A stretch of DNA of 64,000 nucleotides from TPA_inf: Saccharomyces (Eukaryota): positions 224,001 through 288,000 of the forward strand of contig BK006945.2 in the NCBI GenBank assembly GCA_000146045.2, read 5' to 3'. Numbering within the stretch: position 1 is the stretch's first letter; every line of letters starts with the position of its first letter. Below the pieces are notes generated by a model, which was not told the origin of the DNA, searched no databases, and saw only the letters and a program-made list of their open reading frames with translations. Below are positions 1 through 64,000 of this stretch, one piece after another. A program made the position numbers and the translations under genes.

Positions 1-920
1 TGTTGGTTTTCACTTGCTGAAGCCTGTGGTTCAACAGTACTCGGAGAATCGGCCTTATCTAGTCTCCTTCTGACCTGTAATGCGTAAAATTACGACAAAC
101 GTATTTCGTGAAACAATTGATAGGAAAATTGTCATTTGCTTGTTAAGGCAGTGCATTGAGGCTCTTTAAAGGTACTTTAGAAGTTTATGTTACTATCCTT
201 CTAGCCTGATAGAACAATAAGTAAAGAATTGACATTCAGAAATCAGCCATCATTTCGTTTAGTAGTAGCAATCGCAAGTAGTGACTGTAAGAGATAGAAA
301 TGTGTACTTCAGTCTGGAACTGGGGCGCTTGTGAAGGATGTGTGCCGATCTCAGGCTGTTGATGAAGGTCTCTTCAAATACTATATTATTATCTTTTAGT
401 AGGTCCCAGGAAGTGCCTTATTCTCAACATGTTCAGCGTTTATCTTTCTCAGCCTGAATGTATTTCAAACGATGACTAGAAGAGATTAGTACCCCTTATA
501 TAATCCTCGAAAATGTTGCTATCTCAGTGAATTGAAAGTTCATGCTGACGTCTTTATCAGCGTTATCCATTGCCTTGTTCTTTTCAGTGCAGTGGCAGAT
601 GTTACGAGGGTCAAATAATTTTTGAATATATATAGAAATGGCTACTTACTATAATTAAAAATAAATATGAAAAATAAAACTTCAGTACCCCACATCATTC
701 TCATTTTTTTCTGTTTGTTTGATTTTTAGGAATTTGGCTCCATCATGAACATTCGTTAGCGTATGATATCACTTTTTCATTATCTCCTATTGTTACTTTA
801 CTTTTCATATAGATATCCTTCATCCCGTGTAGGTCTACTACGCAAAAATGAATTCTAGTAATTAATAATAATGATATAAAAAAGGCTAAGTGCACATTAC
901 TAAAAACGAAACTAAGATCC

Positions 921-1172
921 TTAGTCTGAGTTGATATCACCTGCGAAAATACCTTTTTCTCTTTGATCATCCCATTTTTCGATCCAGTCTAGGGGACATA
1001 AGGCGTTATAGGTCTTCCAAAAGACCTTGCACGGAGCAAAATCTTCGCCCTTCATATTAACACACTTGTGATAATCCACATAAGATTGCCAACAATGCTT
1101 TGTTTGGTTTTGTTGGGGAAATCTAGCATCGAAACCAACTGTATGTAGTGGAGAGTTTTCTTGATCAGCCAT
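921..1172 (-). CDS. COX12: Cytochrome c oxidase subunit VIb (YLR038C)
   Basis: 83-aa ORF MADQENSPLHTVGFDARFPQQNQTKHCWQSYVDYHKCVNMKGEDFAPCK... recognised as COX12. The 83-aa length fits. Confidence 0.9.
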   Translation of the reverse strand: MADQENSPLHTVGFDARFPQQNQTKHCWQSYVDYHKCVNMKGEDFAPCKVFWKTYNALCPLDWIEKWDDQREKGIFAGDINSD

Positions 1173-1425
1173 GTCTATTATACTGTATTTATGTGCTTGT
1201 TCCTATTTGTGAAAGCAAAGATACTTTATGTATTCTTACTAAAATATTTGTATATCTCTGCTAATCATTTTAATGCAACTTTTCTATCTGGTGCATCTTT
1301 CATCACCTTTTAAAGATCCTGAAGGGATGGGGATATCGGGCAAAACTACGCGCGACGCATTTCTGAAAATTGATTGGTCAATGTTATGAAGCTATATGGT
1401 AAAGAATACATGGTGTCATATAGAT

Positions 1426-4400
1426 TTATTTGAATCTCTCGAGTGCTTTTTGAACCAATTGTGTGTTGTTTTCTCTGTCTAATTCCTTGAGTAAGCGTAT
1501 TAATTGGAAACACATGTCCCACGAATCGGTAGCTTTAATTGGGTCTGTGGCGTTTGCAGCACTTGTCACCAAAAGCTCTAAGACTTTAAGCATTAATTCT
1601 TCATCCTTCAATAAATTAGTGACAGATTTCTCTGACTTTTTTGTAGAGTTATCATTTAGAGCTTTGCTTTCCTCAGTCCCTAAATCTGATTTCTTAAAAT
1701 GTAGATCATCTCCCAAATCTTTCTCATCGTAATTTAAAAACACTAACAGAAGTACGCCAAGCATTTTAGCCTCATTTTCTTCGATACAGAGTGCTAATAA
1801 ATCTCTTGGTGTCATCTTTAGATTAGTGAATAGATGGTTCCAGTATTTAGTTTCGATCTTCCTTAAACAATTACTAATAATTTCTAACATACCACTGTGG
1901 GTTGGTGGTGAAATATTATGCTCAGGATCGGTGTTGTCATACATCTTAATTAATTTCAGGATATCATCCAAAGAGTCGCTTCGCAGTATTTTAGTAGACA
2001 AAATCTTTTCGAGTGCAAATTTGTAAGGCTTTAAAAAACGATAATTGTGTGAAATATCCTCCAAATCTGTGTTGTCTTCTAATTTGGCTAAGATTAATTG
2101 GTCGAGGTATATTTGGTGTTTCACCACCAATTTGGAAAATCGCGCGTTAAAAATGCAGTGAAGTGTATGTGTTGTAGCTGTTTCTGGGGTGGTTGATATT
2201 GGATACAAATCTTCTTCGATTGGAATGGAAACTAGTGGCTTTTTATCATCCCATAAATCTTCCAAAGAGTATACGACGTAATTATGGCCTTGAACTACAA
2301 ATATTTCGTCCCTGATAACATCGATTATTTTTTCTATGTTATCCAACAAAGTTAAGGTTTGCCAGCCCCCTCCATCCACTTTGCCAAGCTTTATAAATTT
2401 CCTATCGGCAAAAAATAACAAGCCCTCCTTCATGTTAATTATCCACTCAATTTTGTTGGGTAAAACATCAATTGGAATGTTAATTTTGAGATACTGGTAG
2501 AATTTTTTGATGATGTTTAATCCACATGGATGTACAGTAGAAATTACATCGAAGACAATTGTCTGTGTATCAGTAACTAAAATAATCTCGGCAGTTTTAA
2601 GCAATGCATCAGGTTGTTTTTCAGAAGCATTGTGATTCTTGGATTTCATTTTCAACAACTTATACCGGGATAAAGTATTAACATGTAAACTGAAAACAAT
2701 CGTATTCTCTGGAACATTGTATTCCCACATGACATAATCTGATAGTTCCACGTCCGGATTCGCTTCTTGCAGTGGAATCTGCAGACATTTCAGATTTGTT
2801 GAGCCATCATCATTCTTCATATGACAAACCAAATAATTATCACCTAGCCAATGTAAATCCAACACGTTTTGGTCAGCAAAACTAGACCACATATTGGTCT
2901 CTAGATTGTGGATAAGCAGTATGTTTTTGTTCGACACATAAGTAGCAAATAACCTCAAGGAAGAATTAATTTTTACAAAAGCAATATGATTATTGAAAGT
3001 CTTTGTAGGAAGTTTTATGACTTGTAAATTATCATTATTGATTGAAGAACTTGTCACAGGTGAATATATGATTACATCATTGTTCGTATTGGTTAATACG
3101 TAACATTTTGGGTTTCTGAAATCAAATTGTGTTTGTTTTATTTCTTCCCATAATTTCCAAACTTGATATTTTCCGGAATGAGACACTGTTATTAGTGATT
3201 TATCCAAGCATACAAAATCAGAAATTTTATATTCAGCCGCCTTTTTCTCATTTTTATCCTTGCTGTTGTCATTATTGTTATCACCATTATAATCATCTTC
3301 GTCAAAATATGTAGCGAATAGCAGATTCCCAAATTCTGTGTAAAAATGAATGTTAACACTATCCTCAGAAACCAAAAGTAATATTTTATCATTAATTTTA
3401 TCGCAAAGTTTTATCACAAATGGTGGTTTCCAAGAATGGCTTACTTTTTTAATTCTTGTATCAAAGCAGATTATTTTTTCTTTGTAAACGACCACCAGGT
3501 ATCCATTAACTTCTAGGCAAGTCAAAAGTTCATCTGGTGTGTCCGTTAACGGTATTGCTTCAACAGCTTGCTTTTCAATGTCTATAATGCTTACAATAGT
3601 CTGCTTTTCGACGGAATCATGAGATAAAACCATTAATTGTTTATTACACACAATTGTCTTGGATCCCTTCTTCACTTCAACCAACGAGCTCTTGCTAACT
3701 TTAAAATCCGATATTGTAAGTATTTGTAATCCATGAGGGAATAAAACTATCAAAACTTCTTCATAACGCCCATCCCCGACTTTGGAAAATGTCTTGATGC
3801 CAATCATGTCTATGATTTCATAGTCAAATTTAAGAACTACTTTTAAACGAAGTTCTAGTTTTTTCACGGGGAGTTCATCAATGTTTTCTTGATTAGAAAG
3901 AAAGTGTAAAAACCCTTTTTCCTTAGTTATGCCAAATCCATTCTGTATAATTCTTGAAGAACTATTTTTATCAAATACCGTGAGAGTATCATCATCGTTG
4001 TTATAGTCATATTCAGCACTGTTCGCTTCTTCTTCACTCATTAAAAGAGGCTCTATGACGGGTATGCCGTATTCTTTGAAAATTATTTCATTTGTGCAGT
4101 TTTTTAAAATTTGGTATGTTAAAAGGAAGTTTTTATCAGTCATTACGTAAAATATCAGCTTTCCCTGGTGCCACAATAAGTATTGCGAGTCCTTTTTTGA
4201 AATAAGCCCTTCGATGATATCATTATATGGAGCTGATCGTTTCATTGATCTGTTATCGCCAAATTCCTTAAGAGAAGCCATTGTTCGTTCATGGCTAGCT
4301 ACTAGTGCCATTGGTTTGAAGTTGTAAATGAGCACTCTTGTTGGGGTTAGCATGATAAGAACATTGGCCTGGGGTAGTGTCATTGATTGAAGAATATTGC

Positions 4401-4596
4401 AATCATCTATTTTAGTACCCTCACCTAATTCGGCGTTGCGGGGTGGAATTCTAAGCAATTGGGGCGGACTGACTGGCCATAAGTGCATTTTCCACGTGTT
4501 CAGTTTCTTACAGCTTCCGGTCAATAACACTCTTACCTTACCTTTTTTTTTGTAGAGGCATTTAGGTGTATTTTTTTCAGACTGTTTGATGAACAT
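1426..4596 (-). CDS. RIC1: Ric1, subunit of the Ric1-Rgp1 GEF for Ypt6 (YLR039C)
   Basis: The ORF track gives 1083 aa from an upstream ATG at 4677. The internal Met at [17 protein letters not shown] gives 1056 aa, which matches the RIC1 length I recall. WD-repeat-like content. Confidence 0.8.
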
Positions 4597-4907
4597 CAAA
4601 GGCGTCGGTATTGCCGAATTAACATCAAAGAACAAAAGCCTGCCATAAAACGACAGAAAAGACAAGATTTTGGCCAAGATGGCAACGCCATTCAGAAGTT
4701 ATAATAATATGTTAAAAATAAATCGTTTGATACTGTACAAAGTTGATGTTCATCGTTGTCACTAAAAACGCTCTTAAAATCGAATTGTCCATTGAAAAAG
4801 TACATACTTATATACATATTTGTATAAATAATACACATATTATAAAAAAAGCGAAAAGGGATGGCGGACCTCCCATGGAATTAAATTGTCAAATTTGGTT
4901 GAGGCAC

Positions 4908-5582
4908 TTAAAGGGCAACTGCAAAGATTCCGAACAACGCCATGGGGAAATATAAGCTTTTGGCATGGGCACCATTCTGTGATTGACTAGTTCTGGATGT
5001 TGAAGAAGAGTTTGATGCGGATATAAGTGCTGTTGTACTGTTTTCTTCATTAGCCATGGAAATCATGGACTGGCCTGCGTTCGCTGTCGAGAAAGGAACA
5101 GAATTGGAAACGGAGTTTTTTTGGCTGGCATAAGATGAGTTAGTCATGGTAGCTTCTGTCTCACCTGTTATGAAGTGTTGGGGAAGGTATATGGTGGTGG
5201 CGGAGGCTTTGTTTAGCAAAGAGGTATACCATGGAAAGGCCGTAATGAATGTTTGGAATTGAGTGAACGGAAAACTCTGAGCAATATCAGATTGTAAATC
5301 TGCTGTTGAGGCCAAATCAACCATGTGATAGTAGTAGTCAGCAACAGGTTGAGGTAGGGTTAAATGGTTTTGCATCATGTATGAGGTATACTGTGGAAAA
5401 GCGGTGTCGAAATCGTTTAAAAACTCCATGAAGAATGCCATGTCTGCATCTGCAGCTGCGGACCTGGCAAGTGTATCGTCATTGGAACTAGACGTTAAAG
5501 TTTTGGCAGCAAAACTGTGGCTGATTAGAAAGCTTACCAGGAGAATATTTTTAATGAGGGAGAAAGAAGGAGCAAATATCAT
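4908..5582 (-). CDS. AFB1: a-factor barrier protein, Ser/Thr-rich secreted/GPI-type (YLR040C)
   Basis: 224-aa ORF with N-terminal signal peptide (MIFAPSFSLIKNILLVSFLISHSFA) and a Ser-rich C-terminus ending in a hydrophobic tail. Matches the YLR040C length and position next to YLR042C. Confidence 0.75.
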   Translation of the reverse strand: MIFAPSFSLIKNILLVSFLISHSFAAKTLTSSSNDDTLARSAAADADMAFFMEFLNDFDTAFPQYTSYMMQNHLTLPQPVADYYYHMVDLASTADLQSDIAQSFPFTQFQTFITAFPWYTSLLNKASATTIYLPQHFITGETEATMTNSSYASQKNSVSNSVPFSTANAGQSMISMANEENSTTALISASNSSSTSRTSQSQNGAHAKSLYFPMALFGIFAVAL

Positions 5583-5697
5583 TGATACGCAATATTTTCA
5601 GGAATGTTGTAAATGGTTCGTAACTGGATATCGAAATCACTTGATTAGAAACAATACGCCGGAATATGATCAGGTAAAGCAGAATAACAAAGAATAA
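5377..5697 (+). other. Dubious ORF antisense to AFB1 (YLR041W-like, 106 aa)
   Basis: 106-aa ORF fully overlapping AFB1 on the opposite strand. No recognisable domain. Probably non-coding. Confidence 0.3.
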
Positions 5698-5965
5698 ACT
5701 TTCTCGATTGAGAGTGTCTTTTTAAATCATCCAAGCTCTTGAATTTTCTAGCATAGCCTTGGATGACAGCAATAAAAAATTTGCCAGGATTTTTCCCTAT
5801 TTGGGCGTTCAATGAAGATAACGTTTGAAATATTAAAAACTAAAAAAAGAAAAAGGTTTGAAGCAATTAATAATTTATTAAGTTTTTTTTTATTTATCAT
5901 ACTTAAGAATATGGAGACCACGGGTTTTCTTACACCTGCGAAGACCTTGAACCTAATATATTTGT

Positions 5966-6451
5966 TTAAGAAAACAAATAAGCGATTGTTTCTAACATTA
6001 AAACGAAGTAAAGACATGGCTTGACTGAACCTACACCTCCTGTGCTTGTACTTGAACTTATAGTATTAGTTGTTTGAGAGCTTTTTGTTTCATTTCTCGA
6101 CGAAGAAGGCAATGGCGTGAACTGGGTGACTACCGTAGAATTTGAGGATTGGTAATTTATAGATGTTATGACGCTGGAAGTGACTTTTGGTATAGACGAC
6201 GATGATGAAGAACCGGTGAAATTAGCAGCAGCTAATGAACCAGTAATAATGCTGGAAGAGGTGGTGCTTGGAAGATGAAGTAGTTGATCGTTAGAATTTC
6301 CAGTGTCAAGAAAGGTGTATTGCACTTTCTGTCCAAGGGCAGTATTCAAATCCTGAGCATTTGAATCTGTGAGAAGTTGCGCTTGAACAATGAACAGTTG
6401 TAGTAGCACAATTGGGGCGAAAGCTAAAGAGCCAAATTGACTGATCTTCAT
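5966..6451 (-). CDS. Ser/Thr-rich cell-wall protein, GPI-anchor type (YLR042C)
   Basis: 161-aa ORF with signal peptide (MKISQFGSLAFAPIVLLQLFIVQA), S/T-rich body and hydrophobic C-terminus typical of GPI cell-wall proteins. Sits between AFB1 and TRX1 as at the native locus. Confidence 0.75.
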   Translation of the reverse strand: MKISQFGSLAFAPIVLLQLFIVQAQLLTDSNAQDLNTALGQKVQYTFLDTGNSNDQLLHLPSTTSSSIITGSLAAANFTGSSSSSSIPKVTSSVITSINYQSSNSTVVTQFTPLPSSSRNETKSSQTTNTISSSTSTGGVGSVKPCLYFVLMLETIAYLFS

Positions 6452-7701
6452 ATTTTTTTTGATTTGTTGACGAGCTATAGGATGATGAAACGGAGGGATA
6501 TCAAAGTACGTTCTTCAAGCTTACAATTTCTCAAGGTGCTTTACTGGTCAAGATATTCAATATATAGCTAAATATTTATACAAAATGTTTGTTGACGGTT
6601 TGTTTATAGTGTTTTCAAAACACCACGAAAAGACTTCATTCTTGCATTCTTTTTTCTACAAGATGAGTCTATACATCTGAAACTGCGACGCCATTTTTTC
6701 CGCTGTTCGGGGCATTCTTGGCCAAATCCTCGAAAGAAATAAAACGTCAAAAGTAAAAAAGGTGGGCTAGACGAAACGTTATTATACGTCATAATTGTAG
6801 CCGTGTATGAGTGGGTGGAACTTGTATAAATAAACAAGTTCTTACTTATCATATTCTCGCATGCAATGAAATTCTCCAGATTATGACGCTTAGGTCTGGC
6901 CAGACGGCTAATGAGGTCCAGAGGAAATAGAAGGATTGTAAGCGGCCTCCACTAAATTTTGACCCCTCATACATGCTTGTTCAAACACAAAAGATTGAGG
7001 TTGAAAACTTGGCAAGAATTGGGCTAGGAGAAAGTGGCCAGGTGCTTCTTGTTCAGAACCAAGCAGATATGCTAGCACAATGTGCACCGTTCTATTTTTT
7101 TCTATAGTGTGTTTACATTTCTTGGCACATTGCGTTCGGTTTCAAATTTGTATAATTATTATTGGAGCGAGACAGGCGTTTCTGTACCGCTGTTATTTTT
7201 AACATCCACTGCGTTTTATGTATCTCTAAAATTGTGCGTTGCCTTTCTTTTGTTTATATTTTTGTTCAAAAAATGAGTTAATAATGATTTTTCATCTTCG
7301 GCTTACCGGTCTTGAAAATATTTGTTAAGACAACAGTGGATAAAATAAAACTAAACAACTCAAGCAAAAGTATTCCACTTCTTAAACAAAGCCCAACTGA
7401 AAGGTTGCGAAATACTATGTCATTTTGATTTAATCATCTAATGCTCGAGAAAATTTCAGAGCCGTAATACTTAAGTAATCGGAAGAAAAGTATCTCATTC
7501 TTCATTTTTCTCCAAATATATACCTCTTGTGTGAAAAATTAATTGTTTCCTCCACCTCCTTTGTGTGGTGGGCAATTGTGTGCTTCCGAGTAAATAACAA
7601 AACATAAGGATAATATATAATTCTGTTTTTTTGTCTAAAAAAGGTAAACTATATATAACAAACACAGTATAGAAACACAATATATCGGTCATTGGGTGAG
7701 T

Positions 7702-8013
7702 TTAAGCATTAGCAGCAATGGCTTGCTTAATAGCCGCTGGGTTGGCACCAACAACCTTTGCAACTTCCTTACCGTTCTTGAATAGAAGCAAAGTTGGCAT
7801 AGCGGAAACTTCATTCTTTTGTGCAACATCACCCAATTCATCGACATCCAATTTATAGAAATCAGCTTGTGGGTATTGTTCAGAGAATTTTTCAATCATT
7901 GGAGCAATCATTTTACATGGACCGCACCAAGTGGCGTAGAAATCTACGACAACTAGCTTGTCTTGAGCAATTGCAGAGTCGAATTCGCTGGCAGTTTTGA
8001 ATTGAGTAACCAT
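7702..8013 (-). CDS. TRX1: Cytoplasmic thioredoxin 1 (YLR043C)
   Basis: 103-aa ORF with WCGPC active site (MVTQFKTASEFDSAIAQDKLVVVDFYATWCGPCKMIAP...). Confidence 0.95.
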   Translation of the reverse strand: MVTQFKTASEFDSAIAQDKLVVVDFYATWCGPCKMIAPMIEKFSEQYPQADFYKLDVDELGDVAQKNEVSAMPTLLLFKNGKEVAKVVGANPAAIKQAIAANA

Positions 8014-8389
8014 TATTTGTATCGAGGTGTCTAGTCTTCTATTACACTAATGCAGTTTCAGGGTTTTGGAAACCACACTGTTTAAACAGTGTTCCTTAAT
8101 CAAGGATACCTCTTTTTTTTTCCTTGGTTCCACTAATTCATCGGTTTTTTTTTTGGAAGACATCTTTTCCAACGAAAAGAATATACATATCGTTTAAGAG
8201 AAATTCTCCAAATTTGTAAAGAAGCGGACCCAGACTTAAGCCTAACCAGGCCAATTCAACAGACTGTCGGCAACTTCTTGTCTGGTCTTTCCATGGTAAG
8301 TGACAGTGCAGTAATAATATGAACCAATTTATTTTTCGTTACATAAAAATGCTTATAAAACTTTAACTAATAATTAGAGATTAAATCGC

Positions 8390-10081
8390 TTATTGCTTAG
8401 CGTTGGTAGCAGCAGTCAACTTAGCTTGTTCAACCAAGTTTTGTGGAGCATCGAAGACTGGCAACATGATTTCAATCATTCTGATCTTAGAGTTGTCGTT
8501 GAAAGACTTGTCTTGGGTCAACTTGTCCCATTCACCGGTGGTAGCGACTCTGTGGGTTTCATAGTCCTTAGCACCGAAAGTTGGCAACAAGGATAGGTGG
8601 TCCCAACCTTGAATTTCGTTGTATTGAGCCTTTGGACCGTGAATCAACTTTTCAATGGTGTAACCATCGTTGTTCAAGACGAACAAGTATGGCTTCAAGC
8701 CCCATCTGATCATGGTGGAGATTTCTTGAACAGTCAATTGCAAAGAACCGTCACCAATGAATAAGATAACTCTCTTCTTTGGATCAATTTCTTCAGCAGC
8801 GAAAGCAGCACCCAAGGTAGCACCAGTGGTGAAACCAATGGAACCCCATAAGACTTGAGAGATACCGTAGGTGTTGTTTGGGAAAGTGGTTTGGTTGATA
8901 CCGAAAGCGGAGGTACCGGTTTCAGCAATGACAACATCACCTTCTTGCAAGAAGTTACCCAATTGGTTCCACATCCATTCTTGCTTCAATGGGGTAGAAG
9001 CTGGGACAGCAGCGTTAGCTGGAGTTCTAGCTGGGACAGCAACTGGCTTGTAACCCTTAGCGGCGTCAGCAATAGTGGTCAACAACTTTTGCAAAACGAA
9101 TTTCATTTGGACACCTGGGAAAGTGGCGTTTCTGATCTTCATGTGGTCGGAGTGGAATTCGACAATGTTCTTGGTCTTGTAAGAGTAAGAGAAAGAACCG
9201 GTGTTGAAATCAGACAACAAAGCACCGACAGACAAAATCAAGTCAGCAGATTCAACGGCTTCCTTAACTTCTGGCTTGGACAAGGTACCGACGTAAACAC
9301 CACCGTATCTTGGGTGTTGTTCGTCAATGGAACCCTTACCCATTGGGGTGACGAAAGCTGGGAATTGAGTCAAGTCAATCAACTTCTTAGTTTCAGCCTT
9401 GACGTCGTGTCTGGAACAACAAGCATCAGCCAAGATAACTGGGTTCTTAGCATCCTTGACCAAAGCCAAGATGGTGTCAATGACTTCCTTTTCGGATTCA
9501 GCATCGTTTGGCTTCAAAGACATGTCAATTGGAGTTTGCAACAACTTAGCTGGGACGTTCAAGTCGACCAAGTTAGCTGGCAAACCTAAGTAGACTGGTC
9601 TTTGGGTGACGTAAGTGGTTCTGATACATCTGTCAATTTCAGCTGGGGCGGTAGCAATGTCAGTGATCATAGCAGTGGTTTCAGAAATGTTGGCAGACAT
9701 TCTGTGGAAAACAGTGAAGTCACCGTTACCCAAGGTGTGGTGCAACAACAATTGCTTAGCTTGAGCAGAGATGGATGGGACACCAACAACGTGCAAAACA
9801 CCGACGTGTTCAGCGTAAGAACCGGCAATACCGTTCAAAGCAGACAATTCACCGACACCGAAGGTGGTGATGATACAAGACATACCCTTGATACGAGCGT
9901 AACCATCAGCGGCGTAAGCAGCGTTCAATTCGTTGGCGTTACCAGCCCATCTCATACCTTCAACTTCGTAGATCTTGTCCAACAAGGACAAGTTGAAGTC
10001 ACCTGGCAAACCGAAAACGGTGTTAACGTTGACTTGCTTTAATCTTTCGAACAAATATTTACCCAAAGTAATTTCAGACAT
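8390..10081 (-). CDS. PDC1: Pyruvate decarboxylase isozyme 1 (YLR044C)
   Basis: 563-aa ORF MSEITLGKYLFERLKQVNVNTVFGLPGDFNLSLLDKIYEVEGMRWAGNANELNAAYAADGYARIKG... ThDP enzyme with very strong codon bias. Confidence 0.97.
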   Translation of the reverse strand: MSEITLGKYLFERLKQVNVNTVFGLPGDFNLSLLDKIYEVEGMRWAGNANELNAAYAADGYARIKGMSCIITTFGVGELSALNGIAGSYAEHVGVLHVVGVPSISAQAKQLLLHHTLGNGDFTVFHRMSANISETTAMITDIATAPAEIDRCIRTTYVTQRPVYLGLPANLVDLNVPAKLLQTPIDMSLKPNDAESEKEVIDTILALVKDAKNPVILADACCSRHDVKAETKKLIDLTQFPAFVTPMGKGSIDEQHPRYGGVYVGTLSKPEVKEAVESADLILSVGALLSDFNTGSFSYSYKTKNIVEFHSDHMKIRNATFPGVQMKFVLQKLLTTIADAAKGYKPVAVPARTPANAAVPASTPLKQEWMWNQLGNFLQEGDVVIAETGTSAFGINQTTFPNNTYGISQVLWGSIGFTTGATLGAAFAAEEIDPKKRVILFIGDGSLQLTVQEISTMIRWGLKPYLFVLNNDGYTIEKLIHGPKAQYNEIQGWDHLSLLPTFGAKDYETHRVATTGEWDKLTQDKSFNDNSKIRMIEIMLPVFDAPQNLVEQAKLTAATNAKQ

Positions 10082-10589
10082 TTTGATTGATTTGACTGTG
10101 TTATTTTGCGTGAGGTTATGAGTAGAAAATAATAATTGAGAAAGGAATATGACAAGAAATATGAAAATAAAGGGAACAAACCCAAATCTGATTGCAAGGA
10201 GAGTGAAAGAGCCTTGTTTATATATTTTTTTTTCCTATGTTCAACGAGGACAGCTAGGTTTATGCAAAAATGTGCCATCACCATAAGCTGATTCAAATGA
10301 GCTAAAAAAAAAATAGTTAGAAAATAAGGTGGTGTTGAACGATAGCAAGTAGATCAAGACACCGTCTAACAGAAAAAGGGGCAGCGGACAATATTATGCA
10401 ATTATGAAGAAAAGTACTCAAAGGGTCGGAAAAATATTCAAACGATATTTGCATAAAATCCTCAATTGATTGATTATTCCATAGTAAAATACCGTAACAA
10501 CACAAAATTGTTCTCAAATTCATAAATTATTCATTTTTTCCACGAGCCTCATCACACGAAAAGTCAGAAGAGCATACATAATCTTTTAA

Positions 10590-10700
10590 ATGCATAGGTT
10601 ATGCATTTTGCAAATGCCACCAGGCAACAAAAATATGCGTTTAGCGGGCGGAATCGGGAAGGAAGCCGGAACCACCAAAAACTGGAAGCTACGTTTTTAA
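10590..10700 (-). promoter_or_regulatory. PDC1 upstream activating region with clustered GGAAG/CTTCC (Gcr1-type CT box) motifs
   Basis: About 510-620 bp upstream of the PDC1 ATG: cgggaaggaagccggaacc, ctggaagct. A near-palindrome GCATTTTGCAAATGC lies adjacent. Glycolytic-gene UAS organisation (Rap1/Gcr1) is established, but the exact factor sites are not verified here. Confidence 0.4.
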
Positions 10701-11036
10701 GGAAGGTATGGGTGCAGTGTGCTTATCTCAAGAAATATTAGTTATGATATAAGGTGTTGAAGTTTAGAGATAGGTAAATAAACGCGGGGTGTGTTTATTA
10801 CATGAAGAAGAAGTTAGTTTCTGCCTTGCTTGTTTATCTTGCACATCACATCAGCGGAACATATGCTCACCCAGTCGCATGTTGTTACCCTCATGAAACA
10901 TGTATGAGATATTACTTTGAATAGGTTACTTGCATGCATTTCGGCGTGCGGGTACCACCTCTTTGCATGAGCTTGTTCCTTTTTCAAGTTGAAGACTATA
11001 TATTTTATTGAGTTTATGTTATGGGGAGGCTACCCT

Positions 11037-13703
11037 TTACGTCCTGGTTGTCCCTTCCCGCCTTGATTTGGCCTTCATTTTTTCAATTCTGGCCTTTAGG
11101 GTAGATGTCACTGCAGCGGCACGTTTATAACTTTCTTCTGAGGCAAAACTATCGTTGAAATCGATATCCAAATCGTCGGAGACACTGCTCACTCCAGTGC
11201 CGTTTTTTCTGTACGGCCGTATGTTAAGAGAGTTTACGCGGTGCGGCAGGTCGCCGATGGACTCGCTTGATCTTCTTTCATAGTTGACGTCCTCTTTCCT
11301 TCTGACATCTTCCTCCTCCTTAAATGGCAAAGCGGAAGATAAAGATTTTACCCCATAGTTGCTTGACACGGTGGAAGAAGGTATGGAGTATGATGAAATC
11401 GTACCCATCGATTGCAAGTTTGTATCATTTCTTTTCTTATTTCTATCCAATTCGATCTCCATGTTTCTAAGCTCGTTTTCTAGTGACAGTACTCTATCAG
11501 ACAGCTTATTGACATCAATCTCCTTGGATCTTAATTGAATGTTCTTTTCGTTCAATTTAGACTGCGCTTCCTTTAGTTGCTCTCTTAGCATTTCGTTTTC
11601 TTTAATCATTTCGATCTTATAATTTTCTGTATTATTCATCTTTTCCAATAGGCTTTGTCTTTCTTTGGTCCATATCATCTCATCATTTTGTAGTTTTTGC
11701 AGTCTGTACTTGTATTCTTCAATCAACTTTTCATTCTTGTCAGTGCTATTAGCTACTACGTTTTTTGGCGTTGCCAAAGACTTAGACGTCAACAGGACCC
11801 TCGATTTATTGTTAGCAGCTACCATTGATGGTTTTGATGCGGAGGCTACTGACCCTATTGGGTTCACTTTACTTTTGTTATCATTTCTCAGCGGTGAAGA
11901 TGCCACTCTCTTGGAGGGAAGTACAGAACTTTTTTTCAGGAGAAATTTATTCTCCATTGGCCCAGTTTGTTTATTCGTTTCAATAGTGCTATGGGTACTA
12001 CCACTTGCAATACTGAAATTAGGTAGAGTTTTGACCGTTTCTTCAATTTTTTTCCTTTTCAAATTATCCAAGTGCTCTAATGTTTTCACAAAGGTATTCA
12101 TGCCAAATATTTTAATTAGAATGGCGAAACTCTCAAATCCAATAGTTCTTATAGCAGGTTGGGTGTCGTTGACGATCTGAATCACAATTGGTACCACTTC
12201 ATCCTTCAAGTATCTTTGCAGGGTCGAGTATCCATCTTTTTCTTCTTTCATGCTTGCATTAAACAATTGCGTACACTCCATTCTGATTTGAGGTGTCTTG
12301 TGCTTCATATGCTCCAAAATATCTTTCAACATATCTTCATTGCGTCCACTGGAGGCTAATGGATCGTAATACTTGCAGATGGTTAATAATGCCTTCCTAA
12401 TGGCCTCTATCACAGAAGGTTTCTTTTCCTTTGTCCTGTCTAACAAGGGAGTGAAGACTAGTGAAACATAATCCTTGGAAAAGCCTGGTGTTTTTAGTTT
12501 GTCGCAGATTAATTCTACTGATTGAGCGGCTAGTGCAACAGCTTGAATGTTTGCATCTTTCTGGATAATATGGCCATATATCCCCAATAAGTTGGAATAA
12601 TTTTGCGAGGTGCTTTTTAACTTCTTAGTCTGCGATAGAACACTATCCCAAAATTCTTCCAGCGCTTCCACTCTATCTTTCCATTTGGACGACGTTATCC
12701 TTTCCTGGAAGTCCTTAGGCAGTTTATCGAGGATCGTCTCCTCCGGTAGCATACTGAAGGTGTCTATTTGAACTCCACTTTGCTGTTTTGATGGTGGCAT
12801 ATCCGTTTCCATCCCCATCAATGTATCTCCATCCTTATCTATCTGATATTCCCCCTCATCATTCGATAATATGGACTTTCTTTTCCTGGCTTCCTCCTCT
12901 TGGCTTCTTTTCTTTTCCAATTCTCTTTTCTCCCACTCGAATAACATTTTCGATGACGATGGCTCGTCACCAACTTTTGCAAACAATTTATGAAGATCTT
13001 TCACTTGAATTGGTTTTAATTTTTTAAACAGTATCTCCTCTAACAAGTCGCTATTGTTGCCCGTAACCTTATAGATCTCGACAATCAAATTCATCGTTTG
13101 TGATCGAACGTTTCTATCACCATGACCGGCTAGTTGAGGTACGTGCTTTAATAATTCTGGTAGAAACGTTTGAACGTTCACATTAGTGAGCCCGAATGCA
13201 GCCATCAACTCATAAACACAATTGGCTGCCGCAGCAATTAATTTTGGCAGTTTTTTCTCGAAAAAGGGTATTACCAATTCCACCGATTGCGTAATAGATG
13301 TATCAAGACCACATAGTGAGAGTATACAGCTCATCGACTGCGTCTTCGTTGTAGCCCTTGAGGACGTTAAGCCCTTTTCCACAAGCAATGGTGTCCATGT
13401 TGATATTAAAGTAATATTATGTGCATTTTTCAAAGACGATGACGCAAAGGCATCTATTAAACTATTCAAGGCAACAATGGCTTGTTCTTGAGCGACCACA
13501 TTAGAATCAGTTATATATTGTGCAAATAATGTAGGATCCCTCCAGTAAATTTGTATGTTGTCATCCCTACTGATGTCGCCAACGGAGTTTCTAAAAAGCT
13601 GGTTTAACTCCTTATAAGCTTCTAAACGTGCCTTCCATAACTTGTACGTTAATCGCTCTTCTAGGGGTAACGTTGTATAATCTACTTCTTCTTCTCCTGA
13701 CAT
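11037..13703 (-). CDS. STU2: Microtubule polymerase, XMAP215/Dis1 family, TOG domains (YLR045C)
   Basis: The ORF track gives 892 aa. Starting at [37 protein letters not shown] gives 888 aa, the STU2 length. C-terminal coiled coil present. Confidence 0.9.
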
Positions 13704-13843
13704 AGTCAACTTCAAACTCTTTAATAAAAACTCAAAAATACTTTACACTGTAAAGATAGCTGTTTCTTTGTAGTTTAGTAATGCTATTTGGTCCCTAGGT
13801 CTGGTAGGTTCTTCATTTACTCTTCCTATGGAGTGTCAAGCAG

Positions 13844-13875
13844 ACAAAACAAAAACAAAAACAAAAACAAAAACG
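13844..13875. repeat. (CAAAAA)n microsatellite, about 5-6 units
   Basis: acaaaacaaaaacaaaaacaaaaacaaaaacg in the STU2 promoter / YLR046C 3' region. Confidence 0.8.
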
Positions 13876-14000
13876 ACACGAAAAAAAATAGATTCGTTAA
13901 CCATGATAATCTTTGCACCATATAAAGGAAAAGACAAGATTGACTTCTAATGCCCAGCACAAATATTATCCAACTATTTAATTAATAAATTTTTGACTAC

Positions 14001-14972
14001 TTAATCTTCAGACACAGATTCCTTGTCTAATAATTTGTTTAATTGAATATTGACAGATTTATCCTGCAGCTTGAACAAATTTCTTGCGCGAAAGGTTGCT
14101 AGGAAAATCAAAGGTAGTAAAAACATTAGAACTGTATCGAAAACGTAAAGGCACCATTCGTGCTGACCTATATAGCTTTGTAAGCCCATTAGAAATTGTA
14201 CTACTCTGACAATGGTTCTACCATTAACCAGCAATATCCCAGCTAAAAGTATAAAATTGTACTGGAACCATTCATTACTATCCCGCACAATTTTACTAGG
14301 CGTTGCCTTCATTTTATAGTGAAGAAAAAGTTGACTGAACGTTAAAAAGGTATAACAAAATATCTGAATGAAAAGACCCACAATAATTAGGATACGCCCA
14401 GTATTCCTGCTGTTCCATGAGGATAACAACCCACCTCCTACAGCCTGTAGGACACGCCCAATCATATCTGCCACTACGAAAGAAACTGTACTAAATTTCG
14501 CAGGAATTAACATATATGCCTCCATAAGAATTAGACGTGCCATTTTGCTGAACAACATAAAAATACTAAGGGCGTAAAGTGAAGGTGCTATCAATAGAAG
14601 CACCGATTGAGCAATGAAAGTCGAAATCGAGGGGCTATTGATAAAGACTATTTTCAACACATAACCCACGAACTCTAAACAAATCCCTAAAACGAAAGGA
14701 AAATGTGTCCACATCAAACCGCGGGCAGGAAAGTATATTATTGTGGAATTTTCCTCTGACAACTCATTGTTTTCCCAGCGATGAATACGTCTCTTGCTCG
14801 TGTGTGTTGCCATTATGATCTGCACCAAGGCAGAAAGGATTAAAATGCCAAACAGAACGACAAATGCAATCGCTGCACCTTTGTGAGGATTGTATGCATA
14901 AAAACCTTCATAATCAGTGATTGCTTTAGTAAAAAAATTCCTATTGAGGCAGTTGAGTTCTTTTATCGACAA
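14001..14972 (-). CDS. RTA1-like (lipid-translocating exporter family) multi-pass membrane protein (YLR046C)
   Basis: Continuous 323-aa ORF with multiple hydrophobic helices. Family resemblance to RTA1/RSB1. An internal Met (MATHTSKRR) would give 270 aa, which is the length I recall being annotated. The upstream 53 codons include a hydrophobic helix, so the longer form is reported (see finding). Confidence 0.7.
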   Translation of the reverse strand: MSIKELNCLNRNFFTKAITDYEGFYAYNPHKGAAIAFVVLFGILILSALVQIIMATHTSKRRIHRWENNELSEENSTIIYFPARGLMWTHFPFVLGICLEFVGYVLKIVFINSPSISTFIAQSVLLLIAPSLYALSIFMLFSKMARLILMEAYMLIPAKFSTVSFVVADMIGRVLQAVGGGLLSSWNSRNTGRILIIVGLFIQIFCYTFLTFSQLFLHYKMKATPSKIVRDSNEWFQYNFILLAGILLVNGRTIVRVVQFLMGLQSYIGQHEWCLYVFDTVLMFLLPLIFLATFRARNLFKLQDKSVNIQLNKLLDKESVSED

Positions 14973-15346
14973 TAAGTCTCTAGTACAGTAGTGAGAGTGT
15001 CATGTATTCAGTACCAAGAAGAACTTATATGCCTTTTATAATTCATCTTATAAGTTGCTAGACATACAAATAATCAATATGGAAATGTGCTTATTCCCGC
15101 TAATATCCATTAATATCCGCTGTCATTTTTCGCAACTATCACCAAGTGGAGAGAGGCTTGACAACCACCAGAAAAAAACTAAATCAGCCTGCGGAACTTT
15201 TCTCGGAAAAAATCAGTTAGAAAAGATCGTACATAGGGCCCTTTTTTGACAGTAAGATTAAAGAGCAAAACGGGACATTATAGATATGCCACCATCAAAT
15301 ACGTGAATTTTCCAAGCCTCATAAACTAATAGCCAACTTGCAACTC

Positions 15347-17407
15347 TTATAATGCAAAACTTTCTCCGTGAAAGTGTAAACCACCATCTGTCGCCCATCT
15401 TTTGGTGCTTTCAATTAAGCCTCTAGGGCCTGCAGCGAGAACCCATACTTGTGACAAATATTCAGCATGGTCTCTGCCTTGATTCGCCCACCTGCAACAT
15501 TGAATAGAATCCGTCTCTGCATCACATTCGGTTTGCAGACACCATTCATAATCCTTATCTCCAAGTGTAGGCCTGCCAAAGAACACTTTAACACCTGCGG
15601 GAATTCTGATCTTTTTAGGCGCCGCCTCTAAACAAGGATCTTGGGCAGGTGGCTCAATGATCTTTGGTTGTCTGAAAACGCTCGATCCGTTAAACGAAGA
15701 ATGTGTAGTTAGAGTTCCTTGTGCAGTATTTTTCCTTGATTTGGATCTGCTAAAAGCATATGTAAAATCTATCTCGTCATCAGCATTGATGTCAGGTATA
15801 TCACTTGTTTTTGGTGGGTGATGGTTTCTCAAGGTAGATTTCTTACTTAGAAGGGCTGTGTTCTCATTGGGCTCCGTAGGTTGGGGATTTCCATCTGATA
15901 ACATGGAATTATCTCCCAGTTCTGAAACTCGGCCGCTCGAAGAAATACTCCTGACTTCATCATTAATATCAGCAGCGCAGTCATGATAGTCAATATAATC
16001 AATTTCTATGTCCTGTTCGTTGCCTTCGGTGCCACTAATATATATCTCCATACCTTCAAAATTGTTTTTGAAGTGGTTCAATACTTCCAGATCCTTATAA
16101 TCTCTAGAAACCCAAAGGAGCCTAACGTTTACACCGTTGAAGTTTAGAATACGAAGTAGTGGTAAGCCAAAGGAAATTCCTGAACCTCCAACACACATAA
16201 ACACTCTTTGCGCTTTAATTAGAAAATTTAAAGGCGAATTTATTAGTGCAGAAGAATTGTTTCGAAATGGATTCTTGGAAGATTTCGTGGTAATATTAAA
16301 AGGAACAGTAGGTTTAGAAATGAAACTCAACTCAGGTTCAAAAGCCCCTGTAATGTAATACTTTTCATTTGTACGCAATGGAAAATGCCCGTTTCTAATA
16401 ATTAACCTGACCAAATTATCACTTGGAATACTAGCAATAGTAAAAGGATGTTGGAAGGGTATCAAATGGGAGAAAAACCTCCTTAAAAAATTTCTATGGT
16501 AAATGTTGATCCTTAGATGCCCTCCTGGTAGGATGGGCTTTTTGGGTAAATCGGTTAATGGGAACTCCAAAAGAGACAATGATGAAGAAATGGGTACTAT
16601 CGTAACTCTCGTAACATTGGTGATATGGAGCCTATAGACGATTTGTCCCGTTAATATGAGCACATTTAAAGTGGTATAATATGAAATTCCTGGGCGAGCG
16701 TGATAATGTAGAAACACCAAAATAAGCCATGTGCTTACATAGTGAACATAGTAAAAAACTCTGTAGCTCCATCGTCTGGCATATCTCACAGAGGTGATGG
16801 CAATCAGTAGGAAAAGGCCGAGGGCAATAACCCCATAAATGTTGGGTAGTTTTCTCATTTTCACGTATAACGTATCATTAATGTACATGTAATAGAGATA
16901 GAACCACGTGTGTAGAATAGATTCAAGCACAACAATTCTGGAAATCCATTTGTGGAGAGGTAACAATGCTAAGTATAACGTGTGAGGTAACGGTGATGGC
17001 CTCAACGTTAGAAATAGTAAAGGTGGCATCAAAGCAACGGAAATTCTCCCCATTCGCTTAGTAATTTCTAACAGATCTCCGTTAGCGCCTTGTATAACAA
17101 AAAACGAGGTGAAAACAAAGCATATTAAACATAGTTGTAGTGACTGTTTGTGATACATATGTGTTTTGTGAACCCATGATCTTCTGTTGAAAACATGATG
17201 CTTTAAATGGTGACATATTTTGAAGAATTTGTCAGTTAGCAACAAATAATTCATTAAGGGTATAATAACACATATTATAATGAAAGAAATTAAAAGACAT
17301 ATCTGAGAATATTTGCGGACTCTTAAAGTTCTAAAATGCTTGTCCACGTCGACATCAAAACTGGGAAGATGTTCCTTGAACCAGCTAACGATGGACTTTA
17401 AATTCAT
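15347..17407 (-). CDS. FRE8: Ferric/cupric reductase family membrane protein (YLR047C)
   Basis: 686-aa ORF with multiple TM helices, His-containing heme-binding helices and a C-terminal FAD/NADPH-binding region (HPFTIAS..., GGSGISF). Length matches FRE8. Confidence 0.85.
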
Positions 17408-17806
17408 GCTGAAAATAACAATAAATAAAATACAGTAAACTTTTTTAGCGGAACTTCTATTGTAATTTAACGATTTAATCTGAAGAGATGTAGATGTAAT
17501 AAAACTGTTAAAGTGGCAACGTGATAATTAAAAGCTTGGCAAAAATAAGAGATCAACACTAGCTTTTTCTTTTTCCACCTAAATTTGAAGGGAAATAAAA
17601 AAGAAATTGAGGCTGTACAGAGTGTTAATCTTCCATAACGGATACCACCAAACGTTTTTACCCTAAACTTAAATTTTATTACTTATTTTACATGCATAAT
17701 GGCTGCCATGCGTAGTTCATACATGTTATTTGCACCCTTTTTCTTTTTCAATAACAAAAAAGAGCTTGGGCATTACGTTTTCAACACTTTTAATATTTCC
17801 CTTTTT

Positions 17807-17841
17807 ACATCCGTACATATAAAATGTAAACCCATGCATTC
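17807..17841 (+). promoter_or_regulatory. Tandem Rap1-like sites in the RPS0B promoter
   Basis: ACATCCGTACATAT (17807-17820) and AACCCATGCATTCA (17828-17841), about 400 bp upstream of the RPS0B ATG. They match the Rap1 consensus ACACCCRYACAYM typical of RP-gene promoters. Confidence 0.5.
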
Positions 17842-18231
17842 ATGACAATTTTACCTATTTCTTAAAGGCCTTTGTCACTTCTTTATGGGAATGGCGCTAC
17901 TTTAATTTTCCGCCTACTTTGAAAAATTTACCAAGGCGAAATTGAGTGCGCTAGGCGGAAGTTCCAGGGCACGGTCACCGAACCTTTGTGCTGTTTCGAA
18001 CGAGGGTCCCGCTGGAGGTTGACGGACGCGGGAGGAGCTGGAAAGATGGAATGGAAGGACTGCAACACTCAGTAAGAAGGTTCGTGGTAGGGAACATCAC
18101 CTTCTCTAGTTCCTGTAAAAATAATATGATCAAGTTTGAATCCTCGTATTGAAAAATCGCGAGTTATTAAGTGTGTAATTTAGAATACCGAAATAGCACA
18201 AGAAGAGATAAGATAAGATACTGATAGGATA

Positions 18232-19349
18232 ATGTCTTTACCAGCTACTTTTGATTTGACTCCAGAGGATGCCCAACTTTTGTTGGCCGCTAACACCCAT
18301 TTAGGTGCTAGAAACGTTCAAGTATGTACACATATCCCATACGATTATGTTCTATAGATGATAATAGGTCTCGAAAAGAATATGTCCCCGATTTAATCAT
18401 ATTTGGAGGTCAGAGGACCAAAGGTAATTTCAGAGGAATTTTGAACACGCCGGGTTTAGAAGAGTTAGAATTTCACTTCTTAGTGAGGGTAAGGAGAAGA
18501 AACTCAATAAGAATATACATCCTCGACTGTGTCAAAGATTATGAACTCCGATGAAACAGTAAAACGTCAAAAAATTCCACGGGATATAATTCGGTACTTT
18601 ATTGGATATGGAAGAAAACATTATATATGCACAAATGAACGCTCTTACTAACATAATTTATCTTTCCTCTCTTTTTTTAGGTCCACCAAGAACCATACGT
18701 TTTCAATGCTAGACCAGATGGTGTTCACGTTATCAATGTTGGTAAGACCTGGGAAAAGTTGGTTTTGGCTGCTAGAATTATTGCTGCCATTCCAAACCCA
18801 GAAGATGTTGTTGCCATCTCTTCCAGAACCTACGGTCAAAGAGCTGTCTTGAAATTTGCTGCTCACACTGGTGCTACTCCAATCGCCGGTAGATTCACTC
18901 CAGGTTCTTTCACTAATTACATCACCCGTTCTTTCAAGGAACCAAGATTGGTTATTGTTACCGACCCAAGATTAGACGCTCAGGCCATTAAGGAAGCTTC
19001 TTACGTTAACATTCCAGTCATTGCTTTGACTGATTTGGACTCCCCATCTGAATTTGTTGATGTCGCCATCCCATGTAACAACAGAGGTAAGCACTCCATC
19101 GGTTTAATCTGGTACTTGTTGGCTAGAGAAGTTTTGAGACTAAGAGGTGCTTTGGTCGACAGAACTCAACCATGGTCCATCATGCCAGATTTGTACTTCT
19201 ACAGAAACCCAGAAGAAGTTGAGCAAGTTGCTGAAGAAGCTGCTGCCGCTGAAGAAGGTGAAGAAGAAGAAGTTAAGGAAGAAGTCACTGAAGGTCAAGC
19301 TGAAGCTACTGAATGGGCTGAAGAAAATGCAGACAACGTTGAATGGTAA
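18232..19349 (+). CDS. RPS0B: 40S ribosomal protein S0-B, spliced: exon1 18232..18321, exon2 18681..19349 (YLR048W)
   Basis: Exon1 encodes [30 protein letters not shown]. It is followed by GTATGT at 18322, a TACTAAC branch site at about 18645-18651, and a 3' splice site TAG at 18678-18680. Exon2 continues [27 protein letters not shown]... and ends in an acidic tail ...[11 protein letters not shown]. Confidence 0.93.
18322..18680 (+). other. RPS0B intron (359 nt)
   Basis: GTATGT ... TACTAAC ... TAG. The 76-aa ORF at 18324..18554 inside it is spurious. Confidence 0.9.
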
Positions 19350-19885
19350 TCATTTGAAAACCTTGCAATGTGTGTGAATATTGTAAGGAATTGAGAAAGA
19401 GAGATAAAAAAAGAGACAGAAGTATCACTTCCTTTTCTAATTTTTCTTTTTCATTTTTTTTTTAAATTCATCTATCGTTTATCTTTATCTCATATATATT
19501 TGCTTCTCTCTGAAGCGTCATCATCTATCTGTATTTTTAATGCAATCATAGTATAAAAATTTTTAACCAAATTCAAAAATTATAATATTTTAAAAGTTTA
19601 TGCTTTTGTCCTTTTATATTCAAGTCATTTGGCCATTATTACGCTTTTTTTTTTATTAGGTAAGTGGTTTCAATAATTAAATTCTTTAGCGGGAAGGCTG
19701 ACTATCTATAGTATTGAAGATAAGTTAAATTAATGTTTAGTTCTGATATTTCATTTTTATTATTAATTAAATTTGCACTATTCGCCATGACGGGTTCACC
19801 CGAGTATTTATTTTGCTTTCGTTATACATATATATATATATATATTCTTCCAGGAGAAATACCTGCCTTCTCTCTTACCCCTTGC

Positions 19886-21172
19886 TCAATCTAAATCAAT
19901 CCGTGACCTTAAATCTTCTAGCAGAATGACTAAGTCACAATCGATTTTAGAAATTTGAATAACCAGCTCAGAGATATTACTGACAAAAAACTTGTAATGG
20001 CACTGTTTTAGCAAGTTTAAGATAAATGTATCCATTAAGAAAGCATTGATTTTATTCGGACCATAATAGGTAGTCACTATTAGAATATCTAAAAGTTCTA
20101 GACCAATACCATCTAATTTGTGCTTATTCAATGCGTTGGTCATAAAATTTCTTATTACAGGCTTGATGAAATCCATTATCACATTTAATTTCAACTTGTC
20201 CTTTAAATGGTAGTATAAGTTAGGAAAGTCCTGATAGAACTTCCCCTCAGTAACCGTGTAAGAATTCTTGTTGTCCTTATTGTCATCGAAACGACTATTC
20301 AACCAGGTAACGTTTTTCGTCAAATTGATGAAAATAGACCGGGATAGAGTTTCCTGCTCTTCGTTGTTACAACATTTCCTTATTGCTAGATACAATGAGT
20401 TGTTCGCATACTGACTGAAAAATCCGGCTTCGTCTAGTTCGCTATAGTGATATAAACATCTCTTGTATATTGGAAGACGAAAATCGTTCGGTATCCCAAA
20501 CCAATATAAGTTATGCTTACTTATCACCAACAGCAGGTCCGTCTCATCGCCAGATGTATGACAACTTCTCAAATTGCTCCAAAACTTTTCCAATTTTAGT
20601 TCTCTTCGAAATAAGTTTCTATTTTGAAACTTTAAATTTAAGATGTTCCTCTTTGTTTCCGATTTAATGAGGTTTTGTATGGATGGATCAGTATGAGTGC
20701 ACAAGGTTTCATCGTTATTATTGGCAATTAATGATAACGATTCTTTTTCACTATTGATTTTCCTTTTATTTTCCTGAATCAAAGAATCTACACTCAAATT
20801 TTTTTGTGGTCTAATGACTAATGAAGATGATCCTGATGAGTTCCTGTTGTTGTTTGGAGTAAACAAACCATCAGAAAACACAGAAGACGCAGAAGAAGAT
20901 GAAGAAGAGTACATCGTTGATCTGTGATTCGGCGAAGGGGCCACAGGACTCCCCTGAGAGTTTGCTCGAGGAATGGCAAAGTTGTCTATTATGGGGACAG
21001 CATAACTAATGAGATTAGTATCTTTATCTATTGTTGTGTCCAGAATTGTTGTCCAATCTGTGGTCCCGGAATGTAGGGCCTCTTCTTTCAAATCGTTTCT
21101 TGTTATTCTATGCCTGCTATGGAATAGCCGCTGACTGGGTGGTACGTACTCGTGCATGATATTATTAACCAT
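19886..21172 (-). CDS. Uncharacterised protein (YLR049C)
   Basis: Long ORF with no recognisable domain. The track gives 437 aa from ATG 21199. The internal Met (MVNNIMHEYVPP) gives 428 aa, the length I recall for YLR049C. Start choice uncertain. Confidence 0.65.
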   Translation of the reverse strand: MVNNIMHEYVPPSQRLFHSRHRITRNDLKEEALHSGTTDWTTILDTTIDKDTNLISYAVPIIDNFAIPRANSQGSPVAPSPNHRSTMYSSSSSSASSVFSDGLFTPNNNRNSSGSSSLVIRPQKNLSVDSLIQENKRKINSEKESLSLIANNNDETLCTHTDPSIQNLIKSETKRNILNLKFQNRNLFRRELKLEKFWSNLRSCHTSGDETDLLLVISKHNLYWFGIPNDFRLPIYKRCLYHYSELDEAGFFSQYANNSLYLAIRKCCNNEEQETLSRSIFINLTKNVTWLNSRFDDNKDNKNSYTVTEGKFYQDFPNLYYHLKDKLKLNVIMDFIKPVIRNFMTNALNKHKLDGIGLELLDILIVTTYYGPNKINAFLMDTFILNLLKQCHYKFFVSNISELVIQISKIDCDLVILLEDLRSRIDLD

Positions 21173-21586
21173 GAGTTGTAGCTGTTTTGTTATATCCAAA
21201 GAATTTGGCTAACGTATCCTTGTACGCGTGATTTATTTATATATACGTGCAGCACAATATATATATATATATATATGTATGCGTGCGCTTGGTTATGGCT
21301 CAGTAAAGCGAAAGTAACGGAATAAGCGAGGGAAGGGGGATCTAGCGATGAGGGAATGGCAGTAACAGACTGTTCCCTTACAATACACTCTTGCTAAATT
21401 ACATCAAGGATAATATACTATTTTAAAACAAAAACCAGCCATTTCCCTAAGGACGCGAAACTTTTGTGACGCGTTTCAAATAAAAAAGAATACTGCAAAA
21501 CGCAGCACAATAATTAGATAAAACTAGTGGCATATGTCACTAATTAACTATATAGTCACTAATACTGTATATATAGCCGACACAGG

Positions 21587-22072
21587 CTACACAAAACACA
21601 AACGCAAAGGAATTAGGAATGTAGGTAGGTACACCGAGGCTAACTGACACTTCTGGGTCATGGACAAGCTTGTTTTTAGCACATCGTAAGGAATGTAACC
21701 ACGCTTGAAAATAACAACGATACATATCAAGGTAGTTAGAGAGGCATTCCAGCCATAGATACGCAACCACTTTTTCAATCTGCTATTTGTATTAACTTGT
21801 AATTCGCTTGAATTCCAGAATTTATTGACGAAATAGACGAAAAGGGGTAGTTGCAGAACTAGCTCAAGGACTACAAACCAGTATAGCCATTCTGGTTTCT
21901 CTGATAGCAGGAAATCGTGTTGCTTTGCGATGTGATCACTAACAACCTTTTGCGCAATCCCTAGTTGCCATTTAGCGGGAATAACCACTGATGAGTCGAT
22001 GAATATGGTGATGGGAATGTGAACGATGAAGTACCACAAGTAGAATTGTTGCTCACGATGTCCTAGCTTCAT
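21587..22072 (-). CDS. TMEM97/sigma-2-receptor-like small ER membrane protein (YLR050C)
   Basis: Track ORF is 172 aa. Starting at MKLGHREQQFYLWYFIVHIPITIFIDSSV gives 161 aa with 4 predicted TM helices, consistent with YLR050C. Confidence 0.7.
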   Translation of the reverse strand: MKLGHREQQFYLWYFIVHIPITIFIDSSVVIPAKWQLGIAQKVVSDHIAKQHDFLLSEKPEWLYWFVVLELVLQLPLFVYFVNKFWNSSELQVNTNSRLKKWLRIYGWNASLTTLICIVVIFKRGYIPYDVLKTSLSMTQKCQLASVYLPTFLIPLRLCFV

Positions 22073-22323
22073 TATCTCCGGTCGCTTTTCTCTATATGTT
22101 TTCACGTGAGTGGCTCGTTTCTCGTACTTATTTGCTGCGGTTGTTCCTTTTATACCTACTAATTCGTATCCTGTACAAAAGCCGATAATTCTTTACTATG
22201 TTTTCAAAGGTTTTTTTTTTTTAAACGATATGCAAATTATTAATTCTTTTGAATATTTCTATGTAATCTAAACCACTTTACAATATACTATATGGAATAC
22301 GTGGCGAAGAAAATTCCATTATC

Positions 22324-22977
22324 TCACCTCCGCTTCTTTCTCATCTCTTTCATTTTCTTGTAATGTGCCTTCCTACCGCTCGTAGATTTCTCCTGAATTT
22401 CGTTGTATTTACGCTTGAAATACTTATTAGAAGCTTCATCACCCATGAGTGTTTCCAAAATAGTCGACTTTCTTTCCTTCCTGTTCATACGACTACTATA
22501 AAACTCACTCTTGTCTTCAATTATGGTACCAATAGCAAACCTCTCTGGCACCTCCCAACGTTGCTTCTTATAATGTCTCTTTGGATCAAGAGCAGCTCTA
22601 TGTTTAATCAGCAATAAATCTCGTTGAACTTCACGACGCATGTTATCATCTGGCTTTGGTAAGGTAAACCAGTCATTATCGTTTTTGTCGCTCTTGTTGG
22701 GTTTTCTTTTATCTTCTGTCTCCACACTAGGCAAGACGTTCTTCTTCTTCTTCTTGTTTGCTAAAGCATCAAATCCGGTTTCTAACTTAGGAAGCTTCTT
22801 AAGATTAGTTTCGATCTCTTGAAATTTACTTTCAATTTCTACTTCATCATCATTATTGCCTATCTGCAAAACATCCTCTTGTTGAAGAGAAACTTGTTCC
22901 TTCGCTGAATTTTTTACTTCTAGACTGGCACTAGCATCTCTTAGTGCTCCAAATAAGTCTTCCACACTTTGATCCAT
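22324..22977 (-). CDS. FCF2: Nucleolar pre-rRNA processing protein, SSU processome (YLR051C)
   Basis: 217 aa from [21 protein letters not shown]... Lys/Arg-rich, with a C-terminal KKRR tail. The track's upstream ATG would add 7 aa. Confidence 0.8.
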
Positions 22978-23200
22978 GTTTAACAGCTCCTTTCTCACGT
23001 CCTCTTTAATTGGAAAACTTGACGTCTCATCGCATTTTCTATTTCTTTTCTATCTTCTGTTTTAATATGCTGAAAAATTTTTAGGCCGGCACTAACCACG
23101 AATTATGATAAAAGAGAAGGATGTTTAGAGAAAAGGTTTTCGTGTGAAAGGGGGAATTGCGTTGTTAACTGACATAGCTGTCTTCAATGGAATCATAACA

Positions 23201-23953
23201 ATGAAGTTCGAAGACCTCTTGGCAACCAATAAACAGGTGCAGTTTGCTCATGCAGCTACTCAACATTACAAAAGTGTCAAAACTCCAGATTTCTTGGAGA
23301 AAGACCCACATCACAAAAAATTTCATAACGCAGATGGCTTGAATCAACAAGGTTCTTCGACCCCATCTACAGCTACCGATGCAAATGCCGCCTCAACTGC
23401 TTCCACTCACACAAACACCACGACATTCAAAAGACACATTGTTGCCGTGGATGACATATCGAAAATGAACTATGAAATGATAAAGAATTCTCCAGGGAAT
23501 GTAATAACGAACGCTAACCAAGATGAGATAGATATAAGCACCCTCAAGACAAGGTTGTACAAGGACAATCTTTACGCTATGAATGACAACTTTTTACAAG
23601 CTGTCAATGACCAAATTGTAACATTAAATGCAGCGGAGCAGGACCAAGAAACTGAGGACCCTGACTTATCAGATGATGAAAAAATTGATATACTGACCAA
23701 AATCCAAGAGAACTTGCTTGAAGAGTACCAAAAACTTTCACAGAAAGAAAGAAAGTGGTTTATATTGAAAGAACTACTGTTGGATGCAAATGTAGAACTC
23801 GATTTGTTCAGTAATCGTGGCAGGAAGGCAAGCCATCCAATCGCATTCGGAGCAGTAGCCATACCAACGAACGTCAATGCGAATTCACTAGCATTTAACA
23901 GAACCAAGAGAAGAAAAATTAATAAGAACGGCCTTTTGGAAAACATTCTTTAA
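23201..23953 (+). CDS. IES3: INO80 chromatin-remodelling complex subunit (YLR052W)
   Basis: 250 aa from MKFEDLLATNKQVQFAHAATQHYKSVKTPDFLEKDPHHKKFH... The track ORF starts 19 codons upstream. Confidence 0.8.
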   Translation: MKFEDLLATNKQVQFAHAATQHYKSVKTPDFLEKDPHHKKFHNADGLNQQGSSTPSTATDANAASTASTHTNTTTFKRHIVAVDDISKMNYEMIKNSPGNVITNANQDEIDISTLKTRLYKDNLYAMNDNFLQAVNDQIVTLNAAEQDQETEDPDLSDDEKIDILTKIQENLLEEYQKLSQKERKWFILKELLLDANVELDLFSNRGRKASHPIAFGAVAIPTNVNANSLAFNRTKRRKINKNGLLENIL

Positions 23954-24099
23954 GCCAAGATTAACATAAGACAAGTTTGCAAAATCCCCAACTTCACTTC
24001 CATATGCATATTCATTTAGGTATATATCGTATATTTGAGAAAAATTCATATATGAAACGTTATTAAAACATGAAAAATAGAATGTGTTATCGGGCTTAA

Positions 24100-24426
24100 C
24101 TATATTCTGCCATTCAATGCGTGTTTCTTGACCATCTCTCGCACTACCTCTGACGGTACATAGAATGGGTTATGCTTCTTTGTCTTTTTCGTGTGCTCAT
24201 ATTGTCTTTGGTTCTCGAACTCAACCTCCTGGGTTAAATTTATATTAAAGAACAAGAAATCCTCTATGCTATCATTATTATCTTGAGATTCCATCTCAAA
24301 TAGTTCAGAAAATCCGGTGTTCCCGAGGTCATCGTATTGCAATTTTTGTTTGTCTACCTCATTACTCAAATTGCTATTGGAGGTGCTTTTGATAGCATCA
24401 CTACATTTATTATGAAGCATATCCAT
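24100..24426 (-). CDS. NRS1: Small 108-aa protein (YLR053C), nitrogen-responsive microprotein
   Basis: 108-aa ORF MDMLHNKCSDAIKSTSNSNLSNEVDKQKLQYDDLGN... Position and length match YLR053C. The symbol comes from memory of a recent naming. Confidence 0.6.
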   Translation of the reverse strand: MDMLHNKCSDAIKSTSNSNLSNEVDKQKLQYDDLGNTGFSELFEMESQDNNDSIEDFLFFNINLTQEVEFENQRQYEHTKKTKKHNPFYVPSEVVREMVKKHALNGRI

Positions 24427-24716
24427 TAACTCCGTCCTGAGTTGTTCCGACGTGTGTCAACAAAAGGATTTACTAAGAATGTTGTATTTTGAGTTTTAAA
24501 AGGACGTGCATATGCACATACATATATATATACATATATGCGTATTTATCATCACTCCGTGCTGTTTAGAAGCTGCACATATTATGCATCTATCGCGATA
24601 GTATTGTGAGTTGGAGATAAAGATTTAATCATTTGTGCAACAACCGCTTTCTACTGTAGGCATAGAATTTCGCGCATCCCACCCCTTATTAACAATCACA
24701 TTTTTTTTTTTTAATA

Positions 24717-26978
24717 TTAATGACTCCGGTGGTCGTGATTGTAATCTTGATAACAATCGCGATCATGATCACGTTCTTTAGCCTCATTATCGAACAGTAC
24801 TGGAGGTGAATAGGCACACCGTTTATCTAAAAGTTCCATGATCGTGGATTGGTCCCTCAAGATGGAATCATACGTATCTACACCACCGTATCTACTAGTG
24901 GTAAATCTCAAAATATCCCCAGTGTTGCCACGGTTCAAAACATCAATGTGGTCCAGTAATAGCTCATACGGATTCGTTCGTGGACGAGGCAGTGCTCCTC
25001 TATGAATATTGAACCGATGTTTAATTTTCCACATCTGAGATTCTAATTCAGAATAGTTTCGACGTCTTGCGTCCAATTCTGATTGCGTCCTTGGTTTAAC
25101 TTCGTAATATAATTGTCTATGTAAGTCTTGGTATTCTTTGGCGAACATAAAGTGATTTGACCTTAATTGCAACTCCAAGCTGCTTGTAGTATATGGTCTT
25201 TTCATATCATTTGATTTATCCTTACTCGACCTTTTAATAGAAAACCTCCTGATGAAGTGTGGCACAGCAACCACTCCAAATTTTTCTAGAGGCTTTGTGG
25301 GCTTTGTTGAGCTTCTTTTGTCAATTCCAAGGCAAGAAAAGTCGTCTTCATCGGCCAAATATTCATCTTCAAATGTATGTATCGTATCATCAGGCAAGTG
25401 TTTATCATCGTAGCCTGTATCTGCTTTAGTTGGAGATTTTACTCGTTTTTGACCACCAGATGTATTTGCGTCGCAATTGCTAATGTATTCTGCACCTAAA
25501 TACAACTTTTCTAAGTCCGCTGGTAAAGCTGGATCATTGACACCCAGTGGACTTGTCATCGTGAATCGTTGTGTTAAACTAATGAAAGAACCTTCCTTTA
25601 CATTTTTGTCCACTCTGTTTTTGCCTTTATCTTGATCCTCGTTATCACCATCGGTAAAATCTTGGCCGCTATTAATTCCTGAAGCAACGTTAATACCACC
25701 ACCAATCCTGCTGTCCAACATCGACAAGGCATGCTCACACCTTCCACCATTTATTGATAGCCCACTTAGTGTCAGTAACCTCGTATAGAATCCATATAGG
25801 AAATTTAAATTTGAACACGAAACACCATACTTTTTGGCCAAAATGATGGGCTGATGCAAAAGAATTTGAGCAGGATATTCAAATCGGTGGTAGAAACAAT
25901 AAGGCTCAAACGGTAAGGATAAATATTCCGGATGTTCGTTTGCCGTAGAGTTGATAAGTTGCAGTTTTTTACCTTTGCAATATTCTACGATTTTCCCAAA
26001 ATTAATCTCTTCTTCACCTTGTGATTTTACTAGCAAAAACCTTGCAATTTTGCTTCCACATTGTGCAAAGCAAATTCCAAGTAACTCTTTCACCAGATCT
26101 TTAAAAATAATTTCTGTGGATTTGTTTTCTAACATTTTCTCATAATCAAATTGTTCATAGATGATAGAAAGGATGTTAAGTGAGATTTTAGGAATAAGCA
26201 ATTCCCACATTTTCAATGCCATTTGTTTTGGGTCCAAAATTAATTTAGATTTCATCCATTTCGCAACGGTCAATCCAAGAAGGAACCTGCGAACATTTGA
26301 ACCCTTAATCCCTTGCAATTCTAACGAAGCTGCTTTCGTGTTTTCCAGAATGGTTGGACTTGCTTCAAAATTAGCATCACAATAAGTTAATCCCAAAGTT
26401 ATTACACATTGATCGTCGTTGACCAATGCATATGATCCAAGCGATAACTGTCTGCATTCAACCTCACACGAAATGGAAATAACACACTTGCACTTCCCTC
26501 CAAAATAACTTATGGCTATGGGCTCCAGTTCGCAACCAAAATCAGTGCTAATAAGCACAGTCGTATTGTCGTTCGTGTAATCTGACAACAATCGACAAGT
26601 TGTTTCGAAAGACTGTAAGGAAATTGCAGACACTAACACAATGTCAATTGAATACGTATTTGCACCGTTATGTTTTAATTTGTGGTGCAGCTCTTTAATA
26701 TCCTTAGTGAGAATGTTTGGCGTGTAGAAATTGGCGCCTAGTTTTGTCGATTTCCAGGCAACTAACTCGTCACTAGACACATATTGCGAGACCAGTATTA
26801 TAAAAGAGTTGCTCAAACTTAGTCTCCATCCTAGAAATTGTGCTGCTGGTGTTTCTCCAACTGTAAAAAAAAGGAAATTTAAATTTACATTTATATGTTA
26901 GTAAATTTTTGTTCGAATGTCTGTTTTCTTAAACTTCTTTGCCATACCTATTAAGCACGTTAATTGGTTTTCTTCCAT
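24717..26978 (-). CDS. OSW2: Outer spore wall protein 2, spliced: exon1 26948..26978, exon2 24717..26860 (YLR054C)
   Basis: Minus-strand ATGGAAGAAAACCAATTAACGTGCTTAATAG|GTATGG (exon1, 31 nt) ... TACTAAC (complement of 26898-26904) ... TTTTTTTTACAG|TTGGAGAAACACC (exon2). The splice joins in frame (MEENQLTCLI-V-GETPAAQFLGWRLSLSNSFIIL...) and gives 724 aa, the length I recall for OSW2. The ORF track starts at an internal TTG. Confidence 0.8.
26861..26947 (-). other. OSW2 intron (87 nt)
   Basis: 5' splice site GTATGG, branch TACTAAC, 3' splice site CAG, read on the minus strand. Confidence 0.75.
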
Positions 26979-27194
26979 AACTAATGCGAGTTCTTGCCTT
27001 CAAAAAAAGAAAGAAAGGCTTAGGAATACAATTTGAACTAGTATTTGTATCGTGCGTCTATGTGCTTTTGTTAATATGAAGCGTATTATTAACTCCATTC
27101 ATTTTACTTTTCATTCAAATTTTGATAGTATAATATGCCTTTGTCTGCCCGGACCCTGAATTACTGACACAAAATGAAGGGATCAGTGGCCCTG

Positions 27195-27265
27195 AAAAAA
27201 AAAAAAAAAAAATAAACGGCGCGCGGAGTAATTATGATTATGATTATGGTTATGATTATTATTAC
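27195..27265. repeat. A18 homopolymer followed by a degenerate (ATTATG)n tandem repeat
   Basis: cctgaaaaaaaaaaaaaaaaaataaacgg ... attatgattatgattatggttatgattattattac, immediately downstream of the SPT8 stop. Confidence 0.8.
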
Positions 27266-27271
27266 AACTCA

Positions 27272-29080
27272 CTATTCTAAGTCTATATCGTAAATAAGGG
27301 TCGTGTCCGTAGAATTCCCCTGCCAGCCTCTGTTGCCACTTGTGCTTATTATAAATCTTGAAGTGGGGTCGAGGTATAAGTTTGATATAATACCACCGTG
27401 ATGGCCCGGCACGATGAGGAACGGCACTTTAGAACTCTTTGTAGTCGAATTCGAAGCATCTACTGCAATTTCAACGTTGTACAATCTGATATTATCCCGC
27501 GATGCACATAGTAAATGCTTGTTATTAGGCATGGCTTTAACACAAGAGACAGGCCCTGAAATAGAAGGCAGTTTCAAATTATGGATAGGTTTCGAGGGCA
27601 TCTTCAAGTCAAACTGCTCCACACAGGCATTCCTTCTCCCTGCATACACATGATCACCATCTACACCCCAACATGCGGACAAACACCACGGTGGGACGCC
27701 TGCACCTCTCTCCAGAGACAATGCTGGCGACTGCGTCATGCGTCGGTCCCAAATATGCACGGAACCGTTCAACCCTGAGGTCATAAAAACGGATTCATCA
27801 TAGACTATGTTCAAAGATTCTTCAGATATCTGTTCTTTGTTCTCTTCACCATTAGAACCATCCCCCGTCTCGACGGGTTCGTTGCCAGCATCTTGCTTTT
27901 CGTCTTCGTCTTCATCACCAAACAGAGAATCCATATCGTCATCTGCATTTTCATTCTCTTTACCACTGTTGACGTTACCGGACACATCCACGGACGAGTA
28001 CAGCGGCCGCATTTCCAAAGATGACAATTCAGACCTTGATTTTTTAAACTCATTAACTATGTCACCCGTCTGCAAATCCCATTCCAAAAGACGCTTATCC
28101 CAGGAACCACTCAAAAACCTGTCCTCTTGACCGTTTAATCTCAGTATGTTAACGATTTGGGTATGTCCATTCCTGCCCTTAAAATAGTGCGCAATGCTCC
28201 CCTCCATGTAGCGAACGCCCTGCATGGTAATCCCACCATTCTGTAGCCCGCTCAGTATAAAGAGGCATTCGCTTTGGACTTCCAAAGAATGAACGGGGCT
28301 AACTTTGGGCTCGTAATCTGTCTTATTAGCGGAGAGTTTCATTTCTGATTTTTTCTGCGGGATCTCATTTTCCCAGTACGACTGCAAGATACCCGCGTTC
28401 TGAATAGACTCAGCCAACGAATGCTTCTGCAGGATAGTTAGAGAAAGTTTCCCCTCAAGCGTGTTCAGCAAGTCGTACTTCCTTATGTATCCATCGCTAC
28501 CGCCCAAAAACAGGTACTTGAGACCCCTGGACACGGCCAACGCATTGACGTGCGTCTGGATGGGTATGGCTGCCGTGGGGTAGATATTGTACGAATCCGC
28601 AATCTGTGCGGCATTCAACATGTGCTTATAGTACTCATAAACCTCTCCATTAGCAGAGGCTTCGTGTGTAGAGGAAGATGCTTCCCTGGACCCCACTCCT
28701 CCATCAACATCGCTCAATTTCACATCCTCGGATCCAATCTTAGTAACAGCATCGCCACTATCGCCTGCACCGCCAGCACCAGCAGCAGCAGCCTTTTGCT
28801 CATCATGCTGGTGCTCATTCGTCGGTGTAGCAGTCTTATCCATTCTTGCGGCGTCGTCCTCACCATCGTCGTCCTCCTGTTCATCGTCGTCCTCTCGTTC
28901 GTCCTCGTCATCATCATCGTCCTCATCATCATCATCGTCATCCTCTTCATCTTCACCACCGTCATCATTCCCCTCGAGGTCCTGCTTTGAGTCGTTTTCC
29001 AGCCCACTCAGCATCTCTTCGTCATCCTCCTCGTCATCCACCACCTGGTTGTTAATTAGAATATCGTCAACCTCGTCCAT
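27272..29080 (-). CDS. SPT8: SAGA complex subunit, WD40 repeats with a highly acidic N-terminus (YLR055C)
   Basis: 602-aa ORF MDEVDDILINNQVVDDEEDDEEMLSGLEND...[18 protein letters not shown]... The WD40 region includes WDKRLLEWDLQTGD and VHIWDRR. Confidence 0.9.
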   Translation of the reverse strand: MDEVDDILINNQVVDDEEDDEEMLSGLENDSKQDLEGNDDGGEDEEDDDDDDEDDDDDEDEREDDDEQEDDDGEDDAARMDKTATPTNEHQHDEQKAAAAGAGGAGDSGDAVTKIGSEDVKLSDVDGGVGSREASSSTHEASANGEVYEYYKHMLNAAQIADSYNIYPTAAIPIQTHVNALAVSRGLKYLFLGGSDGYIRKYDLLNTLEGKLSLTILQKHSLAESIQNAGILQSYWENEIPQKKSEMKLSANKTDYEPKVSPVHSLEVQSECLFILSGLQNGGITMQGVRYMEGSIAHYFKGRNGHTQIVNILRLNGQEDRFLSGSWDKRLLEWDLQTGDIVNEFKKSRSELSSLEMRPLYSSVDVSGNVNSGKENENADDDMDSLFGDEDEDEKQDAGNEPVETGDGSNGEENKEQISEESLNIVYDESVFMTSGLNGSVHIWDRRMTQSPALSLERGAGVPPWCLSACWGVDGDHVYAGRRNACVEQFDLKMPSKPIHNLKLPSISGPVSCVKAMPNNKHLLCASRDNIRLYNVEIAVDASNSTTKSSKVPFLIVPGHHGGIISNLYLDPTSRFIISTSGNRGWQGNSTDTTLIYDIDLE

Positions 29081-29441
29081 TACGTAAAAGAAGAAAAAAA
29101 AAAAAACTGAGCCTTTAGTACACTACAGTTACTGCTACAGCCTTTTACAGCCCAGCATCTGGCACCACTACGCTATAATATATGATGCGTCTATTATGCT
29201 AGAATCCTTCCTGAAAGGGCATTCTGGAAGCCCTACGTACAGAGTGACAATATATTAGGGCATCCATAAAAATAGATTAGGGCAGCTCTGCCATTTTTTT
29301 CATAGCCGAAAGAAGAAAAACTGAAAAAAAAAATGATACGAAAAAACCGCGAAACGACGCCTTTTGTTGCGATTGTCGGGCATCGCAAGTTACGACGCGT
29401 TGTCCCTTGCATCGCTGCCGTGTGGCACGACCCACTGCGGC

Positions 29442-29510
29442 CTAAACGACCGAGATCGGTGCCCGGGGCAGACCACCCGAAAACTCCCGGGCATTATTTC
29501 GGTCGTTTAG
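29442..29510. repeat. Nested inverted repeat in a CpG-rich intergenic segment
   Basis: CTAAACGACCGA (29442-29453) and its exact reverse complement TCGGTCGTTTAG (29499-29510). They flank two CCCGGG palindromes (29462-29467, 29486-29491). Confidence 0.85.
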
Positions 29511-29534
29511 TTGCGCCCCAGGGCAACCGGGGTG

Positions 29535-29581
29535 TATACGAGGCCGATGGCTGCGATAAACGAAAAATTCAGGCTCGTATA
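29535..29581. promoter_or_regulatory. Sterol regulatory element (Upc2/Ecm22 TCGTATA core), inverted pair in the ERG3 promoter
   Basis: TATACGA at 29535-29541 and TCGTATA at 29575-29581, about 280-325 bp upstream of the ERG3 ATG. TCGTATA is the established SRE core of ERG2/ERG3 promoters. Confidence 0.6.
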
Positions 29582-29860
29582 AGTGGCACAATAGAAGGTG
29601 AAGAAGAACAGCAGGTGCATTGAAACAAGAGGTTCAGCAGCGATCGGGTATTGTTGTTGCTGCTATTATGTAACGGTCGAAAGAAACATCGCGGTATATA
29701 TTAGAGGCGGATTTCTATCTTTCTTATCAATTCGTTTTTTCATTCACTTGTTCATTCATTCTTTACATTTGTCTTGTTCTTTGAAGTGGTTGCAGAGGAG
29801 GTCAGTTTGTTGCATTTGTAAAAAAAGATAATAAGAAAAATATTCGTCTAGATTTGAGAT

Positions 29861-30958
29861 ATGGATTTGGTCTTAGAAGTCGCTGACCATTATGTCTTAG
29901 ACGACTTGTACGCTAAAGTTCTGCCCGCTTCGTTGGCAGCTAATATTCCTGTCAAGTGGCAGAAATTGCTAGGGTTGAACAGTGGGTTCAGCAATTCTAC
30001 GATTTTGCAGGAGACTTTGAACTCCAAGAATGCCGTCAAAGAATGTAGAAGGTTCTACGGGCAGGTGCCATTCCTGTTTGATATGTCGACGACGTCTTTT
30101 GCATCGCTATTGCCTCGTTCCAGCATCTTGAGAGAATTCCTCTCACTATGGGTTATTGTTACGATCTTTGGTTTACTACTTTACTTATTCACGGCTAGTC
30201 TCAGCTACGTGTTTGTGTTTGACAAGTCGATTTTCAACCATCCTCGTTACTTGAAAAACCAAATGGCAATGGAAATCAAGTTGGCAGTCAGTGCTATCCC
30301 ATGGATGTCGATGTTGACCGTTCCATGGTTTGTTATGGAATTGAACGGCCATTCTAAACTATACATGAAGATTGATTATGAAAACCACGGTGTAAGGAAG
30401 CTCATTATCGAGTACTTCACTTTCATCTTTTTCACTGATTGCGGTGTGTATTTAGCGCACAGATGGTTGCATTGGCCAAGGGTCTACCGTGCTCTGCACA
30501 AGCCTCATCACAAGTGGCTGGTCTGCACACCTTTCGCATCTCATTCTTTCCATCCTGTAGACGGGTTTTTGCAATCCATCTCGTACCACATCTACCCATT
30601 GATTCTGCCATTACACAAGGTTTCTTATTTGATTCTGTTCACTTTTGTTAACTTTTGGACTGTTATGATTCATGACGGTCAATACCTATCAAACAATCCT
30701 GCCGTCAACGGTACTGCCTGCCACACGGTTCACCATCTATATTTCAACTACAACTACGGTCAATTCACCACTCTGTGGGACAGACTAGGGGGTTCTTACC
30801 GTAGACCAGATGACTCATTGTTTGATCCTAAGTTAAGAGATGCTAAGGAGACCTGGGACGCTCAAGTTAAGGAAGTTGAACATTTCATCAAGGAGGTCGA
30901 AGGTGATGATAATGATAGAATCTATGAAAACGACCCAAATACCAAGAAGAACAACTGA
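29861..30958 (+). CDS. ERG3: C-5 sterol desaturase (YLR056W)
   Basis: 365-aa [46 protein letters not shown]... with His-box motifs ([22 protein letters not shown]) of the fatty-acid hydroxylase superfamily. Confidence 0.95.
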
Positions 30959-31305
30959 ATACGGTTGCCTTGTTTGTCTCATCTTTTTTCTTTCTTTCAC
31001 GTTCAAGAACTTTCACACAACGAATAACGTTTATATATTTATATACACATACATGTTTTAAGATACGCATATCATTATGATGTACACCTCACGTTAGTGC
31101 AATATGCGCTATTCGTATATTAAATTTTTGCGTTCATTTAATGGCTCTTTTTCCTATTCTAGTGAAAAAAAAAACAGAAAATCGAAGAGCTGGAAAATTT
31201 AAGAACAGGCAAATAGGAAGCTGGAAGCTTTAAAATGCCCAAGATTTCGGTGAAGCGCAAGTGTTAACTAGAAAAAGGCCGCCACTACTCTATAAGCAAA
31301 ACCTT

Positions 31306-33855
31306 ATGTCCATAGCGCGATTAGTATACTCTCTTTTCAGAAGAGTACGATCGGTTCTCTTACTTTTCATTACCATATCGCTATTGTTTTACTATACGTT
31401 CCAGAATGAAATCGATATCTTGAATTCGTACGCTTTAAACGACTCACTACCGTCCATAAACAACTATGAGCACAATACAGAAGGTTCTTCGAAACTGGAT
31501 CCTCCAGACCTATCGTCAACCGGTTCTGACCGAATAGCCACCGACAAGGAAAATGGCAACGTTGCAGTGGATTTGTCAGATCCAGCTACATTGAGAGAAA
31601 AAAACAAGTACTTTCCCTTGCTGTTAAAGGGATCGTCTCACCAGATTGGTTCGAATTTACCAATTTCGTCTCTTTTGACATATAAGGAAAAGTATCCCGT
31701 CTTGTTCGAATACTCATCACCTTCCTTAACTTCTATAAGCCAGAATGACGTTCATAAGATACAGCCGGCAATGCAATTGCCACCAGATGTTGATATGATA
31801 AAACAGATAAAGGACATTTTCATGAAATCATGGAACCAAGAGCAGTTGCTGCTGAAAAGTAACCTCAGAAGGGAATCTACTTGGCCCATAGATCTAATTG
31901 ATTCTCTAGATACATTGTATCTATGTGGCGAGACGAAACTTTTTCAAGATTCTGTTAATATAATAGAAGATTTTGACTTTCGAGTACCTCCGTTAGCAAT
32001 GGAAGTTATTGATATTCCTGACATCACTACCCGTGTCCTAGAAGGGTTACTGTCTGCATACGAATTATCTATGGATAAACGATTACTTAACAAAGCAAAA
32101 CATGTTGCAGATTTCATATTAAGATCATTTGATACCCCTAATAGAATTCCTATTTTGAAATATTTTTGGAAATCTGATCTGAGAAATCGATTTCCAGACC
32201 GTACTGTTCCATCAGGTCAATTGACTACTATGGCACTCGCGTTTATCAGATTGTCACAGTTAACCCGTTTGAATAAGTATTTTGATGCTGTTGAAAGAGT
32301 TTTCACCACTATACGTCAATCATATAACGAATTTGATATGGAGTTTATGCTGCCTGACGTCGTTGATGCCTCTGGTTGCCAGTTATTAACTCAAGAGGAA
32401 ATTGAGAATGGTGCACACCTAAAGGGATCCAGCATCATGAAAAGTATCAATGAAAATTTCAAGTTCGTACACTGTCAGCAGTTAGGGAAATTCTTAAATC
32501 CTCCAATAGATGATAATAGCCTCCAAGAACAATCTCAATACCAGGCTTATAGAATTAATGAAAAAACAGTACCCATTCTAGAAAATCTATTCAAAATCAA
32601 TGACCTCTTCCAATCTTCTTATGATATCCTGGACGGCTCAAGTAAAAATGCTAATGCTGCAACGATGGACCCCAGTATTGGTTCAGAGGTAGAAGCAGTC
32701 GACGAAATAATTGAGAAAAGAAACTTTAAAGACGGTACTAAAAAAGATTCGACAAAAAACACCGTAGGTGATAAATCATTAATAGACTCGCAAACGTTTT
32801 TAACAAATTCCATCAGTAACATTTTTAAATTCATGACTTTTCGACCCATGTTGCCCAAGCAAACGGAAAACAAAAAGTTTAATTTTCTGAATTCCATTCT
32901 AACAAAATCTCAATTCATGCCCACGACTAATGAGCTAGATGTCACGATAAGAAAATCTTACGATGTCTCGTTATACTCATGCAGACTTGGCGGCATTCTA
33001 GGTTTAAGTTCACGTGTTCCCCACCGAGGCGGTGTCAACACGAAATATATTTTACCATCGTCACTATTGGAAATGAGCGAAATAATAACAGAAAGTTGTT
33101 TTATGCTAATGGAGGAGTTCGACGGGCTGCTCCCTCAAAAATTCGAGTTGGACCCTTGCACTGATGAGACTAATGGGAATTGCGAGTTTAACGGCGAAAC
33201 TAAATCACGAATGATTGCCAACGGCGAATATGAAACTTTTGAAAATGACCTAGATGTCGGGATCAAAGTTTCGAATTATGGGAAAGGTGGGAATGACCAG
33301 AAAGCTAAGAGAAATGTACTAAGCAAAGATGGGATAACAGAGACTCAAAACATAAAAGGTGATACTGTTGGAAGCTCGAAATCGATTGCTGAAATAGACG
33401 GCGACGAAGTAACGCAAATACGTAGAGTTTTTACGCTTGGTAAGGATATCAAACCGCATATTACAACGGACGATACCATGGGTTCTCAGTGGAAAAACCA
33501 TCCAGACTGGCCATTTTGGGTCAACAAGGTAGAATCCAGAAGATTGTTGGATTCGAATATCATTGAATCTATATTTTATATGTACAGAATCAGTGGAGAA
33601 CAAAAATGGAGAAGCATGGGTAAGCAGTCTTTTGGAATCTTAATGCAAGAATTAATGGAACTAAACAGTGGTGCCAAAGGATTGTGGCAAATAAAGGAAT
33701 TTTATGAAAACGGTGAAAAAGTGAACAATGATTTACCTAGCTATTGGTTCTCCAGAACATTAAAATACTATTTGCTACTATTCAGCGATGGTGACAAGGT
33801 TTCCCTGGACAAACACATCTTAACTCAAGGAGGGCACATAATCAAAAAGAAATGA
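31306..33855 (+). CDS. MNL2: Mannosidase-like protein, ER glycoside hydrolase family 47-like (YLR057W)
   Basis: 849 aa from MSIARLVYSLFRRVRSVLLLFITISLLFYYTF (N-terminal signal anchor). The track begins 15 codons upstream (864 aa). Confidence 0.8.
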   Translation: MSIARLVYSLFRRVRSVLLLFITISLLFYYTFQNEIDILNSYALNDSLPSINNYEHNTEGSSKLDPPDLSSTGSDRIATDKENGNVAVDLSDPATLREKNKYFPLLLKGSSHQIGSNLPISSLLTYKEKYPVLFEYSSPSLTSISQNDVHKIQPAMQLPPDVDMIKQIKDIFMKSWNQEQLLLKSNLRRESTWPIDLIDSLDTLYLCGETKLFQDSVNIIEDFDFRVPPLAMEVIDIPDITTRVLEGLLSAYELSMDKRLLNKAKHVADFILRSFDTPNRIPILKYFWKSDLRNRFPDRTVPSGQLTTMALAFIRLSQLTRLNKYFDAVERVFTTIRQSYNEFDMEFMLPDVVDASGCQLLTQEEIENGAHLKGSSIMKSINENFKFVHCQQLGKFLNPPIDDNSLQEQSQYQAYRINEKTVPILENLFKINDLFQSSYDILDGSSKNANAATMDPSIGSEVEAVDEIIEKRNFKDGTKKDSTKNTVGDKSLIDSQTFLTNSISNIFKFMTFRPMLPKQTENKKFNFLNSILTKSQFMPTTNELDVTIRKSYDVSLYSCRLGGILGLSSRVPHRGGVNTKYILPSSLLEMSEIITESCFMLMEEFDGLLPQKFELDPCTDETNGNCEFNGETKSRMIANGEYETFENDLDVGIKVSNYGKGGNDQKAKRNVLSKDGITETQNIKGDTVGSSKSIAEIDGDEVTQIRRVFTLGKDIKPHITTDDTMGSQWKNHPDWPFWVNKVESRRLLDSNIIESIFYMYRISGEQKWRSMGKQSFGILMQELMELNSGAKGLWQIKEFYENGEKVNNDLPSYWFSRTLKYYLLLFSDGDKVSLDKHILTQGGHIIKKK

Positions 33856-33991
33856 AGTTAACGTTAGAAAAATCGTACGCACATACATACATACATATAG
33901 GTACATATATACATAATGAGAAGAGGAGAAAATGAATACTTATACAGTAATGTTTATTTTTTTGGGATTAAGTGTCGTTGTGGTGATTTCT

Positions 33992-35401
33992 TTACACAGC
34001 CAATGGGTATTCGCCAGCCCAGTCGTAAATTTCCTTTTTCCAGGTGTTCAAAACATCAGAGCCTTCGTCGACCTTGGCTTTGAAGTCCTTTAATCTACAA
34101 GCATCCTTTGGCAAGCTTTGTTGAACTTGTTGAGCGAATTCTACAGCCTTGTTAATGTATTGAACAATTCTGTGGAAATCTTCTTCACCCATTCCTCTAG
34201 TGGTCATGGCTGGAGCCCCAATACGGACACCACCTGGAACCAAAGCAGATTTGTCACCTGGAATAGAGTTTTTGTTCAAAGCAATGTTAATCTTTTCACA
34301 AATGTATTCAACACGAGCACCATCAACACCCTTTTCTCTCAAGGATACTAGAACCATGTGAGAATCGGTACCGTTGGAAACTAATCTGTAGCCCAAGTTC
34401 TTAAATTCACTTTCCAAAGCCTTAGCATTCTTCAAGACTTGAGTTTGGTATTCCTTGAATTCTGGAGTGGCAGCTTGCTTCAAAGCAGTGGCCAAAGCAG
34501 CAATGGTATGGTTGTGTGGACCACCTTGGTGACCTGGGAAAACAGAGAAGTTAATTGGGTTTTCCAAGTCGTATAGAACTTCCTTACCGGTCTTAGGGTT
34601 GATAGATCTCACACCTCTTCTGAAGAAAATCATAGCACCACGTGGACCTCTCAAAGACTTGTGAGTGGTGGTGGTAACGATATCAGCGTATTCGAAAGGA
34701 GATGGGATGACACCTGCGGCGATCAAACCAGAAATGTGGGCCATGTCTACCATCAAGTAAGCACCACATTTGTCGGCGATTTCTCTCATTCTCTTGTAGT
34801 CAATTAAACGACAGTATGCTGAAGTACCAGCAACAAGAACCTTTGGTCTATATAGGATGGCGTTCTTTTCTAAAGTATCGTAGTCGATAATACCGGTTTC
34901 TGGGTTAACTCTGTATGGGAAAGATTCGAAGTATGTGGAAACAGCAGAAATTTTTCTGTTTTCAGTAGCGTAACCGTGAGACAAATGACCACCATCTGGT
35001 AGGTATAGACCCATCAATCTTTCATGAGGCTTCATAATAGCTTGATAAACCTGCAAGTTAGCAGGAGAACCAGATAAAGTTTGGACGTTAACACCCCATT
35101 TGTCTGGAGTAACATGGAAAGCTTTCAAAGCTCTTTGTTGACATAGAATTTCCATTCTGTCAATGTGTTCATTACCACCGTAGTAACGAGCACCTGGATA
35201 ACCTTCAGAGTATTTGTTGGACAATGGAGTTCCAAGGGCATCGAAAACGGAGGTTGAGGTGAAATTTTCAGAAGCAATCAAATCGATGGAGTGCTTTTGT
35301 CTTTCAATTTCATCCTTGATAATGGAGTCCACTTCAGGGTCGGTGTCCACCAAATGAGAGGTGATCAACTTATGATGAGCGTCGGATAGAGTGTAAGGCA
35401 T
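33992..35401 (-). CDS. SHM2: Cytosolic serine hydroxymethyltransferase (YLR058C)
   Basis: 469-aa ORF MPYTLSDAHHKLITSHLVDTDPEVDSIIKDEIERQKHSIDLIASENFTS... with the PLP-lysine motif TTTTHKSLRGPRG. Confidence 0.95.
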   Translation of the reverse strand: MPYTLSDAHHKLITSHLVDTDPEVDSIIKDEIERQKHSIDLIASENFTSTSVFDALGTPLSNKYSEGYPGARYYGGNEHIDRMEILCQQRALKAFHVTPDKWGVNVQTLSGSPANLQVYQAIMKPHERLMGLYLPDGGHLSHGYATENRKISAVSTYFESFPYRVNPETGIIDYDTLEKNAILYRPKVLVAGTSAYCRLIDYKRMREIADKCGAYLMVDMAHISGLIAAGVIPSPFEYADIVTTTTHKSLRGPRGAMIFFRRGVRSINPKTGKEVLYDLENPINFSVFPGHQGGPHNHTIAALATALKQAATPEFKEYQTQVLKNAKALESEFKNLGYRLVSNGTDSHMVLVSLREKGVDGARVEYICEKINIALNKNSIPGDKSALVPGGVRIGAPAMTTRGMGEEDFHRIVQYINKAVEFAQQVQQSLPKDACRLKDFKAKVDEGSDVLNTWKKEIYDWAGEYPLAV

Positions 35402-35622
35402 GTTAAGGAGGATTCGGTTTAAGCTGTTATGCTTTGCTATGGGGTAGTATCTTTCGTAAAGGTTACACTAGAAGAAGGAAAGATTACTGAACGCAAACTA
35501 AGGGAAGCAAGTTCTGCATTATATATAAAACAAGATGAAGAAGACTCATGGTTCGGTCTAAGATGATTATGAATTTAAAAATTATACAGAGTAAAAAGCG
35601 AACATGAGAAACCCAAGAGATA

Positions 35623-35678
35623 GAGTCAAACCTTTATGGTCAAAGCAACCTGAAAGGGTCATTTCTCACCAGGAGTCA
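35623..35678 (-). promoter_or_regulatory. TGACTC (Gcn4/Bas1-type) motifs in the SHM2 promoter
   Basis: gagtca at 35623-35628 and 35673-35678 (TGACTC on the gene strand), plus agactcat at about 35553. SHM2 is a known Bas1/Gcn4 target (established knowledge). The motif calls are by eye. Confidence 0.4.
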
Positions 35679-35737
35679 TGTTTCGTGTGTGAAATATTTG
35701 AAAAATTTCACTTCTTTTTTCTTTTTTTTTTTCTACA

Positions 35738-36547
35738 TTAAAAATCGGTGCGTTGTCTTTTCAAAGATGAGGTAGATGAAGATGGTGACTCCGGCTGTTC
35801 AGATCCGATTGACTCGACCGACTCTGTTTCCTGTGGTGGCTTCAAGTAGTTGTCCATGTACCATTGCAATTGAGCTATGCTCTCTTTGATATCACTATAA
35901 GCAGTGTGGGCAGCTTCTTTTTTTGGATTACGTGCTTGTAAAGCGGGATTGTGTCTGCGGGCAACTTCCATGATGCTACTGACGTCAACTATTCTGTAAA
36001 AGAGATGATCAATGACCTTGGGAAACTCGCGGACCATGAACAAGCGGTCCATATGTACACTATTGCCTGCCAAGACGCCAACGTTCTTGTCTGGGATGTA
36101 GCGCTGGATGTACTCGAGCAGCTCATCTTCTACCTGGGCCAAAGTCTTCTCACTTGCCAAAACTTTGGCGGTGAGACCGCTATTACCGTGGTGCTCAATA
36201 CACCACTCGTTCATTTTGTTCATCACCTCGGGACCATAATGGATGACGCTCTCATAATGCGAGTCTCCTTGGCCATCGGCCGCTTTGACGGGTGCCAGGT
36301 GTCCATCGGTGATGATGCAGCAAATCTCGATAATTCTGTCATTCACGTGGTCTAAACCGGTCATCTCGCAGTCGATCCAGACCAAGGGTTTGAACAGCTT
36401 GGTTTTAAGTTCGGGTGTTTGCGCCATTGATTGCAGGTTTTGGATGGTTCGAGGACGTAAGTACTGTGAAACGGATCTTCTGTACAGCGAGAAGAGGTTT
36501 GGGCGAGTGCGAGCTACGATTCTTGCCGGAAACAACAACCACTTCAT
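35738..36547 (-). CDS. REX2: Mitochondrial 3'-5' oligoribonuclease, DEDDh family (YLR059C)
   Basis: 269-aa ORF with a basic N-terminal presequence. The exonuclease motifs include WIDCEMTGLD and HTAYSDIKESIAQLQWY. Confidence 0.9.
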   Translation of the reverse strand: MKWLLFPARIVARTRPNLFSLYRRSVSQYLRPRTIQNLQSMAQTPELKTKLFKPLVWIDCEMTGLDHVNDRIIEICCIITDGHLAPVKAADGQGDSHYESVIHYGPEVMNKMNEWCIEHHGNSGLTAKVLASEKTLAQVEDELLEYIQRYIPDKNVGVLAGNSVHMDRLFMVREFPKVIDHLFYRIVDVSSIMEVARRHNPALQARNPKKEAAHTAYSDIKESIAQLQWYMDNYLKPPQETESVESIGSEQPESPSSSTSSLKRQRTDF

Positions 36548-36978
36548 CTTGATCTCTTCTGTTTATTTGTGAAAGCTCCTTTTCTTTTTTTTCATTTTCT
36601 TTGCAAATCGAAAAGTTCACACTGATTTTTTATTAGTTCTTTTAAGTGCCCAACTTGACAGGAAAAAGAAACACCCCAAAGGGAATACCAGTGTATGTAA
36701 GGCTTGAATTATACGTATGAGCATGCGTTTGATGGTTGTCGTCAGAGCCAGTGCTCTGAGAGTGTCCCAGATGACTACAACCCTTGTATAAAAGTACATC
36801 TTCTTGATTATTTATCACGACACACGAGGTGACCGATTATTCAGAATCGGTACCAAAAAAGAAAGAAAATTGAAGGAAATGAAAAATTTTCAATGTATTT
36901 CTCGAAAGCCTGGAGTTGATCAAATGTTCAAAAAATAGGGCAGAATAGCATAACACACATCAATAACACCGAGCCAGC

Positions 36979-38766
36979 ATGCCTACCGTCTCCGTGAACA
37001 AGCAGCAATTATTTGATCTTCTAGGCAAAAACTACACTTCCCAAGAGTTCGATGAATTATGTTTTGAATTCGGTATGGAAATGGACGAAGACACCACAGA
37101 GGAGGCCTTGAAAACCGGGGAGGAGCCGGAATTGAAGCTTGATATCAGTGCCAATCGTTACGATTTGCTTTGTATCGAAGGTATTTCACAGTCGCTGAAC
37201 GAATACTTGGAACGTAAAGAAAGACCTGACTATAAATTAAGCAAGCCAACCACTAAGTTGATCATCGACAAATCAACGGAGCAAATTAGACCTTTTGCTA
37301 CCGCTGCTGTATTGAGAAATATCAAGCTTAACGAAAAATCTTACGCTTCTTTTATTGCCTTGCAAGATAAATTACATGCCAATCTATGTAGAAACAGAAG
37401 CTTGGTTGCCATGGGTACTCACGATTTAGATTCAATTGAAGGTCCATTCCATTACAGAGCTCTACCACCAAAGGACATCAAGTTCGTACCATTGAATCAA
37501 ACCCAAGAGTTTACTGGTGACAAATTGATCGAGTTTTATAAATCTCCAGAACAGAAAAACAACATAGGGAGATACGTTCACATTATTGAGGATTCTCCAG
37601 TCTTCCCAGTTATTATGGACAGCAAAGATCGTGTTTGCTCCCTGCCACCATTAATCAATAGTGAACATTCGAAGATCTCTGTGAACACCCGTAACATTTT
37701 GATTGATATAACCGCCACCGATAAGACCAAAGCCGAGATCGTTTTGAACATATTAACTACAATGTTCTCACGTTATTGTGACGAACCATTCACGGTTGAG
37801 CCTGTAGAAATTGTCTCTGAACACAATGGCCAATCCCGTTTGGCGCCAAACTTCAACGATAGAATTATGGATGTCTCCATTAAGTACATCAACTCCTGTC
37901 TTGGCCTAGATCAATCCGCTGATGAAATTGCTCATTGTCTAAAGAAGATGTCGTTGCATGCCGTTCAATCAAAGGAAGACAAGGACATCTTGCACGTTGA
38001 CATTCCGGTAACTAGACCTGATATTTTGCACGCTTGTGATATAATGGAAGATGCCGCTGTCGGTTATGGTTTCAATAATTTGCCAAAGGGTGAGAAATTA
38101 TCCAATGCCAACTTCATTGCCAAACCATTACCAATCAACAAGGTTTCTGATATTTTCAGAGTTGCATCCTCTCAAGCCACGTGGGTTGAGGTTTTACCAT
38201 TGACCTTATGTTCGCACGATGAAAACTTTAAATTTCTAAGACAATCCGACAATGGTGATTTAGCTGTCAAATTGGCCAACCCAAAGACTTTGGAATACCA
38301 AGTTGTTAGAACCACTTTATTGCCTGGTATCTTAAAGACAGTCAAGGAAAACAGAAAACATTCCTTGCCAATCAAAGTCTTTGAAACCGGTGACGTTGTA
38401 TTTAAAGACGACAAACTAGAAAGGAAGGCGTACAATGAACGTCACTGGGCTGCCATCTACGTGGGTAAGAATTCTGGGTTTGAAATCATTCAAGGGTTAT
38501 TGGGTAAAATCATGCAAACTTTTAGAACAGAGTGGATTGCAGACTACGGTGCTGCTGCTTCTGGCAGAGGTTACTGGATTGAAGAAGACGATTCTGTGAA
38601 AACCTACTTCCCAGGTAGAGGTGCCAAGGTCATGTTCAGATCCAAAGAAGGCGCTGAGCCAAAGCAAATCGGCCACTTGGGTGTCTTGCATCCTGAAGTC
38701 ATGATGAATTTCGACGTTCCATTCGCTGCATCCTTTGTAGAGGTTAATGCCGAAGTCTTCCTATAA
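36979..38766 (+). CDS. FRS1: Phenylalanyl-tRNA synthetase beta subunit (YLR060W)
   Basis: 595-aa [71 protein letters not shown]... Confidence 0.93.
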
Positions 38767-38943
38767 TGTAATGTTCTAACAAAAATTTTTACTGATTTAT
38801 AAAACTTATATAGATAGATAGACACATATATATATCTATATATAGAAACACAACTAAAGTTTACCATGTTTTATATAATATTACTACCGCTACTGAGTAA
38901 ATGTTTAGCTTGTACTTAACTTTCAAAGACAGTTTTTTTGATA

Positions 38944-38978
38944 AACATCAGTACATTTAATAATACATCCATACATTT
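38944..38978 (+). promoter_or_regulatory. Tandem Rap1-like sites in the RPL22A promoter
   Basis: ACATCAGTACATTT (38945-38958) and ACATCCATACATTT (38965-38978), about 220-250 bp upstream of the ATG. Confidence 0.5.
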
Positions 38979-39193
38979 ATGTTAATTTGTTTTTCCTTTC
39001 CACCTCAGTGCGCTTCTCTTTTGAAAAAATCCTCAACAGGCCACGCGAACAAATCTTACCGAGAATTTCCTAAAATGTTTCAAACTATCATTTAGCTGCA
39101 TACAATATGTACATTATTAATTGAGATTAACAACTTTACCTGTACTTTACCGTTATCAAATTATAAACCACCAAAACAACAGATTAAGAAACA

Positions 39194-39948
39194 ATGGCCC
39201 CAAACGTATGATACTTTAAAAGGAATCCACGCCCGATTACGAAGTCTATGTTTTACTGTTATTGTAATGATTGATTGTACGCGAATAACAAGGAAGATAG
39301 TAAAACCAAAAAAAAAAAAATAAAAATGTACGAAACGAAGAAGCGTCTATGTGTTTAGTTGCTTTTCTGTATTTTAAAAATTCACTACTTGAACATTGAA
39401 CTCTATATCGACTCCCTTCTTTTTATCCGTTTCTGAATGTTTTTTTGTTTGAGATTGTCATATGTGATTGTTAATAGCAGTAGGCAACTTTGTGGTTTCG
39501 GGATTGAAAGAAAATCGTGAAATATTCGTTTTTTACTAACATTACTGTTCTGAAAATTTTTACTAATTTTCAATCTTTAATTTTTTTGATATAGACTTCC
39601 AGAAAGCAAAAGATTGCCAAGACCTTTACCGTCGATGTCTCTTCTCCAACTGAAAACGGTGTCTTCGACCCAGCTTCCTACGCTAAGTACTTGATCGACC
39701 ACATCAAGGTCGAAGGTGCTGTCGGTAACTTGGGTAACGCTGTCACTGTCACTGAAGATGGTACCGTTGTTACTGTTGTTTCCACTGCCAAGTTCTCTGG
39801 TAAGTACTTGAAGTACTTGACAAAGAAGTACTTGAAGAAGAACCAATTGAGAGACTGGATCAGATTTGTCTCTACCAAGACCAACGAATACAGATTGGCC
39901 TTCTACCAAGTCACTCCAGAAGAAGACGAAGAAGAAGACGAAGAATAA
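39194..39948 (+). CDS. RPL22A: 60S ribosomal protein L22-A, spliced: exon1 39194..39205, exon2 39595..39948 (YLR061W)
   Basis: Exon1 ATGGCCCCAAAC (MAPN) is followed by GTATGA. A TACTAAC branch site lies at 39534-39540, and the 3' splice site is atAG at 39593-39594. Exon2 reads [41 protein letters not shown]...EEDEEEDEE. The antisense 125-aa ORF (39577..39954) corresponds to the dubious YLR062C/BUD28. Confidence 0.9.
39206..39594 (+). other. RPL22A intron (389 nt)
   Basis: Non-consensus 5' splice site GTATGA. Canonical TACTAAC about 54 nt from the 3' splice site. Contains an A13 run. Confidence 0.85.
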
Positions 39949-40070
39949 ATTCATTAATATTATTTTAAATAGAGCATAAGTTTTGTATAATTAAAATCTT
40001 CTAAACCTAATAAATATGTTTAATGAATGATTCAATATCAAAAAAAGAAATCCATTGGGCCCTTAGTGCA

Positions 40071-40102
40071 TTTTTATTTTTTTTTTTTTTTTTTTTTTTT
40101 TT
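40071..40102. repeat. Poly(dT) tract (T5-A-T26)
   Basis: tttttatttttttttttttttttttttttttt between the RPL22A 3' end and the BMT6 promoter. Poly(dA:dT) tracts exclude nucleosomes (established knowledge). Confidence 0.85.
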
Positions 40103-40156
40103 CTCTTTCTGAATTAGAGTACATCTCATCGCAGGGTCTCTTTTTGCACGTTTTTG

Positions 40157-41254
40157 ATGTTGCTTATGAGACGCTTTGCCTTTTTAACTTCTTCAGTATA
40201 TTTTAAATATATACCAATTTATTCACAATATCATTACTCTTCTCAGTTTCCAATTAACATGAATCCTAAAAAAGTGGCCCAATTGCCCGTTCACAATAAA
40301 TCAACGCTTCCACCACAGGAAATAATCGATCTTTTTAAAATAACATTCTTAGAAGAGCTATATCCAAAAGATCAAGACAATGAAAAGTCACCGTTAACTG
40401 AACAAATACAGGCGGTAAAATCTGACCTTTATAACAGAGATTACAATGCTGCTTTCAATAACGACTCGAAAAGAATAGCATATTGTTGTCGTTGGTCACC
40501 GTCCAGAGCAACAAGTTACGCATCAGTATTTGCACATTTCCCTGAGCTTCTAAAGATTATCAGATGCGAAATTGATGACAAGGACTCAAATGTGCTCTGC
40601 ATAGGTGGCGGCGCTGGTGGTGAGCTGGTTGCATTAGCGAGCATATTCACTTTATCGAGAGATTTTTCGTCTAAATTTGCCTCTGCTTTGAAAATAGACA
40701 ACGAAGTAAACAAAAAGCCTAGAAATTTAAACATACAACTAGTAGATATCGCCGACTGGTCCACAGTTGTTGAAAAGCTAACAGCTACAATAAAGTCGAA
40801 ATGGCTATATGGTGATTCAGAAGCAGAGTCATTTAACGTCAACTTTACCCACAAGGACTGCCTACAAATGACAGAGCCACAAGATATCAAGATATATCAA
40901 GGCCTCGACCTAATAACTCTACTTTTTACTACAAATGAACTATTTACACAGAAAAAAGTGGAGAGTATAAAATTTCTGCAACGGTTAAACGAGAACTGTG
41001 CCCCAGGCTGCCATCTTCTCATACTAGAGAGTGCAGGAAGCTATTCTCACATTACCATCAACAACAAGAAGTTCCCAATCCAATTTCTTATCGATACTAT
41101 CTTAGTAGGCAATAGAAAGGACAAGGGAACGACAGGTCCATGGTCACTAGTATCCGAGAACGACAGTATTTGGTATAGAATGGACCCAAAACTCGACTAC
41201 TCGATTCCATTGGAAAACATGCGATTCTTTTACCGTCTTTATGTCAAGAACTAA
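40157..41254 (+). CDS. BMT6: 25S rRNA (uridine-N3) methyltransferase, Rossmann-fold SAM MTase (YLR063W)
   Basis: About 365 aa. The SAM-binding motif is LCIGGGAGGELVALA. The first ATG is 40154 and the second is 40157. Length recollection favours 365 aa. Confidence 0.75.
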   Translation: MLLMRRFAFLTSSVYFKYIPIYSQYHYSSQFPINMNPKKVAQLPVHNKSTLPPQEIIDLFKITFLEELYPKDQDNEKSPLTEQIQAVKSDLYNRDYNAAFNNDSKRIAYCCRWSPSRATSYASVFAHFPELLKIIRCEIDDKDSNVLCIGGGAGGELVALASIFTLSRDFSSKFASALKIDNEVNKKPRNLNIQLVDIADWSTVVEKLTATIKSKWLYGDSEAESFNVNFTHKDCLQMTEPQDIKIYQGLDLITLLFTTNELFTQKKVESIKFLQRLNENCAPGCHLLILESAGSYSHITINNKKFPIQFLIDTILVGNRKDKGTTGPWSLVSENDSIWYRMDPKLDYSIPLENMRFFYRLYVKN

Positions 41255-41455
41255 CAGGCTTTATGACGTTTTACTGTTCTCTTTTCATTGTTCTTTTCTC
41301 GAAGAGTTTAGAAAAATTTTTTTTCTTCTCATCCACACCGAAAAAATATTAATAAGAGAGTTGAAAATTCGATTTGGAATCAGAAATAAAGAAGGGGCCA
41401 CGATCAAACAAGACTCATTTCGAATAATTGTAAAAAAAAATTAGCACAAAACAAT

Positions 41456-42277
41456 ATGACCGTTCCCAGGAATCGTCCCATGGCACCATTTGGCACCATT
41501 ATCAAATCAAGAATAAAACAACCCCAGTTTTATTGGTTTATAGGCCATTTTTTAACCATCTTTAACTTTATACAATTTCATCTTTCAATCACGTCCAAAC
41601 AAAACCAATTGTCATGCTATAGAAGATCATTATTTTACATATCCGTTACATATGCCATCGTTCTTTACCAGTTTTTCAAAAGTGACCAGTTAAAGTTCAA
41701 TTTTACGCTTTTGCGCCAAGAGATGAAGAAATTGGATAATTTGCAGTATTTTGCCATGCTATTCATACTTTTTCTCTTATCACAGTTTAACATCATAATC
41801 AGCGGCTCGTTATACAGTCCCGTTATCTTTTCAATCTTTCACTTCCTGAACTATTTTAAGGAAAACCTTTTGCCATTTTTGCCTTTGATACCACTTAATT
41901 TGAAAAATTTGTTGAACTCCAAAATAACGGTATTCATCCAAAACTACAATGGATTTTTCTTACAGATGGCGCAAGTATTTGAGATTATCTGCGGCCTACG
42001 TGTGGGCCTCTTCTTAGTGCCCTTCAATTTTTTCTTGTTGTTGGTAAGAAGAGCAAACGTGTCGTTTGAGGTAGTGGGTACAATGTTGGCAGGACTAACC
42101 TATGTATGGTTTTTCAAATTAAGGTACCTACAAAGTGAATCTATGAGGCAGATATTTAAACAATATGTCCTTAGGTTGGATGCATATGTCAGCCGTACTT
42201 TGCCCCCATATTGTTCCCGTTTATGGAACGGCTATAAGAATTTCGTTATGACAGTGTTTTGGAAGATACCTGTGTAG
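41456..42277 (+). CDS. PER33: Pore and ER protein of 33 kDa, multi-pass membrane protein (YLR064W)
   Basis: 273-aa ORF with several hydrophobic helices. Length and locus match PER33. Confidence 0.75.
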   Translation: MTVPRNRPMAPFGTIIKSRIKQPQFYWFIGHFLTIFNFIQFHLSITSKQNQLSCYRRSLFYISVTYAIVLYQFFKSDQLKFNFTLLRQEMKKLDNLQYFAMLFILFLLSQFNIIISGSLYSPVIFSIFHFLNYFKENLLPFLPLIPLNLKNLLNSKITVFIQNYNGFFLQMAQVFEIICGLRVGLFLVPFNFFLLLVRRANVSFEVVGTMLAGLTYVWFFKLRYLQSESMRQIFKQYVLRLDAYVSRTLPPYCSRLWNGYKNFVMTVFWKIPV

Positions 42278-42372
42278 CATGCTCATTTTAAGTATATCTA
42301 AATATTATTTTGTATATACTCACACTCCTCTATAGAAAGCAAAAAATTTCAAAAACGTTTGAAAAGCTTTGT

Positions 42373-42918
42373 TTAACGATACTTGTACTTAATTTTAGAG
42401 TCAGTTTCACCCCTCCTCTCCCTTTTCATCTGCCTTTTGGATTTGGATTGTCCCTCATTAGCATTTTTTGAGCGATTATCTGCCTGAGTTTGTTGAGCGC
42501 CAGGCATGAACATGTTTTTGAGGCCATATAACTTGTAACCAGCATAGATGGGGCACAATAGTAGACACCACCAAAATTTGAATGTCCTGAAAGCTATAAT
42601 ACCAATGTTACCAAAAAGTGATAGATATATCAAATCAAAAAAATATGATATCAAATTTGTATTGTCGTTCAAGTCTATACCTTGTTTTACTACGCGATTG
42701 CCATCATATTTGGGCTTACCGGATAGCACAATGATATACAGAGCAACGAACATAGGAACGTTCAAAGCCACCAGCTTAATCCATTGGCCAATTGTAACCT
42801 TACGTGAAATGAATAGACGTACGATAGCCATTCCTAAAAACAAAGAGACTTGCTTGTATAAGCCCTGAATTATTTTTGCATTTGAACTAGCCTGTTTCCT
42901 CCCTGCTTTGCCAGCCAT
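42373..42918 (-). CDS. ENV10: Small ER membrane protein, SND2/TMEM208 family (YLR065C)
   Basis: 181-aa ORF MAGKAGRKQASSNAKIIQGLYKQVSLFLGMAIVRLF... with 3-4 TM helices and a basic C-terminus. Confidence 0.75.
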   Translation of the reverse strand: MAGKAGRKQASSNAKIIQGLYKQVSLFLGMAIVRLFISRKVTIGQWIKLVALNVPMFVALYIIVLSGKPKYDGNRVVKQGIDLNDNTNLISYFFDLIYLSLFGNIGIIAFRTFKFWWCLLLCPIYAGYKLYGLKNMFMPGAQQTQADNRSKNANEGQSKSKRQMKRERRGETDSKIKYKYR

Positions 42919-43168
42919 TCTACCAACACAAACTTAGACCACTGCCTTTGGTGTCTTCTTGAAGCCACACGTGAATACTACCTTTTTTTCATCTATTATC
43001 TTTTTTTAATTACGTTGAAATTTTTCATTTCAAAGGCGCAGAACGAAGGTCGACTAATTTCATGACAGTCGGTAGACGTGGAGAAAAAAGTTGATTGTTA
43101 AGCCTATTAAGTTCCACTGAGACAAAGACCCACAAAGCTAGCTAGCATTGCCGCACTTCTCCAGAACA

Positions 43169-43723
43169 ATGTTCTCCTTTGTCCAAAGATTCCAGAATGT
43201 ATCGAACCAGGCCTTTTCAATGGGAATTGTAATGGTTGTATTCATCATGGCATCCTCATACTATCAATTAATCAATAATAACGCGTTCTCAGTACCTAGT
43301 AATATCGATAACGTCAAAACTTTAATAAATGTTAGAACAAGTAGATATTTTGGCTCACAGAGAGGCAAGGCAAAGGAAAATATGAAAATTAAATTTGATC
43401 TAAATACAGATCTCACTCCCCTATTCAATTGGAATACAAAGCAAGTTTTTGTCTATCTAACTGCTGAGTATAACAGTACTGAAAAAATAACAAGTGAGGT
43501 AACATTTTGGGATAAGATCATAAAAAGCAAGGATGATGCTGTGATTGATGTGAACGATCTAAGATCCAAGTATTCTATCTGGGATATTGAAGATGGAAAA
43601 TTCGAAGGCAAGGATTTGGTTTTCAAGTTACACTGGAATGTTCAACCATGGGTAGGTTTGCTAACTTACGGTGAAACTGTAGGCAACTATACACTGACCG
43701 TGGAAAATAAAAACAAAGTTTAG
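43169..43723 (+). CDS. SPC3: Signal peptidase complex subunit 3 (YLR066W)
   Basis: 184 aa from MFSFVQRFQNVSNQAFSMGIVMVVFIMASSYYQL (N-terminal signal anchor). The track begins 7 codons upstream. Confidence 0.85.
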   Translation: MFSFVQRFQNVSNQAFSMGIVMVVFIMASSYYQLINNNAFSVPSNIDNVKTLINVRTSRYFGSQRGKAKENMKIKFDLNTDLTPLFNWNTKQVFVYLTAEYNSTEKITSEVTFWDKIIKSKDDAVIDVNDLRSKYSIWDIEDGKFEGKDLVFKLHWNVQPWVGLLTYGETVGNYTLTVENKNKV

Positions 43724-43812
43724 ACTAGTCTTTGCTCTCTCAATTTTTGTTAATTATTTACATGATTTTTTGATATATATGCAGTTGATTATACAATATG
43801 ATATATGCATTT

Positions 43813-46710
43813 CTAGAATTTACTCACAGGTAATACTCTCTTAGATTTCCTCAGTTCTTTAAAATATGAAAGATGTCTCATTTCAATCTGTTCCCATTTA
43901 TTGATCTTGCTTCTTGGCATTAATAAGTAATCTTTCATAAAATACTTGTAATTTGATATGAAGTCACGTACCTGATCTTCTAAAGTTTTTAAATCATCAA
44001 TACCGTCCAAATATGTGTCTAACTGCCTCATTATACTGTTATATGTATCGCTTTTTAAGTATAGTCTGGGCTGAAATTTATTGGGCTCTTTTTCCTTCAT
44101 TTTTAATGTTGGCCAAGATTTATCACTGGACTGCGTCTTATCCTCGGATAGTTTCGTTAATAGTCTAAATTTATGGATCAAATTATACCCATGAATTAGT
44201 GTGTCATCAACGATTTTCATACCATACGAAAGGGTTCTTGGATCCTTAAATAACGCTTCTACAGCGCTGTTCCACGATATATTATCTAAAATAAAACCTT
44301 TTTCTCGCAATTTCTTCCACAGTAATGGCAGCTCATCGATTTTATTCATTGCAATCAACTGACTTACTTTATAAGGGAACAATCCGCTGAATATGCTTCT
44401 TAGTTTAATATTTGGCGTTGTAGATGATGGCAAGTTTTCAATGTTTTCAATACGATCCATGTATTTAGCGAAAAGTGTTTCGAAATCTTTCCATTGTTCA
44501 ATTTGAGCTAGTAATACCAACAATGATCTCATCATCACAAATTTATTATTATTTGATATCCAATCATGCTTTTTGAAGAAAAGCTCATTGTACCGGTTGT
44601 ATAACTCTAAAGCCCGCTGTGGGCTATCATGTTTCACAATCATTCTCATTGGCCATGCCATGACCGAGGGATGCAGTTTGTTATACGTAACGTCGAGAGT
44701 TCCATTGGCAGCATTTTCCATGATGTCTTCTACCATATTAATCGTTTCCTTGATTTCCTCATTATTTTGTAGGCTTTTTTTGGCAACGGCCTTCAATATA
44801 TAATATAAAATTTTGGAATTCGCTGGTACCTTATTCTGTGACATTGTCTTGTACAAGTTAATTATACCGTCACGATAACCCTCTTTGTCATATGCCTCCA
44901 TTATTATTTCAAAATGTGTAGCGTCCACCTTGATTACAGAATGTTTTATTAGTTGATCTATGATGCTCAATGCCGTTTCGCAATCTTCGTTCAGTGTAAC
45001 TAAAAATTTTATCATCATCTTGTAAAATTCACTGTTTACAGCCAGTTTTGAGGTTGTGATCTTGTCGAAAAGTTCTTCACACTTGTTGGCATTTCGTAAA
45101 CCAATATAAGCTTTGATGGCTTTGTTATACACTGAAATTAGACCATCTCTCCAAGATAAATTCTTTGAATGTTTTTCAAATAATGCTATTGCCTCTGTTG
45201 GCCTGTTACTCTCAATATATACATCCATCAATGCAGAGATACTTTTTCCAGTGTGTTGGATATTATAATGTTCAGTCATAAGGTTGAATAATTCTTGAGC
45301 GATTAAATGGTTCGTAGTTTTGCAACACATTTGTATCAATAAAGCAAAGTGCCCCTCCGTGATTTCCACGCTAGGATCCTCGCTTAGTCTTTTTAATATC
45401 CTAAACGCACCATCAAGGTCATTTAAACCACGATACACTTTAAGCATTATGGTATGCGTTGCTGTTGAAGGCGTTATGTCGTATTTCTTGAATAGTTCGA
45501 AGTGGCTAAAACAGGCTGCGAAATCTCCGACTTTATAATGTGCATATAGTAAAGATTGTAAAACAGCGTATGTCGGTATCATACCTCTCCTCAATAACTG
45601 TGTATATAGTTTATTGACACTATCCAATTCACCAATTCTGGCCATAGTATACATCAAAATACCATAATGTTGTATGGAAGGTAGCTTACCGATACCGAAA
45701 AGAGCATTGAACTGTTGTTGTAAGGCGTCCCAATTATGCAGCCTAGAATGAGCCACCAAAAGATAATCAAATTGGTTTTGGTCGTGCTGAGCATCAGGGT
45801 ATTTCCAATATGTTGACGAAACCAAATTAAACTTCTGCATGTGACAATACGTCTTTAGAATACACGTCAGGTCAGAACTCACTATCGGCAGGTTATGTTC
45901 GCACTTGTAATTCCAAACTGCTTCTGCAGAAGAAAATTTCCTAATATAAGTTAATAAGAACAACAACGTAGTTGCAAATTGAGACGCTATTGCGGGCCCT
46001 TGCGTTAGCTGAATTGCTTTCAAATAAGATAAATAATCGGGGCGAACATTTGATTGCCTCATGAATGATAAAAAGTTTCTCAAAACTATCTTGTTCTCCA
46101 TATAATTCGTAAATTCACAATGTCCATTCACTAGTTTCATCCATTTGACCCATTTATATACAGCTTCTTCATGCATATTCATTATAACCATCCTAGAGAA
46201 AATCGAGTTAATGAGGTCTATCACCATTGTCTTTTGTGTTAATAGAAACCGTTGTATGATATCAGAGATTGCCTGATCTAATTGAATACCTCTTTGTAAA
46301 ATCAATAAAGAGAGAAGGAACTTTTTCAATTCAGGTAATGAGGCATCCTGTTTTAACAATCTTTGTGAACCAATAGTGGTATAAAGAAACTTCTGTGCAA
46401 TTTTTATAACGTTCCCATAGGCCTGGTGCCGATAAAGATACTTTATAAGGTACTGTCGTTCAAATGTTGTGGTAGCTGAATTACTTGTTATTGATGTTGT
46501 TGCTTTCTTTGTTAATCCACTGCCAACCGACTTTAGAGGAACACTTCCGCGCGCCATAAAATATGAGACCAGGTTTCTCTCATCCTGTGAGCATAATGGT
46601 GACGTCGATTTATCTCGAAGCAGCTTCCTTATATGATCAGGTACGCCGGTACTCCATATACCCTTCTTATAATTATAATTTCTTAATACGGCAGGAGCAC
46701 ACCTTTTCAT
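43813..46710 (-). CDS. PET309: Mitochondrial translational activator of COX1, PPR repeats (YLR067C)
   Basis: 965 aa from [23 protein letters not shown]... Helical-repeat (PPR-like) protein. The track begins 12 codons upstream (977 aa). Confidence 0.85.
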
Positions 46711-47007
46711 AATGGCCAAAAAGCGTGTTTCAGTATACTCCAACACCCTTAATCACTTAAATTCGAAGCTTTGTACACTATTGCGGCCTCTTTCCTGGGT
46801 ATCGAGGCTGCGTTAGCGTCACCTAGAAATCCCACTTTAACTTACACTACATGATTTTTTATTTTTATTTCTCTATTGGCCCGAAAAGTTACTTTTCCTT
46901 CAAACAATGAAAAATTTCAAAATCAAACCTCATCGCGATAGTATTAAAAGTGCTTTCACAAGAATGATACAGGAAGGTGGTCAAGTAAGCAACTGAGCAA
47001 AATCAAT

Positions 47008-47463
47008 ATGGGTACAGCCAAGCAAAATCAAAATAGAAAGAAGTTTACGAGGGAGTATAAGGTTAAGGAGATCCAAAGAAGTATTACAAAGAAAACTAGA
47101 CTGAGAAAGGAATACCTTAAAGCTTTAAAAGATGAAGGGTATGCCGTACCAGAAAAGGAACCAAAAACCGTGGCAAAAGAATCTGTAAGGAAGATTAAGG
47201 AAGCCAGGGCAATAGAGGGAAAGAAGAAACTAGACGAGAAGAAGGAGATCAAGAAACAAAGAAAGAGAATGCAAAAAGATGAATTAAACAAGCAAAGAAA
47301 CGAGCAATTGGAAAGAATCAGAGTTTCGAAGGAAAAATTTCAGAGGAGAGAAGATAGAAAGAAGAAATTGACTCAAAGAACAAGGACAGGCCAGCCCTTG
47401 ATGGGCCCTAAGATAGAGGATCTTTTGGATAAAATTAAGACGGATGATACTTATACCTCCTAG
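47008..47463 (+). CDS. FYV7: Nucleolar Lys/Arg-rich protein for 35S pre-rRNA processing (YLR068W)
   Basis: 151-aa highly basic ORF MGTAKQNQNRKKFTREYKVKEIQRSITKKTRLRKEYLKALKDEGY... It ends with a TAG stop. Confidence 0.85.
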   Translation: MGTAKQNQNRKKFTREYKVKEIQRSITKKTRLRKEYLKALKDEGYAVPEKEPKTVAKESVRKIKEARAIEGKKKLDEKKEIKKQRKRMQKDELNKQRNEQLERIRVSKEKFQRREDRKKKLTQRTRTGQPLMGPKIEDLLDKIKTDDTYTS

Positions 47464-47629
47464 ATAATGATATTCTTCAAAATTTCTTTTCATTCGTGTA
47501 TTTACAGAAAGATCTTTTTATTTAAATTTACTTAATTAGTGTGTATATTAATTTTATTTCCTGCCTTTTGTTAATTCCTTTTTATTGGAATTTGTTATTT
47601 ACAAGACTGTTTTGCCCATGAGGACTTGA

Positions 47630-49915
47630 CTATTTCTTCGCTTGCTTCTTTTGGAACTCAGATATCAATTCTTTTTGAACATGGGGCGCTGTTGGAGCGT
47701 AATGACTAAACTCTAATGAAAACTCACCTTTACCTTGAGTCGAGGCTCTTAATGAGGTGGCGAAACCGAACATCGTGCTCAAGGCACATTCTGCTTTTAA
47801 TGTAAATTCATCATGACCATTTTCGGTATCCTGTATTACTGCTTGTAATTTATTCAATAAACCGATGACGTTACCTTGAAACTCGTTTGGCGATGTTACT
47901 GAAACATTCATGATAGGTTCCATGATCACCGGCTGTGCCCTCAGGAAGGCGTCACGGAAGGCTGACATAGTAGCTGTTTTGAATGATAATTCATTAGAAT
48001 CCACGGCATGAATAGCACCATCATTGATTAGCATTTTAACATCCAAAACACGATGACCGATCAATGGTCCCTTTTCACATACTTCTTCAAAACCCTTACC
48101 ACATGCAGCCAAATACTTGTCCGGTATACGGCCACCAACAATAGCGGTCTCGAATATGTTGCCTTTGGTAATGTCATCCACGGGAGATAAGGTACCGATA
48201 ACTCTACCATATTGACCAGCGCCACCAGATTGTTTTTTATGTGTATAATCAAAATCTGCCGGGATGGTGATAGATTCTCTATAGGAAACCTGCGGTTTAC
48301 CCGTGACACAGTCCACATTATATTCACGTCTCATTCTTTCAACGTAAATCTCCAGATGCAATTCACCCATCCCAGAAATAATTGTTTCTTTAGATTCAGG
48401 ATCGAACTTCACTCTGAATGTAGGGTCTTCCTTTTGAAATCTGTTCAAAGCCTTCGAAAAATTCGATGCGTCCTTTGAATTTGGCGTAATCGATAACGAG
48501 ACAACAGCATCTGGAACATACATGGATGACATAGAGTATTGAACGCTACCATCAGTGAATGTATCTCCAGAAGCACAGTCAATACCAAAAGTAGCGCAAA
48601 TTTCACCTGAGCCAACTTCATCAACATCTTCCATCTCACTAGAATGCATCCTGACCAATCTTGCAACCTTCACTTTTTTACCAGTCTTTACATTTGTAAT
48701 GTAATTACCTTTTCTTAAACGCCCCTGATATACGCGAACATAAGTCAATTGACCATATTTGCCTTCTTCCAATTTGAATGCCAATCCAACAAATGGCTGT
48801 TGCACCGCAGGAACTAAGTTAACCTTGGCTTCGTTGTTGCTCACATCTAGAGCTGTATTCAACACTTCAGAGGGATTAGGTAAGTAGTCTACAATAGCGT
48901 CCAAAACGGGCTGAATACCAGTATTTGCCAGTGCGGATCCCATCAAAACTGGTGTAAAAGACCTAGCAATTGTAGATCTGCGAATAGCATCTTTAATTTG
49001 TTGCGTGGTAGGCTCCTTTTCTTCCAAAAACATTTCTGCCATTTCATCATCCACATCAGCAAGTGTTTCGATCAAAAGTTGTCTTTTTTCCTCCATTAAT
49101 GGCTTCAAATTTTCAGGCACTGGCCCTTTTTCTATAATTTCACCATTATCACCCTTGTTGTAAATAGCAACTCTATTAATCAAATCAACGACACCAGATA
49201 AGCTTGATTCCGATCCGATAGGAATTTGTACAGCAGCAGCAGGTATTTTTAGTTTCGAATTAAGTTGTTCTATTGCACGGAAGGGATCTGAACCCATACG
49301 ATCCATTTTGTTGATGAAAGTTACTCTTGGAACATTATATCTACGCATTTGACGATCCACGGTCACAGTTTGGGATTGAACACCTGAAACAGCACAAACA
49401 ACAAGAACTGCACCGTCTAGTACTCTAAGAGCACGCTCCACTTCGATAGTGAAATCAATATGACCTGGAGTGTCGATCAAGTTGAAATGATAGTTTTTGC
49501 CCTCTTTATCCCAAGAGCAGTAAGTAGCGGCAGACTGAATAGTAATACCCTTTTCCCTTTCAAGATCCATAGAATCCATCTTGGCTCCAACATTATCCCT
49601 ACCACGAACCTCATGAATGGCTTTGATTCTTTTTGTATAGTACAGAACACGTTCAGTGAAAGTAGTTTTTCCGGAGTCAATATGAGCAGATATACCTATG
49701 TTACGCAATTTATTACATCTTCCAATATCGTCTGGAGTAAGTTTTTGTTTGATTTCATCCACCAAAACTTTTTCTTCTTCATATGTAGAACGAGCAAGTG
49801 GACTCTCATGAAAAGACCTTCTCGAGAAACCTGAAAAAACTTTTGAACATGTGAAAAAGGGTATTCTACCTCCAACCATTTTTCGAGGCACCCACATCAT
49901 TTTCTGGACACTCAT
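47630..49915 (-). CDS. MEF1: Mitochondrial elongation factor G (YLR069C)
   Basis: 761-aa ORF with an N-terminal presequence and the GTPase G-motifs [14 protein letters not shown] and NKMD. EF-G domain organisation. Confidence 0.95.
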
Positions 49916-50140
49916 ATTGGTGATATATTGCAGTGCTTTCTACCTTCTTCCGTTTCAATCTCCTTTATTAAATCTCGTTTTTTAGATATTTTCATCTTGG
50001 AAATTTCGGCCGCTTGTGAAGTTCCATCCCCACAATAATAATGCAAAGTTATCATATTAATATATATATATATAAAAGACATATAAAAAAAATCAAATGT
50101 ATTGTGCATCTTGGATGCCAAAAGTTACATTTTCTTTCCT

Positions 50141-51211
50141 TCATTCCGGGCCCTCAATGATCGTCTTGATATTATTTAACGGGTGGTGGCTTGTTTCTTC
50201 GAATGCCTCGACAGCATCCTTAAAGCTATAGCGATGTGTAATGAATGGTTTAAGCGAGAGTTTTCTGCTAGAGACTAGCTCGATGGAGTCACTATAATCA
50301 CCTTGACAGTATCGGAAACAGCCTTGGAATGTCAGTTCTTTTGTTGGAATGATCGAGATGGGAAATTGTATTTCCTCTTGTCCCATTCCAACTTGAACGA
50401 TCGTTCCACCTGCCTTACAGACTTCGATGCCTGCTCGAACGCAAGGCTCTGCACCAGAACATTCAAACACAACGTCAGCACCTTTCTTGCCGATTGCTTT
50501 TTTTATAACACTATCTACAGTAACGCCATGTGGGAGATCACCTGAGTTGACGATGTGGGTGGCACCAAACTGCCTAGCCGTTTCCAGCTTGTTTTCTAAT
50601 AGATCTACAAAAACAACATCTGCAGCACCAAAGACACTGGCTACTTTCCCGGCTAGCAAACCTATGGGCCCAGCTCCAAAGACGACGCAACGGGCTCCAA
50701 ACTTGATCTTTGCTAATTTATTAGCATGGATTGCCACTGATAATGGCTCTATTAGTGCTCCTTCCTCGAATGACACATCATCAGGAAGTTTATAGACGAA
50801 ATCTTTCATGGTCTTATAATACTTTGTCAAGGTCCCATCAAAGGGAGGTGTCGCAGCAAATTTTAAATTGGGGTCCAGGTTGTATCTGCCCTCTTTCATC
50901 TCCGGTGAAAACCTGTCAGGTATTCCGGGCTCAAGTGCCACCCTATCTCCTACTTTAAGTGTCTTGACGTTCTCACCTATGAGGGCCACTATTCCTGATG
51001 ATTCATGTCCCAGCACCATTGGTGATTCTACCACGTAATTGGCTATTCTTCCATGGGTATAGTAATGGATATCTGACCCGCATATTCCTGTCGCCTTGAT
51101 CTGGATGATTACTTCGTTAGGATCTGAAATCTTTGGGATGCTGACATTAGTTAGGGTGATTTTACCAGGTCGCTCTAGAACAATAGCTTCTTGTGTAGTT
51201 AAGTCAGTCAT
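50141..51211 (-). CDS. XYL2: Xylitol/sorbitol dehydrogenase, Zn-dependent MDR family (YLR070C)
   Basis: 356 aa from MTDLTTQEAIVLERPGKITLTNVSIPKISDPNEVIIQIKATGICGSDIHYY... The Rossmann motif is GAGPIGL. The track starts 2 codons upstream. Confidence 0.9.
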   Translation of the reverse strand: MTDLTTQEAIVLERPGKITLTNVSIPKISDPNEVIIQIKATGICGSDIHYYTHGRIANYVVESPMVLGHESSGIVALIGENVKTLKVGDRVALEPGIPDRFSPEMKEGRYNLDPNLKFAATPPFDGTLTKYYKTMKDFVYKLPDDVSFEEGALIEPLSVAIHANKLAKIKFGARCVVFGAGPIGLLAGKVASVFGAADVVFVDLLENKLETARQFGATHIVNSGDLPHGVTVDSVIKKAIGKKGADVVFECSGAEPCVRAGIEVCKAGGTIVQVGMGQEEIQFPISIIPTKELTFQGCFRYCQGDYSDSIELVSSRKLSLKPFITHRYSFKDAVEAFEETSHHPLNNIKTIIEGPE

Positions 51212-51377
51212 GCTCAATGGTGTTCTCTATCCTCAAGGCAGTATGAATATGTCTTTTTAGTGTGTATGGATATATTTATGTATATACTTATACAGTTTTC
51301 AATTTTATTTTGAATTAATTCAGGAGAGGGGTTACAATCTCCTAAGGGATAGTAGCGCCGGTGACATTTTATTCGCT

Positions 51378-54300
51378 CTAAGATGAACTTGAGTTCGAGT
51401 CCACTTTGAGGATATTATGGATTTCCATTAGGATAGGCTCTATCTCACTGGGATCGCAAGCCACGCCATTGCCCAAACGAATGGCATGTGATGCGTTTGC
51501 GGGTTTGACAGATTCTGGGGTACCTAATCTCTTAGTATCCAGCATAAATACTTGATTTCTCACTTGATGCATCATTGGATAGGCGGGAGATTTCGTGGTT
51601 ATGTGTGCTACGTCTGCAAAATGAATGTGAAATTGAATTTTATCACGGCCGTTATGCAAAACAGTTTTCAATTCTATACATATTGTAATCTTAGTGCCTG
51701 CCTGAGGGTTATAATATACTATCTGATACTCGTTTAGATTATGCAACCCAATGTTCACCATAGTGGAGTACTGACTTCCACTCTCATGGAATTTGCCCCC
51801 TCTTTCATTGAGAATTACTTTTAGAGCTTTAAACAAGGATGACGTGAATTGTAGGTAGCTAAAAATAAAATGATAATCCATTTTCGAATTATCTAAGAAA
51901 GGTTGAATTATATGTTGTGGGTTTGAAGGTGATAGTTGAACTGTCAGATTTTTAATAGAGTCGTCATTCGTTGATATCTTTATTGTGCAGTCTTTATCAT
52001 CTTCGTCATTATTGGAGAGATACTTGAAGGAAATTTCATTCGGTTGTAATGCAATTATCTTGAAGTTTTCGGACTCAAAATTCTTGTGCAATCTTTCCAC
52101 GACATCCGTTAGTACAACCAATTGCATCAATTTTTGCCTAAATTTGGTTAGATATTGCACTATTATACCAAGATTTGTAAAACTCTCCTCCAAATAAAAG
52201 GCTAACGGTTCTTCTTGTACAAAATGAATGTATAGTTTATCAATCTGGCATTGAATCATCATTGTGTTTCTTTTAAATTTAGCATACAATCGTATTTGGG
52301 AATTGGAGTAATCTATCCTCAGAAACATGGAACTTTCTAATATGGAGTTCAGCGCTTTTGAACCTTCCAAAAATGACTCCAATTCTAGAGTTATTATTGA
52401 TATGTTATCATTAGTATTACTTCCTTGGATAATATATTGAGGTAGTTTTTGCTCGTTGATCATTTCAGAAGAACAAATCTTATTGCGAATTTCTAGTTGG
52501 TTCAAAGAATCGATCAACATATGGTTTATAATTCTGTTTAAAATAGTTCTTTGCAATATCATAATTTTTTGATATGTTATTGACTCCAATTTGACAGTCA
52601 TCACGTTGGAATTGTCTAAATATTTGAGATTCCATTTCCCACGTTGAGAGACAATTTTACCGATTCTTTTTTCCACCACACATGATGTTTTAGAGGATAT
52701 TATCGATAAAATCAAATACCAGTTGAGCGGCCAATGTGGTAGTCTGATAAATAGGTCCCTTTGTAATAACAAGGAAACATCACTATTAGTAGTGCTGTTA
52801 CCAGCAATAGCATATTTATTATCTTCTTTTTTAACAACGCTTTCGCCGCCAGTATTCACTTGAGTCCTGATTGGTTTATCAATCTTAATAATCCTGCTGC
52901 ATGACCATCCCGTGTTTTCAAACATGGTGGTTAAAACATGAATAATCTTGTCCAGTTTCAGCTGCTGTAGTATTCTTGCCAATTCCTCTGGACCTTCAGC
53001 TCTATTTATCTTTGACGCGTAATTTGATAATAGTGGAGTAGGATTCCTAAAATAAAACTGCCCGCTCAATAAATCAATTTTTAATTGAATAGGCGCCATG
53101 GAAACACATGTGGTAGGGAGTTGAAATAATAGAACATCCGAATTTTCTTCGTCTTCTTGGAATATATCCCTTGCCAACAGCTCCGATCTGATGATTCTAG
53201 CATGATTGAACATAATTTCATCCAAAATCCCTTCGATATTAGATACAATATTGTTATAAATTACAGGCATATTTTTGGCCCTTGATGCACTCTGGTTGTC
53301 CCATTTTAAGATAAGACTTTCTGTTGTTCTTTGAATGCCAATAGTGATCTTACCCTTACTGTCCATTTTCCCATTCAGCCAATATCTAACTGTAATTGTA
53401 CTTTTTTTAGAGTCATAGTTATGGATCAAATTACTTTTGGAAAATTTACCGCCGTTGGCCAGCTTTAAAAACTCTCTATGAACCATGTATAGCTGTAATG
53501 TCAACACGTATTTGTGCAGAAAATTGTATAGGGATAATAATGGATCATTACTTTTCAAAAGAATTTCATTGATCAACTTCTCTAATCTTGGCTTATTCAA
53601 AGGAAGGTTATTTCCGTTGGAACTTGAGTTTTCTTCATTGTTCTCACTATCGCCGTTAGTCGAAGTAGCTTCTGTAACTGCTGAAACAGTTTGTTCAGCT
53701 TCCGTGTTAAACAACAATTTTAAATCCACAAAAAACAGAGGGGACTGTCTATTAACAGTCGATAACTGGATTTCAAATTCATTAGGGACAGTAAAGTAGA
53801 TTCTACCGTTTTTGATATGATAGCTGTTTAATGGTTTAGGAATGTTCATTAATGCAATTTTTATTGAGACAGTCAAGTTCAAATCTTTTAATCTCTGTAA
53901 AATCAATCCAATGGGAACTTTGGCCATTCCATCTACCATATCCATAGAGTTACTGACACCGCTTAATTTAAAGTTGTGTGTAGGTAGATTTGGCCTCCCA
54001 AGACTCAAAACTTCCAAAGCGGTGACCAAATCCACGTTGGGCAATTTAGCATTGGTCATAGAGTTTAGACTGCTTTTCAAAGCCCAAATACAATTGTTGA
54101 CATTCATGTTAGTCGTTCTAAACCAGTTCAACAGATCGATTAGTACGTGAAAGTTGTTTTGTTTTATAGTACGGGTCCATTTCACAAGCACGTAAAGTTT
54201 CAAAAATTGTGTCCTTAGGAATATAATCAGCTGTAAGAAACGTATTTTCTTTGCGGAGTTAGGCTCATTTGCCTGGGTGTGAACATTAGTTTTCATGTAC

Positions 54301-54626
54301 TGAGCAAGTTCCTTCATTGTAAATACCGTCAAGTTCCTTATTACTAATGCCAGACTGACTTGATTAATCTCAACATGCGGCAACGCTGGCGGAGGCGCAC
54401 TTGTCATAGTCGCTGCACTTGTATCTTTCGGTACCATTTCTAGAGATTCTTTTTGGGTGGCCGTAGTTTCCGGGTCGGTTGCAGAAGGGCCATGCAGTTG
54501 AGTGTTCTTAACGGGACCCTGTTGCTCTTGCCCATTCTGCTCGGACCGGTTCTTCAGTGCGTGCATCTCGTTAGAAAGTCTCTCCTCATTAGCCAGCATT
54601 TGTGGGGATCCTATCGTGGTAGTCAT
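51378..54626 (-). CDS. RGR1: Mediator complex subunit Med14 (YLR071C)
   Basis: 1082-aa ORF MTTTIGSPQMLANEERLSNEMHALKNRSEQNGQEQQGP... The length matches RGR1. Confidence 0.9.
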   Translation of the reverse strand: MTTTIGSPQMLANEERLSNEMHALKNRSEQNGQEQQGPVKNTQLHGPSATDPETTATQKESLEMVPKDTSAATMTSAPPPALPHVEINQVSLALVIRNLTVFTMKELAQYMKTNVHTQANEPNSAKKIRFLQLIIFLRTQFLKLYVLVKWTRTIKQNNFHVLIDLLNWFRTTNMNVNNCIWALKSSLNSMTNAKLPNVDLVTALEVLSLGRPNLPTHNFKLSGVSNSMDMVDGMAKVPIGLILQRLKDLNLTVSIKIALMNIPKPLNSYHIKNGRIYFTVPNEFEIQLSTVNRQSPLFFVDLKLLFNTEAEQTVSAVTEATSTNGDSENNEENSSSNGNNLPLNKPRLEKLINEILLKSNDPLLSLYNFLHKYVLTLQLYMVHREFLKLANGGKFSKSNLIHNYDSKKSTITVRYWLNGKMDSKGKITIGIQRTTESLILKWDNQSASRAKNMPVIYNNIVSNIEGILDEIMFNHARIIRSELLARDIFQEDEENSDVLLFQLPTTCVSMAPIQLKIDLLSGQFYFRNPTPLLSNYASKINRAEGPEELARILQQLKLDKIIHVLTTMFENTGWSCSRIIKIDKPIRTQVNTGGESVVKKEDNKYAIAGNSTTNSDVSLLLQRDLFIRLPHWPLNWYLILSIISSKTSCVVEKRIGKIVSQRGKWNLKYLDNSNVMTVKLESITYQKIMILQRTILNRIINHMLIDSLNQLEIRNKICSSEMINEQKLPQYIIQGSNTNDNISIITLELESFLEGSKALNSILESSMFLRIDYSNSQIRLYAKFKRNTMMIQCQIDKLYIHFVQEEPLAFYLEESFTNLGIIVQYLTKFRQKLMQLVVLTDVVERLHKNFESENFKIIALQPNEISFKYLSNNDEDDKDCTIKISTNDDSIKNLTVQLSPSNPQHIIQPFLDNSKMDYHFIFSYLQFTSSLFKALKVILNERGGKFHESGSQYSTMVNIGLHNLNEYQIVYYNPQAGTKITICIELKTVLHNGRDKIQFHIHFADVAHITTKSPAYPMMHQVRNQVFMLDTKRLGTPESVKPANASHAIRLGNGVACDPSEIEPILMEIHNILKVDSNSSSS

Positions 54627-54861
54627 TGCCCAGCCAAGAAAACCCTATACTTTCCTGCCACTTTTTAACTCTTTTTCTGATGATCTTTACAACAGACCTC
54701 TACTAAACAATTGAAAAATTCACCGTTTTTACTTGAACCAGCGACCGTGCGATGGGACAATCGTTTAGTTAACAATAAGCGGGACAAAGTAATTAAATTT
54801 AGTGGCATCTAGAGAGAATAATTGAACGCAATGAAGAGAGCATGGTACGTTGAATTGTAGA

Positions 54862-56943
54862 ATGTGGGGGGATAGTATGCGCGAGCTTGGTGACGCTATG
54901 GATAATGAGTTGAATGCAGTGAAGCCGGTGGTGGAAGAAGGTGGCATGGATGGTGCCAGAAAATTTATTAAGGGTAAGAGCTTTCAGAAGTCTTCTACCG
55001 AACATATGTTGATTTCGCCCGGTAGGGATGGTTCAGTGCCATTGAATGGGTTGAAATCGTCGCCGGCAGACCCGCACTTGTCTGATGTTAATTCTATCTT
55101 GGACAATCATCGTGGCGGTGGCGAGACAGCTTTGACGTCTGTAAATAATATTATCATGGCCACTTCGACGAATGGGGACAGTGATGGGGTTGATGGAGAT
55201 GCCAAGAGGCCGTCTATTTCTAACTGTTCGTCGAGATCATCATTTTTTGACACCGTACTGAGCACGTTTTCCCTAAAATCAAATTCACAAGATACGGTTA
55301 CTAATGAAGTCAAAAATATTGAGGTCCAGTTTGCATCCGAGGAGGCTAATAAAAAATTCCGCCAAATGTTCAAGCCATTAGCTCCTAATACGAGACTTAT
55401 TACGGACTACTTCTGCTACTTCCACAGAGAATTCCCCTATCAGGGCAGAATCTATCTCTCCAACACACATTTATGTTTCAACTCAACCGTGTTGAACTGG
55501 ATGGCAAAGTTACAGATTCCCTTGAATGAAATTAAATATTTAGATAAGGTCACCACAAATTCAAGTGCTATTTCGGTGGAAACCGTGACTAACAGGTACA
55601 CTTTTTCCGGATTCATAGCGAGAGACGAGGTTTTCCAATTGATTACAAGAGTTTGGTCAAAGGAAAACTTAACCAATATCAATGACGTTTTGGAGGTTGA
55701 TGAGAGGGTCTCCAAGAAAAAGGGAATATCATCGACCCCTTCTTCCATATTCAACAATGTTTCTACCAATGCATATAACGATTTCATATCGACAACCACT
55801 ACTGAACCAACAAGCAGGGCTTCCTACATGAGCGAGAACGACATGCTCATCGAGGAGGCCATAAGGTCCGTGGACGATTACATGGGCACACCAAGAGCAT
55901 CGCCATCTTCTTCATCTTCGTCGTCATCGTCGTCATCGTCTTTAGGCTCTTCAACAACTTATTATTGTAGGCCCGTATATAGGTTAAAGCCAAACGCACC
56001 ATTTCAATATGAGGGGCCATTCCATGTACAAGAAACCATGGACTTTCCTTATAAACCTGAGGCTAATAATGAATACGTGCTTCTGGAACGTCAATTCAGC
56101 GTTCCACCCGGCCTACTTTTCATTATGATGTTCAATGAAGATAATCCAGTTTTTGAGTTAAGCTTTTTGAAAACTCAAGATTCGTCCAACATCTCACACA
56201 TAGGGACTTTTGAAAAAGTCAATAAAGATGGACAACATTACAGAGAATTCCAATACACCAAACAGCTGCATTTCCCTGTGGGGCCCAAATCCACAAACTG
56301 TGAGGTAGCGGAAATTCTTTTACACTGCGACTGGGAAAGGTACATAAATGTTTTAAGTATAACAAGAACACCAAATGTTCCTAGTGGTACCAGTTTCAGC
56401 ACCAGAACGAGGTACATGTTCCGATGGGATGACCAGGGGCAAGGTTGCATATTAAAAATAAGTTTTTGGGTGGACTGGAACGCATCCAGTTGGATCAAGC
56501 CAATGGTAGAGAGCAATTGTAAAAATGGACAAATTAGCGCCACTAAGGACTTGGTAAAGTTAGTCGAAGAATTTGTAGAGAAATACGTGGAATTGAGCAA
56601 AGAAAAAGCAGATACACTCAAGCCGTTGCCCAGTGTTACATCTTTTGGATCACCTAGGAAAGTGGCAGCACCGGAGCTGACGATGGTACAGCCGGAGTCG
56701 AAACCAGAAGCTGAGGCGGAAATCTCAGAAATAGGCAGCGACAGATGGAGGTTTAACTGGGTGAACATAATAATCTTGGTGCTCTTGGTGTTAAATCTGC
56801 TGTATTTAATGAAGTTGAACAAGAAGATGGATAAGCTGACGAACCTCATGACCCACAAGGACGAAGTTGTAGCGCACGCGACTCTATTGGACATACCAGC
56901 CAAAGTACAATGGTCAAGACCAAGAAGGGGAGACGTGTTGTAA
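54862..56943 (+). CDS. LAM6: Sterol transfer protein at membrane contact sites, GRAM and VASt/StART-like domains, C-terminal TM (YLR072W)
   Basis: 693 aa from [16 protein letters not shown]... (the track starts 4 codons upstream at 54850). Contains a poly-Ser run and a C-terminal hydrophobic anchor [19 protein letters not shown]. Confidence 0.8.
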
Positions 56944-56996
56944 CAGAGTAATCATGTAATATTGTATGTAAGGTTATGTATGTTCGTATGGTATGG

Positions 56997-57013
56997 AAAA
57001 AAAAAAAAAAAAA
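56997..57013. repeat. A17 homopolymer in a 75-bp convergent gap
   Basis: ggaaaaaaaaaaaaaaaaaggatgc between the LAM6 stop (56943) and the RFU1 stop (57019). Confidence 0.85.
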
Positions 57014-57018
57014 GGATG

Positions 57019-57621
57019 CTATGTGGAGAATGTAAGGCGTGGTAGCTCCGGATAATTCAGTCTGTAGGCTTCATCACGGGCAGTGGCCTGACTCTGAGAG
57101 CTTGCTCCGGTATTAAGTTGTGCGTTTGAAATTTTCTGGAAAAAAGAAATTGATTGGTTGAAGCTATACTCGTCGAAAGATTTCTTCGGCAGTGGTTGTT
57201 GCTCCACCTGCACGGGAGTTGTGTTTGCGTTTATGTTCGGCTTGGCTATATTATTAGCGAGTGATGTTTGCAATTTGCTGTATTGAGAATCAATTTGGGT
57301 GCGTAAGCTTTCAATAATTTTGCAGACCGCAGGCACTTCCAACTTTATGAGTTGCAGGTATTCTCTTTTATGAATATACGATGACGACGATGACGACGAC
57401 GCATCCATGCGCAAAAGCTCAGGGTGTCTAGATAGTTTGTTAGTCAATAAATCCACATATCTAAAATAATAAATAAACGACAGCGACAAGTCGTTGGCCT
57501 GGAACGCACACTGTGCCTTTTCCAATATGCCGATGCATGTTTTCAGGTAAATTCTCAATGGTATCGCCGGATTGAAGCGATAATCCTTAGCGTCCTGAAC
57601 CAATTGCTTACTAGACTTCAT
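57019..57621 (-). CDS. RFU1: Regulator of free ubiquitin chains 1, Doa4 inhibitor (YLR073C)
   Basis: 200-aa ORF MKSSKQLVQDAKDYRFNPAIPLRIYLKTCIGILEKAQCAF... Length and locus match RFU1. Confidence 0.8.
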   Translation of the reverse strand: MKSSKQLVQDAKDYRFNPAIPLRIYLKTCIGILEKAQCAFQANDLSLSFIYYFRYVDLLTNKLSRHPELLRMDASSSSSSSYIHKREYLQLIKLEVPAVCKIIESLRTQIDSQYSKLQTSLANNIAKPNINANTTPVQVEQQPLPKKSFDEYSFNQSISFFQKISNAQLNTGASSQSQATARDEAYRLNYPELPRLTFST

Positions 57622-57955
57622 GACCTACCGGGGCCAGATAAAGATGCGGAAGGAAGAGAAAAAATGTATAGTGGTTGGTGAACCGCAACAATAATTCGTG
57701 CCAACACTTTAATCGAAGCAAAAATTGTCTTGTATGTTATTAATATTATCTATCTAACCATTGATTTACGTATAAAACTGTCGATGCTCATCGCCTAGCA
57801 ATGAAAAAATTTTTTCTTTTTTTTTTCATTATTTCTCTTTGTTGCGTACTTTTTTTCATTGCGTTTCGCGGCAAAAGCGATTCGAGTTGACTGGAAGTGT
57901 GTTATACTATAAAAAGTGTATATGCCTATTTTTGGTTCTGATCTTTACTTTACTG

Positions 57956-58456
57956 TTAAGTACTGGCTGAGGCAGTAGACTCTGCCTCTGTTACGGCAGC
58001 GGTATTCGCCTCGGCATCAGCAGCCGCCCACGGTAGAGTAGGTTCTGTTGTTTTGACGTTTGCCAAGGTACTGTCCAAATGCTCCTTCAGCAAGGCCTCA
58101 TTACTTTCCTTCTCCGGACCCACCGATTGCGTGATCTCCTGTACACGGTTCAAGAACTTGTTCAAATTGTAGCCCGCAGCAGCATCAGAGACTTCTTGTG
58201 TGTAAGGGACACCCCTCAACTCCTTGACTCTTCTTTTGTGCACTTTGCCCTTTAAATGCGTTTTTAACGCTATAGCAGTCTCCATGTATTTGGCACAGTG
58301 TATGCAATAGTGCTGACCAAGGCCCGGTTTGGTTTCATCCAATGGCTGGTTCAGAAGCTTCTGTACTGATTCCTTGGTGGACAAATCGTTATAGATCAGG
58401 TCCAAGTCTCGTGTTCTTCTTTTAGTCTTGTATCTCTTCACCGAATATCTACCCAT
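57956..58456 (-). CDS. BUD20: C2H2 zinc-finger 60S pre-ribosome export factor (YLR074C)
   Basis: 166-aa ORF MGRYSVKRYKTKRRTRDLDLIYNDL... with a C2H2 finger HYCIHCAKYMETAIALKTHLKGKVHKRR. Confidence 0.88.
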   Translation of the reverse strand: MGRYSVKRYKTKRRTRDLDLIYNDLSTKESVQKLLNQPLDETKPGLGQHYCIHCAKYMETAIALKTHLKGKVHKRRVKELRGVPYTQEVSDAAAGYNLNKFLNRVQEITQSVGPEKESNEALLKEHLDSTLANVKTTEPTLPWAAADAEANTAAVTEAESTASAST

Positions 58457-58656
58457 GATGCGCTATTGTTTTATCTTCACTTGTCTGTGTGTTTAACTGC
58501 CTTTCAATTCACCTCATCTCATCTCCCGCTACTTTCCATATATAAAAGCAAAATTAATTTGCTTTTTCCCCTGTCAGTATAAAAAAATTTTCCGCAGGAT
58601 ATAGAAAAAAAAGAAATGAAATTATAGTAGCGGTTATTTCCGTGGGGTGCTTTTTT

Positions 58657-58725
58657 ACACCTGTACATCTTTTCCCTCCGTACATTTTTTTTATTTTTTT
58701 TTTTGGTTTTTTTTTTTCGATATTT
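58657..58725 (+). promoter_or_regulatory. Tandem Rap1-like sites plus a T-rich tract in the RPL10 promoter
   Basis: ACACCTGTACATC (58657-58669) and CCCTCCGTACATTT (58674-58687), followed by a T-rich run (58685-58725), about 200-270 bp upstream of the RPL10 ATG. Canonical RP promoter layout. Confidence 0.55.
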
Positions 58726-58926
58726 TTCCCTCCGAAACTAGTTAGCACAATAATGCTGACTAAGGAAACTTTTCATCTCAGAATTGATGGTCAGTTTGGT
58801 TTCTCTAGAGAATAGTTTATAAAAAGATGTTGATGTGGAGCAACCATTTATACATCCTTTCCGCAAGTGCTTTTGGAGTGGGACTTTCAAACTTTAAAGT
58901 ACAGTATATCAAATAACTAATTCAAG

Positions 58927-59592
58927 ATGGCTAGAAGACCAGCTAGATGTTACAGATACCAAAAGAACAAGCCTTACCCAAAGTCTAGATACAACAGAGC
59001 TGTTCCAGACTCCAAGATCAGAATCTACGATTTGGGTAAGAAGAAGGCTACCGTCGATGAATTCCCATTGTGTGTCCATTTGGTTTCCAACGAATTGGAA
59101 CAATTGTCTTCTGAAGCTTTGGAAGCTGCTCGTATCTGTGCCAACAAGTACATGACTACTGTCTCCGGTAGAGATGCTTTCCACTTAAGAGTCAGAGTCC
59201 ATCCTTTCCATGTCTTGAGAATCAACAAGATGTTGTCTTGTGCCGGTGCGGATAGATTGCAACAAGGTATGAGAGGTGCTTGGGGTAAGCCACACGGTTT
59301 GGCCGCTCGTGTCGACATTGGTCAAATTATCTTCTCTGTCAGAACCAAGGACAGCAACAAGGATGTTGTCGTTGAAGGTTTGAGAAGAGCCAGATACAAG
59401 TTCCCAGGTCAACAAAAGATTATTTTGTCTAAGAAGTGGGGTTTCACCAACTTGGACAGACCAGAATACTTGAAGAAGAGAGAAGCTGGTGAAGTCAAGG
59501 ACGACGGTGCTTTCGTTAAGTTCTTGTCCAAGAAGGGTTCTTTGGAAAACAACATCAGAGAATTCCCAGAATACTTTGCTGCTCAAGCTTAA
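58927..59592 (+). CDS. RPL10: 60S ribosomal protein L10 / uL16 (YLR075W)
   Basis: 221-aa [59 protein letters not shown]... The antisense 140-aa ORF 59185..59607 corresponds to the dubious YLR076C. Confidence 0.97.
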
Positions 59593-59871
59593 GTTCTTTT
59601 CAAACATTTGAACTAACTTAAAAGAGAAATTTTTTTGATTTAAATTCTAGTTTATTAAACAGTAAATATATTTATACATTATTGTAATACATATAATTAT
59701 GTGTTTTTTTAAAGTTCAGCATGTTGGGTAGTGATATATCCTGAAGTCAATGGACACTGTTGCTTTTTGTATACCAGCAGGAAAAAAAAAAGCCTGAGCT
59801 GCAGTAACGAAGAATTGTTGAATGCGTCTAACAAGAAAGGGAGCAATCGATAACAGGGACGTGCGCCGCTA

Positions 59872-61623
59872 ATGTCATTCAGATTATTCACGAGGACTTC
59901 TCAACGTCTCCCTCGCCTTAACTGGGTTAGTCCCATCAGGCGATACGCCAAACAACCTCAATACGATGAAGCAGAGTTGTTTGCAGAGAACATTAACCAT
60001 GGCGCATATAAAGCAAAGAAAAGGCCATCAGACGAGCATTTCCAATGGCCTGAGAAGTCTCCTGATCAGATCACAAAGGAATCTGAACTCCAATGGGAAA
60101 GGATGGCGAAATTATCTGCTGTTGGGCAAGGGATCCTCATTCTCGTGGTAGTGGGTGGGTTGGGAACGGCCTACTTGCGTTGGCCAGAATTAAAATCCTG
60201 GTGGTTAATCAAGATGAATGGCGGTCGCATAAATGCAACGCAAGAGCAAAGTGGACAGGATTCGTTGGAAAAATTGATCAGACAAAAGGCCAAAAATCTA
60301 TTAAGGGAGATTCCTCAAGTGCCTGCCTTTCAACTTGGAATAGATCATCCTGGTGTATACATATGGGGAAGGTGTCATTCTAAGGACTCATTGTTCCCTG
60401 TTAGAGTACCTAATTTGGATGGTCGTAAATTCAGAGATATCCTATTAGCTCCCTCTGACGATTTCAACACCAATTTTGCAATTGACGAGAAAGGCGATTT
60501 GATATCGTGGGATGATTTGGGACAAACAAAAACGATATTGCCAGATCAAGATTTGACCTCAATGAAGTATTCTAGTCACTTTTTGTACGCTTTGAATAAA
60601 AAGGGTGAAATATTGGTCATACCTATAAGAACGCCGGATCTGATAGCTTCGCAAGTATCATCAAGAAGGTCGAAATTGTTGCCATGGAAGACAAAACTAA
60701 GATATGATTGGAAATTACAAACAAATCAGATTTTCAACGGTAAGGAAGGAGAAAAACGTGTAGTACAATTTGACGCTGGTAGCCATCATCTGGTGTTGCT
60801 ATCTAATTTAGGTAAGGCTTATTGCTGCGCGACGGGAAATGATCAAAAACAAGCTCAAGTATCCAAAGGACAATTCGGTATACCAACATTCTCACAATTC
60901 GATGAGTTTCCTCCCAATAATCAACTATTCGAAATTGAACTGCTGAACAAATTTAAGCATGAAGGAGAAGACGTTGTCCGCAAAAGAGAAATTAAAAAGA
61001 TAGCTTGCGGGTCGTACCATACACTGGCAATAGATAAGACTGGTGAAATTTATGCCTTTGGCTGGAATAGGTTCGGCCAATTGGCACTACCTATTTCGTA
61101 CAATCTAGAATATGTTTCTTTCCCAAGATCGGTAACGCATGCATTTAAACCGCATTTCCCGGGGATGACGAATTGGAAATGTGTGGATATTCATTGTGAT
61201 GATGAAACATCGTTTGTGACCATTCGTAAGCCTGGCTCAACGTCAGACCATCATTATTTCGCGTTTGGTAATGGACTTTTTGGTGAATTGGGCAACAACA
61301 CTTTCAAGAACTCGCAATGTGATCCCATAAAAATCAAGTCGGATGACAAGAAATTGACCAACTGGAGTTGCGGCTCTCATTGTGTGTTCACTGAAACTGA
61401 ACAAGAAAACGAGGTCATTGCATGGGGTAATAACGACCATGGCCAACTAGGTATTGGAAAGAAAACTATGAAATGCGCTAAGCCAATGAACATTCCCGAA
61501 GTTCTCAAACCAGGACAAGACACGACAGATTTGGACTCAATTTATAACAGTAAATTACACTTAAAAAAGGAGCAACGTGTAGTCACCAATGGTAATAAAA
61601 GTTGCTTATACTGGCGGGTTTGA
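59872..61623 (+). CDS. FMP25: Mitochondrial inner-membrane protein with RCC1-like repeats (YLR077W)
   Basis: 583-aa ORF with an N-terminal presequence and one TM helix (GQGILILVVVGGLGTAYL). RCC1-type repeats include GSYHTLAIDKTGEIYAFGWNRFGQLA and GSHCVFTETEQ..VIAWGNNDHGQLG. Confidence 0.85.
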   Translation: MSFRLFTRTSQRLPRLNWVSPIRRYAKQPQYDEAELFAENINHGAYKAKKRPSDEHFQWPEKSPDQITKESELQWERMAKLSAVGQGILILVVVGGLGTAYLRWPELKSWWLIKMNGGRINATQEQSGQDSLEKLIRQKAKNLLREIPQVPAFQLGIDHPGVYIWGRCHSKDSLFPVRVPNLDGRKFRDILLAPSDDFNTNFAIDEKGDLISWDDLGQTKTILPDQDLTSMKYSSHFLYALNKKGEILVIPIRTPDLIASQVSSRRSKLLPWKTKLRYDWKLQTNQIFNGKEGEKRVVQFDAGSHHLVLLSNLGKAYCCATGNDQKQAQVSKGQFGIPTFSQFDEFPPNNQLFEIELLNKFKHEGEDVVRKREIKKIACGSYHTLAIDKTGEIYAFGWNRFGQLALPISYNLEYVSFPRSVTHAFKPHFPGMTNWKCVDIHCDDETSFVTIRKPGSTSDHHYFAFGNGLFGELGNNTFKNSQCDPIKIKSDDKKLTNWSCGSHCVFTETEQENEVIAWGNNDHGQLGIGKKTMKCAKPMNIPEVLKPGQDTTDLDSIYNSKLHLKKEQRVVTNGNKSCLYWRV

Positions 61624-61735
61624 GAAACGAAAGAGCATAGAAGGAAAGTAGCGAGATTCGCGATGTTTTTTCAACCCTTATAATGATGCATGTATATATG
61701 GTATGTTTATTTATATATAGAACTCACGGTTACTT

Positions 61736-62559
61736 CTATCTTAACCATTTCAACACATAATAAATACCTATGATCAAGAGAATTAACGCGATCCAAAAGA
61801 CTAGTTTATCTTTGAACACCCGTTTATTGATAGAGGTGATAGTTTGTTCCGAAACACCCAATGTTCTTAGGCCATTTGACATTCTATCTTGTACCTTGGA
61901 TAAAATTTTGTTTTGTTCCACTATATTTTCGAATGATTGTTGGCCCATTTCTAGAATGTAATCTAATTGAGCGTTACCCCTTTCGAAAACAGACTGTTCC
62001 TTTTGTAGCCCTTGGTACAACGGTAGTCCCCCACCGTTGCTAGAGCCCTCTTTACCATTTGCACTCGCACCACCAACGTTCCTTTTATTCATGATGGTCT
62101 CTGATGTACTAAAGGGGTTATCGGAGTCCATAACATGCGATGCTCCTGAGCCAAACAACTGAGTTCTGGAATTATTTTCGTTGTAGGATTGTTTTAAATC
62201 CTTAAACTTGGCAGTAAAGTCGTGCAGATCCTGTGTTAAAGTTGCTAGTCGATTAGCGAACTTAGGATCAATTTCCTCTGCATTAGTATCTTCTTTATAT
62301 CTGTTTAAATGTTCTGCATATTGCTTAACTGTTTTCTCCAGTGAGACCAGAGTTGCAGAGATGGACCCTTGTAAAGAAATAGGGGCGGTCACAGAATTCT
62401 TTTCAAACCTGGCCAACTCTTGTTGTAGTTGATTTTTTTGCTTCACAGCATGGTTGTAAAGAGCGTTCTATTTGATGGTAGTAGCAAAATACCCTGTTAG
62501 TATTACATCTTGTTTTAGCAATAATGAGAAAAGATGCCTCCGGCGATCAAACATACCAT
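61736..62559 (-). CDS. BOS1: v-SNARE for ER-Golgi transport, spliced: exon1 62557..62559 (ATG only), exon2 61736..62467 (YLR078C)
   Basis: Minus-strand GGAATG|GTATGTTTGATCG...GTAATACTAACAGGG...CATCAAATAG|AACGCTCTTTACAACCATGCTGTGAAGCAAAAAAATCAA. This gives [25 protein letters not shown]..., 244 aa, with a C-terminal TM anchor [22 protein letters not shown]. The track ORF starts at an internal GTG. Confidence 0.85.
62468..62556 (-). other. BOS1 intron (89 nt), immediately after the start codon
   Basis: GTATGT directly follows ATG. TACTAAC lies about 30 nt upstream of the 3' splice site TAG. Confidence 0.85.
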
Positions 62560-62653
62560 TCCCCCCTCAAATCAATATGATTAAGTCACGATAATATCTG
62601 CACTATTGCCGTGTTTCCTTCTCCATCGACAGCGTCGATCCTGTCTATTATAG

Positions 62654-62681
62654 CCAGCACACTGAAAATTTCAATGGCTGG
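62654..62681 (+). promoter_or_regulatory. Candidate Swi5/Ace2 sites (CCAGC / GCTGG) in the SIC1 promoter
   Basis: agCCAGCa (62654-62658) and tgGCTGGc (62677-62681), about 140-165 bp upstream of the SIC1 ATG. A TATA-like tatttataaaaag sits at about 62709. SIC1 is a known Swi5 target (established knowledge). Motifs called by eye. Confidence 0.4.
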
Positions 62682-62819
62682 CTTGTTGTTCGCGTCGCAA
62701 CTTTTGATATTTATAAAAAGAGAGAAGGCATATCCAAAGGATAAGGTATTGTCTTTGTAAATCAATCAACCAAACCTCTACGGAATTTTGACCCTTGAAG
62801 CAGGGACTATTACACGAAA

Positions 62820-63674
62820 ATGACTCCTTCCACCCCACCAAGGTCCAGAGGGACTAGGTACCTTGCGCAGCCTAGTGGCAATACTAGTTCTAGTGCCCTA
62901 ATGCAAGGTCAAAAGACCCCCCAAAAGCCTTCACAGAACCTAGTCCCTGTCACTCCCTCAACAACTAAGTCTTTTAAAAATGCGCCATTATTAGCACCTC
63001 CCAATTCGAACATGGGTATGACCTCTCCATTTAATGGGCTTACGTCTCCTCAACGCTCGCCGTTTCCAAAATCTTCAGTGAAGAGGACACTATTCCAATT
63101 TGAAAGTCATGATAATGGAACAGTAAGGGAAGAGCAGGAACCATTGGGTCGTGTAAATAGGATATTGTTTCCCACGCAGCAAAATGTGGATATAGATGCA
63201 GCAGAAGAAGAAGAAGAAGGAGAAGTTCTTCTTCCCCCCAGCAGACCTACATCTGCCAGGCAGTTACATTTATCACTTGAAAGAGATGAGTTTGATCAGA
63301 CACATAGAAAGAAGATTATTAAAGATGTACCTGGTACGCCCAGCGACAAGGTGATAACATTTGAATTGGCAAAAAATTGGAACAACAACTCTCCGAAAAA
63401 TGACGCCAGGAGTCAAGAAAGTGAAGACGAGGAAGACATCATCATCAATCCAGTGCGGGTGGGTAAAAATCCCTTTGCATCAGATGAACTGGTCACTCAG
63501 GAAATTAGAAATGAACGTAAAAGGGCAATGTTGAGAGAAAACCCAGATATAGAAGACGTAATAACATATGTCAATAAGAAGGGAGAGGTGGTAGAGAAAC
63601 GAAGGTTAACGGATGAAGAAAAGAGAAGATTCAAGCCAAAGGCATTGTTTCAATCTAGGGATCAAGAGCATTGA
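62820..63674 (+). CDS. SIC1: Cyclin-dependent kinase inhibitor of Cdc28-Clb (YLR079W)
   Basis: 284-aa ORF MTPSTPPRSRGTRYLAQPSGNTSSSALMQGQKTPQKPSQNLVPVTPSTTKSF... with multiple S/T-P phosphorylation sites. Confidence 0.93.
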   Translation: MTPSTPPRSRGTRYLAQPSGNTSSSALMQGQKTPQKPSQNLVPVTPSTTKSFKNAPLLAPPNSNMGMTSPFNGLTSPQRSPFPKSSVKRTLFQFESHDNGTVREEQEPLGRVNRILFPTQQNVDIDAAEEEEEGEVLLPPSRPTSARQLHLSLERDEFDQTHRKKIIKDVPGTPSDKVITFELAKNWNNNSPKNDARSQESEDEEDIIINPVRVGKNPFASDELVTQEIRNERKRAMLRENPDIEDVITYVNKKGEVVEKRRLTDEEKRRFKPKALFQSRDQEH

Positions 63675-63916
63675 AGAAATGAAAAAAAAAAGTTTCTGGA
63701 ACGATTATATTTTATTTACTTACTTATTCTACATTTATTTGCAAAGGGGCATTAACATCAACATTTTACATATTATAATATATACAGGATATTCTATATT
63801 ACAACATTAACAGGATTTTTAACTTTTCCTTACCGTATTCTTTTATTCTGGTTTTCTGTCTTCAGAATAATAGCATATTTCATTGTAGTATTTCGTCAAA
63901 GCGAGTTAGGGGAGGA

Positions 63917-64000
63917 TGACTACAAGAAAGACAGCTTCCTCTCTTCAGCTTTTAGGGAAAATCACAGGAACAAAAGCTGGAACTAAGCAAAAGAAGATGA
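63917..64000 (+). CDS. Possible 5' end of the next gene (truncated by the window edge)
   Basis: ATG at 63917 opens a frame (MTTRKTASSLQLLGKITGTKAGTKQKKM...) that runs to the window end without a stop, about 243 bp after the SIC1 stop. Only 28 codons are visible, so this is weak. Confidence 0.2.

Follow-up and report, generated by a model that had tools for sequence, protein, structure and literature searches.

A GC-rich palindrome upstream of ERG3 in Saccharomyces probably belongs to a conserved array of sterol regulatory elements

The segment described here lies in a 64-kb stretch of S. cerevisiae DNA (the window), in the 780-bp spacer between SPT8 and ERG3. Domain matches and named homologues bore out the predicted divergent arrangement of these two genes on either side of it. 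The ERG3 protein has 365 aa, the source records of its homologues give the name C-5 sterol desaturase or ERG3 (YLR056W), and a glycosyl hydrolase 47 gene comes next after ERG3. The main features of the locus are as follows.

27272-29080, minus strand: SPT8 coding sequence, left flank (PF23798, E 4e-226; named orthologues)
29333-29623, plus strand: 96-aa ATG ORF, judged non-coding (ATG in S. cerevisiae only)
29337-29702, no strand: conserved, probably regulatory block running from the ERG3 upstream activating region to the TATA box (holds the GC/CpG-rich segment; 70% of columns invariant)
29442-29510, no strand: nested inverted repeat (outer arms 29442-29456 and 29496-29510; inner arms 29459-29467 and 29486-29494, including both CCCGGG sites)
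29861-30958, plus strand: ERG3 coding sequence, C-5 sterol desaturase (FA_hydroxylase domain; named orthologues and synteny)

Positions 29340-29560 were GC- and CpG-rich as originally predicted (59.3% GC, 27 CpG, CpG observed/expected of 1.39), compared with 38.5% GC and a CpG observed/expected of 0.80 over the entire window. They form the richest 221-bp stretch of the 64 kb and fall in the top 0.04% of 221-bp windows for GC and for CpG alike. The predicted perfect 12-bp inverted repeat enclosing two CCCGGG sites was also located: CTAAACGACCGA at 29442-29453 and TCGGTCGTTTAG at 29499-29510 are separated by a 45-nt spacer, with CCCGGG at 29462-29467 and 29486-29491 between the perfect arms. A repeat search lengthened the outer arms to 15 nt, with 14 of 15 positions matching. 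The window held two perfect 12-bp inverted repeats with a loop of at most 100 nt, against a shuffle mean of 0.98, and 24% of shuffles contained two or more; a 12-bp perfect inverted repeat by itself is not rare at the 64-kb scale.

An insertion, for which the original prediction had proposed a check, was ruled out. Four independent S. cerevisiae assemblies contain positions 29340-29700 letter for letter, and a metagenome contig was 99.7% identical across the full SPT8-ERG3 spacer, so the segment is standard S. cerevisiae sequence.

Five sterol regulatory elements (SREs) were found in and just beyond the GC-rich segment, all of them exact matches to TCGTWTA.

29442-29449, minus strand: SRE1, TCGTTTAG, AR1b-type Upc2/Ecm22 site (left-arm core; -419 to -412 from the ERG3 ATG)
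29503-29510, plus strand: SRE2, TCGTTTAG, AR1b type (right-arm core)
29535-29541, minus strand: SRE3, TCGTATA, classical SRE/AR1c (left half of a second inverted pair; in the invariant block GTATACGAG)
29557-29563, minus strand: SRE4, TCGTTTA, AR1b type (in the invariant block GCGATAAACG)
29575-29581, plus strand: SRE5, TCGTATA, classical SRE (-286 to -280; right half of the second inverted pair; invariant in all species)

The five heptamers start at 29443 (-), 29503 (+), 29535 (-), 29557 (-) and 29575 (+), within 139 bp, where local composition predicts 0.06 occurrences; the largest cluster in 500 Markov simulations of the window had three. This motif content is far beyond chance. The SRE/AR1c motif is TATACGA and the AR1b motif TAAACGA, both bound by Upc2/Ecm22 (PMC7397035, PMC9804849), and the Ecm22 motif in vitro is TCGT(A|T)TA(A|G) (PMC3334620). 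The two palindrome arms also fit the 8-bp TCGTTYAG consensus. The sites occupy -419 to -280 from the ERG3 ATG, which places them in the promoter of a sterol-pathway gene, and all but one of them are paired in inverted orientation: SRE1 with SRE2 at a distance of about 60 bp, and SRE3 with SRE5 at about 40 bp. The inverted repeat that holds SRE3 and SRE5 spans 29535-29547 and 29569-29581. In the original prediction the palindrome directly preceded the sterol-response elements of ERG3. This was not borne out: the arms are themselves SREs of the AR1b type, SRE3 lies fully within 29340-29560 and SRE4 straddles the end of that segment. The perfect inverted repeat arises from SRE1 and SRE2, two copies of one AR1b-type motif that point in opposite directions and are similarly flanked. 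Two further TCGTWTA matches, at 57375 and 57474 with a local CpG peak, were inside a coding ORF and were rejected as a second SRE cluster.

Conservation was examined in six Saccharomyces lineages (S. cerevisiae, S. paradoxus, S. mikatae, S. arboricola, S. uvarum and a eubayanus type), a sample with S. kudriavzevii and S. jurei outside it; a candidate S. kudriavzevii sequence (L007) was identical to that of S. mikatae (L006) and was not counted as a further lineage. Among the six, the segment was the best-conserved part of the SPT8-ERG3 intergenic region. The 70% of invariant columns in 29337-29702, counted over the five named species, compares with 26-29% in flanking intergenic DNA and 44% at ERG3 third codon positions. 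Nearly all conserved blocks have a CG core (TCGT, ACG, CGCG, CCCGGG), which accounts for the high GC and CpG content. All five SRE positions were kept in the six lineages, with spacing shifts of at most 3 bp. SRE1 reads TAAACGA or TATACGA throughout; for SRE2, S. uvarum and the eubayanus type have TCGTATA and the other four lineages TCGTTTA. The comparison with other Saccharomyces species that had been proposed as a check thus found the segment conserved and the SRE cores of both arms retained. The promoter module was absent from N. dairenensis, K. africana and Z. parabailii, where TCGTWTA motifs were scattered only, so the architecture is confined to the genus Saccharomyces. One contig labelled 'S. 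pastorianus' (L010) has no right arm; we dropped it as a case of natural palindrome loss, as three other assemblies with the same Spt8 protein keep the arm and L010 differs by two deletions only.

Several other conserved elements accompany the SREs.

29236-29248, minus strand: Abf1-consensus match, predicted site
29348-29357, plus strand: CGCGAAACGA, CGCGAAA box (invariant)
29382-29394, plus strand: Abf1-consensus match ATCGCAAGTTACG (RTCRYN5ACG), predicted site (position kept in all species)
29419-29431, minus strand: Abf1-consensus match GTCGTGCCACACG, predicted site (position kept across species)
29462-29468, no strand: CCCGGGG element, candidate factor site (invariant in six lineages)
29477-29492, no strand: 16-mer CCGAAAACTCCCGGGC, the 'loop' plus right inner arm (asymmetric; invariant in five species)
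29695-29702, plus strand: TATA box TATATATT (-166; invariant block)

Three of the eight matches in the window to RTCRYN5ACG, which we take to be the Abf1 consensus, sit in the 780-bp spacer. The CGCGAAA box is presumably SCB/MCB-like, and an ACGCGT at 29395-29400 was conserved less than this box. Together with the TATA box, the CGCGAAA box and the predicted Abf1-type sites complete what reads as a compact promoter module. Two of the three CCCGGG sites in the window are those of the palindrome, 24 bp apart, and the spacer between them is constant at 17-18 nt across lineages. No invariant block of the intergenic region exceeds 16 bp, a length reached by the 16-mer, which ends in G in place of C in the eubayanus type, and by one other block. 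A metagenome scan with the 16-mer gave at least 120 matches, almost all by chance in GC-rich bacterial contigs, and is therefore uninformative on other promoters that carry it; the sole yeast match was the same S. cerevisiae locus.

The CCCGGGG element and the 16-mer are the best-conserved GC elements of the region, and none of the factors compared with them was accepted. The Sut1/Sut2 motif AASTCCGA (PMC3334620) matched the 16-mer and CCCGGG elements at 6 of 8 positions only. For the CCCGGG elements, inspection by eye led us to reject Hap1 (CGG-N6-CGG; the local CGG spacings are N4 and N9), a Mig1-type (G/C)(C/T)GGGG site (CCGGGG fits, but without an AT-rich flank), Reb1 (TTACCCG, 5 of 7 positions and unconserved) and a Put3/Tea1-type CGG-N10-CCG site (the spacing becomes N9 in three species). 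From the CGG at 29464-66 to the CCG at 29487-89 there are 20 nt in S. cerevisiae and 19 nt in three species, and no factor with CGG-N19/20-CCG spacing could be verified.

Could the block instead be conserved as a gene, with the 96-aa ORF or another short ORF under coding constraint? The ATG-initiated 96-codon ORF does exist, an automatic pipeline called it as a gene on one assembly, and conservation of the block is close to that of coding sequence. However, the start codon is missing in all five other lineages, 1- and 2-bp indels shift the frame, in-frame stops occur in every orthologue, and the conserved blocks track factor motifs with no codon periodicity. The Pfam search of the ORFs of the region, this one included, gave no match. 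A real gene here is hardly credible, and the original view of the ORF as present and non-coding holds, with neither start codon nor frame conserved. A structured non-coding RNA with the palindrome as its hairpin would be very surprising as well. A stable fold is predicted, and divergent yeast promoters often yield unstable transcripts, but 29081-29860 contained no Rfam match even at E up to 1, covariation was lacking, and the stem is gone in two species. The fold bears equally on a role for the DNA itself, in which supercoiling from transcription would drive the palindrome into a cruciform or hairpin, and this structure, not the linear motifs, would attract factors, keep a nucleosome out or set its position. 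As single-stranded DNA, 29436-29516 formed a nested hairpin of -24 kcal/mol (z = -4.5 against dinucleotide shuffles), so the folding foreseen in the original prediction does occur in S. cerevisiae and beats shuffles in stability. The stem was also significant in S. paradoxus and S. uvarum, the eubayanus type has a 30-nt near-perfect stem (-40 kcal/mol, z about -10), and 6 of 28 alifold pairs had at least one double change that preserves the pair. Yet the stem fell short of significance in S. mikatae (z = -0.6) and S. arboricola (z = -1.5), where the motif cores are intact, and arm-to-arm matches out of 34 nt ranged from 18 in S. mikatae and 20 in S. arboricola through 24 in S. paradoxus, 25 in S. 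cerevisiae and 27 in S. uvarum to 31 in the eubayanus type. Covariation in palindrome pair counts across species did not rise above shuffles, and the RNAalifold covariation term of +1.08 was unfavourable for a conserved stem. The central arm positions combine as A-T, T-T, A-A and T-A among species, each arm staying TCGTWTA; because these A/T flips are uncompensated, keep the motif and leave the stem broken in S. mikatae and S. arboricola, they argue for protein sites and against a conserved hairpin. Measured between the inner arms, the unpaired spacer has a length of 17-18 nt, and measured between the perfect arms, of 45 nt; a long spacer makes cruciform extrusion less favourable. It also contains the most conserved, asymmetric sequence of the element, unexpected for a mere loop, and a perfect 12-bp inverted repeat is common enough by chance. 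We thus consider a structural role improbable. The original suggestion of a structural or regulatory segment stands in its second part, a factor-binding platform seen as a conserved motif array, and not in its first, a conserved hairpin or cruciform.

The dyad symmetry might still be selected through protein, for instance by a symmetric assembly in which an Upc2/Ecm22 dimer bridges the inverted SREs some 60 bp apart and a dimeric zinc-cluster factor sits on the CGG...CCG halves of the CCCGGG pair. In all six lineages the inverted orientation of SRE1 and SRE2, their distance of 58-61 bp and the 17-18 nt between the CCCGGG sites are kept; dyad symmetry itself is retained to some degree in four of the six, near-perfectly in one, and the arm flanks were re-symmetrised in the uvarum/eubayanus branch. 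The Upc2 ligand-binding domain forms dimers (PMC5412356), and an everted SRE pair in C. glabrata ERG1 gave two EMSA complexes and the largest footprint (PMC8509923). Against selected symmetry, CGG-N19/20-CCG fits no verifiable spacing class, the conserved 16-mer is asymmetric, and arm similarity beyond the cores falls to 18-20 of 34 in two species; we regard it as possible but not likely. A more elaborate version would make the conserved unit a dyad-symmetric composite: SRE(-), 12 nt, CCCGGG, 17-18 nt with the invariant CCGAAAACT, CCCGGG, 11 nt, SRE(+). Its reader would be a higher-order complex, itself symmetric, with an Upc2/Ecm22 dimer bridging about 60 bp around a candidate CGG-binding factor. 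Selection or recurrent template switching would actively restore the palindromy of the composite, as far as the 30-nt eubayanus palindrome, which could extrude a cruciform. This composite seems to us doubtful.

The observed motif identity, clustering, conservation and non-compensatory variation, and the lack of a coding or RNA signal, make it highly probable that the segment is the ERG3 upstream activating region, a compact conserved array of transcription-factor sites with the five Upc2/Ecm22 SREs as its backbone; per-site occupancy and dimer geometry are inferred. In such an array, Abf1-type sites and A-tracts would keep the ERG3 upstream region accessible. The SREs would be occupied by Ecm22 in the basal state and, when sterols are depleted or under hypoxia or azoles, by Upc2, and either factor, once bound, would bring co-activators to the ERG3 core promoter with its TATA box. 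Repressors, Hap1/Tup1 among them, may act on the same ~250 bp, and the CCCGGGG element and the 16-mer would be bound by a further factor, for which CCGAAAACTCCCGGGC and CCCGGGGCAG are the candidate sequences.

The segment is a known regulatory region and an already known kind of element, with minor new detail. The GAL1-GAL10 UASg is a GC-rich zinc-cluster site group in a divergent intergenic region, its Gal4 sites being CGG-N11-CCG dimers. The ERG3 array resembles it as a compact, GC/CpG-rich conserved set of Zn2Cys6 activator sites central between divergent genes, but the SRE is a non-CGG heptamer and not CGG-N11-CCG. Vik and Rine in 2001 and Gallo-Ebert et al. in 2013 are said to have dissected the ERG3 promoter. 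The literature searched, which covered work other than the primary ERG3 promoter-dissection papers, gave no description of the two-inverted-pair layout, its genus-wide constant spacing or the conserved GC elements between the arms. The heptamers are identical to the SREs of S. cerevisiae ERG promoters and share their location in an ergosterol-gene promoter; the segment is that promoter. AR1b motifs are reported in the ERG3, ERG25 and UPC2 promoters, and those of ERG3 are described in a review as essential for antifungal-induced expression through Upc2 (PMC7397035). A Hap1/Tup1 ChIP amplicon on ERG3, -380 to -272 (PMC9804849), corresponds to 29481-29589 of the window. In C. glabrata ERG1, Upc2A footprints an everted SRE pair (PMC8509923); as here, there are two Upc2-type sites in opposite orientation, and in that promoter they function as a unit, leave an extended DNase I footprint and give two species in EMSA. 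Unlike the ERG3 pair, about 60 bp apart around conserved elements, the ERG1 sites are described as everted and, to judge by their one footprint, are adjacent. The C. albicans ERG3 promoter likewise has an SRE-like TCGTTTA, an 'imperfect SRE' at -379 to -373 (PMC5964354). Neither of these two promoters can be aligned with the Saccharomyces ERG3 promoter.

Azole susceptibility is influenced by ERG3 expression, and the Upc2 regulon serves as a model of yeast sterol sensing. Reading the GC-rich palindrome as an SRE/AR1b cluster removes false leads (an insertion, a hidden gene, a structural element) and gives a base-resolution map of the ERG3 promoter backed by conservation, in which the CCCGGGG element and the 16-mer point to an additional factor at a well-studied promoter.

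Quasi-palindrome correction is intramolecular template switching, and the eubayanus-type arms, which form a 30-nt near-perfect palindrome, look like a product of arm-to-arm copying of this kind. The right arm of the eubayanus type matched the left arm of S. uvarum at 25 of 28 positions and the orthologous right arm at 22 of 28, and both eubayanus-type arms share one 1-nt insertion. Clustered substitutions and this mirrored insertion make the arms complementary, as in quasi-palindrome correction; unlike established cases, the event is read from the six-lineage comparison only, with selection for symmetry as the alternative. Complementarity outside the motif cores would not be a functional unit, drifting off in some lineages and being regenerated in others, most simply by arm-to-arm copying through template switching at the quasi-palindrome. 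The re-symmetrised arms, a lineage-specific feature, may illustrate natural quasi-palindrome evolution inside a constrained enhancer.

The GC-rich block at 29340-29560 lies in the 780-bp spacer (29081-29860) between the divergent SPT8 and ERG3 genes, where the original prediction had placed it.

Genes flanking the block (window positions).
27272-29080, minus strand, SPT8 (PF23798, E 4e-226)
29861-30958, plus strand, ERG3 (fatty-acid-hydroxylase family; homologues carry the source names C-5 sterol desaturase or ERG3 (YLR056W))
next after ERG3, a glycosyl hydrolase 47 gene

The possibility that the block might be an insertion absent from the reference was not borne out, as the exact 29340-29700 sequence was found in four independent S. 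cerevisiae assemblies; a metagenome contig was also 99.7% identical across the full spacer. On these matches the block is ordinary S. cerevisiae sequence, with no insertion. Within SPT8, the acidic N-terminus of Spt8 is encoded by a GAT/GAC-rich repeat (28850-28960) whose length differs among S. cerevisiae strains, and homologues were observed with 602, 601, 599, 596, 591 and 590 aa.

Unusual GC and CpG richness was confirmed, with 59.3% GC and 27 CpG (observed/expected 1.39) in the block compared to a mean of 38.5% GC and a CpG ratio of 0.80 for the whole 64-kb window. Marginally higher scores (28 CpG, 60.2% GC) were observed only in overlapping windows a few bases away, and the next separate stretch contained 19 CpG, far below the block. 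The predicted inverted repeat with its 45-nt spacer and two enclosed CCCGGG was present as claimed.

Repeats and SRE-type sites in and just beyond the block.
29442-29453, left outer arm CTAAACGACCGA, read directly from the sequence
29499-29510, right outer arm TCGGTCGTTTAG, read directly, 45 nt from the left arm
29462-29467 and 29486-29491, two CCCGGG enclosed by the outer arms
29535-29547 and 29569-29581, second inverted pair TATACGAGGCCGA / TCAGGCTCGTATA, from the repeat search
29443 (minus), 29503 (plus), 29535 (minus), 29557 (minus) and 29575 (plus), TCGTWTA sites SRE1 to SRE5, from a motif scan, all in 139 bp

TCGTTTAG occurs in the right arm and, as its reverse complement, in the left. 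The heptamer TCGTATA is known as the sterol regulatory element (SRE or AR1c) and TCGTTTA (TAAACGA on the other strand) as AR1b; the zinc-cluster activators Upc2 and Ecm22 bind both (PMC7397035; PMC9804849), and the Ecm22 motif in vitro is TCGT(A/T)TA(A/G) (PMC3334620). ERG3 is reported to have AR1b motifs that are essential for antifungal-induced expression through Upc2 (review PMC7397035, citing Gallo-Ebert et al. 2013). Three of the five predicted SREs in the spacer are of the AR1b type. The 64 kb contained 26 TCGTWTA sites in total; 500 simulations of the window under a first-order Markov model reached at most three in any 150 bp, and a model trained on the GC-rich segment gave an expectation of 0.06 and never more than two in 5000 trials. 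At the sequence level the block has every property of an SRE/AR1 cluster, and it is the known sterol-responsive ERG3 promoter. Little in it is new, and the residual interest lies in its invariant GC elements and in the re-symmetrised palindrome of the eubayanus lineage.

Orthologous spacers were collected via Spt8 and Erg3 homologues from S. paradoxus (L005, a synthetic-metagenome contig labelled from its Erg3 identity of 97% protein and 92% nucleotide and its 589-aa Spt8), S. mikatae (L006, with L007 identical), S. arboricola (L008), S. uvarum (L009, encoding the Spt8 cluster of that name) and a eubayanus type (L010 and L135-L137; the L010 ERG3 coding sequence was 94.4% identical to S. uvarum and 84.6% to S. 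cerevisiae). The original prediction had pointed to other Saccharomyces ERG3 upstream regions as the place to look for conservation, and in the five-species alignment 70% of positions in 29337-29700 were invariant. This share was 26% in the SPT8-proximal 256 bp and 29% in the ERG3-proximal 160 bp, with ERG3 third codon positions (44%) and all ERG3 positions (76%) as calibration. All five SRE positions were kept in every lineage, with distances between sites differing by at most 3 bp.

Invariant blocks of at least 7 bp.
29348-29357, CGCGAAACGA
29387-29412, AAGTTACGACG and TTGTCCCTTGCAT
29462-29468, CCCGGGG
29477-29492, 16-mer CCGAAAACTCCCGGGC
SRE3-5, GTATACGAG, GCGATAAACG and TCGTATA
farther downstream of SRE3-5, several more blocks
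-166 from the ERG3 ATG, TATATATT, a conserved TATA box

The ERG3 upstream regions of N. dairenensis (L011), K. africana (L012) and Z. parabailii (L013) each contained three or four scattered TCGTWTA; in these regions we found neither the CCCGGG pair nor the rest of the module. The divergent SPT8-ERG3 adjacency itself is retained in Naumovozyma and Kazachstania, with no CGCGAAA box in their spacers and no exact match to RTCRYN5ACG, which we take to be the Abf1 consensus. The compact module is therefore specific to the genus Saccharomyces.

Computed folding of 29436-29516 as single-stranded DNA gave the predicted hairpin, a nested one at -24 kcal/mol (z = -4.5), and the outer arms extended to 15 nt with one mismatch in the repeat search. 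By itself the 12-bp repeat is statistically unremarkable, because about one is expected per window by chance (two perfect repeats with loops up to 100 nt observed, shuffle mean 0.98, two or more in 24% of shuffles). The only other one, GCAATGAAAAAA / TTTTTTCATTGC at 57798-57862, lies within intergenic 57622-57955 beside a PAC-like motif (GCGATGAGC) and long T-tracts, so this region is probably a ribosome-biogenesis-type promoter.

The sole variable position within the arm cores was the central W of TCGTWTA.

Arm cores by lineage.
S. cerevisiae and S. paradoxus, left TAAACGA, right TCGTTTA, central positions pair
S. mikatae and S. arboricola, left TATACGA, right TCGTTTA, central positions do not pair
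S. uvarum, left TAAACGA, right TCGTATA, central positions do not pair
eubayanus type, left TATACGA, right TCGTATA, central positions pair

As all four W combinations were observed, the arms stay within the protein-binding consensus, with pairing kept only half the time. With the S. cerevisiae hairpin as frame, none of cells paired, compensatory pairs or covariation score rose above column shuffles, and the RNAalifold covariation term was unfavourable (+1.08). Orthologue folds were strong in S. cerevisiae (z = -5.8, mononucleotide shuffles), S. paradoxus (-3.7) and S. uvarum (-3.6), while z was only -0.6 in S. mikatae and -1.5 in S. arboricola with motif cores intact in both, so the stem is dispensable in these two species. 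In addition, no part of the element is more conserved than the sequence in the "loop", which is clearly asymmetric, so arms and loop fit a row of protein sites and not a conserved secondary structure. The comparison thus gave no support to a conserved role for a hairpin or cruciform, and arm conservation, proposed as a sign of function, held for the TCGTWTA cores but not for arm complementarity. Two further readings fared no better. The 96-aa ORF (29333..29623) exists and was judged non-coding, as had been predicted: its ATG was found only in S. cerevisiae, the frame in orthologues was broken by stops and by indels of 1 and 2 bp, and neither it nor an overlapping 77-aa ORF had a Pfam match. 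A known RNA family was likewise rejected, as no Rfam family matched the spacer at E values up to 1.

The eubayanus-type ERG3 promoter (L135:1085-1195, also L136 and L137, three independent contigs) contains a near-perfect palindrome of 30 nt whose arms, GCGCTCTATACGATGGAAACGGCCCCCGGG / CCCGGGGGCCGTTTCCGTCGTATAGAGCGC, lie 17 nt apart; as single-stranded DNA it folds at -40 kcal/mol (z about -10). The reverse complement of its right arm matched the S. uvarum left arm at 25/28 positions, while the right arm matched the orthologous right arms at 22/28 (S. uvarum), 19/28 (S. arboricola) and 18/28 (S. cerevisiae). This closeness and a 1-nt insertion common to both arms suggest that one arm was copied from the other. 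Template switching at a quasi-palindrome would be the simplest route, with selection for dyad symmetry as the other explanation. Over 34 nt the two arms matched at 25 positions in S. cerevisiae, 24 in S. paradoxus, 18 in S. mikatae, 20 in S. arboricola, 27 in S. uvarum and 31 in the eubayanus type, so complementarity outside the cores is lost and regained from one lineage to the next. L010 (S. pastorianus, GCA_011022315.1; 1841-2500) differs from the three other eubayanus-type contigs by only two deletions (judged against L135:779-1500 and L137:791-1500), both in otherwise invariant promoter blocks and one removing the right palindrome arm and SRE2. The cause is either a real palindrome-associated loss from a hybrid allele that is redundant, or an error of long-read assembly. 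The missing right arm is confined to that one assembly and was therefore dropped as evidence of natural loss.

We propose that the block serves as the upstream activating region of ERG3. The predicted role as a factor-binding platform is supported by the sequence comparison, which identifies five SRE-type sites, arranged as two inverted pairs plus one, and shows them to be clustered and conserved, with conserved Abf1-type sites and TATA box. ERG genes are reported to be activated at such sites by Ecm22 (basal) and by Upc2 (sterol depletion, azoles or hypoxia). Upc2 dimerises via its ligand-binding domain (PMC5412356), and a dimer may read each inverted SRE pair. In C. glabrata ERG1, an everted SRE pair works as a single unit (PMC8509923). 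Hap1/Tup1 act on the same ERG3 interval, and their ChIP amplicon (-380 to -272; PMC9804849) maps to 29481-29589, spanning the right CCCGGG and SRE2, SRE3, SRE4 and SRE5; no canonical Hap1 CGG-N6-CGG was placed within it. A further factor may read the CCCGGG and 16-mer elements; no factor was matched to CCCGGGG or the 16-mer, the Sut1/Sut2 motif AASTCCGA (PMC3334620) fitting only 6/8. GC and CpG richness could be simply what the CG-cored motifs add up to in a genome that lacks methylation, and the extended arm complementarity a mutational by-product.

Three of the eight Abf1-consensus matches in the window fall in this spacer, all positionally conserved.

Abf1-consensus matches in the spacer.
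29236-29248, minus strand
29382-29394, plus strand
29419-29431, minus strand

The first, a strong match (GTCACTCTGTACG) in the SPT8-proximal half, is followed by a direct repeat AATA[T/G]ATTAGGGCA at 29249-29262 and 29271-29284, with TTAGGG cores conserved across species that we take to be Tbf1-type sites; together (29236-29284) they are probably an SPT8 promoter or insulator. Downstream of the block, a conserved TGAAACA (29620-29626) presumably resembles the Ste12 pheromone-response element, and a conserved TATTGTTGTTGCT (29650-29662) has an ATTGTT core that we regard as Rox1-like.
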